The notes beneath the pieces were generated by a model that saw nothing but the letters and a program-made list of their open reading frames with translations, searched no databases and had not been told where the DNA came from. A DNA stretch of 64,000 nt from Callorhinchus milii (lineage: Eukaryota): assembly GCF_018977255.1 (NCBI RefSeq), contig NW_024704742.1, positions 93,808,001 through 93,872,000 on the forward strand, in the 5' to 3' direction. Position numbers and translations under genes: made by a program. Below, one piece after another: positions 1 to 64,000 of this stretch. Position 1 is the stretch's first letter. Each line of letters begins with the position of its first letter.

Positions 1-521
1 TAACGTATCTAAATTCGTGGATGACACTAAACTAGGTATGAGAGTAAGCTCTGAGGATGATGCAAAAAGATTGCAACGGGATATAGATAGGCTAGGGGAG
101 TGGTCTAATGGGTGGCAGATGGAATTTAATGTGGTGAAGTTATTCACCTAGGTAGCAAAAATAGAAAAACAGATTATTTTCTAGAAGGGGAGAGATTAGA
201 TAGTGTTAATGTTCAGAGGGATTTGGGTGTCCTTGTACACCAGCCTCAAAAAGTTAGTTTGCAGGTGCAGCAAACAACTAAGAAAGCGAACGGCATGTTA
301 GCGTTCATTTCAAAAGGTTTAGAGTACAAGAGGAGGGAAGTCTTGCTGCAACTGTATAGGGCCTTGGTGAGACCGCACCTAGAATATTGTGTGCAGTTTT
401 GGTCTCCTTATTTAAAAAAGGACATACTTGCCCTAGAGGGGGTGCAGCGTAGATTCACGAGGTTGGTTCCTGGGATGAGGGGACTGACCTATGAGGATAG
501 GCTGAATAAACTAGGGCTATA
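1..521 (+). mobile_element. CR1 LINE fragment, C-terminal part of ORF2 reverse transcriptase
   Basis: SKFVDDTKLG at the window start and ORF 223-525 LGVLVH...KKANGMLAFISKGLEYKRREVLLQLYRALVRPHLEYCVQFWSP; stops at the SINE tail at 522. Confidence 0.92.
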
Positions 522-838
522 TTAATAATAATAATAATCCTTGCATTTGATATAGCGCTTTTCACGTCGGGAGGACGTCCCAAAGCGCTTCACAGAACAC
601 ACTGTAAAGTGAATTGACTGTATATTTGTGGGCGAACGCGGCAGCCAATTGCGCAAAGCAATGTCCCACAAACAGTCGTAGATTGAAAATGACCAATTTA
701 TTATTGTTTTGGGTTTTGGAGGGATTATTATTAGGTGTGTGGAGTAAGGAAACTTGCCCAAGGTTTTGCCCTGCCTGGAATTGAACTCAGGTCTCTCACT
801 TGCAAAGCGAGTGCTCTAACCACTGAGCTACAGGACTC
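522..838 (-). mobile_element. Full-length young SINE (family A): tRNA-Ala(TGC)-like head, L2-type tail, (TTA)n end
   Basis: Reverse strand has A box TAGCTCAGTGG and a B-box-like GAGTTCAATTCC; about 10 substitutions relative to the copy at 41009-41326 by eye. Confidence 0.92.
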
Positions 839-1586
839 TGATGTTCTGATGATTCCTGGTAAGAAATACCTTGGTACATTTGAAACAGATATATAATATA
901 AACATCCTCCTCTTACAAAAGAGCCTGCATTAACACACTCAGAGGGTAGTGATTTATGAATTCACTTTCAGTTCTTGAACATAAGTGATCTTAATTGTAG
1001 ATAACAATTGCATTATATGGTTATGTAGAGATGTGCTTAACACTGGAGCAGCCTGATGCCGAGCCATACAAAGAGAGGAGGTGATGATAGGCCCAGTTGA
1101 AGAAGTAGGTCTTCAAATGTGCTCCGCAGATCTGTATAGATGCAGCATTAACGTGTAAAGATATTTCCTAAAATGACAAAATACTGGACTTTAGATAAAG
1201 AGATCAAAGTCAATTAAACCATTTTCCTTTCTAAAGTAAGCAGGGTATGTTTGGCAATGTTATGCCCATCTGAACAAGATACATTTTTTTAATATAGCAC
1301 TTCAGATGTTTGCAATCCCATTTCTTTCCTTTTCTCCAAACTGTTTAAATATACTTACTTCACAAGTATCAATCTCAGTGTTGGTTAAGTCACCAAATGA
1401 ATTGTGTGTGTGTGTGTGTGTGGCACCATCCTTAGCTGGAGTAGAGGGAACTCTGTGTCCAGCACTTGTGCTTGAATTGGGAGTGGCTGATGCTATAATT
1501 GTGCAGACTAGGAACCAAATGTTCAATTGGCAGCAACATTTTCTATTACTCCAATAAGCACATTATTGGCTCAGCTTTGTGCCCAT

Positions 1587-1995
1587 CTTGGCTCAGTTGG
1601 TAGCAGCCTTGCCTCTGAGTCAGAATGTTTTGGGTGCAAGCCCCACGTCAGGACTTGAACTCGCATTGTCCAGGCTGACACTCCAATGCAGTGCTTGGGG
1701 TGTGCTATATTGATACATTAAACCGACTGCCTGTTCAGGTGGACTTTAAAGATCCCATGGCGCTATTCAAAAAGCGAAGGGAGTTTCTCCCAGTGTCCTG
1801 GCCAACAATCCCCCAAATAAAAAAAAAGGTTATTAATTTCCTGGCTGTTTGTAGAACATTGCCCTGTGTAATTGGGCTGCCACGTTTATCTACAAATACA
1901 CAATCACTCCACTTCAGAGTAAATCGAGTTAAGCGCTTTGAGACGTCCTCCTGATGTGAAAGGTGCTATATCAAACAAAGAATTATTTATTATTT
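1587..1995 (+). mobile_element. Older tRNA-headed SINE with Deu-type core (family B)
   Basis: ttggctcagttggtagca head; core aaagatcccatggcgctattc...gggagtttctcccagtgtcctggccaa; tail shared with family A. Confidence 0.85.
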
Positions 1996-2282
1996 CTAAT
2001 GCTCACTATCAAACACAAAAGAAAAATCTGAATGTTTTCTGAACGTGACTGGATTAGTTCAAAGATGAGGTTTTCACTCTGAAAGCAATTATGTCTCAAA
2101 CACTGGATGAAACAATCCCATGCACTATTCCGTCAATTAGCAAAAACTCATTTATTTACTTTCAATCATTCCAACTTGCTCAGATGCCATCACAAGAATG
2201 CAGCAAACCTAAACAGTTTTCTCTGTGTTGTATATTAACAGTTTCCTGCACCTAAACTAAACCTAAGGCTTAACGACAGAAA

Positions 2283-2473
2283 TCCACCTGGGTCTAGGTT
2301 TAACCTTCTTATACAGCATTTTAGAACACCTAAAATTTGACAAAATTTTGAATTCAGCCTTAACTTTGAAGTTTTTAGATGAACTTACTCGACTTCAAAA
2401 TTATTTAAGAATTTGCCAAATTCTGGATGCTTTGAAATGCTTAGAAAAAAGGCTAAATCTAAATCCAAGTGGA
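2283..2473. mobile_element. Palindromic MITE-like element, copy 1
   Basis: Ends tccacctgggtctaggttt / aaatctaaatccaagtgga; related copies at 13497 and 32015. Confidence 0.65.
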
Positions 2474-2502
2474 AATTCTTCCATCGTAGGCAACTATGTG
2501 TC

Positions 2503-2865
2503 AGGCTGGCTCAGTTGGTTGTGCTGAGTGGGAAGGTTATGGGTTCAAGATCTACACTGGGATATCATCTGAGCTGCCACTCCAATGTATTTCTAGGGGA
2601 GTGCTGCATTGTTGAAGGTGCTGTCCTACAGATAAGACATTAAGCCAAGGTTCCGTCTGCCAGTTCAGGTGGATGTTAAAGATCCCATGGCACTATTTGA
2701 AAAGAGAAGGGAGTTTCTCCCGGTGTCCTGGCCAATAAATCCCCCAAAATAAAATTGGTCATTCACTTCATGGCTATTTGTGGGACATTTCTGTGTACAA
2801 ATTGGCAGCTACGTGTATGCAAAAACACACAGTCATGTTACGCTTTGCAGTATATCCTGTGAAGT
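2503..2865 (+). mobile_element. Family B SINE (Deu-type)
   Basis: Head tggctcagttgg; core gttcaggtggatgttaaagatcccatggcactatttg...cggtgtcctggccaa. Confidence 0.85.
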
Positions 2866-3219
2866 CTCCTGCAGCTGAAATAGTGCCTGCAATGGATACT
2901 AGCAGATTATGCAGTGCATTCGTGATTAATCCATTCAGTTGTGTAGGATTACTCTGTGTTTTACACAGTAACACCTATTCCAGGTAGTTGCGAAGAATTT
3001 AAAGCACTTGATGCAACAAATTGACTATTGTTTACAAATGTTTAACGCACTGCACCAGACTTTTCTATTTGCATCATTCATAAAACACCGATTCGCAGAA
3101 GTAACCAGTGTCACCCACACTTAATACAGTGCATTCTCAGCTAAACATTCACAACAAGTATCCAGCCCACACACACACCAATTAGTAAAGGGCATCCCAG
3201 TTTACATTCATTTATCCTA

Positions 3220-3755
3220 AAAGTTGAAGGGATAAGCTATGAAGAAAGATTAGATAAACACATTTTACAATGTAGAACAAAGATTGATAAGGGCATTGAA
3301 TCGTTCAAAATAATAAATGCTTCAGATCATGCAACACAAGCAAGATGAGAAAATAGAGCCGGAGGACAGAAATGGGAATTAATGAAAAGTAATTTAAAAC
3401 AATCAACAAAACTTCTCAAAGAGTAAAAATGTTTGGAATAATCTACAAACCAAGGTAATAGAAGCAAAACTTTGAGGGGAACTTCAACATAATTAGCTGC
3501 TGTGATGGGTTAATGTAACTCTCATGTAGAATCATAGAATCTTACAGGACAGAAGGAGGTCATTCAGCCCCATTGTGCCTGTGCCGGCTATTTGAAAGAG
3601 CTATCCAACTAGTCCCACTGCGCTGCTCTGACACCACAGTACTGCAAATTTTTCCTTTTCAAGTACAGTACATATCTGATTCCCATTTGAAAGCTACTTT
3701 AAAATCAGCTAGCACCACCACCTTTTCAGGCAGTGCATTCTAGATCATAATGTAA
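3220..3755. mobile_element. Two decayed CR1 3' fragments in opposite orientation (+ ~3220-3520, - ~3525-3755)
   Basis: aagctatgaagaaagattagataaac (SYEERLDK-like) on +; tagaatcatagaatcttacag...ggtcattcagccc is a CR1 3' terminus on -. Confidence 0.6.
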
Positions 3756-6254
3756 TTTTCATGCCTTTCACATCAAGACGTCCTCCCAATCGTGAAAGTT
3801 GTTGTATAAATGTATGTGTGTTGTAAAGGGGGCATGAACTTTGGCAGTTGAATAACTGTTCTCATTGCTGACCTTTCTTATTTTTGTCATAATCAGAGTG
3901 AACACCTTGCGTCACACACTCCAATTTGTACACTACATCCTGACTGCCAGAGAAACAGTCTCTGTGTTGAGCTAGAAAAACTAAATAGACCATTGGGGAA
4001 CAAATTATAATTTTATCATTCATCGTTAGAGATTTTACAAATTGTTTATTTACTTGTAGACAAATTAGAAACAATTTTATGGCTCTGCATAAAATCAGCA
4101 CTCAAAAGATTTTTCAGATACGGAATGCGCTTTAATTTGTTAAACCTATAGAGCAGTGGTTAACACTGTTACATATGTAGAGGAGAAAAGGCTCCAAGCA
4201 TATAGTGCCACCTCCCAAAGATGTAATGAAAACAAGGTCTGGTTCTCTACATTGCTTTAGAGCACGTGACAACTCCAGTGGTGTCAGTTGAGGAGACCTC
4301 ACATGTGCCGACCATAGCCAGATAGAAGCATCTAGTGAATCTTGTGAACACAAGCATCAGAGATCAGAATATACTGTATACATGTCGTTTACAGTATATT
4401 CTGTGAAGCGCTTTGTGACATCGCGAAGACTTGAAAAGGCTCTATATCAATTGCAAGGATTACTATTATTATTTATAAAATAGTTAAATCAAAGTCACGA
4501 ATGTTCATATTGCCTTCAATTTCCCTTATTTGAAAATAAATCTTTATTGCAGATGCATTGGACCCTGATATTCACGTATTGACTAAGTTGAGTGGAAATA
4601 TAAATATGCGTAAACGTGGATGGAATGTCTGGAGTATTGTCCATGTGAAGCACTACTCTCAGCATTCCTACCCTCAAAAACTGGAGTTAAAGTCTTCAAG
4701 GCTAAAAAGTCCAATTTAGCTTATTAAGGGCACTTTTAAAAGTCATTAAGGATGGATTATTTCAGGATTGCTCAGCTGAGAAAGCACGTTGAAAAGTCAA
4801 TAAGGAACACTATTTACACGCCTCTCCTTTTTCTCTGGCCACAGTGAGGAATTTCAGGCCATTCGTATTTTTTTAAATCCCTTCGGATAAGCATTACATA
4901 AAAATAATAATTTTTGCATTTGATATAACTCTTTATCAAATTATCAAAATGTCTCAAAATCCTTCACAGAATTTGAAGCAATGTGTAGGGTTTGTGTATT
5001 TGTGTTGCTTGCCTCTTAAGGAAAATAGTGACAGCACAGACTCTCCTCCTCAGTGGAAGATAAGTGGGGTCTCCTTCGGGCTGAACTGGCTCTAAGATGA
5101 TGTGCTTTGCAACAGAATGCAAGAATCTAGTTGACCCTCTGGGTGTTCTCCGTATAATTTTATAATTCTTTTATCATTCGATAATCCTGAGCCAGGCAGA
5201 CCCAGAGTACTCCAAGTCTTGCTGATGTCAAATCAGCCAGTCTGACTCATCAGCAGGGCTTGGAAGGCTGGAGCAGTCACTGGGGACAGGGATTGTTTTC
5301 CTACTTAGCTCCTGGTAACCCTGCAAGCCAAAGCCCTAACGGGAAAGGTGGTCCAAGCTGGACAAGCAAGTTTGACAGTGATAACAATGGCAAGCTATGT
5401 GGTCTTAGCTGGTTAAACTCCAGCAGTACCTCGATGCACACTCTGTGGTTCATACTTTGCAGAATTAGTTAAGCAGGAGGCATGGGGAAAGTATGCATTC
5501 TATTCTAGACACTGGGAAATTTCATATTTAGGGTGAGCGCTCCAAGACACGGTTCAGCATGAAGGGTACTATATAAATGCAGGTTGTTTTTGTTGGATGC
5601 AGATCTGAATATGTAGAACTTTCAATTTGGTTTGGATACTCATGCACAGTGATGAGTTTTCATGTGTCCACATGAGTCAGAAACCAAGCTGACCAAAACA
5701 TACAGTGGCACAAAGTCTGTGGGATTTTAAGAGTCACGGCATTCTACCACTGTATAAATAATGTCCATTTAGAAACAACCAATATTTTCTACTATTTAAA
5801 CAATTTATCAATTGCGTCTGAATTATTCAAGAAAAATATTTATATTTCTTTAAAAATGATGTGTCCAGCTCTCAGATACCTTTTCAAGAGCCAGATATAT
5901 TAGCACTGTTTTTATCCAGTGATCATATGCAACAAGAACAACAACTTAACTTTATATAGCACTGTTCACACAGTAAGATAACATCTTAGAATGCTTCAAA
6001 CAATAACTTATTAATGACTTTGATTCTTGTGGTATTTTCCTTTTGATACCATATTTGTTTTTTCTAATCTCTACAATTCAAAACAAATGAACATTTAGCC
6101 AGTGCTATTCACATTGGGAGGACATCCAAACATCCAAAACCTACCCCTTTTTCTAATTAGTTTCACTTCACTTTTTTGTACTTATTGAAAACTATAAGTT
6201 TATGCAAAACATAATATATTTATTGGTGAAGCTGGAAATGTAGTGAGTTGAGTG

Positions 6255-6955
6255 CTAGATGGAGGAGGGGTGCTGTAGGGGTGAGGGAAGGCAGAGAGGT
6301 GGGAGGGAGACCAAAGGCACAGTCGAAGAGAAGGGTCTTGAGATTGGGCTTGAAAGAGGCAAGGGAGGAAGCGAAGTGAAGGGACCGTGGGATGGCGTTT
6401 CAGAGTGTGAGGGCAGAGAGGCTGAAAGCCCGGCCACCGATGGTAGGGCGGGTCGGGCGGGAGACATGGAGCAGGCCGGAGCCCGATGAATGGAGGGAGC
6501 GGGCAAGTTGTTAAGGAGTCAGCAGGTCAGACAGGTAGGAGGGGGCAAAAAGGTTAAAGGTGAGGATGAGGATTTTGAACTCGATCCTCTGGGGGATGGG
6601 GAGCCAGTGGAGTCGGGCGAGGGTGGGAGTGATGGGGTCACGGAGCCTGGTGCGTGAGAGTACGCGAGCTGCAGAGTTTTGGATGATCTACAGCTTGTGA
6701 AGGGAAGAGTTGGGAAGGCCGATGAGGAGGGAGTTCCCGTAATCGAGCCTTGATGTGACGAATGCGTGGGTGAGGGTTTCGGCAGCCTGAAGGGTGAGGG
6801 AGTGGTGGAGTCTGACAATGTTGCGGAGGTGGTGGTAAGCAGTGCCAGCCATGGGAGAGAAAGGACAGTTCAGGGTCAAACAAGATACCCAGGTTCCTGA
6901 CTGGCTTAGTGAGGTTGAGTGTGCAACCGTGGAGGCTGATGCTACCACCGCCTGA
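6255..6955 (-). mobile_element. L2 LINE 3' fragment
   Basis: Translation [48 protein letters not shown]. Confidence 0.92.
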
Positions 6956-6957
6956 GA

Positions 6958-7335
6958 ACTACAACAACTTGGCATTATATAGTGCTCTTCATGAGGGGTA
7001 GCATCTTGGAGCGTTGAACAATGATGTAGTTTGATACTGAGTCAGGGAGAAAGGGGAAATATAGTTGAAGAGCAAGGTCTTCAGAAGCGAGCTGAAGACG
7101 GGCAGAGAGGGGGCAAAGCAAAGGTACTGAGGCGGGGAGTTCCACAGATTCGAAATGTAGTGACTGACAGCATCGCCGCCATTGAGAAAACAGAGGTGTC
7201 AGGGGATATGCAGAGGCTCGAGCTGGCCAAGCAAAGATGGGAGGTACCAGGTCATGAAGTGATTTGTAAGTGAGTGTGAGGATCTTGAAATCTGCAACAG
7301 GGCGCCAATGGAGCCTGGAATAGACTGGGGTAATA
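6958..7335 (-). mobile_element. L2 LINE 3' end, older
   Basis: (AAC)n tail then reverse-strand SRLHWRPVADFKILTLTYKSLHDL. Confidence 0.8.
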
Positions 7336-7782
7336 GGTAATAGTTTGTAAATGAGGATATACATGGCAGAAAGTGAGGGGGGGAAATCAAAGTATTAGGA
7401 ATGGAATAATCTTCTGCTGTGTTTTGAGGTCAGTCTGTGAACTGATTACTTCAATTATAGGTAAACTTGTAAAGACAAGAATATGGAATGGAATTTGAAA
7501 GATCATTTCACTGCTGGCAGGACTATTATTTAACATGTATGAAAATCCAGAGTGCAAAACTATAGATGTAAAATTATACTTATTGGTCAACAGTTGGACA
7601 TCAAGTAAAGAGGTGTTTAATATCTCTCAGGTGAAGTCACTTGAATATTGCACACACAAACACACACACACAACCAGAATGAGGGTGAATTCCAGGCTCA
7701 TTTGAACGAGTCACAATAATTTGTGAATCTTTTAGTAACTGTATCTATAATAAACACTTATAATAAATATAATAATAATAAA

Positions 7783-7893
7783 TAAATAATAATCCTTGCA
7801 TTTTGATATAGCGCTTTTTCACGTCTTCTCGACGTCTCAAAGCGCTTCACAGAATATACTGTAAAGTGAATTGACTGTATATTTGTGGGCGAA
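7783..7893 (-). mobile_element. Family A SINE 3' fragment
   Basis: aataatccttgcattttgatatagcgc...aaagcgcttcacagaatatactgtaaagtgaattgactg. Confidence 0.85.
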
Positions 7894-9835
7894 ACTTATT
7901 ACACTTATTATAACTGCATATAAATGCAGTTATTCAAACAGGGTTGAGACAGCATTCATTACAATAATGTGTAGTTTGTCTGGCAGAAACATTCTTTTGC
8001 TGTGAAAATCTGTCCTATCCTTGAAATATTTTTAAAAAAGGAATATGTAGAAAGAAAAGAAGCCTTCAAGGTGCACCCTGGGCCTCTTCCTAACATAGCT
8101 TTTGCTTGATTTCCATGATTTTTTTTTCTCTCTTTCTGAAACAAGCTACTCAGTAAAAGTAAAGAGTGAACTGGGAGATCTATAAACAAGTATAACACAT
8201 GTCCAACTTCAGAGTGGAGGTTTACATAAATGGCCCCTCAGACTAAACGGTCCCCTGTAATCTCCAGTGCAAAAGGAGTCTCTGTCGTGCCCTGTGTGTT
8301 TGTTACCACAAACTGCAGGATGACAGTTTGATTACATTTATGACATTCAGGCGGTTGTGCTATGCCATGAAAATGCTGAGCATATGGTTTTAACCAGCGA
8401 GAGCAGACTGACTCTTTGCTCTCAGTCCAGACCCTAATCGATAACCATGCAGTTAACCAGAGATGACAGGAAATGAATTAATCCTGAAAATATGTTGTGA
8501 CATAATACCACACAGAAGATAAACTGCTTACCAGTCAAGATATGTGCAGACATTTGCAAGAATGCTAGCGTTTTGACATATCCTTGGTATTATTATTATT
8601 ATTATATCCTTGGTAGGTCTCAACCAATACTGGGGCACAACAGAAAAAAACCTGCATATTTTACACATCAGGAACAAAAGTTCACTCTTTTCTTAAACAA
8701 CGACCCTTTATGGATTGAAACCTTAAGGAGCACTTGATCAAATTCTGAAAGAAAAGAAATTGAAAGTTTTTTTATTTAAAAAAAGACTCAATGTTGAGCG
8801 GTGCAAGTAGCAGTTTATAAAGGCACATTTGCCAGAAAACAGGGCTGCACTGTAGCTCCCAGGAATGAAAGAGCAATGACAAAAAGACATTGAGAGAGAG
8901 TGGGGAGTGTGAGAGAATGGGTAAAACCTGTGTTTACAGTAGATGTGGGTGGGCAGCTCCAAGACTGTTTATGTATTCTGGCGAGGAGACAAACAATACT
9001 CTGCATTCCAACTGCTGTGAACCAGATGAGTAGGTATTTCAGATGTAGTGCAAAGAGCAGAAGAAATGAACTGCAAAAAAAGGGGCAAGACAGAATGATG
9101 GGAACTAGATAGACAGCAAAGGAGTGGGAGAGACCCACAGAAAATACATTAGTATTAAATGTGCCATTTGATGATGAGGAAATGTACTGCAAGATCGAGG
9201 GTTGATGAGAGCAGAAATAAGAAACAAAATCTTGGAAATTATAGTAACCCGACATTCATAAATATGTCACAAGCAGTGATTTTTTCCTGCTAACTGGAGG
9301 TGCATCTGAGCACTCTTTCCACTTTGAGTTGCTACCCTGCCTAAGGTGCCCTATATAAATACATGTTGTCGTTGGCGTTCATGCTACATACTTCCAGGAG
9401 TCAGAGCAGAGCTCCCATGGTTCGGGGTGACCCACATCCAGTGGTGTGGGTTTTTGCGACTTCCTGATGTGACTGTTGAGTTTTTCACCTCCCCTTTTCC
9501 CTTGCATCCAACCCTTGCACAGTCCAGCACTCCAAGATGCTATCTTTGTATGAAGGGCGCTATATGATGCAAGTCATTGCTGCTGTAACAAGAATTTCTG
9601 ACTCTCACTGAATGTTGGTGTGTATAATTATTCCTGACTCAGATTTGTCTCACCAAATGCAACATTGGTGACAGATACTCCAAACTGGACTACTTTTCAA
9701 AGGGAACCAAACAGACCAAAGGATCAATCCTGAAAAACTTGGATTCTTTGTGAGGGTATTTGGCGCATAATTTAATTTAATAATAAACAACATGTGAAAC
9801 AAATCAGTAAAACAAAATAAGGCAAAAAAAATAAA

Positions 9836-10967
9836 AGCAATCCAGCATTTGATATAATGCCCTACCACATCTTTGAGACATCTCAAAATGCTTCATAGAA
9901 TGTACTGTAAAGCGAATTGTCGGTATATTTTGTGGGCGAGACATGGCAGCCAATTGCGCACAGCAGTGTCCCACACACAGTTGTGGATCGAGGGATTAAA
10001 TTATTATTTTAAATTTTATTTTTGAAGGGATTATTAACCCGGGGGAAGCGATCTGCCAAATGACTAATGAACGGGTACCCACTTTCTGCTAGGTAAACAG
10101 AAGCGAGTGGAATAAGGAACAACAACAGCAAAATTACATTTGTATAGCACCTTTCACATCAGGAGGACGTCCCAAGGCGTGGCACAGACCAAGTTATGGA
10201 CCCGCACTGAGGGTCGGAGTGGGGGATGGGGGAGGGCAGGGGGGAAAGCAGGGAGATCGAAAGCATGGTCGAAGAGGAGGATCTTGCAGTGGGTCTTGCA
10301 GGTAGCGAGGGAGGGGGTGAGATGGAGGGACTGTGGGATGGAGTTCCAGAGGGTGGGTACAGAGTGGCGGAAGGCCCGCCCACCAATTGTGGGGCTAGCA
10401 ACACGGAGGACGTGAAGCAGGCCAGAGCCTGCTGAGCGGAAGGAGCGAACAAGATGGTGGAGGGTTAGGAGGTCGCAGAGGTAGGTGGGAGCAAGACTGT
10501 GGAGGGCTTTGCAGGTGAGACCAGGATCTTGAACTGTATCCTCTGTGTGATGGGAAGCCAGTGGAGTTGGGCGAGGGTGGGAATGTTAGGGTCATGGAGC
10601 CTACTGCGGGAGAGGACACAGGCTGCATAGTTCTGAATGATCTGCAGCCTGTGGAGGGAGGAGTTGGAGAGTCCGACAAGCAGTGAGTTTGCATATTCGA
10701 GCCTCGATGTAATGAAAGCGTGTACGAGGGTTTCAGCAGCCTGCGTTGTGAGACAGTGTCGGAGCCGGGCAACGTTGCGGAGGTGGGGGAGGGCAGAGCG
10801 GGTCATGGCGCAAATGTGGGGTAGAAAGGAGAGTCTTGTCGAACAAGATCCCAAGGTTCCGGACTGGCTTAGCAAGGAAACCTGTCTAACGTTTCACTCT
10901 GCCCGGAAATTGAACCCAGTTCTTCTTGCTTGCTCGGCGATTGCTCTAACCACTAAGCTACAGGACT
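9836..10967 (-). mobile_element. Family A-related SINE split by a nested L2 insertion
   Basis: Tail and body at 9836-10119, tRNA-like head at 10874-10967; aaggaa occurs at both junctions. Confidence 0.8.
10120..10873 (-). mobile_element. 5'-truncated L2 LINE
   Basis: (AAC)n tail at 10120; [39 protein letters not shown]...LAQLHWLPITQRIQFKIL. Confidence 0.93.
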
Positions 10968-12029
10968 TAAAAAATTCAAAAAGAATATACATGGCTCTAA
11001 AATGAAAAGTGCTAGTCAATAAGATATATAACAATAAGGCCAGAATCATTGTTAAAAAAAGCACATCACTAAATTACAAAAGAATAATTCAACTCTGAAG
11101 TTTAAAATCATATCATAAAACACAAGACCAAAGGTTGACCAGTTCATGGTCAACATATTAAGCCTGAGACTGCGACTCACCGAAACCCAAATATTTTAAG
11201 AGCAGAAATTTGTGATACAATATTTTTCATTAGCTTATCTTCATGGTGATCCGAATTTTTTGTATCTGTTTTCAGTAGAGTACTGATCTGCACAGAACTT
11301 CAGAGAACATAACTTCTGTATATTCCATTTGTAATCTACCACTACCTCCTTCATAATCCCACTACTGTCTAATGAAGTCAAAGTACAAAGATGCATTAAA
11401 AACTTAAAGGAAAGAGATTCTTTCAACAGAATTATTTTTCATGTGAGGTGATTCATTGCCAAAAATAATTTTCTTATTTAGTAAGAAAATATTTTTAGTT
11501 TAGAATTCATTTCGAAATCAGAATAATCTCAGAGCAATATCCTCAAGATAAAAATCAAATTAAAATCAGTGTGACCGAATAGACTCTGAGGTTCTTTGTC
11601 TTAATTAGAGAAATACAAATATTTTAGATCTACTTTGTATGTTTTTAACTGATCTTGTGAGAAGCGCAAGTTTATCTCTTAAAGAAGGAAAATTACTGCA
11701 GGAAACTACAATTTCGCAAAATAGGCTCTTGTTTCTTGTCTCCTTCCAACTTAAATCTTCTAGAAAAACAGAAAATAAATCTTGTTTTAAATTATTTTTA
11801 ACTTGTTGAAAGTAAATTATTTTTGGCACTGTTTGATAGTTCAGGTGGTGTTTGTAGAGTCATATTATAGTAGGAATAAGGGTGGGCAGATCATTTTGGG
11901 AGCTTACGTTTGAATTAGTACCAGATGGGATCGACTGCCAATGGACAATACTATAATGGATGGCTGTTTGGCCCTGAAATTCAGGAGACTCTAATGACAT
12001 TGTTAAACTTCAGTTGCAGCTTGCCTGAT

Positions 12030-12535
12030 GGCTTAATGGTAAATGTAGGGTCCAAGACCAGGAGGGTCCCTTTGATTCGTATCAGTGATAATTTAAGGTG
12101 GATAGTGCTTAGGGTGAATTGACTTCAGAGCCAGAATTGCTGCTCTGAATCACTATCCAGTAGTCCAGAGTGCCCATTTACAGTTCTCAGCAGAGGCTTC
12201 CCCAGAAAGACCCTGTCAGCATTCAAACTAAGGCTCCTGCCAGTATAAATGACCTCTGGGACAAGGTATTAATTGACTCCTGGTAACCAGGAATCTAACA
12301 TGGCATAATTCTTATGGAAACAAGAGAGAGTAAATCCCTCCAGATTTATACAATTATCGTGTTTTTTTCCGCTTTTACTGTTCTCTTCTCTGTTGAACTC
12401 ACCAGGTTCACATTGTTCCATGAACAGTGGCCACCCTCTGTTTTTAATGACCATTCTTGACATGTGAACCTAGGCATTGAATGTTGAAAAGGTGAAGGAG
12501 TGCCGATCACAACTCAGCCAGAGCCAGATACACTA
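12030..12535. mobile_element. Possible LF-SINE-like remnants (+ ~12030-12170, - ~12448-12535)
   Basis: gccagaattgctgctctgaatcactatccagt and ccattcttgacatgtgaacctaggcattgaatgttg resemble my recollection of LF-SINE segments. Confidence 0.4.
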
Positions 12536-13129
12536 GTTTAACTATAAATTGTGCAGTTTGCCATTGTGGATGCTGACAAGCAAGCTTCTCGCTGCTTATC
12601 TAGCCAGAGCATTAAAGCTTTGGTTTACAGGGTTACATGAGCCTTGTTGGACACCTCTGCACATTTCAGATCAGCCTCAAGGCCAGATCAAAGTGAACAG
12701 GAAACATCTCAGGAAAGAAAACATGATACACAAAATTGAGTTTTTTTTTGATAGATGTCATTTTATTTTGAGTGCGGGCAATTTGGTAGTACTTTGTATA
12801 GATATTATTTCTAGCCTTTTCACAGGAGAACAACTGAGATTCGGTTGAAGAAAATCCTTTGGCCTATTTGATCTCATTCTTCCAAATTAATAACTCTGCT
12901 AGCTTTTCACTACAGTGTCAAGTGATATCTAAAATGATTCTACTTGTTTTTTGGCCTCAAGTTAACATCCTTTCCTGATAACTCCAGCTGTTGATTCCAC
13001 TTCTGTGTAAAAAAAATCACTTCCTGCTGTCTGTCTTAAAATTACCCTCCACAGCCCTGAATCTGTGCTCCCTTGTCCTGTTGCCTGGGTTTATGTGAAA
13101 GTATTTTTCTGGGTGTATTTTAGTTATAG

Positions 13130-13495
13130 GTTTGAGCCCCACATGTAGGTGTTGAACTCAGAGCCTACTCTGACAGTCTAATACAATGCTGGGGCTGTGC
13201 TGCGTTGTCAAAGGTGCCATTCTTTAGATGAGACATTAACCTGTAGTCCGGTTTGCCTGTTCACAGAGGTGTTAAAAATCCCATGACACTATTTAAAAAG
13301 AGAACAGAGTTTCTTCCAGTGTCCAGGCCAACAATCCCTCAAATAAAATTGATCATTCCTGCAAATTGACTGCTGCGTTCGCATACAAAATACACAGGCA
13401 CTACACTTTACATTCAATCCTGTGAAGAAGCACTTTGAGATGTTCTCCTGATGTGAAAGGTGTTAGATTAAATACCAGAATTATTATAATTTATT
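13130..13495 (+). mobile_element. Family B SINE (Deu-type), decayed
   Basis: gatgagacattaac...aaaaatcccatgacactattt...gtgtccaggccaacaatcc; tail ctgatgtgaaaggtg. Confidence 0.8.
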
Positions 13496-13496
13496 A

Positions 13497-13694
13497 TAGA
13501 TTAACTCTATTCTCTTAACATTTCAGATTGTCCAGAATTTGGTAAATTATTAAATACAACCTTAATTTTGAAACAAATTTTCTGTAAGAATTACAAAAAA
13601 GCCTTCAAAGCCGAATTCAGCTGAATTCAACAATTTAAAAAATTTGGACAATCTGAAATGCTAAGAAAATTGAATAAATCTGGAACCAGGTGGA
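13497..13694. mobile_element. Palindromic MITE-like element, copy 2 (left end lost)
   Basis: cttaacatttcagattgtccagaattt pairs with aaatttggacaatctgaaatgctaag; ends aaatctggaaccaggtgga. Confidence 0.65.
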
Positions 13695-14699
13695 TCTAGT
13701 GTATTAAGTTTATTAAAAACTGTAACCAAAACTTTACTCAGTTACAGGTGTCTTGAAATGATTGTAAAACTGATGATGCTGTTGAGTTTGGAAATCTGAC
13801 ACAATTGATCTTCTCCACGGACTACAACAACAACAAATTACTTTTATATAGCGCCTTTCACGTTGGAAGGACGACTACCTCCCTAGTTACAATCATCTCA
13901 CTCTGCACCAGATGTTTTTTCGCACACAGAAATAAGCTAAGAAGCACCTTGTATATATTTTACAAATCAGTGGATGTTCAGGTGATTAATTGCAGACATG
14001 CACTGGCTCCCTTGGTCCACATTGTCGCAGTTCATCACTGACCAGATGTTTTTCTCCAGATACTATAGTTGCAGCTTGGAAAAATGAATTGACTACATTT
14101 GGACTTCATCTATTCTGGTTCTGGTTTCGACATTCTAGTTATTTCGTAAAACACAATTTACACTGAAGGTTATTAGAATGTGAAATACATTATCATGGAA
14201 TGACTGAGTGCAGAACAGCATTTTGGGATTGTGGTTAGGAATTACAGGAGGTAGAAACTCTGGAAAAGAAAGGATTGCCAACTTTATAAAGAATTAATAT
14301 ATAAAATATCAAAGGGCTTGGTTCCATAGCCAGGTATCTGATACATGAGGAAACGATTCCCTGTGCTTAAGGGTATCCAGACCAACCTGAGAGTTATACA
14401 TATGCATTCCACCTACCCATGAAAATTTGTCTGTGTCTGGAATGGAATGCGCACTCTCTTTCTGGAGGGATGAACCCTGTTTACCTAATTCAGGAGATTA
14501 TCAGGCATAGGTTGGTGAGAGCCAAAGCTTGGGGACTCCAGAGTGTGTGTTGGAGTACTGTTAGAGTTTATAACTATATAAGATACTCAAACTATGTTTG
14601 CTAGCTTGGTGTTGGTCAAAATCAGAATAGCTCAGTTATAAGAGTTTCGTAACATACTCCCAGATATTACTATTTATATCAGGATTTGGAGCTCATATA

Positions 14700-15068
14700 C
14701 TGTACTTTAGGCTAACACTTCAGTGAAATGTTGGAGGTGTGCTGCATTGTAGGAGGTGCTGTCCTTCGGATAAGATATTAAGCTGAGGTCCTGTCTGCCT
14801 TTTCAGGTGGATGTTAAAGATCCCATGGAACCATGCAAAACGTTAACGGTGCTTCTTCTGCTGACCTGGCCAACAATTGCCCCAAATAAAATTAGGCATT
14901 TAGTTTACAGCTGTTAAGGTGACATTGCTGTGTGCAAAATTGGCTGCTGTGTTCACCCAAAAACACGGTCATTGTTTACATACTCTACAGTCAGTATATC
15001 CTATGAATCGCTTTCGGACGTCCTCTCATTGTAAAAGGCGCAATACCAAATGTAAGGATTATTATTAT
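14700..15068 (+). mobile_element. Family B SINE (Deu-type)
   Basis: tgctgcattgtaggaggtgctgtccttcggataagatatta...ttcaggtggatgttaaagatcccatgg; tail ggattattattatt. Confidence 0.82.
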
Positions 15069-15944
15069 TCCATATTTTATTGTATGTGCAGTTTTCTGAC
15101 AAGAAATATCTGTAAAACACTTCATTAAACTCCATATGTAATTGGGTGCTGTGGTATTCCTTTGAAGATAGCTGACATAGTTTTTATTTAGGTAACCAGA
15201 TGAAGAAGTGTGCTTAACAAAAGTAACAGCCCATCAATGAGTAGAAGACATGATAGGGAGGAGGAAATGAATCTGGTATATGATGTAATAATTACCACCC
15301 ACTATAATTATGACAATTACACACTACATTTTCTCCCCACTAATTAATTTCAATAAGAAACAGCATAGAATACAGTGAATACAGTACTGTTACATTTAAT
15401 CTTTCCCATTTTGCAGAGCTATTGCCAGAAGTTCATCAGTAGCATCTATGAAAAATGACTTGGTAACAAACAGAGATAAGTGACTATTGATGGATTCAAT
15501 TGAAACTCAGATTTGCAAATAAGCCTAAAACCTTAAACTGTACTTATGAGGGAACAATGAGCAAAGAAAGACACCATTAAGAATGGAACATGAAATAAGC
15601 AGTCTGGTTTAAATTTGTAAGTGAGGTTTAATCAATTACTGTCTTGACAATGGAACACATGTTACTTATACTAGTTTAAAAAGAATAACGGTGATTTCCA
15701 CTCCACTATTATAAGGCTATATGGAAGCATTGCAACATCTCAAACATAAAAATATAGATTTTGTTCAGGATATCAATTGAGCCTAATGCCTATAAAAATT
15801 AAAAAGCGATTGAATAGCAAAGAAGGGTATTAGAATTTCTAGTACCCAACACATTAAAGTCTGGTGTTAAATGATACTCTTGCAATGCTAATGGCAGAGA
15901 ATCATTGCATTTTATAACAAGCTTCAGCTTTTATCCCAATTATC

Positions 15945-16631
15945 CTTCTTCCCCCACATCCAGTCCCTCACCAGCACCGCCTTCTACCACCTTCGACGCA
16001 TCGCTCGTCTCCGCCAATACCTCTCCCAAAAGCCGCTGAAACCCTGGTCCATGCATTTGTCACCTCTCGGCTGGACTACTCCAACGCCCTCCTCGATGGT
16101 CTCCCATCCACTACCATCCATAAAATCCAAGTCATTCAAAACTCTGCCGCCCGCATTCTCACCCGCACAAAACTCCGCTCCCCGATCACCCCAGTCCTTG
16201 CCAGACGGCACTGGCCTCCTATCCCTGAGAGGATCGATTTCAAGATCCTCACCCTTGTATTCAAGTCCCTGCACTCCTCTGCACCCCCTACCTCTCTGAC
16301 CTCCTCTCTCCTCAAAACAGTACCCGTTGCCTTCGTTCCTCCGGGTCTGGCCTCCTCCTCGTCCCCCGAGTCCTCTGCTCCACCCTCGGAGGCCGTGCCT
16401 TCAGCCACTATGCCCCGAGGCTATGGAATTCCCTTCCTCACTCCCTTCGCCTCGGTCTCTTGCTTCCTATTTTCAGGTCTCGGCTGAAGACCTTTCTCTT
16501 CGACCGTGCCTTTGGTCACCTTCCTCCCCCTCCCCCTGGCTCGGCCCTGGGATCCGTTACTGTGAAGCGCTCTGAGACGCCATCCGGCGTGGAGGGTGCT
16601 ATATAAATCCAAGTTGTTGTTGTTGTTGTTG
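15945..16631 (+). mobile_element. 5'-truncated L2 LINE
   Basis: catgcatttgtcacctctcggctggactactccaac ([12 protein letters not shown]); 3' stem-loop and (TTG)n tail. Confidence 0.93.
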
Positions 16632-18194
16632 TAGGGGGGTGGGCACCAATGTTGGGATGTAAACTACATTTCCTGCAGAGAAGTCCATGTATGTCATGAC
16701 AACTTGTGAGAGCTCGGTTGTGAGGCAGTCCTGAGTTGCAGTTAAGGTCTTGCAAGTTAATATGACATATATTGTGTTCCCTGTTGGAGACAAAGTTGGT
16801 GAAGCATGTATTCTGTTGGGAGAACCAGTAACACTGCCACTTACTTTCCTAAGCATCATGCTTTTTAACCTCACTGTGTTAGAGAACTCACATTATAGCA
16901 ACTAAAATGGGGCACTCAGAACTCTAAAATTCCTCTTATATCTATTGATTTGCATGCGTCGCTTCATGCATGTATGTGTTTCCATTTAACTGGTGAATTA
17001 GCACATCAAGCACGTGCCCAGGGATGATGAGGAACCAAGCTAGGCAATTTTGTGTGTGAGAGCTGGTGTAAGACCCAATGCTCTTATCCAGCTAAGCAAT
17101 GCAGTTTCTCATTATATAAACATATTCTAAATCATCACAATATTTGTTCTCATTTTCTGTGCAAGAAAAAAATTTGCAAAGGCTCAACTCAAGCTGTAAC
17201 ATTACGAGATTTTGAAAACTGGGAGTGCCCTTAATCATTCACATACCTCAAGGTTCAAATATCACCTGGAAGGTTCAAACTCAAATCCAACTTCAACCCG
17301 TTCAAAATACTATTGCATTTCTGTTTCCCGAAAGTAACATGCAACAATCTTAGCAAAAACGTCTAGTTACAGAAGATTGTCAGATTGTCTCGTCCTCTGC
17401 ATTGTCAGATTATCCCTTCCTCTCCCTTTGATTCTTAATGCAACCCTGACAAGTTGGTGAAGAAATATCATTTATAATATTCACAATGATATCCACATAG
17501 GCATTGTCGGCTATCCCTCCCTCCTGACCAAGCAGGATACAGACAGGTCAATAGGAAACGAGAGTACACAGAACTGGAAATAAAGCTCTCTAGCCTTGAA
17601 AAGAGGCATTGCTTGAAAAGTGGTGATTTGAAGAAGTATATAAATTGCTGAAATAAAGTATGTAAGTTGACAAAATAAACCCAATAAATAGGTTTTGAAA
17701 CCCCCAAGAGATCAGGATACAGCTTTAGGATTGGCAAGGTCAATTTGTGGACAGACACCAGTGAGCAGTACTTTAACTGAGGGTAGCTGAAATAGGTTGC
17801 CAGAAAAGATGGTTGAATACTTAACAAACAGTATAATGCTTTAGTGGGAAGATGGTAGGATGGCAATTTTTGGAAGGATGAGATCAAACCAAATAGGGCT
17901 TCCGTCATGTAAACCTCTTGTGATCTTGTGATGGCCAATGGTCATTATGCCAGATTGGAACAACAAAAGAATCAGTTGCGCAGAAGGTTGTGCACATTGT
18001 CTGTTTATGTTGCTAAAGTACTTTCATGCTCTGGAACTATGATCCATGCGCCTGTGCACAATTGCTTCCACTGTTGATCCTTCCAGGATGTCTTGATAGT
18101 TTTTAATCCAAACTATTCAGACTTAACAGATAAGATTTTATCAAAGGCAGATTGCTCCCAAATTAGCAATTATAACTAAAGATTACAGAGAATT

Positions 18195-18420
18195 ACATAG
18201 AGCATTACAGCACGAAAACAGGCCATTCAGCCTAAATGGTCCACTATTCCCTCCTCCCTCATGTATGCATTGGATTTTCTCTTAAATGTGTTTGTAAATA
18301 CTTTCTGCTCAAACCACAACTTCCAGCAGTGAGTTTCACATTCTCCCCACTCTCTGTGTAAAGAAGTTCCTATTAAGATCCTTTTTAGATCTGCTAGTGA
18401 CTACCTTATATTTATATTTA
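18195..18420 (-). mobile_element. CR1 3' end, decayed
   Basis: acatagagcattacagcacgaaaacaggccattcagcc terminus; cactctctgtgtaaagaagttc. Confidence 0.6.
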
Positions 18421-18870
18421 TGATACTCTTCCTTTCCTACTGGTAAAGATCAAATGGACACTTGTGCCAATAAGCAGCTATGTCACCGCCAGGGTGTGTT
18501 TTATAAAGGTAGAAAAATAGCAGGTCAGAAATATTTTGTGCATTTATTCTACTTAATAATAATTTCAGAATATTATCAAATATGAAAAACACACCAAACC
18601 TAATCATACTTAACGATGTCATTTGTCTTTGATGTAGTTACAATTTAAAATATTTCATTTTTTCGAAAAAGACAATAGTTTTTGTGCTGTAAAATTCAAA
18701 ATGAGGGTAATAGAACGTTATAACAAAAAAAAAATTTTTTTTTAAAAAGACCTTCCTAGAAAGATTTTTAAGAGACCATCTTTGTTTGAATTGTATCTGC
18801 TAATGAATGCAGGATGGGTCAATAAATGAGCGAGACTTGCTTTATTACTACGATCTTACAATTCGTCTCA

Positions 18871-19643
18871 ATCCAATGTTCCAGCAACATGCAAAAACAC
18901 AAATTTCTTAAGCTGTTGTCTCCAAACCTGATACAGGATAATCTTGTGGAAACATTTTATGGTGCATCTTTTGATGAAAAGTGCATTAGTCTTTGCTGAA
19001 AAAACATTTAGTTGACCTTGAAAATAAAAGCATTCATCAGAAGTATGAGCAGAAGTTTACATTATTCTTTGAGCCCTCCCTTTAGAGACACAAAAAATTC
19101 CACCCTCCATTGCAGCTGCACAATACAGAGTTGCCAGGCAACTGATCTTTTATGGTGCATTACCATGGATACTGATGTAAACAAAATCATAAATCCCATT
19201 ACCCAGCTAAATACAGGGAGCTGTGTTTTAAAAGCAGCAAAAGGGTAAGTTTTGGCTTCCATGAAGAGAATGGGAAAGCAGGAGCAGGACTTAGAATATT
19301 CAGGCTGTAAGAGGTTCACTGCTATAATTAAATGCAACAGCTTTACAAAGACTGGGAAAGTAATGTGTTGATACATTGAAATTCTGAAAGATTTAAGTCA
19401 AATGATAATTTATTGAAATGCAAGTTTCATTCAGCTAGAATAGACTAGGAGAGATTGTCCATTTTAACTTTTATTCTGTCGATTGAGACTGTGACTTGCT
19501 GATAGATTTTAATATCCAATGTTCTAGCAACATGCAAAAACACAAACTTCTTAAGCGGTTGTCTCCAACCCTGAGACAGGATAATCTTGTGGAAACATTT
19601 TTTGGTGCATCTTTTGATGAAAAGCGCATTTTCATCAAAAGAT
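18871..19643 (+). repeat. 117-bp direct duplication (18871-18987 and 19514-19630); second copy ends in a 15-bp perfect hairpin
   Basis: atccaatgtt...gcaacatgcaaaaacacaaa...ggtgcatcttttgatgaaaag(t/c)gcatt occurs twice with few substitutions. Confidence 0.9.
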
Positions 19644-19743
19644 TTTGAGAAACTGGTATGCACTTAACATTCTCTATCCAGTATTGATTTGTTCAGATTA
19701 GCTTTAAAACTATGCTCACATAAAATATACAGTATAAGGAGTC

Positions 19744-20075
19744 AGCCTGGTTCAGTTGGTACCACTTTCACCTCTGAAAGTTGTGGGTGCAAGCTCCATT
19801 CTCCCTGGAGTGGGTTCAAACTCCATGTTGAGTCTTGGCTGCCATTCCAATGCAGAACTGGGGGAATGTTGCATTGGCAGAGGTGCCATGTTTCAGATGA
19901 GATATTAAACTGAAGTTCCGCCTGCCTTTCAGTTGGATGTTAAAGATCCTATGAAAGAGAAGGACATTTCTCCCTGTGTTCTGGCCATCAATCATCCAGT
20001 TTAAAAAGAATTGGTCATTCACTTCATTGCTGTTTGTGGTACACTGCTGTGCACAAAAGCCACACATTCGCCTGC
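19744..20075 (+). mobile_element. Family B SINE (Deu-type)
   Basis: tggttcagttggtacca head; gatgagatattaaac...gatgttaaagatcc...tgttctggcca. Confidence 0.8.
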
Positions 20076-20200
20076 AGTAATTCCTGAGAAGTGTTTCAAC
20101 AACATAAGGCAGTAGGCAGTATATCAATTCAAGCATTATTATTATTATCATTATTATTATTATTATCGTTATTGTTATTATGTAATTACAATTTAAATTA

Positions 20201-21140
20201 CAACAACAACAACAAAATGACATTTGTAAAGCGCCTTTCATGTCGGGAGGACATTCCAGGTGCTGGACAGACAGAGTTTTGGATCTGAGCTGGGGGTCGG
20301 GATCGGGGAGGGTGGAGGCCGGGGTGAAGCAGGGTGATCAAAAGCATGGTGGAAGAGGAGGGTCTTGAGATGGGTCTTGAAGGAGGCAAGGGTGGGGACA
20401 AGGCAGAGAGACTGCAGGATGGAGTTCCAGAGGGTGGGGGCAGAGTGGCAGAAGGCCTGCCCGCCAATGGTGGGACAAGTGAGGTGGGGGACATGAAGCA
20501 GGCTGGAGCCCACTGAGCAGAGAGAGCGAACAGGATGGTAGAGGTTTAGGAGGTCACAGAGGTACGGGGGAGCAAGACCATGGAGGGCTTTGAAGGTGAG
20601 GACCAGGATCTTGAGCTGTATCCTCTGTGTGATGGGAAACCAGTGGAGTCGGGCAAGGATGGGGGTGATAGGGTCACGGAGCCTGGGGTGGGAGAGGACA
20701 TGGGCTGCAGAGTTCTGGATGATTTGCAGCCTATGGAGGGAGGAGTTGGGGAGACCGACAAGCAGTGAGTTTGCATAGTCAAGCCTGGATGTTATGAAGG
20801 CATGTTTGAGGGTTTCAGCGGCCTGCAGTGTAAGACAGTGGTGAAGCCGGGCGATGTTGTGGAGGTGGGGGAAGGCAGAGCGGGTTATGGCTCAGATGTC
20901 GGGTAGAAAGGACAGTTGAGGGTCAAACAAGACCCCAAGGTTCTGGACTGGCTTAGTAAGGTGGAGTATGCAACCATGGATGGTGATGCTGTCAGCGCCT
21001 GAGGTGTGGAGGTGCTGACGGGAACCAATCAGGAGAGCCTCGGTTGTGTTGATGTTCAACTGAAGAAAGTTAGCTCTCATCCAGACTTGATGTCCGACAG
21101 ACAAGACTGTCCTGGTGTCAAGGGTGGAGGCAGAGAGGCA
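20201..21140 (-). mobile_element. 5'-truncated L2 LINE
   Basis: (AAC)n tail; WMRANFLQLNINTTEALLIG...VQNLGVLFDPQLSFLPDI. Confidence 0.93.
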
Positions 21141-24100
21141 CAGTTGGGTACAAATTGCTTTATAGAGGTAGTTTCTAAGCCAGATCAATAACATTGCCAC
21201 TTTACATATGAATGTTACTTTTCTTAGTTGAACTTCCTAAAATAGCTACTTTTCAGGAAATATTATTATTATTATTATACAGTACTAATATAACAGCATA
21301 TAGGTGCAAGGCACTGGCTTGCCAAGAAAGTGATATGATTATATTGCAGCACTTGTCAGCTTTATGATTCAGATAAAACATTGTTATAATTAATAATCGC
21401 TTCTCTTTTTGGATCGTTGCTCTGTTCGAATGAACACCACTTCACCTGGAGCACATTAATTATAGCAGGTTTCTTGTTTCAGAAAACGTTCTTTTGAAGA
21501 CTAAAATACATCTTTAAAGTCTATATTGTGTAAGATTAGGCTGTAATTCAGGCTCTGAGCTCTGGTGCTATCAAACTCTGCCTGTGCAGCCCATGATATT
21601 ATCTGACCCCAGGGACTGAATTACAGCTTTATAAATTCCTCACAGGGTTTCGATACTCTGTATATAAAGAGCATATAAAATATGCATCATAATTAATTCA
21701 AAATATGCCATTCTTGTTGTGGATTCATGGACACTGCAAATAAACTAGACAGACCCCTTTGACTTTTGATCTTTAAGAAAGTCTGAAAGAAACCAGACAT
21801 TTATTACCTGTCCCTTGGCTACATTTAAATTCCAGTCTGCAGAATTGAAGCACACACTACTGTGTTGTCATTTAAATCCTCCTTTGTGATTGTATCTTAA
21901 CAAATGATTGATTCTTCAGGCTATGAGATATCTGCATTTCTTTGGGTAAGGGCCTTCAAATGCCACATTTTGTGTATAAGAATCGATTCCGACTTTCCAA
22001 AGTTTCTGAGAGTTAAAAAGTAGAATGTATCCCTCTAATCCTCTACCAAATTGATGTATTAACTATGCAGGGGTCTAATGCACATTGATTTTTAACAGGA
22101 TTCCTTATTCAGTGGAGACTTCTGCTGGTAACCAGAAGTGCATCACAATTAATGTACTTGCGGGAAATGCTGCTCTTAAAGTAAATCATGAGGGAAGAAG
22201 TTCTTGCAAGTCGGCATTGTGTATTTCAGTTTTCCTCATCAAGGAAACCTGTTAGAAATTGCTGCAGATTAGACCCAACAGGGAAAAGTTGTTCCTCTCA
22301 ACAACTGCTGTGAGAGATGATGAGATGAGGGGAAGAATGTTGCAGAAGCTGATATGTGAACTGTGAACCCCCAAAATATTCTTGATATTATTGTGCTTAA
22401 TTACAACCCAGGAATTTCTCGCTTGAACCTTCATCAGCTTCAGAGCTAAACGTGAACGATGTGAAGGCTTCTTTGACAAGAACATCTTTGTCTTAGGTAA
22501 AATGGAACAAATGGAATATTGGGCAGGATCGTAGGGCATTGTATTGCATAAAGATAGTGATATTTTCATTATGTCTTAAAATATAAATAAATACAGAACA
22601 AAATGATTGCTATTTGTAGTCTTCAGAATATGTTTATTTTACTCAATATATGTGGTTCACAAATGCAGTAAAAATGACTAACTTCTTGCTTCTTTGGATT
22701 TTTAAAAATTTTACTCTTTCCCCCCAAATTTTGAAATGTATTTTCTCCCCCTTTATAGGTCTTTCCCTGCAACACAGCAAGCCCTGACTCGGAGGGCAGA
22801 CAGGCAACCTGATCCCGTGCCTCTGTCATTACCACACTGGGTCTGAGAGCAGAGGCTTAAACAACAAGGAAAGGAGGATAATGTGACTGAGGGCAGCTCG
22901 TAACTAGTTGATCAATCAGCTAGCTGCTGGAGACAAGTGTCCGCATGTGTTCACCAGAACCCCAATTAAAATAAATGATACATTATTAAAAATGGCAACT
23001 ACTCAAAAGACACATTTTATAGGAGATAATTTGCACAAGACTCCGGTGACATCTGGGATGTGTCGTTATTCTACTCTGTTTCAAGATTTAGTGAGACTTT
23101 CACATGTCCTGTGTCAGGAGCTGCCATAGCCAGAGTTTCGCCAGTTATGGTTATGTCTTTGTCGATGGAGTGCAGCACCGGTCCACAATCTTTTCAGTGA
23201 CTGGGGATCACCTTATACGATCTCAGGAATGACAAAATCTGTTTTGATTTCACATTCATTTATTAAAACAACACATGCTTGCTACATTAATGATAACATC
23301 CAGTTACACTGCTACATGGAATAATACTAATTTATGTTGTGTTGATGAGAATCCTACTGTTAATCCTACATGTAAAAAAAATTGGAGAAAAAGAATAGCT
23401 AATAGTTTTAACAAATGTTGAAGAACATTGGATGGTCAACTGGTTTGAATAATTAAAAAGTACATTTGGGGCCAGATGAAGTGATCAACTGTGTCCAACA
23501 TGACTTACAATCTTTTGTTTGTTCAGCACTGCACAGTATCAACTTATTGTTTTGTATTTTTCAGCTGTTCATTCAAATATCATTAAAAAAAAGCACAAAC
23601 CAGTAGTCCTAAAGGAAATGAGCCCCAGTGGCCCCTTATGGAACCTGAAACAAAATAGGGATGGCGAAAACTGGAGAACAGTATCGTTCCAGGGCAGAAT
23701 GCTGGATAGGTTGTGGACCCAATTCTAGTTAGAGCCTCTTTGGTTCACAGTACCTGTTGAGGAGGCTATTTAATTAGCAAAAGAGACCTACTTCTGGAGT
23801 GAGGAACCAATGGAGTTCAGCTTGGCACTTCAATGTGACTCTTGGTTCATGTCTATATATTTACTTTATGAGTAAGTTAAAGAAAAGCATATTGTGGGCT
23901 CTGTTTATTGATGGGGAAAGCCTTAAGTTATTCAGGATTGCAAAATGACATCTTGGAAAGGACCTTATAGAGATAAATAACATTATATGCAAAAAAATTC
24001 AAGTTTAAAATTTAAGCGAATGAGAAGAAAGAAAGGATGGCAAAGTACATGAGGGCAAGCCAATTTTAAATGTTTCACTTCCTTCATGAACATTGTGTTA

Positions 24101-24419
24101 TGTACGTACCTATTTTAGGTGCACGTGGTTAATATTCCAATCAAATCGGTTATTTTTGACATCCAAGTAACTTTGTCATTGGGTTATTAATGATTGTTAT
24201 AGCATGTCAGTGTGTGAGTTCAACACATACAAAGTTGGTTGGCTCAGGAGAGACTGAAATGTCTCGCACTACAGCCGTGAAGACACTGTTTTTTTATGGT
24301 AATCTTGAGTGGAGACAACAACAATTGATTGAATTTTGGTTTTATAATCAATAGTGATATTTAATGCACCTGTACAATATTTGTGATCCTTGAAGTAAAA
24401 GCTAATTATACATTTTGCT

Positions 24420-25390
24420 GTTGTCTAAGTTTGCAGATGACACAAAAATAGGAAGTGAACAACAACAACAACAACTTGGATTTATATAGCGCCCTCCACA
24501 CCGGGGGGCGTCTCAGAGCGCTTCAGAGAGCCTCAGGTGAAGAAGATTGTAAGCAACTTCAGGGAGAAAAAGAAGATTAGTTGATTGGGCAGAGAAATGA
24601 CAGATGAAGTTTAATGCAGACAAATGTGAAGTTAGATTTCTGGGGAGGAAGAATAAGGACAATAAGTAAAGGTTGGGTGGTGAAATATTAAAATAATTAG
24701 AAGATCAAAGGGACTTGTGGGTTAACGTACAAGGTGGGAAGGCAGATGTGCAGACCTGTCAAAAAAAGGTAATGGAATTTTAGGTTTTATAAATAGGGGT
24801 AGAGAATATAAAAGCAAAGAGGTCATGCTAAACTTGTATAAATTGTTAGCATGACCGCAGTTAGAATATTATGTCCAATATTGGTCATCCCACTTTAAGA
24901 AAGATGTCAGGCTGATAGAAGGGGTACACAAGAGATTTACTAGGATAATACCGGGGTTTGGGATTTAGATGAGTGGGGACTGGAGGAACTGGGACTTTTT
25001 TTTTACTGGAACAAAGAAAGTTGAGGGATGACTGATAGGTCTTTAAAAGTATGAGGGGTTTTCATAGAGTCAATAGGGAGAATTTATTTCCACAGGTCAA
25101 TGAGTCAGGAAAAAGAGGGCATCAAGATAGGTAGCAAACATGGAAATGGGGAGGTTAGGAGAATTTGGTTTTACGCACAGAATAGTTGAGATATGGAATG
25201 CAATGCTGGGAGCAGCAGGGAGGCAAAATCCATATTGGTCTTCGAGAGGGAACTAGATGGATAGCTTGAAAAAATGTCAGCTACAGTGAAAGGACAGGTA
25301 AGTGGGACTGAAAGGAGCGCTCTTGAGGAACCCAGGACAGACACAATGGATCAAATGGCCTTCTGTACCGTAAACGTCTATGGTTCTTTG
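24420..25390 (+). mobile_element. CR1 LINE fragment (RT to 3' end), interrupted by a short L2 tail at ~24458-24530 (-)
   Basis: tctaagtttgcagatgacacaaaaatagga (SKFADDTKIG); ccgcagttagaatat...tggtcatcccac; terminus aaatggccttctgtaccgtaaacgtctatggttct. Confidence 0.88.
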
Positions 25391-25689
25391 TGGTGCTATT
25401 TATCACGTGACAATATTAATATATTCAAACTGATGGAGATTTTGACTTGTACTAGTTCTGATTCTTTTCTCATGTTGTTAATCCACCCATTTGTGTGTGA
25501 GAGCTTTCAGAAAAAAATACACCAGGGTTGTTAGATACACAGAGGGTTTGCTGCACACATCAGAGTTATATAAATAACCATTCGTCTTAGTGCTTGATGT
25601 CTCTACATATATCATATTGGTTTAGAGAACCTGTTTGGCTGAAGCATTCTGAGCAATTTAAATGATTGACTAACGTTATATTGACCTTA

Positions 25690-26190
25690 CTCCCCTGGTG
25701 TAGAATAATACCTGGTTCCGCTGTTACTCGTAACTGCAGTTGAGCATACCATATACTGTTTGGAGTAGGGGTGAAGTTAGTTCCCCTTCCACCTCTCCTC
25801 CCACAGGCTTTACTAAAAGCTCTATTTGCTGGATTCCCCAGCTCCTCCCTACACAAGCTGTAGACCATCCACTCTGAGCTTTGATCCATCCTGACTCTTT
25901 GGAACTCCATCTCGGAGCCGCTCCACCTTCACCCTCCTTCCCTGCCTTCAAAACTTGTCTGAAGACCTATCTTTTTTTGACTGCACTTTTGGCCACCCTC
26001 TATCTCCTGTAGGTCTAGACCCCTTAACCACTGGAAATAAGCTTTCCCTCACACTGTATCTAAGCCTCCCATCATCTTATACATACCTCTATCATATCCC
26101 CTCTCAACCTTCTGAGCTCCAAAGTAAAAAGCCCAGTTTATCAAGACTTTCCCTCTCACTGTATTTCCTCATTCCAGGCAACATCCTCTT
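25690..26190. mobile_element. Decayed L2 pieces (+, to ~26000) followed by a CR1 piece (-)
   Basis: tggaactccatc...ccttcaaaacttgtctgaagacctatc (L2); atcatatcccctctcaaccttctgagctccaaagtaaaaagcccag (CR1 reverse). Confidence 0.6.
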
Positions 26191-26930
26191 ATTTTGTTAT
26201 TACAAGATTGTGGGAGAAAATAAAATAAATGGAGGAGCAAAGTGGAGGAGATTACAAATGCTTAATGTGTTTTACTAACATCAGCCTTCTGGACAGACAC
26301 AAATACAAGCATTGCTTTCATAGGTTTTAATACAAGCATTGCCAAAACAAAATTCCTTCCCTTTTCCCTTTTATGGGACTAGGACAGTAACTCCTAATTT
26401 GGTGATTACTGGAGTCGCAGAAAGATTTGGATAAATTATCTAACTATTGGACCATTTTATAATTGTAGAATTGTGACTCCTATTTGTACGCTATTTGCAA
26501 ATACGGCTAAAATATTGAAATTGACCAGATCATTCACAGCACAATATATGCTCCAGCAATTCCACTCATTAGGTGATGGTTAATTGTTTCCATCTCAGCA
26601 TGTAAGAGTAATTTAACATGCACTTTCACTCATCTTCACATGAAATGAAAAGTTCACGAGAGTTAGTGGGTGTTACACCCAAGATAGAAGTTCAAGTGAA
26701 TTATGTGGGGAGGGGGAGTTAATACTTAATACTTAATTCTTAATACTTAAGAATTTCAATTATGATTTCTGCATAATATTCTCAGGATCTGTCACTTGTT
26801 CTGGAACCTGCCCCTCAGAGTCTGAGACGTTCTTTACCACTGTGAGACTCTACGTCAAGATCAACACAACTTGCATTTTCAGCCATACTGACATGTAGGG
26901 GCAATGCGGAAGTGCTTACATGAGTCATAA

Positions 26931-27212
26931 ATAAATAATCCTTGCATTTGACATAGCGCCTCTAAAGACAAAACATCTCAAAGGACTTTACATTAATTAC
27001 TGCTAAATGTAGTGACTGTGTATTATGTATGGGAATACAGCAGCCAATTTGCACACAGCAATGTCCCACAAATAGTCATCAAGTGAATGAATGATTTCAA
27101 CTAGAGGATTATTGGCTAGGACACCAGGAGAAACTCCCTTCTCTTTTCAAATAGTGCCATGGGATCTTTAAAGTCCACCTAAACAGGCAGATGGGAGCTC
27201 GGTTTAAAATAT
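26931..27212 (-). mobile_element. Family B SINE 3' part
   Basis: ggacaccaggagaaactccc...aatagtgccatgggatctttaaagtccacct. Confidence 0.85.
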
Positions 27213-28104
27213 CATTCTTGGTTTGTTTTAGTTACATACATCAGGCACCCACTTGAGAGTCACACACTCTCAGAACTCTCTAAAAATAACAGTGAAAGTT
27301 TTAACATTTAATATATTTTTAAAATGCAGGTCATTAATACCAGGCGTACCTTACAAAGTAACTACATGGTAAGCATATTTATCAGGTAAGAAGAGGTAAA
27401 CGGTCACACATAACCACTACTTACTATGGCTCTTTTGTTGAACGGTGGCATGTGAACAACTCTTGTGTTATTGTGTTGTTTGAACTCTCAGCCACCTTGA
27501 ACCAATGTCATAGGTGTACACTGAAGCGGCACCTTCTTTAAGTAGCTCTTGCATATCTTGAGCTTCCTGAGGCACAATGTTGCTATAGAGTAAGGCACAC
27601 CTTGCACTGTGGCACTGTTACGTAGCATACAGGTTTTATTTTTGCAGCTGCTTTCCGCAAAGTACTGTAAAACTGCGTTGAATGTCTGCGAACAGAGGAA
27701 CTGCTGTTTAAAAGCTGGACACATCCCCACTGTAAGCACAGGAGTGCTGGCAAAGGCTGTATTGCAAGATAGCTGGCTTGGTGTGTGAGTATTACACAGT
27801 GGTGAGAGAAGCCTTGGCAGCAGAGGATGCCCCTGATGTAACGTAAGCAATCCTTCAAAACCACATTCACAGTTGGACCAAAATACAACCCTTCTGTGGG
27901 CCACCTAGGAATTGGCCTAAAAAAGGTCTCAATTGAGGACTACTGAAAGGCTTGGGATTTGGAACCTAACATTGCACTCACTTTTCACAGTCTCTAATAA
28001 CTTTAATTGGTACCTTCAAACTATGTGGTATATATACCTTTGAAACAAGTTTGTATATATTCAGAGGGATATACAGAAAAGATCATTGCAGTCTGCTGGC
28101 CAGC

Positions 28105-28208
28105 AGTCAATATACAGTCAATTCACTTTACAGTGTGTTCTGTGAAGCGCTTTGGGACGTCCTCCCGACGTGAAAAGCGCTATATCAAATGCAAGGATTA
28201 TTATTATC
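28105..28208 (+). mobile_element. Family A SINE 3' fragment
   Basis: aatatacagtcaattcactttacagtgtgttctgtgaagcgctttgggacgtcctcccgacgtgaaaagcgc, near identical to the copy at 522. Confidence 0.9.
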
Positions 28209-29359
28209 ATCCTTTGATTCCCCAGCATTATTTCTGCACGTTCCAAAACTGGTACATACAATTGGACCAACTAAAGAATTCTTCCTTTCTCCATAATAGT
28301 GACTATCTCTCTCTTTACAATTAACTAGATTTAGCAGGGGACAGACCAAAAAAAATCGATCAATCCCTCCTTGATCACCGTCCTATCAATTTGTCAGAAA
28401 GAGTAAAAGTAAAATAAAATGAAGTTTATTCATTGGGATTTCCATGTGCTAATTATCACATGGATTCTGTTATGAAATACTGCAAATACTGCTCATGGTA
28501 TGAGCAAAAGCTCTGAATTGGACAGGCTTGTTTGACAAACCTTTTTACTGTCACAAAGTTTCCTGACAGAGTTGAAAGCCCCACACCAATAGAAATTTAC
28601 AGCCCACTTTGAACCGAAATACAACACTTAGACAACCTAATGTAATTGAAAACCCAGATGCTACCAGCGTGGTGGGTGACAACTTCAAATGCTTTCCCTT
28701 TAACACTGAGCTCCTGATCTCAGTTGCTATGCAATGGGAAATGCTAAGAGGAGGTCAGGTGCTTCCTCATGGTGCAAACACTTTTAAACACACAATTAAA
28801 CATACAATTGTTGTGACCTACAATGCAATGTGCAAATAAAGCTGCTGTGTTCACCTACAAATACACAGTTACTACAATTCTACAGTAAATCGTATGAAGC
28901 ACTCTCAGTCATTTCCATGCCATGATAAGGTACTATATCAAATGCAAGACTTGTTTATTTATTAATTGATTTTTCACCATTTTTCTTACACTTAAGAAAG
29001 TTTTTGCGAGTGACAGCCACAGGTATGTATTTCAGGAAGAGAAAAAGGCATTGGAGTGAAAATTGTGACCTGCCGTATGGTAAATTACACTGGCATTGAT
29101 AAACACACCATTGAAAATTCAGTTTTATCAATAACTAAAGGTATCAACTGGCTCCTCAAACAAGGCTCATCTGCAAATTGCAGGAAGCTGATTCCCCATT
29201 TAACTATGGCAGTTCACTGCTCTTCCTTAAATTGTGGTAGGAATTTGAATATTCTGGGATGTATCCTTGCACTTGATACCTCACCTTTCATATCAGGAGG
29301 ATGGACTCAAAGCGCTTCACAGGATTTACGGTGATGTGTTGAGGCTAGCATTCCAATAA

Positions 29360-29698
29360 AGGCTGACACACTAATAAAGTGCTGGGGGAGCGCTGCATTG
29401 TTGAAGGTGCCATCTTTCAACTGAGACATTAAGCCAACATGAAACCAAGGTCCCGTCTGCCTGTGTTAAAAATCTTGTGGTACTATTTGAAAAGAGAAGG
29501 GAGTTTCTCCCAGTGTCCTGGCCAGCAATCTTCCAGATAAAATTGGGCATTTACTTCACAGCTGTTCGTGGGACATTGCTATGTCCACATTGCCTACAAA
29601 ATACAATGACAATCCAATTTACAGCATATCCTGTGAAGTGATTTGAGACATCCTCTTGATGTGAAAGGTACTACATCAAGTGTAATGATTATTATTAC
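29360..29698 (+). mobile_element. Family B SINE (Deu-type)
   Basis: ggctgacac...gcgctgcattgttgaaggtgcc...gggagtttctcccagtgtcctggcca. Confidence 0.82.
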
Positions 29699-31059
29699 TG
29701 TAAAGGAAGACTCCCACTCCTAGCTGTATTAGCATTGTCCAACAGTGCTGACAATTGTGTCCACCTTCTCCAAGATATATTGCAATTCGCCACCTGCAAA
29801 GGAATGGCAGGCACTCATATACAGAGTGTCAGTGCCACTGTCACATTTTGATCTCCATTGACTTTTGTAACTTTACGCCTTTCACTCACTCACCCTCCCC
29901 CCCCCCCCCCCCCCCCCCCCCCCCGCAGATGTAGAGTTTGTTGTCATCCTCCTGTCCATTGTCAGACTAAATGAGAAAGAATCCTGTAGTGCAATAAGTT
30001 CGCTTTTACCTAAAAGTCCCTACCTAATAGCATTCAGCCTTGCTATCCCTCACATTGATGACCACACACAGGGTAAAAAAAAATCTATTGCAGTTCAGTA
30101 CTTCTGAACTAACAGCAGTGATAAGTGTTCTAATGGGATGGATGTGTGCCAAAGCACGCTGGCATTGGCTGCACGTATAACTGAGGCACCACACAGCTCA
30201 ATACAATTTGGCTTTACAATCAATAACTGTACTTTGCGGTCAAACAAGTTACAGTATTAGCAGAAATGTTATTTCGTTGGTTTTGGCTCTGGGGAAACAT
30301 TTTGTCTTGTGCCATGTAACCTGCCAAAAGTACAAATCCTGCCTTTGAACTCAAATCCCTGAGATCTGATGTATGGCCTATTTCATGAATGTGCGACTGT
30401 ACTAGCGGTTTAGCCATGCTACCCTGGAATTATATCCATTTGTGAACACTTTATTTTTCATTCTCAACCTAATTTTATAAGTATTACAATACAGTTTGGG
30501 AATACAATCCTGGCCAGCAATCCTCCAGATTAATTGGTCGTTCACTTCACAGCTGGTTTTGAGGTCTTTCTCTGTGCAAAATGACTGGAGTGCCTATAAA
30601 AACAGTCACTACACTTGACAGTAATTATCTTTAAAGCATTTAGAGAAGCTTTGGCATATAAGAAGCTTTAATAATGCAAGTTATTTCTTTCAATCATTTT
30701 TTCAATTGAAAAAAAATGTGTAATGAATTCCTGTTCATGTGGAAGACGTCAAGGATATGGGACCTTCACATCTGCAAATAGTTTGATTAATAATTTGTTG
30801 TAGTTGCTAAATTGCTATTCACGTCTAAGTAAAATAAACTGTAGCATAAGACAAATCCAGCAGGGTACATAAACCTCAATGTCAATTTGATGGATGTTGG
30901 TTGTCCAAGCAGATAGTTATGACAGCTGAACCACAGAGTAATGAATGTAATCAACACTCCAGAGGAACAATGTAGCAAAGAAATCAGCTCCATCACAGTT
31001 TAACTATTATAAAGGAAAGTTAACCTTTGTGTTTTGTTAAAAAATTGATCTTCTCCCAG

Positions 31060-31449
31060 TGCTCTGGTCAGATAATCCTTCAGATAAAAATGATGGCCCA
31101 CGTCATTGCTGTTTCTGGAACACTGCCCTACCAGAATTGGCCGCCACATTTTCTTATGAAATACACAGTCACTACACTTTACAGTGGAGTGATTTGCGAC
31201 GACCTTGTGCCTCCTCTCTTCCCCAGATTTGGTGTCAGGCTCCGCCACTGTTAACCATTCCGAGTCGATGCCCCGCGTGAAGGTGCTACATAAATGCAAA
31301 TTGTTTTTGTTGTACCCCAGCACATACTCTGGGGTTTCCAAGCCCACAAAATATACAGTCAATTCACTTCCCAGTATATTCCGCGAAGAGCTTTGAGACA
31401 GCTAGAAGACGTGAAAAGCGCTATATCAAATGCAAGGATTATTATTATT
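31060..31449 (+). mobile_element. Cluster: family B fragment, L2 3' tail (~31200-31312), family A tail (31342-31449)
   Basis: gcgtgaaggtgctacataaatgcaaattgtttttgttg; gcccacaaaatatacagtcaattcac...ggattattattatt. Confidence 0.7.
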
Positions 31450-32014
31450 GATCATACTTTCCAGAATTAGGTAAGCAGGATGCTCCAGGGAAAGAGGGTG
31501 CATTCCATTCCAACAATCTATCTCTGGAATTCCCATGGGTAGGGGGATGTGTGGAATTTTCAGCTTGGTTTGGTTTACTCTTAAGCATGTTGATGGGTTT
31601 TCACATGTGTCAGACACCCAGCTGATCAAAAAAAATTGTTGTTGTCCTCTGAAAAGTTGCGATATCAAAATCAAGGATCCTTCTTATTGCGTTTTATTTA
31701 AGAGCAACCAAGGCGCGATCTGAAACTGGAATGTCCACATTTGCACATTTTGCTGGTGTAGGGTGATATGAACCTGTAAAATTATTTACTGCATGATTTG
31801 TGCTGCCGACTGCTGCAATAAATGCCTCTGATCGACAGTTCCGCTTTTATGTTCCTCGGTCCTTTTATAGGCCACACTTAAGCTGTTATTTCAGACCTGA
31901 AGCACAGGCCACTATAACATAAAATCATTAGCACCTTCCCAACGGTTCCAAGTGCTTCACAGGAATCATGCAATATAAATTAGTGACAACAAAACAAATC
32001 TGTCAAGGTAAAAT

Positions 32015-32231
32015 TCCGCCTGGATCTGGGTTTACTCTTTTAACGTAACATTTCAAAGCATACAGGATTTCACAAATTGTTGAATTTGGTCTAAACTTTG
32101 AAGTTGTTTTTTTGTGGGCTTCTTAAAAGAAGTTACAGAAAACTGTCTTCAAAGTGAAAGACTGTATTTAAGAAATTGACAAATTCTGGACTCTCTGAAA
32201 TGTTAGATTAATAAGTCTAGACCCAGGTGGA
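32015..32231. mobile_element. Palindromic MITE-like element, copy 3
   Basis: tccgcctggatctgggttt...aacatttcaaag / ctgaaatgttag...aagtctagacccaggtgga. Confidence 0.7.
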
Positions 32232-32522
32232 AATGTCTACCCATTGATGTTTTGAATACAAAGAGCAGTTTATTTTACTTGAAATGGTGGTCAGAACCAT
32301 CTGTAGGCTTAACTCCTTAGTCTACCCTTCCGTCTCTCCCCCTTTCGATCAGTCTTTAAATCCCACCTTACAACCTACCTCTTGGACCATGGTCAACTCC
32401 TTGTTCCCCTTTCCCCTTCTCCCTTGCTTGAAGTCCAACCTTGTTAGTGTTATCCTACTTGAGGAGGGCGATATAAATGCAGCTTATTGTTGTTTTTGTT
32501 AAGTGCATTGAATACAGTACAA

Positions 32523-33286
32523 AAACAACTTGGATTTATATAGCACCTTCCATGCCGGACAGAGTCTCAGAGCGCTTCACAGTAATGGATCCCGGGGCCG
32601 AGCCAGGGAGGAGGGGGAGGAAAGCGATCAAAGGCGCGGTCGAAAAGAAAGGTCTTCAGTCGAGACCTGAAAATAGGAAGAGAGGGGGCGAGGCGAAGGG
32701 AGTGAGGAAGGGAGTTCCAGAGCCTCGAGGCATAGTGGCTGAAGACACGGCAGCCGAGGGTGGAGCGGAGGACTCAGGGGACGACGAGGAGGCCAGACCC
32801 GGTGGAACGAAGGCAACGGGCACTGTTGTGAGGAGAGAGGAGGTCAGAGAAGTAGGAGGGTGCAGAGGAGTGGAGGGATTTGAAGACAAAGGTGAGGATC
32901 TTAAAAGCAATTTTCTCTGGGACAGGCAGCCAGTGCAGTCTGGCAAGGAGTGGGGTGATCGGGGAGCGGAGTTTGGTGCGGGTAAGAATGCAAGTGGCAG
33001 AGTTTTGTATGACCTTGTGAATGGTAGTGGAGCGGAGGCCGGCGAGGAGGGCATTTGAGTAGTCCAGCCGAGAGGTGACAAAAGCATGGGCCAGGGTTTC
33101 AGCAGCTTTTGGAGTCAGGTATTGGCGGAAATGGGCGATGCGTCGGAGGTGGAAAAAAGTGATGCTGGTGAGGGACCGGATGTGGGGGAGGAAGGATAAT
33201 TGGTGGTCGAACCTGACGCCTAGGTTGCGTACGGGTTCGGAGAGTTTTAAGGGGGAGGTCAGGTAGGTGGAGGAGGTGAGAACCAT
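32523..33286 (-). mobile_element. 5'-truncated L2 LINE with intact reading frame over ~170 codons
   Basis: VRNLGVRFDHQLSFLPHIRS...[23 protein letters not shown]...LARLHWLPVPEKIAFKIL. Confidence 0.94.
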
Positions 33287-33599
33287 GTGATTTTATATGT
33301 TGACGAGAGATAAAGAGTATGTATAGTATCTATTTGAGAAATCTATCAGCTCAATCGAGTAGACTTTGAGGTCTGCACTTATCTCCTTAGGATACTCCTC
33401 AACTACTGGCCTTCTACAGTTTATAATAGTGTCCAAAGTGATGGAACTGCTATGTAAGTTCACTCTTCCAAATGGCCCTTGTTATTCTCAGGCCTTAGTA
33501 CACTGTAGATTCTCTGCAGTCGAATCTAGACCTCCTTTCAATAGTTTAGTTTTTCATTTTCTTTTCTCTTTCTTCCTTTGTTTTCTTCTGCTTTCCATT

Positions 33600-33857
33600 T
33601 TATGGCTATTTGGGGACATTGCTGTGTGCAAAATTGCTCCCATGTTTGTCTACAAATACACATTTTGTCAAAAAATCTGTGAAACGCTTTGAGCTGTTTC
33701 AACATCATAAAGCACTATATCAAATGCAAGGAATACTACTTATCATTGAAACAAGTACACAGTCATCACACTTCACAGTAAAATCCTGTGAAGTCTTTGA
33801 GAAGTCTTGACGAGGTGATAAGGTGCTATCTCAAATGCAAGGAATATTATTATTATT
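33600..33857 (+). mobile_element. Two tandem SINE 3' tails
   Basis: gggacattgctgtgtgcaaaattg; two successive ...ctat(a/c)tcaaatgcaaggaata ends. Confidence 0.7.
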
Positions 33858-35369
33858 AGTAGCAGTAGTATTATCAATAATAGATACACAACTTCACTCT
33901 GCTGTGGAATGTTTCAGCAAACTACCCAGGAAGGGCTCTGATATCAAGAAATAACAAAATTGATCTGGATGGAGAAAGCCCTTCAGCCGATCTGATCTCA
34001 TCCCTCCCGAAAACCCACCCTACCATCTCCTCATCACAGCATCAAGTTGCTTTTTAATGAGTCCAGTGTCCTGGCCTTTACCACCTTTCCTGAAACCTGT
34101 TCCAGTCTCTGATTACCCTCTGACTAAAGAAAAACTTCCTGGTACCTATCCTAAAGTTGCCATTTTGAAGTAAAACCTTCACATAGTACCATAATAATAG
34201 AGTAAATATAATAATAATATTCTTTATAATTTGTATAGGGTCTTTCACATCAGAACGACATCACAAAGTGCTTCATACTTTACTGTAAAATCAGTCACCA
34301 AATATCCCTGAGTTGGGGGTGGTGAGTATTTCATCAGTTCTCAGAATTACTGGAGAGAATGATGTACTATCCCATCTTAAGTAGAAGTAAAAATGAACAC
34401 TTTTAGCCCCCTTGGCAGATCGCAGAACAACACTGCCAATGAGATGAAGATTTACTCCAAAGCTGTTAGGGATTTTATACTTTAGGATCCATCATGACAG
34501 TAGAACAAGAGGACATAGGTTTAGAGCTTAAGAGCATCTTCAAGACAGACACCAGGAAGTTTTTCTTTGACAATCACTAAACTAATTCAAACCATGCATG
34601 TGTGGTGTAAGTGACCTGTAGAAGAACAAGCCAGTTAGTACATAAAACATGATATATTCCCAAGTGTTAATAATTCTGTGTTGTGTTTGCCCTCAATGCC
34701 ACAGCAGTGGAGAATTGTTGAATTCTGTATTATTAACATATGTGACAATGAAAGCATTGTATTTTCCAAAGAACCATTTATGTACTTGTAACATATCAGT
34801 CTGAAGTAGGGCTGTGCCTGTATTTGTTTTGCATCAGAGCACATTTCTCTTGGCCTGTTCCTTGCTTGTTTAACTGTTTACATTATTCTGTTTTTATTCA
34901 CTGTCCTGTGCTTTTGGACAATCTAAACAACGTGCAATTATAAGTAAAAATGTCCATGGAATAAACAGTCACAGCCAAAGCAAAGCCAGAATGTACCAAT
35001 ACTTGTCAAACATATTTTCATGATTAAAGTGATTTTCTGTTCCCAAAAATGTAAACGGAGATTACATTATTTATTGATCATACAAAATCAAAGCTTCCTA
35101 GCAACAGTAAAGAGACTTTTACAATACTAAGATCTCATGACACTGAGCCATAAACAATTGAAGGACAGTATGTACCTAGAGGCACCTTTGAATCATTACA
35201 GTTGGGGGAGAGGGAAAGGAATCAGATGAAAGGATAGATATAAAAGTTGCACTGAGGGTTCACAACCATGAATTTGGTCAAAGTTAAAAGCAATGCTAAC
35301 GTAATGCTACAACAAGGAGGAAAATATAATCTAAAAAGTATCACTACAAATAGTTTTTCCTCCAATCCT

Positions 35370-36375
35370 GGACCGGCTCCATTCTTGGCCCCTTCTTTTC
35401 CTCATCCCTCTCAGCAATGTCATTCACAGAAATGGGGTCAACTTCCACATGTATGCAGATGACACCCAAATCTACTTCTCCTCCTCCCAGTCTGCTGATG
35501 ACCTGTCAGCTTATTTGATGGACATCAAGGCCTGGATGAGCACAAATTTTCTGCAGCTGTATGTCAGCAAGTCGGAAGCCATTCTCTTTGGCTCCCGTCA
35601 ATGTCTTCTTTCCTGCGGGTCTGAACTCCTCAACTTCCCTGAGCTCTCTCTCAGACTCTTCAAACCCGTGCGCAACTTTGGGGTCTGGTTCAATCCCCAG
35701 CTTTCATTTCTATCCCACATCCGTTCCATGACCAGGACTACTTTTTCCACCTCCACCACATTGCCCGCCTCTGTCTGTACCTCACAACCGGTGTAGCTGA
35801 AATGCTTGTCCATGCCTTCATCACTTCCTGGCTGGACTATTTGAATGTCCTCCTCGCTGGTCTCCCCAGCACCACCATACACAAAATCAAATTAATTCAA
35901 AACTCTGCCGCTCGGATACTCACCCACACAAAACTCTGTATCCCCATCACACTAGTCCTTGCCAGGCTCCACTGGCTCCCAACCACCAAATGGATCAATT
36001 TCAAGATCCTCTTACTCGTTTCCAAATCCCTTCATGCCTTTGCACCTCCCTACCTCTCTGATCTCCCGACCATTCCACCGCCTGCTGCCTCCACTCAGCT
36101 GGCTCCGGCCTCCTGTTTGTCCCTCATGCCCTCCGCTCCACCATCAGTGGTCGTGCTTTCAGCCACTATGCCTCGAAACTCTGGAACGCTCTACCTCAAT
36201 ACCTTGTCCCCTCCCTTCCCACCTTGAAATCCTGCCTAAAGACCTTCCTTTTTAATCATGCTTATGGTCACCTCCCTCTCCCCCTCCTCCTGACTCGTCA
36301 GACTCCATCACTGTAAAGCGCTCCAGGTTACTATCCCGCATGAAGGGTGTTATATAAATACAAGTTGTTGTTGTT
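35370..36375 (+). mobile_element. L2 LINE fragment from RT catalytic motif to tail
   Basis: MYADDTQIYF...WMSTNFLQL; HAFITSWLDYLN...LARLHWLP; tail tatataaatacaag(ttg)n. Confidence 0.93.
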
Positions 36376-38891
36376 GCACTGCAAAACCCAAATCCTATGG
36401 GCTTTGAAACTATCATTGACCAAATGTCACACGTTCTGGGTCAGGCCAGGAGATGCCTCAGTGCAGAGTATGCTGGTTTGGGGAGATGGTAGATTCTCTG
36501 CTGGAGACCCCACCCCCACCCAGTGCTGCCAGCTCCATCCAAATACAGTCCAACATGAAACGCGTAAGAGAGCTGATTCGGAACCTCAAGTGAAGGACAT
36601 CATCAGGCTTGGCGAGGTTCTCAAAGGGGATTTGGAGTTTCCAGCAGACAGCTAACATGTTCCTCCTCTCCCACATGGACCAGTTCCAATACCTCAAGCA
36701 CTTTAGTATCCGGTGACACATCACAAGAGCTCCACGTCCTCAATCTCAAATATGTCCAAAAGTCATATTTACATCCCGTACTCCCACCCACACATCAGCA
36801 CAATCCATACGAAACCCGAAGGAAGGCCGGGAGAGAAAGACTTAGGCCATCAGCTCTAAGAGGAACATTGGAGAGAAGTTTGGACATCCACCACATGCTG
36901 TGGAGGATCAAGATACAACAAAACCATTGTGAATAACACATTCTGGAAGGTTGAGAATAAATAGTCAATGTGGCTTCTTTATCCAAACTACTCATGGGAA
37001 CTTGTTTAAGATTATTTGGCCATAGACCTATTCTGTTGGAAATGGGTGGAATCCAAGAAGAATTCCATCCATTCCAAACAGAATACATTGACTTGCAAAG
37101 TGCATACTTTTTTTTATCAACTCTATTTCACATGAGATTGCCCACTGGAGTATTAAAGGTTTCGTATTCCCAACACTTTTCTTTACTGTGACTAACAGCT
37201 GTTATGAAAACAATGTCCATGTGACTACTGACGAATTGCTCAAGCTTTTGTCTAGCATCTTATCATTGTCTTGATTATTTGAGGAGATATGTGATGAGCA
37301 TCTTATTTCAATCACCTAAGGTTTTTGAGATGCTGCTGCTTGTTCCTCATCACAGCCTGTATGTTGTCCTATATATTGTACTTAAATATATATAATATTC
37401 AGTATATATTCAGTATATGACACAATAATCAATAAGGCATTGGTATTTTTTCATCTGCAGAGGGATATGGAGAAACGATCAGGATTCGAAAACTAAAGCA
37501 TTTTCATGAACTAATAAAATAGTGAAGGATTCTAGATGAGCAGAAAGGCCTGTTCCTAAGGTCCAATTGCTTATCTAGGAATTATCTTTCTCAATCCATG
37601 TTTCTAAACATTTGGAAGTGTCATTTTAACATAGACTAGATATTTGGGTTAACTGTAAGGAGCTTGAACCACTACATTGAGTAAAATAGTCTATTCAGAG
37701 TGAGTTACAAGCTGCAATTGAAGCAAAGGGCTTAAGATGACATTCTAAACCACAAGCACGCAACTATGAGGAGGAAGTCATCTATCACTGCAGCTGTTAT
37801 CCTATGTGCATCTCTGTCCCATTTCAGTCTTTGTTTCACTATTCAAAGGGTTTCAATTTTGACCAGCTATATGGGGTTCACGGAGGTGGGGGGGGGGGAG
37901 GGGAGAGAATGCATTATATGATACGATAATTATCACTGATAATAGTTATCACATCACATAACTCATTTCCCTCCCTCCCCTCCAACTATTCCAGAGATGT
38001 GTTTTGCATTCAAAATGTGTACAGTACATTGTGTTTGCAGAGATTAATGGCCAAATAAACAAGGGGCACTGCTAAGGGCATTCCATCATTGACTGTGATT
38101 TAAATAATGCCTCGGAACCTAAGCAATACTTCAATCGCACAAGTGTAAGCATGTCCAAAATATGTAAATTCAAGAGTATTGTTTCCTTAGCTATAATTAG
38201 TAAAAATATCCTTCTGGTCAATTTGAACACCATTCTACCATTGGGAATGAAGGTGGTCTGACTAAGATTGCAGCCAGCCAGCAAGATCATTATTTTTTCA
38301 AAGGATGTGAACAGCGTACTTGGTGTCTCTTTGATGTTACATTTCAATACACTATTGTAATCAAAGTACAAAGACTACTAAGCAGTGCCAAACTGCAAAT
38401 ACGAAAACTGTTGACTTAAGTAAATATTTTAGAATGCAGACATGCAAAACTTCTTTGAAGCAGTTCCCTCTATGCATCATTAATGCCTCTCCACCTCCTC
38501 TCTCTTTCACAAATACACAATTTTATTGGTGGTATACCACCCATGTGGTCTGAGAAACAATTGTTCACTTGCATTTGTTTATTCTGTAACATGGCAGTAA
38601 AGCAAATGATGACATATGCGTTTTCTTGGGTCAGCAAATGTTATTTGCACTTCCCACAATTTTACTTGTGAAATTATGATTTTAATCCATTACTAAGCAC
38701 GATTAAAGTCTTTTTTTTCATCCACAAAATAAAAGCTTGTGTATTTTAGGGGTTTTTCAGGGTCTTGTATTTTTTTTGTCAACAAATAGGAGAAAATCAA
38801 GGGGCAAACAAAGAATCCCTAGGTAAATTTAGTGAAAAACAATAAGAACCTCCAATGATTTTATTTCTGTCCATGTTAAAGTTGGACAAAG

Positions 38892-39270
38892 CACAACAGC
38901 AGCAAACAACATTTACATAGGACCTTTCAGATGTCCGGACAGAGGACATCCCAAGGCGCTGGACAGTCGAGGATTTGTACCCGGGCTGGGGTTTGGATTT
39001 GGGGGGGTGGGAGGGAAGATGATCAATGGCGCAATTTAAAGAGTAAGGTCTTGAGATGGAGCTTGAGGAAGCGAGGGAAGGATGAGGTGAAGGGACTCCG
39101 GGTAGAGTTCCAGGGTGACAACAGAAATGCTGAAAACCCAATGGTGGGGCAGGTAGGGCAGGAGACGTGACGTGATGTGAGCGGAGGGAGCGGGCGGGTT
39201 ATTATGGTTTTAGAAGGTCACAGAGGTAGAGTGGGGCAACATCGGGGAAGGCTTTAAAAGTGAGAACGAA
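38892..39270 (-). mobile_element. L2 3' end
   Basis: acaacatttacataggacctttcagatg...ggacatcccaaggcgctggacag and G-rich 3' body as in the copies at 10120 and 20201. Confidence 0.82.
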
Positions 39271-40131
39271 GAGTGGCTTCTTCACTCTTAAATGGCTAGT
39301 AACAAATGCAAGCGTTTCTGGTGCCAAGTAACATGTTACATTAATGCAGCGGCAGTGAGGTCATCTGTTCACTGTTGCAAAGTTGAGAGGTTGTCTATGA
39401 GCGCCCGATTTGTGCATCAATCAGTTGATCTGTGTTGCACACAAATCTCAGATGTCAAAAACAATCAGAGAATCGGGGGCATATTTGGGAGAATATTACC
39501 TTTTTACAAATTGACTTTCTTAAAAGAAATCTATGTATATGGAGAAACTCTGTAAAACCAAACTTTAACTCTATAAAAACAAACTTTTATTTATTGCTTA
39601 CCTTGGGGACTGCCATTATGGTCAGTGGATTGTGCAAAGGATTTCCTCCAGGAAACTGGGCCTCCAATCAGTCTGAGTGGGATTCTGTGGGAGTCATCCA
39701 GAAGGGTCCAGTGTGTGAAAGCTTTAAGTAATGGACAAATGTCACAGGCACTGTTCTCACACAGATTGGGATATCTACAGCTGTGCAGATCACCCAAATG
39801 AAAGAGTGTTGGAGGCAAAAGAACAGGTCAAGCAGTCTTAGGGCCTGGTTGACCTCCACCTCTTCACCAGTTGTGTTCCTAAAATACTCTGAAACAGCTC
39901 TGCACCCATCATGGCAGTGCAGCGAGGGACATATGGAACAGAACAGAGTTTGTGAGACTGCTACCAATGTAGGCTAAAGTATTGTGCAAAACTATTCCAC
40001 ATGAAGGGAACTCATAGCAATATTGTCTCTGCTTCAAAGGAAGCAGTAGGTAAAGCATGCAGGAAGCAAACACATACACTAAACTGCTGATAACTTAACT
40101 CTGGCTTAATTTGTGCCTACCACTTAATTAT

Positions 40132-40441
40132 GGAGCCCTGTAGCTCAGTGGTTAGAGTACTCGCTTTGCAAGTGAGAGACCTGGGTTCGATTCCCTGCAG
40201 GGTGAAACCTTGTGCAAGTTTCCTTACTCCACACACCAGATAATAATCCCTCAAAAAAACTATAATAAATTGGTCATTTCAATCCACGACTGTTTGTGGG
40301 ACACTGCTTTGCACAATTGGCTGCTGTGTTTCACCCACAAATATACAGTCAATTCACTTTACAGTCTATTCTGTGAAGCGCTTTGAGACGTGTAGAAGAC
40401 GTGAAAAGCGCTATATCAAAGGCAAGGATTATTATTATTAT
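40132..40441 (+). mobile_element. Full-length family A SINE
   Basis: ggagccctgtagctcagtggttagagtactcgctttgcaagtgagagacctgggttcgattcc head (A box, B box, TGC anticodon loop), body, (TTA)n tail. Confidence 0.93.
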
Positions 40442-41008
40442 AAGTCATTATGCAATTTTTAGAAACACACCTACACTCCAAGTTGGCTATGAATTAGTAC
40501 AATGAGCACTTGCAGTTCAGGAGTTCATGGGGATATTGTAAGATGTATGTGTCGAGGTCATGCATAATACAGTATATGGATAAATGAATTTGTCTGGTGT
40601 AGTAGCAACATTATTACAATCTCCCTTGTCCTCTTTTGCTTTCTGTCCGAGGTAGTTATTTGCTGTGTTTGCTGTGGCACAGTAGGTATCATTGTACATA
40701 AACGTCTGCAAACAGAATGCAACGTGTTCAGTTAGGGCTATTCTCCCTCCCATGAGGAACAGAGAATCCACAGGTAATAGCGATGTACATTTAGTTACTG
40801 GCAGTATTCAATATTTATATTTTGGGCAGTGACTCCTACATGTTCAACTCAAATGTCAAAACTAACATGGATTGTTACCTTGTTTCATACTCCTGTTGGT
40901 AAACAGCAAATTGGTAGACAGGTAAAAACTTTTTATATCAACAGCAACAGTATCTGATAACATCAATGGTGCAGATGTATCAGAGAGGAGGAACTGCATT
41001 GCAGGTGT

Positions 41009-41326
41009 TTAATAATAATAATAATCCTTGCATTTGATACAGTGCTTTTCACGTCGGGAGGACGTCCCAAAGCGCTTCACAGAATAGACCGTAAAGTGAA
41101 TTGACTGTATATTTGTGGGCGAACGCAGCAGCCAATTGCGCACAGCAATGTCCCACAAACAGTCGTAGATTGAAAATGACCAATTTATTATTGTTTTTGG
41201 TTTTGGAGGGATTATTATTAGGTGTGTGGAGTAAGGAAACTTGCCCAAGGTTTGGCCCTGCCTGGAATTGAACTCAGGTCTCTCACTTGCAAAGTGAGTG
41301 CTCTAACCACTGAGCTACAGGACTCC
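41009..41326 (-). mobile_element. Full-length family A SINE
   Basis: Near identical to 522-838. Confidence 0.93.
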
Positions 41327-41651
41327 ACAGGACAGGTTTGTCACTCATTGTAAACCTGCAGCATACATCTGCGGCAGCGGCTACAACTAAAGCATTGTGT
41401 TTAGGGTGAAGCAAGTGCAGGCAGTAAACACTAGACATTGCTCTACTTGTTGCGTGTTACAAACAGTTTAACCATACTATAATTAGGGAAGCAAAGCAAA
41501 TCATTCCACTGGGGTTCAAAATACACTTTTCTGTTTAACCCTATACACTTAAACGTACCAGTATATTTATGATCAAACTGGTCTCCAACACAGCATACTT
41601 GTCATCTTGGCTAGGTTGGTGGCATTCTTGCCTCTGGGTTGGAACATTTTT

Positions 41652-42871
41652 GCCCACAAAATATACAGTCAATTCGCTTTACAGTATATTCTGTAAACCG
41701 CTTTGAGATGTCTCAAAGACGTGATATGGCGCTACATCAAATGCAAGGATTATTATTATTATTATTATTTTGGGTTTGAGGACATTTTGGGACTTGAGGC
41801 TGACTCTTGGTGTAATACAACAACAACTTGCATTTATACAGCACCCTTCACACAGGATAGTATCTCAGAGCACTCTATAGCGGAGGTAGATGCCAAGCAT
41901 CTAGCAATATTAGGGGGAGGGGGAGGTGAGGAAGTACAGAAACATATGGTGTTTATCCTCTCTGGATGTGCTCTTCGTAACAAACACACAAAAGGATGAA
42001 TTTATTACCGAGATTTTTGGATTGCTCTATTCTTCTTGGATAAAACAATGGATCTACATCATGGGCTATGCATAGCTAAGACAATGACCGTGCACAGAAA
42101 AGAGCAGAAGATAATATTCTGATCCCTGTCTCGAAACCTTCCTTTCTATCTCAAGACCTTCCTTTTCAACTGTGCCTTCAGTTATCTTCCCACCTCCAAC
42201 CCCCTTGCTCTCCATCCCTCTCATATCCCAACCCACAGCTCTAGTGCAAACCCTTCATTGTCCAGTGCCTCCCAACATGAAAGGCGCTATACAAATACAA
42301 TTTGTTGTTGTTGTTGATAATAATAATCCTTGCATTTGATATAGTACCTTATCATGTCTTCGAGACGTCTCAAATCGCTTCACAGAATATACTGCAAAGT
42401 GAATTGATTATATTTTGTGGGCAGGCGTGGCGCACAGCAGTATGTCACAAACAGTCATGGATTGAATAACCAAATTATGACCAAATTGAATGATGATTAT
42501 TCTTCACACCTTTGATACAGAAAATATACACCGAATATATTACCGAACTACAGTAGGATCAATGATACAGATCACACATTAAATGAGGAAACATTTTAAT
42601 ACACTAATTATTGTCATTCTAAAGATCTACTATATTGTAAATTACTTTTGCAATAATAATCCCTCCAAAAAAACAAAACAATAATAAATTGGTTATTTTC
42701 AATCCACGACTGTTTGTGGGACATTGCTGTGCGCAATTGACTGCCGCGTTCACCCACAAATATACAGTCAATTCACTTTACAGTATATTCTGTGAAGCGC
42801 TTTGGGACATCTAGAAGATGTGAAAAGCGCTATATCAAATGCGAGGATTATTATTATTATTATTATTATTA
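41652..42871. mobile_element. Cluster of family A SINE fragments (41652-41769 +, 42317-42480 -, 42652-42871 +) and L2 tails (~41818-41930 -, ~42120-42316 +)
   Basis: Repeated cccacaaatatacagtcaattc / ggattattatt ends and aaggcgctatacaaatacaattt(gtt)n. Confidence 0.8.
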
Positions 42872-43599
42872 ATTCATAGAATATAAATATTCTACATAAA
42901 AGGTCATATATTCATTTAAAAAGATCAAATTCATAGAATATTTGTCTAGATTCTCCTCTAGTTCATAGAAAATCACATTAAGCCCTTAAACAATTGTTTG
43001 CGATCTCTTGGTAACTGTGTCTTTGGCCTTCCGCAATACCTGGTGTGAGGATGCCAATTTAATTCACTTTGACAACATCAGAGCAGGCAATGAGAGGATA
43101 TCTCCAAAATTTATGATTAACTTATTATTATTGTAAATATCCAAATGAGCCAATGGCCCATGGTAACAATGACAAGAGTGTGTATCCAGCTGTGGAATGT
43201 ACAATTCCTGCACCCAATGGAGCAACGCCAAATTGTAAAAAAGACATTTGAGAGCGAAAAAATAAAGAAACTCTAGAAGGATAAATAAAAGCCATACTGA
43301 TTTCTAGCAGGAAGTTAAATATGATCACAATCTCTTTTTATTGGACTATCATTCGCAGTAAACAATTTTGAAATAGATAATTTCACTCAGTGTCTTTCAG
43401 CTGGGAGCCAAAATAAATACTTAAACCTCATCCATCATATTTGCCTCTTGTGAAATTTTCCTGCAAACATTTTAAAAATTATTTTGTACCATGAACCTTA
43501 AGGATTCCGACCTTTCTTTGCAGTTTAATCAATACTACTACTAATAATTATAATTATCATTTAATAATTATTATTATTTAATTGTTATAATTTAATTAA

Positions 43600-44113
43600 T
43601 AATAATTCTTGTATTTGATGTAGCATTTTATCAAGTCAAAACATTTCAAAGCACTTCAGAGGATTTTATTGTAAAGTGCAGTGACTATATGCTTGTAAAA
43701 CAACAGCAAATTACATTTGTGTAGTGCTTTTCACATTGGGAGGATGTCCCAAGGTACTGGACAGTCAGGGATTTGTAAGTGAACATGGCAGCGAATTTGT
43801 GCACAGCAATGTCCCACAAATACCTAAGAAGTGAATCACCAATAGTGAATGAACTAGGGCTCATTGACCAGGACACTGGGAGAAATTCCCTTCACTTTTT
43901 AAATAATTTTATGGTATCTGTAAAGTCCACTTGTACAGGCAGACAGGATCTCAGTTTAATAGCTTATGCAAAGGACAGCACCTCGAACAATGTACTGCTC
44001 CCCTTGGAACTGCATTGTAGTGGCAGCCCAGACAATATACTCCAAATCCCGATGCAGTGCTTGAACCCAAAACATTTGACGGACGCAAAAGTGTTACTAT
44101 CTGAGCCAGGCTG
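43600..44113 (-). mobile_element. Family B SINE with a short L2 tail inserted at ~43698-43770
   Basis: SINE tail 43600-43697; aacaacagcaaattacatttgtg L2 tail; body resumes gcacagcaatgtcccacaaa...ggacactgggagaaattccc...ctgagccagg. Confidence 0.72.
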
Positions 44114-45498
44114 ACACCTGAAATTGAAGTAGTGACATTGTGGTGAAAATGATTAAACAACGTGTGAGGTTCAATATGATTAGAATGGTACCACAGCATT
44201 GTTGTCAGCCAAATATTGCTTAAGTGAAAGGTTCGCTACAATACAATAGAAAATTACATTTGTAAAGCGTCTTTCACATCAGGAGGACATCCCAAGGCTC
44301 TGAACAGCCAGGGATTAGGACCCAAAAATGGGAGGAGGGGGGGTATTTCCAATAACGGATATAGGGTTGACTTTATCCAATTGCGGCATTACTCTAGAAA
44401 GATTTTGAAGCTGTGTTTGTAGTTCAATTGTCCTAATTGCTAACATTATAAGTAATTACACACAAAATATGGTGAAGCCATTTGTTCCTTTTGAAGTCTT
44501 AGGGATGACAATATAAACCTTATTGCTTTCAATATACATTTAATAATGTTAATGTTTGGATATAATACCAAATTCTTTGAGCCACCTCAGACCATTTATT
44601 GAGCTAATAATATTTAATGCTATGTAATTTACAAATTTAAATAATCAACTTGACTATTCTCAAGAATGGTCTTTTTGTAACAATGTGCCAAAGATTCAAT
44701 AAATGGCCAATATTTTGTGCCACAACAAAATCCTGGGACATGCCAGCAAAAGATTAACAGAAATTGAACTTTGAGTACAGTTGCATATTATATAAGAACA
44801 ACAACTTGCATCTATGTAGTGCCCTTCATGCAGGGTAGTGTCCCAGATTGCTTAATAAATATAAAAGCATATTAAAAATTGGTTTCTGCATTTTAAGTGA
44901 TTTAGAAGTATAGTAATACTTGCTTAATGCATTTCGCACTGTACTGTTGTAGGAACTGCAGAATAGGAAGTTGATTGAAGGGTGAGACCATAGACTCTTT
45001 CATCTGGCCTGGAGCAGACCTATTACTATTCCAACACCATCACCTACTGCTTCAGAAACGATGCTGATTATCTTGTCCTCTGCAGCTCTGAAGAGTCACT
45101 TCCCAACTGAACCAGTCAGCAATGGGGAGAGAATCTACTGTTGCCAATGATACACTGGCACTTAGTTAACACCCTGGGCTGGAGCCTCTCATTAGGGAAT
45201 CTTCAATTAGCCCTGACTCATCCCAATCAAGTTTGAAAATGTGACATTCATCCACTCAGAACTTGTACGTTTATTCATCAGGAAGCAGCATTTCTTGCCT
45301 GAATAAGAGCATTCTGTCAAGAAACAGGATATGAAAAGGATGGTGTGGCCTATTCATTACGCAAATGTCAAAGCGAAAGATAATGTATTTATCCAGGCAG
45401 AGATTACTATGAGAATGTCTAACAAATACATTTTTTAAACAAAAATGTTAATGTCACAATTAGCAGATAAATAAAAAAAATTCTATAACAATCATTAT

Positions 45499-46886
45499 CA
45501 GAAGAATACTGAAAAATACATTAGTTTTCAATTATGGAGCGTGTGGAAGCAGGTTGGATCTAATACTGGTCTCCACGGTTGTTAATATAAGTAATATAAC
45601 TTATATATAAGTTAATATAAGTGCATATGTCTTGTTGGCTAGTGCTACTCTAGTTTGGTTTCTGATTATATGTAACAGTTAGCTGTTATCGTAGAGCATG
45701 CACTGAATTCAAATGGCAGTAAAGTAATTTGCCGAGATGCAAATTTTTTCCCTCCTTCTTTCCCTTATGAAAACATTCTGACTCCTGTTTCCTTCCAACA
45801 GAGTAAGATTTCACAGGCACCAGTCACCCAAGTGGCCAAATGGCAAGTGGATGTGATCTGAAGACAGGCAAGGACAAGGCAAGATAGAGGGATTGAGTCA
45901 GAGCATTCCAGATTGTGGGCCATGGCGGTTGAAAGCACAGCCACTGATGGTGGAGCAAAGGGGATGAGGGATGTACAGGAGACCAGAGACAGCTGAGCGA
46001 AGGGGTGGGCGGGATAGAGGAGTCTGGATGATCTGGGTGCAGCATCAAATGGTGCTTTTCCTACTAGGCTATTTGTGTAGTTAACCACCACCTTCTCGCC
46101 CTGCACCCGAAAACAGGTAAACGAAATGAAAGTGCAAATATTCACTATGCTTTGTCAAAACAAATGACTGGACAGAAAATAACTAAAGATCTCAATATCC
46201 CATCATAATAAATTTGAAATCCATTGCAAGGAAATGTGAATTTAGAAAGAGTGAAAAGATGCTGCTGTTCCCTGACTATCTAGGGATCTAAACTAAATGG
46301 TAGTTGCTTAGAGAAAAGATGCATCACACAATGGTGTGATGTAAATTCTCTGGTTCTAACAGGAGTTGAAAGCATTTCTGGTTGACTATGGAGATCCCAG
46401 AAAACAGTATAACAACAGAAATTATCAAATACTTAATGGAACATAATGTTCTTGTGCTAGTATGTTAGGGAATTAGATTGGTATCTATGGAGGGAATAAA
46501 TGGTTGAAAAGTGGGGATGTGACGTGAATGCATATCCTGAAGGTTTGCTTGATAACATTTGGAAATTGGGGAGCGTATTTCACAAAAGGTTCCCTCAGGA
46601 GATGAAGTGGGTAGAATTTCTGATGGGTAACTGCCCGGTTCTAATTCCATGCTTTATTATGATTTTTTTTGAAATTTTATGTGTTTCCCTGACAATTGAG
46701 TTCAGTGCATACCCTACACAACGACTAACTGTTACACATAATCAGAAACCGAACTAGAGTAGCACTAGCCAATAAGACATATGCACCAATAGAATTATAT
46801 TAACAACTGTGCAGACCATCATTAGAAGCAACCTGTTTTTGCATGCTCCATAATTGAAAAATAATATATTTTTCATCATTCTTCTG
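45499..46886. mobile_element. ~1.39 kb element bounded by ~200-220 bp imperfect inverted repeats (probable non-autonomous DNA transposon); contains an L2 piece at ~45860-46040
   Basis: 45499-45720 is the reverse complement of 46688-46886, e.g. gtgcatatgtcttgttggctagtgctactctagtttggtttctgattat vs ataatcagaaaccgaactagagtagcactagccaataagacatatgcac. Confidence 0.75.
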
Positions 46887-49384
46887 TGGATCGAGGCAAT
46901 GGGCCAGAAGTAACTTGTCCTGTATGGTGGATAGAAGTGTAGTTCTGGTGTTCAAGGAACTTTGTGATCTCAAAGTAGATTAAGGGAAGGAGGAGTTTTA
47001 TAACAATGATTGAAAAAGCTTGTAATCTGCTTCCAAACTGTAGAGCCACGAAAGCTACAATATGCAGAGTGGATTGTGGTTTAGTCCATTTGGTTTGGTT
47101 ACTGTTAGTGCCTTGTACTTCCTCTGGGAGGCGAAGTTTGAGATCGACATTTGACTGCATTCATCGTGGGGTTTGGGATGGAATGGGTGTCTTCCAATTA
47201 GCTTCACCTAAGTCACCCCCATTCCAGCTTGCAGCCTTGCCCGGGTAAAAGGAACAACATTACACTGAACAAATGCATGTCATTTACTAAATATTATTGC
47301 AATTAACGTTAACGTTACTCCAAATAGCAAATGACTGAACGTGTTTTTCTCTCTCTACTCATGTTGAATTACCTCAGTGTCTTTGTCAATCTCTGTCAAT
47401 CTCCTGCTGAAGTGTTGCCACAAAACATTTCCATTTGGCCACCCAAGCTCAACCACTGAGGTCGCAGGCCAGAAACTGGGGAATGATCTCTGGCTGATAA
47501 TAAGCCTGCTAACTGCTGGCCCCTGCTAACTGGTGGAACATTTGATTTGTTTAAAAAAAGAGTCAATTTAATGAAATTATACAGCAAAATACATTGGTAT
47601 GTCTGCGCAGGTAATATCCAAATCACTATAGCCGGATTACACTGAGGAAATAGGACATTTTAATAGCCTGGTTTATTCAAATTGCAAGGAAACGAATTGC
47701 ATTCAAATGGGAATAAATGTGGATTCATCGTTGTCATTTTCCTCTGACTGTCTTCTTATCTAACAGAGGGATTACATCCATAGATCCAAACCAATAGTAT
47801 GACACTGGTGGCATTTGTTTTCACTTTAAAGCAAACGTGGAAGAGATCTTCATAATTAAGAGTAAAAGAACACGCTGAATGCCTGAGTCACAGTGAAACC
47901 CTATATTCGCCACGAAGGAAATCTGAGTCACTGAATGGCTGTTTATGTTTTCTTTGGGAGACAATAAGGACTATAAATTCCTATTGATAAATACCATTGC
48001 ACTGGCCATTCCTGATCCCTCGTCAGTATAAATTGGAGGACAGTAAGCAGGAGACAGCAGGATATATAGTATATTCAGTCACGACTGATGCATATAAACA
48101 GGACAAACAATAAGGATGGTGTGGTCTATAATTGGCCACCTGACTTGCCTCTGGTTCACTGTTAGTCCATATGTGTTTAACTTAAATCAGTTACTACAGA
48201 TTGCACAGAATTATAATATTGACCTCTCTGGATGCTTTATGTCTCTCTCGCAAATGCACCCTTTATTATTTCCAGTCTCTTTGTGCACCCCCCCCCCCCC
48301 CCCCCCCCCCCCTCCTCCCCAACCCCCCACACTCTCCATAGGTGATTCTTTCATCTATCCCTCTCGCATGTGTTGCATTGCTTCGCACACACAGACATAT
48401 ATCTCGTTGTCCCCGTTTTCAGCGCTGTCTTTTTCTCTTAGTGTCTCATTTTCCGTTTCTGTCGTCCACCGATTGCTTTCCCTCTGCCTTTCACTCACTC
48501 GCTGTGTCTCGGTGTCTCATTCTCTTGTCTGTCTTCTCTCTCACCACACATCCTTTTTCTGTCTCTCTCACCACACACCCTCTTCTGTCTCAGACTCTCA
48601 CGAATATGCATACATCTTTTTTTCATTCTCTCGCTTGTCTTTCCACCTCTTGATATTGTATTTGTCACAGACACTTTTTATCTCCCGTGAGAAAATGCTC
48701 AAATAATGTCATGCATTCACTGCAATTTAACATATAGAACGTTTTAAGACAGAAAATATTGAAATGTGTTTGATAAACTGTACCAAATGGCATACTAACA
48801 AGTTTTGCCTTATGCACTGCACGTATATATATATATATATACCTTGAAAGATAGGTGGGGATTAAAACTACTCAAGATGTAAATTCCATTGCAATCAGTT
48901 CCTGACCAAGGTTTGGGAGTGTTTAAATTGTAAGAATATGTGTATTTAAACGGTTGTTTTGTCTTTCTCTCTGAGAACGTGGTGTTCACAAGAAAATATA
49001 AAGGACACTTCTCCCGAAATAATTATATCTGTGTAACTAGCCACGGTTGTTGTTTTTTCTTGGTTTTGGACAGATAATACAGAACAGTTTATTGTCTCTT
49101 TTATTTATTCCCCCCCCCCAAAAAAAAAAGAAAACTTTGGTGAGTGCACTTTCTGTCCCTTTTGCAAGTCAGTTGTGGGTGCTTTTCGGTGTGAGGGTGG
49201 GGGTGGGGGGGGGGTGGAGGGGGGATCCAATGTGCATTTCACAGCAACTGGTTTCTGAAAGGTTTGTGCTGCATTGGTTATTTACACAGCACTGATAGCA
49301 TTCCCGTTTAGTTTAGATTTTAGTTTAGTTTATTGTGGAAAGGGGAGGAGGAGGGGGTGTGTGTGGGGGGGTGGGGTGGGGGGG

Positions 49385-49400
49385 GGGGCGGTCACGTGAC
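49385..49400. promoter_or_regulatory. GC box followed by palindromic E-box GTCACGTGAC (USF/MiT-TFE type)
   Basis: ggggcg then GTCACGTGAC at 49391-49400, 27 bp upstream of the GLI site. Confidence 0.6.
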
Positions 49401-49427
49401 GGTGACAGGTCCTGCCTATTGAGAGCA

Positions 49428-49436
49428 GACCACCCA
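49428..49436 (+). promoter_or_regulatory. GLI binding site (perfect consensus)
   Basis: GACCACCCA immediately before the candidate exon 1a; PTCH1 is a canonical GLI target. Confidence 0.85.
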
Positions 49437-49439
49437 CCA

Positions 49440-49734
49440 CGAGGATCGAGCTGCTTAATAGAAACAGGCATGTAATTGTGAGACCTTCCAGCACACAGCA
49501 GAATGACTGCAACCTAGAAGGATTATTACACTCGCTGTTCCTTTTTTTCTCTCTCTCTCTCCCCCCCCTTCCCCAACCCCCCACCCCCCCCCCCAAAAAA
49601 AAATAACAAAAAAACACGCACACTTTTTTTTAAAACCTCGCGAAATAACACAAATCCTGCAGATCTTGAAAACATCAAGCAAAGTGAAGTCAGATCCACC
49701 AGAGATCGGGACAGGGGAAGCCTCGAGGAAGATG
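49440..49734 (+). other. PTCH1: Candidate PTCH1 alternative first exon (exon 1a-type) ending in a lone ATG; 5' boundary approximate
   Basis: GAGCTGCTTAATAGAAACAGGCATGTAATTGTGAG reads ELLNRNRHVIV, like the recalled N-terminus MELLNRNRLVIV of human isoform L'. Ends aagATG|gtgagt (consensus donor 49735-49740); splicing to exon 2 gives MGKATGRK. Confidence 0.7.
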
Positions 49735-49762
49735 GTGAGTAAAGATTATACCTTTCGTTGTG

Positions 49763-49798
<36 letters not shown>

Positions 49799-52575
49799 TG
49801 TGGCTCTCTCTCTCTCTCTCTCTCTCTGTTGGAGTGAAATCTTGGCAGATGGCATGGACTTGTTGTGTTGTGTTACTGATATAGTTAATTCAGCTCCTGC
49901 GGCTGCAGCTCACGGTGGGGTTACTGTGGTTGGGTGGTGGAACAGTGTTGCTGTGCATCAGAGGGGTGATTTTGTTTGGACACTGTTATTCGAAAGCCCC
50001 CCCCGTGCTAGGGCTTGGCTGGGGGTTTAATGCAAAAAGCTGACAGATCCGGGGGTCCCCAGAATCCCCTCTAACCCATTTTCACGGTCTGAAGTGTTGC
50101 CGTCCAGCCTTCCTCTTATAGAGACACAGCAGTGGGACAAAAAAAAATCTCTGATCACTGCTGTCTCATAGCATGAAAAAGACAACTATATCCCCCCCCC
50201 ACCTCCCCCCCCCCCCCCCCCCCAACAATCAACATCTGCAAGAAACGAGCCACACATACGGCACAAGACTGTTTTCGTTGAACAATTTTCGATTTACACA
50301 GAGTTTTTCTTTTCATCCACTCGCTGTGTTTGAACTCCCCCAAAGTTAGGAGGTTACTGTTCAACAGTAAAGAGTCTTTTTTTTACGAGGGGGGGGGAGG
50401 GAGAGAGGGGGAGAGAAATAATCTCCTCGACCAGCCCGTCCATCAATTTAATTCAAAAACGTGGGCGATGGAACAAACTGCATCTTCAAAGGTGGACAAA
50501 AAACGCATTAACGAAAGGTCATTTATCTCTGATCAAAGGCTACTGAATAAAGTGGGAATCGAGTAATTATACTCCAAGCCCAGTTCCCTTGGAAAAAAAA
50601 TGTTGCCATTCACCACGAAAAGTGTTGGTGGAGATCAGTGCGTATAAAGAAATGTCTCAATCTTTCTCATTTTCACTTAAATAGTTCTTTTTTTTCTTAG
50701 ACATCAACCCCCACCCACCCTTTTATTTTTTTGCTGGTAATAGTCCTATTGAGTGATGTAGGCGTGAGGTGTAAACCGGATTAGCAGTCAAAGGGTGAAC
50801 ACAATGAGGCCGAATTGTTTTACTTCCTTTCATTTCTCACGCCTATATCTAATAAATTTGTTGCTACAGCGGCAGGTCAAAGGATCGTGTCGCCAATCGT
50901 GTTCGACAAGACGTGATGCTAAGTTGTCAAATGAATGACCACTGAAATGATTAAAATTACTTACTGAAAGCAGGATCTGCACTGTGTGTGTGTGTGTGAG
51001 TGAGAGAGAGAGTGTGTGTGTGTGTGTGTGTGCTGCCAGTCTGTATGCGTCTCTGTGCTGTAACCCTAATTTGGTGTCCATGGTTCTCCTTTTAGCTCGA
51101 TCAGGGGTAATTACTTGCATTATTTTGACAGTTTTTGTGAGTAACGCTTCCAGTCTCTCCCTAACACCCCCCCCCACCACCCACCCACCCCCAGCCCACA
51201 CACCTCCATCGTGTGTGGGAGAAACAGGGGGGGGGGGGGGGGGCGTGACGTGCTGAAACCAGTTACAAAAACAAATGTGAGTGCTGTGTTTAAAGTTTCA
51301 CTGAAAAGCAATCTATGCATGTACTGGTTGAAAATGTAAACTTTTTACAAAGATTCACAAAGACCAACACACGAATGTGATAAACAATCGTATGCATCCA
51401 TATGGGCAGTGATTGGAGTTTATATAGACTCAAACTCAAAAAGATAATTCTACACACAGGGGTGAGTTACTGTGGAATTTAATGTGTTTTCTCCCTCCAA
51501 AGTGTTTTCTTTTTAAAAAAAACTTTAAAAGGTCAGCCAATATTAAAACAAACAATTGCCTGATATGCATCCAACTGAAAATTAAACATTTGTGAATCGG
51601 CTTCAAAGAAACAGCACTTGTAAGGTTGGAAACTATGCCAAATGTCTGCATAGTAAGTTAGGTTTATTGAAAATAAAATGAGCAGTGTCAGTCAATGAGT
51701 CACTTCACCATGTGTGTAACGTTGCCGCCAGACTTACTTGTTGGAAGAGTCCAATGTAAAGTGTGTTTGCAAGTATTTGCTCACTGGCAGGGCGAAAACG
51801 CGAGGTATTGTACAAGATAGACCCAGGGCAAGGCGGACAGATAAAGAGAAAGCCATTATCTACACATTGGATAGGCAGATTAAACAAGGAAATAGTTAGG
51901 ATGTGTTATTTACAAGTCACACAAGTTCCTGTAAATATATACAATGGGGCGATTGGGAGATAAGATATTGGTAAAACTGATCATTTCGATGGCTTTAACA
52001 TTGAAAAAGTTTTATTTTTTTAAATTTAAATCAGTGTCCATCGGTGGGTTGCACCAAACCACATCGTGCTATTCGAGTGTTTATCAAACAATTCAAAGTA
52101 TAGGTTTTATACCTATGTCTGTTTAACTAAATTTCAAATTCCAGACCAGAATTATGTTAAAAGGACTACATAGTGTAAAACGAACTTTGCCCTTCAATGC
52201 ACGGATGGTTGGGTGAATCATCCAATTGGGTAGAAATGATAATAAAACAATGTTACAGAAATAATGGGTGAAACACAGCAAGGAAGCTAACTGCATTGGC
52301 TGGTTGGTCGTGCTTTGTGATGCCCAACTGACATATAAAATTGATGAAATCCGTTTGAAAACGTTTCTGACCACGATGAGGAGACCTTTGGTGATTTGTT
52401 GAAGTTAACAAAACCGGGCGTCGAGAGCGCGGTTTACATGAGCAAGACATGCATATTAAAGCCAACAATGCTTCCAAATGTAAATAAGCCGAGATTGATT
52501 ACGAACAACATTATGGTTTCGGGATGGAACACTCGCATGCATTAGCAATGAGGCAAATTGGGGGCATCCATAGAT

Positions 52576-52584
52576 GACCACCCA
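52576..52584 (+). promoter_or_regulatory. GLI binding site (perfect consensus)
   Basis: GACCACCCA in unique, CpG-containing sequence between the two PTCH1 promoter regions. Confidence 0.75.
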
Positions 52585-54267
52585 AGTAGAGACCTGGAGC
52601 TCACACTTTTTCTCCAGCCATACAGAAGCCAGGGTAATTGTATGCCAAATGTACTCCATTCCCCGGTGCTGTTAATGCAGCTAATCTATGGGAAAATTGG
52701 TCTAAAACGCACTTATCCCACCTTTTTAAACGATCATCCATCCATATAATAGGCTGCGAAGAACGCAGTGATATTGGCTCCTGGAGGTTTTATTATCGAT
52801 GGTTCCCGAATGCTCACAACTGTTCTGTTTTTATCACTGATCAAATGCTCTACACATCACAGACATGCAGAAAAAACAGTCTTTACATCTGCCAATGGTG
52901 AGTGAAGGAGTGGGGGGTTGATCCTTGTGACTGTTAGATAAAAGCTACCAGCCAGTGTTTGTACAGGTATTGCTAAGTGTCTTTAAAATCTCTTAACTTC
53001 TTAGGACCCAATGCTCAATTTCGGTTCAATCTCCCACTTTCAGAGTCAACTAATCATAGATATCGCTGATGAATCCTTTTAAATCTCTCAAAGGGGGGCA
53101 GTGGATTCATTATATGAAATGAAATGAACTGCAAAACAAATCTTGGCAGTTTGGATAAAGACTTATTTTAAATTCACGCGTATATAAACCGTTCTCTTAA
53201 ATAATTCTTGCATTTTAAGTCAGGAGGACGTCTCAGCGCCTACCTTTGATTGTGTAAAATTAAAATTAATTATGTTTAGCTTTGCTTTGATTCCACTGTC
53301 TTGAAATTGGGGGCTGCTTTCTTTGTCCAAATTGCATCTGTTATGCATGATTTTTTAATGATGAATATTATCAAGGCAAAATGAAATTTGAAGTTAGCAT
53401 AAAGTTGAATCTATGGTCACATCTAGAAAAACACTGTCATAATAAATGCTGATTCGTAGAATGAGCTTGTTTTAAATCAATACATTCATTTTCTGAGTGT
53501 CTTATTTCATTGCAATACCGATTGTTGTCTCTAAGGGGCGAAGTATAAAAGGTACAATATGGGTGGGAATGGGTACAACCATATGATGTATTAATTACTA
53601 GTGTGATAAACGATACCTTGTCACATTATTGTTTAGGCTAGAAGGGTGGATATTGATAATATTTAAATTGTATCTGATTATTTGGGAGCAATATTACTTT
53701 CACAAAATAATTAGGAACATTAATGCCCACCCAAGATATAAACCACTGTTATCAAATAGCCATAAGGTGAATGAAACTACTGCCAATATAAACTGAAATA
53801 AACATTTTGCACTTATCACAATTGTGCTTATTAAATGGTCATTTGTAAAGTCAGTCATCTCCTTTAACTCAAATCGTATAAGAGAGCGAATGAATCTTGT
53901 CATTTGATTAAATAAAATGATTGCTTGAAATGTAAAATTGAACCTGATTTGAAGTAAAACGCGAAATATATTTTATTCATTGTGTTACATAGATTAAATA
54001 ATGTGCCAAATACCTTTAATACGTGAACTATGGTAAAGTTATTGTAATCGCTTTCTGTATTAATCATATCTATTAATTGTGTCATCATGTGCAGTGTTAT
54101 TCCAATGTAACGTCTGTTTCCGTCTGATTTTATGTTAAAAGTTTAAATACCAAATAAACAAATTCTACACTACCTGATTCAATGTTTGTCAACAATATTT
54201 CACGTAGTAACTACCGTGTGTTTATTGCTTCCCACGTTGAGTACAGTTATTGTGATTTAAAAAATAC

Positions 54268-54366
54268 AATAATAATCCTTGCATTTAATAAAGCGCATTT
54301 CAGGTCGAGAGGACGTCTCGAAGCGCTTCGCAGGAAATACTGCGAGGTGTAGTGACTGTGTATTTT
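54268..54366 (-). mobile_element. SINE 3' tail fragment inside the promoter domain
   Basis: aataataatccttgcatttaataaagcgc...gaagcgcttcgcagg...gtgactgtgtatt. Confidence 0.8.
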
Positions 54367-54692
54367 GGAATGTCACATCGCAGAATCACACCGTCCAAAA
54401 CAGATCTGACAACCCGGGGTCCCAGAGAGCTGCTGCACTAACTCTCGGTGTACTTGGAAGAGAGACTGAAGACAATCGCCTCGATTCCCAAACTGAAGTG
54501 GGAGAACGGGTCTGCGAACTGCGGCCAATGGGAACTGCCAAATGGTATTGGATAACGGGAGGAAGGATAGATCCGGTTAGGAATGCAGTGCAGACTGACT
54601 GCTCTCGGGGCTGCTCTCGCATTCTTTACGCACCAGCGCACACTAAGGTGAAATGCAACTTAGCAGTGCTCCTCCAGTGCTCACTCTCTCTC

Positions 54693-54732
<40 letters not shown>

Positions 54733-55984
54733 CTCCCCCCACCCCCCACCCCGCCTCCCTCCCTCCATTTACCCTTCCAGAAATTAAGAGAAGTTTGATA
54801 ATTAGCCATGCAAATCACATTGATCCTGATGCGGTTTGACAGGACCACTGAGGGTTTTGTTTAGTCCCTTTCGCTACTACTGTAATTCAGCCATTCTCAC
54901 TTTGTTGCAGCGCGTCGCCCCTGGGTACGCCGGTCACATGGTCCGCAGTGAAAATACCCCATCTCAATGAATCAGATGGAAATGTGTGTGTGTGGGGTGT
55001 GTGTGTGTGTGGGGGGGGGGGGGGTGTGGGTGGGTGGGGGGGTGTGGGGGGGGGGGGGGAGAGAGAGAGAGAAAAAAAAACTTTTTAACGCTTTAAAACA
55101 ACATCAACTTTTTTTAAGTCATTTCTTTACAAAATCCCTGGTTGGGGGGTGAGGGCTGGGGGTGGGGGGGGGGGGGGGGTGTGGGGGTGAGGGCTGGGGG
55201 GTGTGGGGGGGAACTGAGTTTCAACCAATTTCCCACGGATTGATTTCTCTGCTGCTGGAAGACTTTAGATACATTCTTCACTTTTTTTTTGGTACGAGTT
55301 AGAAAGTTTATTTTTTTTTGGAGAGGGGCTGGGGGTGGGGGGGGGGGGTATGAATTAGAAGAAGAATTTTTTTTACTGTATGGATAGATATGGATATGGG
55401 GGGGAAAAAAAAGTTTGGGGGTCGAGGCACACGCACACACACACACACACACAACACACACAGAGAAATCTGGCACATACTCCTGCACGATCCAGGACTG
55501 TCATTATTTGTGCAAGCCCTGGTAATTCATCTGAGACCTCCCAGCATTTGTTACTAACTTGAGGCCAAAGCAACCTCGAAAGGATTTTTTTTTCATTTAA
55601 AACCAGAGCAAGTGCCTTTTTTTTCCTCCAATAATTAAATTAAAAAAAAAAGTTCAGCCTGTTCCCCAGATCCCCCTGTTCAAACGTTTTGCAACAACAA
55701 CCCAAACAAGAAAAAAAACCCTGATTTTAATTTATATAGAGATAGATATACACACACATACACATAGAAACACATAAATAAAAGAAAGAGGGAGGGAGGA
55801 AAAGAAACAAGAAACCGAGGATCGTATCTTATTTTTATTTTTTTTTGGGGGGGGGGGGAAACCCCTGTTGTTTTACCAAGTGCGTGCAAAAGAGAGAGAA
55901 AAAGAGAGAGCTGCAGTGGAGGGATGTGATTTCTTTAAGGCGAACCGCAGCTCCCCTGTTGTGGGGATGGATGCACTCACAGCC

Positions 55985-55993
55985 TGGGTGGTC
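55985..55993 (-). promoter_or_regulatory. GLI binding site of the exon-1b promoter
   Basis: TGGGTGGTC (reverse complement GACCACCCA) in context cctgggtggtctctctactt, matching my recollection of the characterised human PTCH1 promoter GLI site; ~650 bp upstream of the ATG. Confidence 0.9.
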
Positions 55994-56066
55994 TCTCTAC
56001 TTTGGTGAGCTGTTGCTAAGCAGCTAATAATAGTCGTGTTTGCTGAGTAATTTCTGCCTTCCTCGG

Positions 56067-56071
56067 CCAAT
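56067..56071 (+). promoter_or_regulatory. CCAAT box (NF-Y type)
   Basis: cggCCAATgag, 74 bp downstream of the GLI site. Confidence 0.45.
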
Positions 56072-56493
56072 GAGATCCCAGCAATACAAGCCTTCTCCCA
56101 GCCATCTGACGGCCCTGGAGGCGGGTTTTGGCTTTCCTTCCAACCCCCCCCCCCCCCCCCCCCACACCACCCCACCCCCCCCCCTCCCCTTTCCCAATGG
56201 AGAGAGAGAGAGAGAGTTTTTTTTCCCCCTATTGAATCAAAGCAACACAGAGTCGGAGGGCCCTGTTGCACACAGAATGGTTCAAGCGAGCGGTGCGGGT
56301 AAAGCTCACAGAGCCTCTGTGAGAAGGTGAAAGGCTCGCAAGTCTCTCTCCCTCTCTCTCTCTCTCTCCCTCTCGGTCTCCCTCGATCTCTCTCTTTCCC
56401 TCTCTCCCTCTCTCTCTCTCTCTCTCTTTAAAAAAAGCGACACAGTTCTCCTGTGAATGTAGGAAGATCGCCGGGATTTTCCCAGATCGCGAA

Positions 56494-56661
56494 ATGTGGG
56501 AATGGAAGGCGCAAACTTTGACTCGCCATCGCTACGAGGAGTATGAAGTTTGCCGCACCGCGTCTGCTGTGTTGAGGATTAAAGTGCCCGCCTGGTGGAA
56601 CCTCAGACGGTGTGTGATTACACTGCCACAGTCCCATCAACAACATGGCCTCGGCTGTTAA
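56494..56661 (+). other. Upstream ORF, 55 codons, out of frame and overlapping the PTCH1 start codon
   Basis: gaaATG at 56494; MWEWKAQTLTRHRYEEYEVCRTASAVLRIKVPAWWNLRRCVITLPQSHQQHGLGC, stop TAA 56659-56661. Confidence 0.7.
56502..56546 (+). other. Upstream ORF, 14 codons
   Basis: ggaATGG strong context; MEGANFDSPSLRGV, stop TGA 56544-56546. Confidence 0.7.
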
Positions 56662-56812
56662 CGTTACGGAGCGCCGAAGGACAGAGGAGGACCATGTTCA
56701 GCAAAACAGGAGGAGGATAAGAAGAAACCAGCCGCATCATACAGCGGGTTTAGATTATCTGGAACGGCCGAGCTATTGCGATGCTGCCTTTGCGCTGGAG
56801 CAGATCTCAAAG
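56645..56812 (+). CDS. PTCH1: Patched-1, first coding exon (exon 1b-type), 56 codons, phase-0 donor
   Basis: Start context caacATGG; translation MASAVNVTERRRTEEDHVQQNRRRIRRNQPHHTAGLDYLERPSYCDAAFALEQISK. The MASA start and RPSYCDAAFALEQISK are characteristic of vertebrate PTCH1. Donor AAG|gtgcat at 56813. Confidence 0.96.
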
Positions 56813-58473
56813 GTGCATTTCCCAGTTTGCAAAAGCGAGCGCTGGTTTTTGTGCGTGAAGTGTGCGTGTTGTGTGTGTATATGTGTGTGTGTGTGCGTGT
56901 GTGTGTGTGTGTGTCTGCATCTGCATCGGTGGCGGTGCTGGTGGTGGTCCGTGTGTGTGCGTGTGTGTGTGCGTGTGTGTTAGGAAGAGGGGGTGTATTC
57001 TGTTTCCCTTCTGTTCTGCAAGCGGTATAGAGAGAAAGAGTGTGTGTGGGGGGGGGGGGGGGGGTCAAGGCTAGATCTCGGGTTGCTTCTGAGCTATGTT
57101 ATCACTGGATGGCTTTTTGCAAAGAAAAGTGTAAGTTTTAATCATGCGGAAACAAAGCTCGGGATCGCTCTCTCTGTCGCCACTTCAATTGCAGAGCGGC
57201 GTGGAGCCTGGACACACTGGGATGTGTGTGTGTGTGGGTGGGGGTGGGGGGGGGATTCTTTTTTTAACACGCCATTTTTTGCATATAAATACTTTTAAGC
57301 GGATAAGACCCCACGTTGTCCTGGTTTAGTGTGTGTGTGTGGTGTGTGGGAGGGAGGGAGGGAGGGAGGAGAGGTGGGGGTGGATGGTGAAGAGGAGAAT
57401 CTCCCTCCTTCCTCCTTTCCTCCCCCTTACCCCCCCCCCCCCCCCCACACCCCCACCCACCCCACATCATCCACAACCCCCCCCCCCCCCCCCAGCGGCT
57501 GCTGCCTATGTTTAACTCGCAAAGTAAACAAAAAGTGAAACATTCTTCAAGCGATCGTATCTGTTCAGGGAGTAAGGTTTGGTTTATAAGCTGAAATCCA
57601 TGTGGCTGCCCTCTTCCGTTCACAAATATTGTCGTAACTCTCGGATGGCTGCTGCACTTCCTAATGCAGATCCCAGCGTCCCGATACTGCTATGGAAATG
57701 AATTACTCCAGCTTATGATCTTACAGCACAGAGACCACGTGGATCCACTATTTGCTACTACTGTATGTGTCCCATTAGATGTTCGCTGCTCCTATTAAAC
57801 CCGGGTTGGTGCACTGCAAACGATACTCGTGGAAAAACCCTGACAACGCTAATCATACTTTGCATTTCGACTTATTTCTTTTTAACACACACACACACTT
57901 ACACCCACCCACACTTTGATTTTTCACCGCGATTGTACCTTTTTGTTGCACAGGTCTGTCCTACCCCCCGCCCCCCCCCCAAAAAAAAAACACTTTTTTT
58001 TAAAATTAAAACATAAAAGATCCAAAAAAAAACTCAAGTTCTTCGAGCAACTTATGTGTCTGGAGTGTCTCCTCCATCTGCTCTCGCCAAAGCGTGGGTG
58101 GCGATTGAGACTATGTGTTTGGGGGGAGAGGGAGTGGGGTGGGGGTGGGGGGGGGGGAGAGGTGATGTGACAGTCGCTGGAGAGACTAACCCGACTACTT
58201 TTAATAGGATGCAATAAAGTCTGCAGGAATCTGGAAGGAAAACATTCTTGTGCAGGTCTGCCTGAAGTTTTTTTTCAAAACAAAACACAGGGATGTAAAT
58301 AGATCTGATTTTCTTTTGCTAACGGGAAACATTAGTATTGTAACGTGAGCTCATCAATCAGAGGGGGGACACTGTGCTGCGCCTCTCTTGAAGGTTTTAG
58401 TGATTGTTTTTTTTTTCCCCAATCAGTGCTTTCACTTGGCTCAACTCTTTTCTTTTCTTGTGCTTTTTTTTTT

Positions 58474-58536
58474 GTGTGTGTGTGTGTTGTGTGTTGTGTT
58501 GTGTTGTGCTGTGCTGTGTGTGTCGTGTGTGTGTGT
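58474..58536 (+). repeat. Imperfect (TG)n tract directly before the exon 2 acceptor
   Basis: T run followed by gtgtgtgtg...gtgttgtgctgtgctgtgtgtgtcgtgtgtgtgtgt then ctatag. Confidence 0.9.
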
Positions 58537-58542
58537 CTATAG

Positions 58543-58797
<255 letters not shown>

Positions 58798-59019
58798 TAA
58801 AACTGGGCTATATTGGGAGAGGGAGAGGGGGAGGGAGGGAGGGAGGGAGGGAGAAAAAGAGATAGAAAGGAGCATACCAGAAAGGGGATTGTTTATTGTA
58901 TAGCTTGCTTGGCTAAAAGCCAGAGAGAGAGAGAGAGAGAGAGAGTTACAAAGAACTTGCTGTGACCCATTATGATGGAAGAATTTCTTACATTGGTGTA
59001 AACTTGGCAGAAACCTGGT

Positions 59020-59074
<55 letters not shown>

Positions 59075-60695
59075 TGCTGGTGATACTGTGGTGAGGATGT
59101 TTTGTGAGGAGGAGGAGGAGGAGGAAGAGGGAGGGGGTTAAACTTTAGGGGGGGGGGGAAACACAAACAAATGTTATATATATATATATATGTTTTAAAA
59201 AAGTCCAGCTTGTCAAAGCGGCCATTTTGTGAGTGCCCCCAGCAGTAGAATTTGATCAGTGCAGCTCTCTGTGAGGGAGGGAGGGAGGGAGAGGGAGAGG
59301 GAGGGGAGGGGAGGAGGCTGCCTGTGTGTGTGTGTGTGTGTGTGTGTGGTCCTGTTTTTGGACAGCTTTCAACTTTTCAAAAAAAAACATTTGTCTCAGG
59401 GAAAAAAAAAGTGAAGTCCTACAGACTGGAACGCATGTTTGCAAACTAGATTAATGTAACCTTAGCGGGTGGTGACGTATGTTTAATGTAATGTTATTGC
59501 ACTTGGGATATTGCATTAAAAAAAAGAAATAGTTTGGTGCAAACTTGTGGGCTCTTTTTTTTTTTGCTTTTTCTCCCCATGGCCTGTGGGAGGAAACTTA
59601 AGTTCAATTAAGAAAGATTTTGTGGGGCTTTGATCTACATTCCAGTGGTTTAAAAACAATGGGACAGAAATGGGGAATTGTTAATTGATGCATAGGCTGT
59701 TCACTATCCCCCAAACACGTTTTAGTCCTGAAAGTGAACAGTTTTATTGTTTTGGGAAGAGGGGAAATAAAACAACAGTTTTTGTGCGTTCCGTATGCTG
59801 TCAAATACTTGCTGCATATTAAAATTTCCTTTCCATTTAAAAGTTTGCAAATGATTCTTATCAATACAGTGTGCAATGGCAGGAAAACGCCTTAAAGGTT
59901 TGAAGTGTATCCGTACATGGTTACTCGTTGCAAATCTAACTTTTTATTCTGATTCACTGTCATGTTGGTAAGATTTCGCAAACGTTTCACATTTGTTGGG
60001 TGCTTATTTGTTTAGCACAAAAAAAGTGTATAGACACATGCTACATGATTGAGCGCATCTTACATTTATCTATCTTCAGTTTGCTATTTGTCCTTTGCTG
60101 CAAAAATGTTCACCTACATTTGCTTCATATATTTGCCTTTGTTCCCTACCTAACTCCCCCCCCACCAATGGCTAAGAGCAGCAGGAGTTTTATGTAGCTG
60201 TGTGTGTTCTCAGTGGAGTGTGTAACGCTCTGGTCACGAACATGGGCTCTGCACAAATAAACCAAATGAGCAGCAGTTGCATATTTCCGTGGTTAAATGT
60301 ATAAACAGAAGAGAGTGCAGAGTGAGAAGCGGAACAGAGAGAGGAGGCATGGGGAAGGGAAAGGGGGTCTGCATGGGGAACAGTTTATACTAGTTTGCAA
60401 GATTCAATGACAAAAATGAATTGTCATCACTATTGACAGTTTGACAACCTTTTATGTTCAGTCCATCAATTTGTACCACAAGGATATTAAGAGATTTCAG
60501 TAGTACAAATTGGTATTTAAATGTAACATTAATTTGACCTATTAGCAGAGAGGTGCTGCTTTGATACCTTATAGTTCCCTGCATACGAATGGAATATATT
60601 GAAAATGTTTTGTTAGTTAGACTGGACTCCAGGACCCAAATTGATGGGTCAGAAAGAATTTACTCTGGCTTACTGCAACAGTTTTCAATTCATCT

Positions 60696-60790
60696 AATAA
60701 TCCTTGCATTTGATATCGTTTATGCCTTTCACTTTGGGAGAACGTCTCAAGCGCTTCACAGGATTTACTGTAGTATAGCGATTGTATTTT
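60696..60790 (-). mobile_element. SINE 3' tail fragment (PTCH1 intron 2)
   Basis: taataatccttgcatttgatat...acgtctcaagcgcttcacagg. Confidence 0.75.
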
Positions 60791-61514
60791 ATAGGCTTAT
60801 GCTTATTGCAACAGCTTTCAATAACACTATAAAATAGGGACTTTTGCAATTAAAAGAAATCCATTGCCCAATTCCCACAATAATAGTTACGGCATGTATG
60901 TCAATTTTGGGTGCTGATTGAAAAATGTGTACAGTAATATGTGTTCCACTGTAAAAGGATGGATCAACACCAGCTTTGTATCTTCTTTTCCACATTAATG
61001 ATTCTGGTTTCTAAAGAAGCACAGGTTTCTGTGAATGTGCATTGTTTACAAGTGAGACAGTTGTAACACATGAAAGCCCGGGAGTGACTAAATCAGACAA
61101 ATACCAGTACATTTATGCATTATACACTACAAGGAGACCGATGGATTGAAATTCATGCAATTTTAGCAAATTTTAGATTTAACTAGACTGTTAAGGGTTA
61201 AGGAAGTTATAAACCCACCTTTGTGTCTGGATGTTCTGCTTCATCCACTTTACTCTTCCTGAAACAGTTATGTGGTTCTTGTTGTGACTTTGATCCACCA
61301 GGAGGCACACTTCTTTTGAGCAAGCCCTTTATGGTAGGTTTGAGTGTGGTACCATTTATCAGTAGAATTCAGGTTTCCCTAATGAGCGGTCAAAACCTAG
61401 CTGTGACTCACTCAATCCAATATTTTAAAATCATGAATATGATTATATATCAATGGAGTTTATTTTTGTCAAAGTATAAAAAGTAGTTTGACATGGTCCA
61501 TGGTACTTCTGCTA

Positions 61515-61682
61515 TTATAATAATAATAATAATCCTTGCATTTGATATAGCGCTTTTCACGTCTTCGAGACGTCTCAAAACACTTCACAGAATATACTGT
61601 AAAGTGAATTGACTGTATATTTGTGGGCGAAATGCGGCAGCCAATTGTGCACAGCAGTGTCCCACAAACAGTCATGGATTGA
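61515..61682 (-). mobile_element. Family A SINE 3' half (PTCH1 intron 2)
   Basis: aataatccttgcatttgatatagcgcttttcacgtc...cagccaattgtgcacagcagtgtcccacaaacagtc. Confidence 0.9.
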
Positions 61683-61942
61683 GTGTCTTACAGAACAACC
61701 CACAGCTCATTCATATCATGCTTTCGGTTGATGTACATGCCAAATCCTGTTAACAAACAAGACTAAGTTCAGTATTTTGTTTGTGCAATAATGATTGTAG
61801 CTTTCTGTATTATGGATGTAAATGGCCAAATCAAATATTTGTTCACGATGCCATAACATACCACATCATAGTCAATTCTCAACAAATAAAGTCACAGACT
61901 ACTATCCCAATATATCACATCATAGATTGCCATCCCAACATA

Positions 61943-62034
61943 CCATACCATAGGCTACCATTCCACCATACCATAGGCTACCATTCCACCATACCATAGG
62001 CTACCATTCCACCATACCATAGGCTACCATTCCA
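61943..62034. repeat. Minisatellite, 23-bp unit x4 perfect
   Basis: ccataccataggctaccattcca repeated head to tail with no spacers. Confidence 0.95.
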
Positions 62035-64000
62035 TTCAGTCAATTGAGGCTGCTCATTTTACAAACAATATACAATCTATCTTAAGATGGACTTTATTTA
62101 CCTATTTAATTTCATCAGGAAAACTTCTTTAGATACTCTTTGAACACCCCCAAAGTGATCCTACAAATTCCAGAATATCTTTCCATCCTCACTTCTTCAC
62201 TATTCAATCCGGTCCAGCTGTTCTCCACAGTTGACCCCCTTCCCACATAGCTGTTTTGTATTTGATAATCTCAATCAATATTCATCTCCAAAATCTGATA
62301 CATAGTTCATAATCTAAGTCTTGAAAAACTTGATAATTTTTCAGGGAAAACAAGTTCACCTTGCAGAATTACTCCTCAGGTAAAATCTTTTGTGAATGCT
62401 CAGGAATTATACCCAAATCCTTTTTCTCTATTCACTTTTGCCAACTGACATCCATTCATTCCTTAATTTTTAATGTTTCAGTGTGCAATGCTGGATAAGA
62501 TAATTGATTGTATTGGGAGATGCACATTATATCAAGGATAAGAGAAAGTCAATTGTGATATGAAATTCACCTGAATCTTGAAATTACTCACAATTATTTA
62601 TCATATTTTACTTATAAATGGATTGCTCCACACTATAGCAGTTTTATTTAAGAAATAGTATTAATGCCATTTTAACCAACTTTACTCTGCATTCTGTGAT
62701 ATTGAGGAGTCAATGTAAGACCACAGGTATTACTCCTTATTCTTGTTTTACTATGAATGATAACAGTGATATGTATTGAATCATGCTATTGTATGCAGCA
62801 GTGCTGCTTGATGTGCTGATGGCTGCATGTTCTGTTGTTATACGTTGTACTGCTATATAGTTTGTGCCTTGAATTTTTGTCTGTGTTCTTTCACAATAAA
62901 GCCAAGTTGACTCCAGGGATTGTTGCATTGGTAACGACTGTGGTGATCTGATAGCAATCTTTGGGTTCAGTGTTTAGTTCTGGGACTGGTTTTAATATCC
63001 CAAAGATACTTTGGCTGCAACTTATCAATACATGGACAGTGCTACGAATAGAATTTCAGCCACATGAAATGCAAACTTTCAATAATTAATTCCTTATTTA
63101 CATTGAATGCTTATTTAGTGACTGTGGAGAACAAGGAATGCAATTGGCATCACATTTGATTTATATTGATGCAGAAATCCCACCCATCCCAGATCATTAA
63201 ACATGCATGAAGGTGTGCCATTTGCACCAGAATTTACCATAATAAAGCAATGTGTGTTTGTTATTTTGCCTTTAGGCATATTCATTTTGACTTAAACAAA
63301 GTGCTTTATATAGTCAAGTGTTAGCCCACTCCTGATATTTAGACACTCCTGTATTTAATATTTATTCCTATTATTGTGTGGATATGATTGTAAGAAGCCT
63401 ATTTTGGCTATTTCTTAAAATAGTTCCACTTTTTTTNACCTGATAACCATTAATTAGCAATAAAAATCAGTATTTATATAGTGCTTTTCATATGAAATGA
63501 TCTTCACCTCAAAGTGCCCGCCAAATGTATTGGTCCACAACCAAGCAGAGAACTGGAATTTACCAAAGCAACAGGGTTAATCAGCCTGGATACAGTGATT
63601 TCCAGCGTTGAATTCAGTTTTTGAAAACCCAACTGTTGTATCTGTTTGATATTGGATAAGTGTGTTAATCTTCTACCACATCACAATGTGTTATCACATT
63701 TCTTGTGTGTGTGTGTGTATCCATATGTACATTACTACATTGTGCAGTACAGTGGTACATTCGACCTCATTGATTGGATACTCTTTTCCTGAATGTTAAT
63801 CTATAAGCATTCTAGCACCTTTGTCTTTTAATTCATTTATGTTGGATTTGTGTTCTTGTGTATTTTACATTGACTCTTCTAAAACTCAGACCAGAGGAGT
63901 TACTTTTGTGAATGGTAACTATGGTTTGAAAAATGTTTTTATTTTGTTACATAATCAGATCTAATTTCTCATCATAAACAATGCTGTTTCCATCTAATAA

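Follow-up and report, generated by a model that had tools for sequence, protein, structure and literature searches.

An upstream AUG cluster in the PTCH1 exon-1b leader of Callorhinchus milii is probably a translational brake orthologous to one described in mouse

The 5' leader of PTCH1 exon 1b in the cartilaginous fish Callorhinchus milii carries a start-proximal cluster of upstream AUGs (uAUGs) that appears orthologous to mouse 'cluster 2' and most likely holds down translation of the Hedgehog receptor; we put the probability of this reading at roughly 0.8. Since the cluster is orthologous to the mouse one, its mechanism is already known, and the role in translational control that an earlier, sequence-only reading had proposed for it is backed by mouse mutagenesis, as given in the available part of Fujii et al. 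2017 (Nat Commun, PMC5316868). Judged against a limited literature search, three features may add to what is known: a 74-nt block that is invariant among cartilaginous fishes, a third uAUG that takes the form of a start-stop element, and the presence of the cassette, together with a GLI-site block, at a PTCH2-type paralogue. Positions refer to the window, the 64,000-nt stretch of contig NW_024704742.1 that was analysed, and features lie on its plus strand unless otherwise given.

The main ORF begins at ATG 56645 (MASAVNV...PSYCDAAFALEQISK), and its exon-1 part comprises 56 codons (56645..56812) followed directly by a GT donor (AAG-gt). The PTCH1 exon-1b motif lies within the last 20 residues of this part. 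The best database matches of the exon-1 peptide were records from Pristiophorus, Scyliorhinus, Hemiscyllium and Stegostoma named 'protein patched homolog 1', and its identity was 79–89% to shark PTCH1 records and about 54% to bony-fish records. On these matches we identify the leader and main ORF as PTCH1 exon 1b of a cartilaginous fish, in line with the assignment made from the sequence alone. A LisH match of the same peptide (E 0.097, below the cut-off) was dismissed. The contig is of chromosome scale, and the leader is single-copy in the 0.99-Gb assembly.

Three contigs from sequencing runs cover the exon: X1, whose species label is that of the datasets matching the window best, and X5 and X11, which come from shark-like relatives; nothing from a further run, X9, aligned. 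The RNA label of these runs is a guess, and we take the contigs to be of RNA origin because they show an exon 1–exon 2 junction. All three diverge from the window at 56813; what they read next has a single match in the window, at 58544 and immediately preceded by an AG, which places exon 2 at 58543..58735. Because the contigs pass from 56813 to exon 2 at 58543/4 and lack the intervening 1.73-kb GT..AG intron 1 (56813-58542), they derive from spliced mRNA. X1 has no differences from the window over 56441-56813, with 79 further upstream bases inside a masked (CT)n repeat, and its span puts all four uAUGs of the cluster (56457, 56494, 56502 and 56543) within the transcript; a transcription start downstream of 56502 is thereby excluded. 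X5 also reaches further upstream, beginning 17 nt or more ahead of 56050 and including 56050-56129 and 56274-56294. A long leader of about 600 nt or more is thus transcribed in the species from which X5 comes.

The positions, frames and stops that the sequence-only reading had listed for these four uAUGs were all confirmed. The first is a start-stop, ATG-TAG (56457..56462), with T at -3 and T at +4. The second opens an overlapping ORF (oORF) of 55 codons, MWEWKAQ...HGLGC (56494..56661), whose AUG lies 151 nt (1 mod 3) before the main ATG and whose TAA (56659-56661) lies 14 nt inside the CDS. The third starts a 14-codon uORF (MEGANFDSPSLRGV, 56502..56546, stop at 56544-56546) and has the best Kozak context of the cluster, with G at both -3 and +4. 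The fourth belongs to a ten-codon uORF in the main frame, MKFAAPRLLC (56543..56575, stop at 56573-56575), and its AUG overlaps the stop of the 14-codon uORF (AUGA). The number of AUGs and the open frame, each taken alone, are not beyond chance: the 4 ATGs in 56441-56644 compare with 4.68 ± 1.45 in 5,000 dinucleotide shuffles, 79% of which had four or more, and the 56494 frame was stop-free over 148 nt in 396 of the 5,000 (7.9%). The conservation of the cluster does exceed chance.

That conservation is clearest among cartilaginous fishes. A 74-nt block (56481..56554) containing the AUGs at 56494 and 56502, the entire 14-codon uORF and the ATG at 56543 had no differences from the window in either X5 or X11 (0/74 each, among the differences listed), whereas the remaining leader (56555-56644) differed at 19 of 90 positions in X5 and 12 of 90 in X11 (Fisher P = 6e-6 and 6e-4, respectively). 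The coding part (56645-56813) differed at 10 of 169 positions in X5 and 7 of 169 in X11 among the differences listed. These listed differences number 29 of 30 for X5 and 19 of 20 for X11; the unlisted one most likely falls in the ALEQ codon, 13 nt from the aligned end, because all shark proteins read ALDQ there. Even with the unlisted difference assigned to the 74-nt block, the contrast holds (P = 6e-5 for X5, 7e-3 for X11). Neither contig has an indel over 56481-56813. The 56494 frame is open in both relatives, and neither of them differs from the window in the 14-codon uORF; for the uORF at 56543, start and stop are kept in X5 and X11 and the peptide is changed. Upstream of the block, the loose end of the X11 contig retains ATGTAG with a spacing 2 bases shorter. 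Because the implied exon-1 peptides of X5 and X11 each share 55 of 56 residues with PTCH1 records of catshark and sawshark, and exon 2 of the window's paralogue resembles that of Callorhinchus milii, the three sequences appear to span chimaera-like and shark-like lineages, which split about 400 million years ago.

A search of metagenomes for other vertebrate leaders gave eight matches to the uAUG-block pattern. All eight (8/8) lacked similarity beyond 20–29 nt, and the two longest, read directly, resembled unrelated coding DNA; we treated them as chance and rejected them as leaders. A metagenome scan with a degenerate pattern on conserved exon-1 codons returned no matches.

Beyond cartilaginous fishes, we compared the window with mouse Ptch1, whose 5' UTR is 841 nt long by 5' RACE (Fujii et al. 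2017). The comparison was made by eye, without an alignment tool, against the 5'-RACE 5' UTR of Supplementary Table 1 as text extracted from a PDF (PMC5316868). By eye, all five mouse uAUGs (5/5) have a positional counterpart in the window: uAUG 1, in the motif ccaaATGgagagag, at 56197; uAUG 2, in cagaATGgtcca, at 56277; uAUG 3, an ATGTGG placed 43 nt before uAUG 4, at the ATGTAG of 56457, which lies 37 nt before 56494; and uAUGs 4 and 5, in ATGtggcaATGgaaggcgca, at 56494 and 56502. Mouse uAUGs 4 and 5 are 8 nt apart, as in the window, and the -3/+4 contexts of the last three AUGs read alike by eye in the two species (weak at the third, G/T at the fourth, G/G at the fifth). In mouse, 184 nt (1 mod 3) separate uAUG 4 from the main AUG, and the uAUG 4 frame closes after 66 codons at the equivalent TAA within MASAGN; the window has 151 nt and 55 codons. 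The mouse uAUG 5 frame has 22 codons and ends GTG-TGA, compared with 14 codons in the window, and by eye both end GT.TGA. The two segments in which mouse and window differ in length do so by multiples of three, namely 24 nt and 9 nt.

Several features separate the two leaders. In mouse, uAUG 3 is in frame with uORF 5, whereas in the window it is a start-stop; ATG-TAG is present in three of the four sequences readable at this place (the window, X11 and the paralogue), with ATGTGG in mouse. The AUGA-coupled ten-codon uORF at 56543 is extra to the window, with no counterpart in mouse (GTGTGA, by eye) or in the paralogue. By eye the mouse leader looks GC-rich, with a CGG repeat before the AUG, whereas the window leader has about 50% G+C and no such repeat before the main AUG. 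The human PTCH1b 5' UTR, unlike the window, also has a CGG repeat, and this repeat is repressive, as confirmed in a review. Ozretic and colleagues (RNA Biol, 2015) are said to have described how uAUGs or uORFs and the CGG repeat modulate human PTCH1b translation.

What the orthologous cluster does is known from mouse. According to the available part of Fujii et al. 2017 (PMC5316868), mutation of the third to fifth uAUGs ('cluster 2') raised reporter translation about sixfold, the third and/or fifth uAUG can initiate, and CRISPR deletion of the cluster in neural progenitors derived from ES cells raised PTCH1 protein and weakened responses to Shh. The same part reports that the fourth uAUG, labelled oORF, contributes little to repression in NIH3T3 reporters, a result that weakens the emphasis first laid on the 55-codon ORF. 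It also describes the Ptch1 uAUGs as 'overall highly conserved', with a UCSC vertebrate alignment in Supplementary Fig. 9, so vertebrate conservation of the uAUGs had already been stated, which weakens the novelty of the deep conservation that the sequence-only reading put forward for testing.

Taking the window and the mouse results together, we envisage the brake as follows. Ribosomal 40S subunits would scan the leader of about 600 nt, and the start-stop at 56457, weak in context, would make some of them pause or terminate. Others would initiate at 56494, pass the main AUG and end 14 nt into the CDS, a dead end for PTCH1 synthesis. Most initiating subunits would use the strong-context AUG at 56502 and make a 14-residue peptide; from its stop, 98 nt upstream of the main AUG, only some of them would be able to reinitiate. 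The AUGA overlap at 56543 may add a second short trap in cartilaginous fishes. Start-stop elements are thought to pause ribosomes without yielding a peptide, and they occur in 5.0% of human 5' UTRs, with enrichment in dosage-sensitive genes, according to the available part of Wieder et al. 2024 (PMC11057154). The element in the window is like these known AUG-stop elements, but its context is weak. The present analysis establishes the anatomy, the occurrence in spliced RNA and the conservation, and repression itself was demonstrated in mouse; we infer the partition of ribosomes among the AUGs in Callorhinchus milii.

Invariance at the nucleotide level could have a different source, namely that the 74-nt block is a promoter-proximal or enhancer element in DNA, or a binding element in RNA, and that its AUGs are incidental. 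Every codon position in the block is invariant, a deeply conserved promoter block with a GLI site is found some 500 nt upstream of it, and there are pyrimidine tracts nearby of a kind linked to eIF3c-dependent control; a review reports that a pyrimidine-rich motif gives eIF3c-dependent translation of Ptch1. However, mouse, window and paralogue keep the ATGs, their spacing and their Kozak contexts while the sequence between drifts, and in the available part of the mouse study point mutations of the ATGs alone de-repress translation (PMC5316868). Signals of RNA structure were likewise absent where we looked: three leader spans compared with shuffles gave z values of 0.02, 0.51 and 1.13, no compensatory pairs with changes on both sides occurred in the leader among the window, X5 and X11, and no Rfam family reached the gathering score in the leader region. 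A hairpin 14 nt after the AUG at 56494 had been considered as an initiation enhancer; the local hairpin (56509-56556) had a z of -0.68, and the idea was dropped. We therefore regard a DNA or RNA element with incidental AUGs as improbable, and keep to the translational brake.

The sequence-only reading had also offered a micropeptide, and here the products to be considered are the 55-residue overlapping peptide and the 14-residue MEGA... peptide. Some observations lean that way. Of the 19 differences between X5 and the window over 56555-56644, 10 are synonymous when read in the oORF frame but only 3 and 5, respectively, when read in the other two; a permutation keeping substitution types gave a mean of 5.3 (P = 0.014), and for the union of X5 and X11 11 of 20 distinct events were synonymous (P = 0.007), both P values being uncorrected for three frames. 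The 14-codon uORF is unchanged across the three cartilaginous-fish sequences, and no indel falls between the AUG at 56494 and the main AUG. However, the synonymous excess comes from some 20 events in three related sequences, with several events falling in the same codons, and is a hint, not a finding. The openness of the frame in X5 and X11 is uninformative as to stop avoidance, with only 4.1% of possible substitutions creating a stop in the oORF frame. Further against a peptide, the middle of the oORF product is unrelated to its mouse counterpart (by eye) and to the poly-Leu/PAL repeat that the paralogue has there; only about ten N-terminal and five C-terminal residues resemble mouse by eye, and these overlap the tandem AUG block and the CDS, respectively. 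Mouse uORF 5, with its 22 codons, shares only MEGA..SP and the final V. We found no homologue of the oORF peptide among 5.8 billion proteins and no match to it in Pfam. A functional micropeptide is thus hard to credit, and we consider it about as improbable as the DNA or RNA element.

Upstream of the cluster lies a putative promoter and transcription-start block (55967..56053) that contains an exact GLI consensus site (GACCACCCA, minus strand, 55985-55993), matches the region upstream of the PTCH2-type paralogue over 89 nt (85% identity, E 4e-22) and is near the start of X5. The paralogue carries its own GLI site at the place matching 55985-55993. Three more upstream ATGs, absent from the sequence-only reading, lie between this block and the cluster. 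The first AUG of the probable long leader (56070..56072) sits in a CCAATG motif and shares its frame with 56277; this motif recurs at the corresponding place in the paralogue, and mouse, by eye, reads CCAATC. The second opens a distal uORF of 12 codons (MERERESFFSPY, 56197..56235), the counterpart of mouse uAUG 1 through a by-eye match of ccaATGgagagag, a T run and ctattga.tcaa, and the paralogue has ccccaATG at the aligned column. The third opens a distal uORF of 17 codons (MVQASGAG..., 56277..56330), matched by eye to mouse uAUG 2 through cagaATGgt.ca.gcg; X5 has one mismatch over 56274-56294, around this ATG, and a counterpart of the uORF is missing from the paralogue. Between these uORFs and the cluster runs a long, repeat-masked (CT)n pyrimidine tract (56338..56440), whose CTCTCGGTCTC core is common to the paralogue.

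With the distal uORFs included, the leader invites comparison with a regulated switch. Delayed reinitiation of the ATF4/GCN4 type uses an inhibitory uORF that overlaps the CDS. In its anatomy, and in that respect only, the window is like this system: short uORFs at 56197 and 56277 and the start-stop at 56457 come before an ORF of about 55 codons that runs out of frame across the main start. On such a reading, the short uORFs and the start-stop would release reinitiating 40S subunits, and the levels of initiation factors or ternary complex would choose among the dead-end oORF, the permissive 14-codon uORF and bypass to PTCH1, so that output would be regulated and not merely damped. The start-stop lies only 32 nt before the cluster, and the two AUGs 8 nt apart differ in frame and in Kozak strength. 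The overlap is kept in mouse, as far as the available part of that study allows it to be read, and in the paralogue (where the overlapping frame was open in 602 of 5,000 shuffles). Ptch1 translation efficiency also differs between neural tube and forelimb (Supplementary Data 7 in the available part of PMC5316868).

Two differences from ATF4/GCN4 stand out, however: the strong-context short uORF of the window begins 8 nt after the oORF AUG, and the overlapping AUG matters little in mouse Ptch1. In the available part of the mouse study, mutating the fourth uAUG alone had little effect, and deleting the distal cluster from reporters had none, which argues against an essential priming uORF (PMC5316868). 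A switch of this type is therefore unlikely, although we give it more credence than either the micropeptide or the DNA or RNA element; the simpler brake is preferred.

The paralogue mentioned above was found by searching the same genome with exon 2, which returned one other Patched gene, on a separate contig and with 73% identity. Its best named matches are Callorhinchus 'Patched 2' and amphibian 'patched homolog 2', with 98% identity between its exon 2 and Callorhinchus milii Patched 2. The upstream region of this gene is collinear with the PTCH1 promoter and leader, and the two share, in the same order, the GLI block, CCAATG, ATCTGA.GG.CTGGAGGCGGGTT, ccccaATG, (CT)n with CTCTCGGTCTC, ATGTAG and cgcgaaATGttgggATGgaa. 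In the paralogue the ATGTAG lies 36 nt before the tandem AUG motif cgcgaaATGttgggATGgaa, and the tandem AUGs are 8 nt apart with contexts as in PTCH1. Local alignment of the uAUG block between the two genes scored 30, compared with a maximum of 25 in 2,000 shuffles, and each Patched gene holds one of the only two occurrences of the 20-nt pattern CGCGAAATGTNGGNATGGAA in the 0.99-Gb genome, where the reversed control has none. The first tandem AUG of the paralogue opens a frame of 100 codons that reads across the sole candidate main ATG, which is 128 nt further on (2 mod 3), and the second opens an 11-codon uORF. The earlier proposal that frame, overlap and peptide N-termini had been kept across jawed vertebrates therefore stands in part: the tandem AUGs, the overlap and the 1 mod 3 distance hold in three cartilaginous-fish lineages and, by eye, in mouse, but the distance does not hold in the paralogue.

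We judged gene conversion between the paralogues unlikely, because the shared blocks are islands of 85–90% identity in otherwise unalignable sequence and the exon-1 peptides of the two genes are only 48% identical over 21 residues. The cassette and GLI promoter block shared with the PTCH2-type gene, as sequence features, point to an origin before the two receptors diverged. A broader proposal is that the cassette (a start-stop, an overlapping ORF and, starting 8 nt after it, a short uORF in strong context) and the GLI block would together be an ancestral Patched module, predating the PTCH1/PTCH2 duplication and about half a billion years old. Selection would then act on the oORF to keep it open and in frame, and perhaps also on its peptide in cartilaginous fishes, and the AUG pair would be a start-site choice switch setting the dosage of both receptors. 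We offer this proposal tentatively, with the odds somewhat against it.

In our limited literature search on the overlap or on PTCH2 uORFs, only Fujii et al. 2017 was directly relevant, and none of the papers dealt with Ptch2 uAUGs. Mouse Ptch2 is listed among the Shh components under translational control in the available part of that paper, where its leader is not dissected in the text (PMC5316868). One supplement file of Chew et al. 2016 contained no ptch entry.

The cassette shared by the two genes supplies a specific hypothesis for the mouse Ptch2 leader, and the features that the analysis points to as worth mutating are the overlap, the start-stop and the pair of AUGs 8 nt apart. The dosage of PTCH1, a tumour suppressor, sets the sensitivity of the Hedgehog pathway; the mouse work, in its available part, showed that the uAUG cluster controls the level of PTCH1 protein and neural patterning (PMC5316868). 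The invariance of the cluster in cartilaginous fishes and its repetition in the paralogue argue that translational damping of the receptor is ancient and selected, and not a mammalian peculiarity.

Exact matches to the GLI consensus GACCACCCA were found at three places upstream of PTCH1, two on the forward strand (49428–49436 and 52576–52584) and a proximal one on the reverse strand (55985–55993). All three lie in the 7 kb that precede exon 1b of PTCH1, where 0.42 exact sites would be expected; a count of three was reached in 1 of 100 shuffles. The three consensus sites are consistent with PTCH1 being a direct GLI target.

Within the PTCH1 leader, long poly-C/pyrimidine and (CT)n tracts occupy 56131–56232 and 56338–56440. 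By-eye comparison with the mouse Ptch1 5'UTR (Fujii et al. 2017, PMC5316868, Suppl. Table 1) placed a pyrimidine-rich stretch at the matching position ahead of the first upstream AUG (uAUG 1). In a review, eIF3c-dependent translation of Ptch1 is ascribed to a pyrimidine-rich motif. (GT)n and poly-G microsatellites crowd PTCH1 intron 1 (56860–56990, 57040–57065, 57225–57260 and 58480–58540). Elsewhere in the window there are three tRNA-Ala(TGC) predictions (767–836, reverse strand; 40134–40205, forward strand; 41253–41324, reverse strand), which may be either genes or tRNA-derived repeats.

The PTCH2-type paralogue of the same genome (L012, minus strand; contig C5) has an exon 1 enlarged by tandem repeats, including a unit, GCCAGCCCT, that encodes PAS repeats, as well as CPDTAH-type repeats. 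Ahead of its start codon, a (GTT)n run yields poly-Leu in the overlapping frame. Exon 1 of the shark and ray orthologues is normal, reading MASVS...PSYCHAAFALKQISK.

A promoter/transcription-start block of 89 nt is shared by the two genes, with 85% identity between window positions 55967–56053 and L012 (minus strand); the paralogue comparison of GLI sites covered only the proximal one (55985–55993). Surrounding the GLI site, this block represents a conserved non-coding element of great age.
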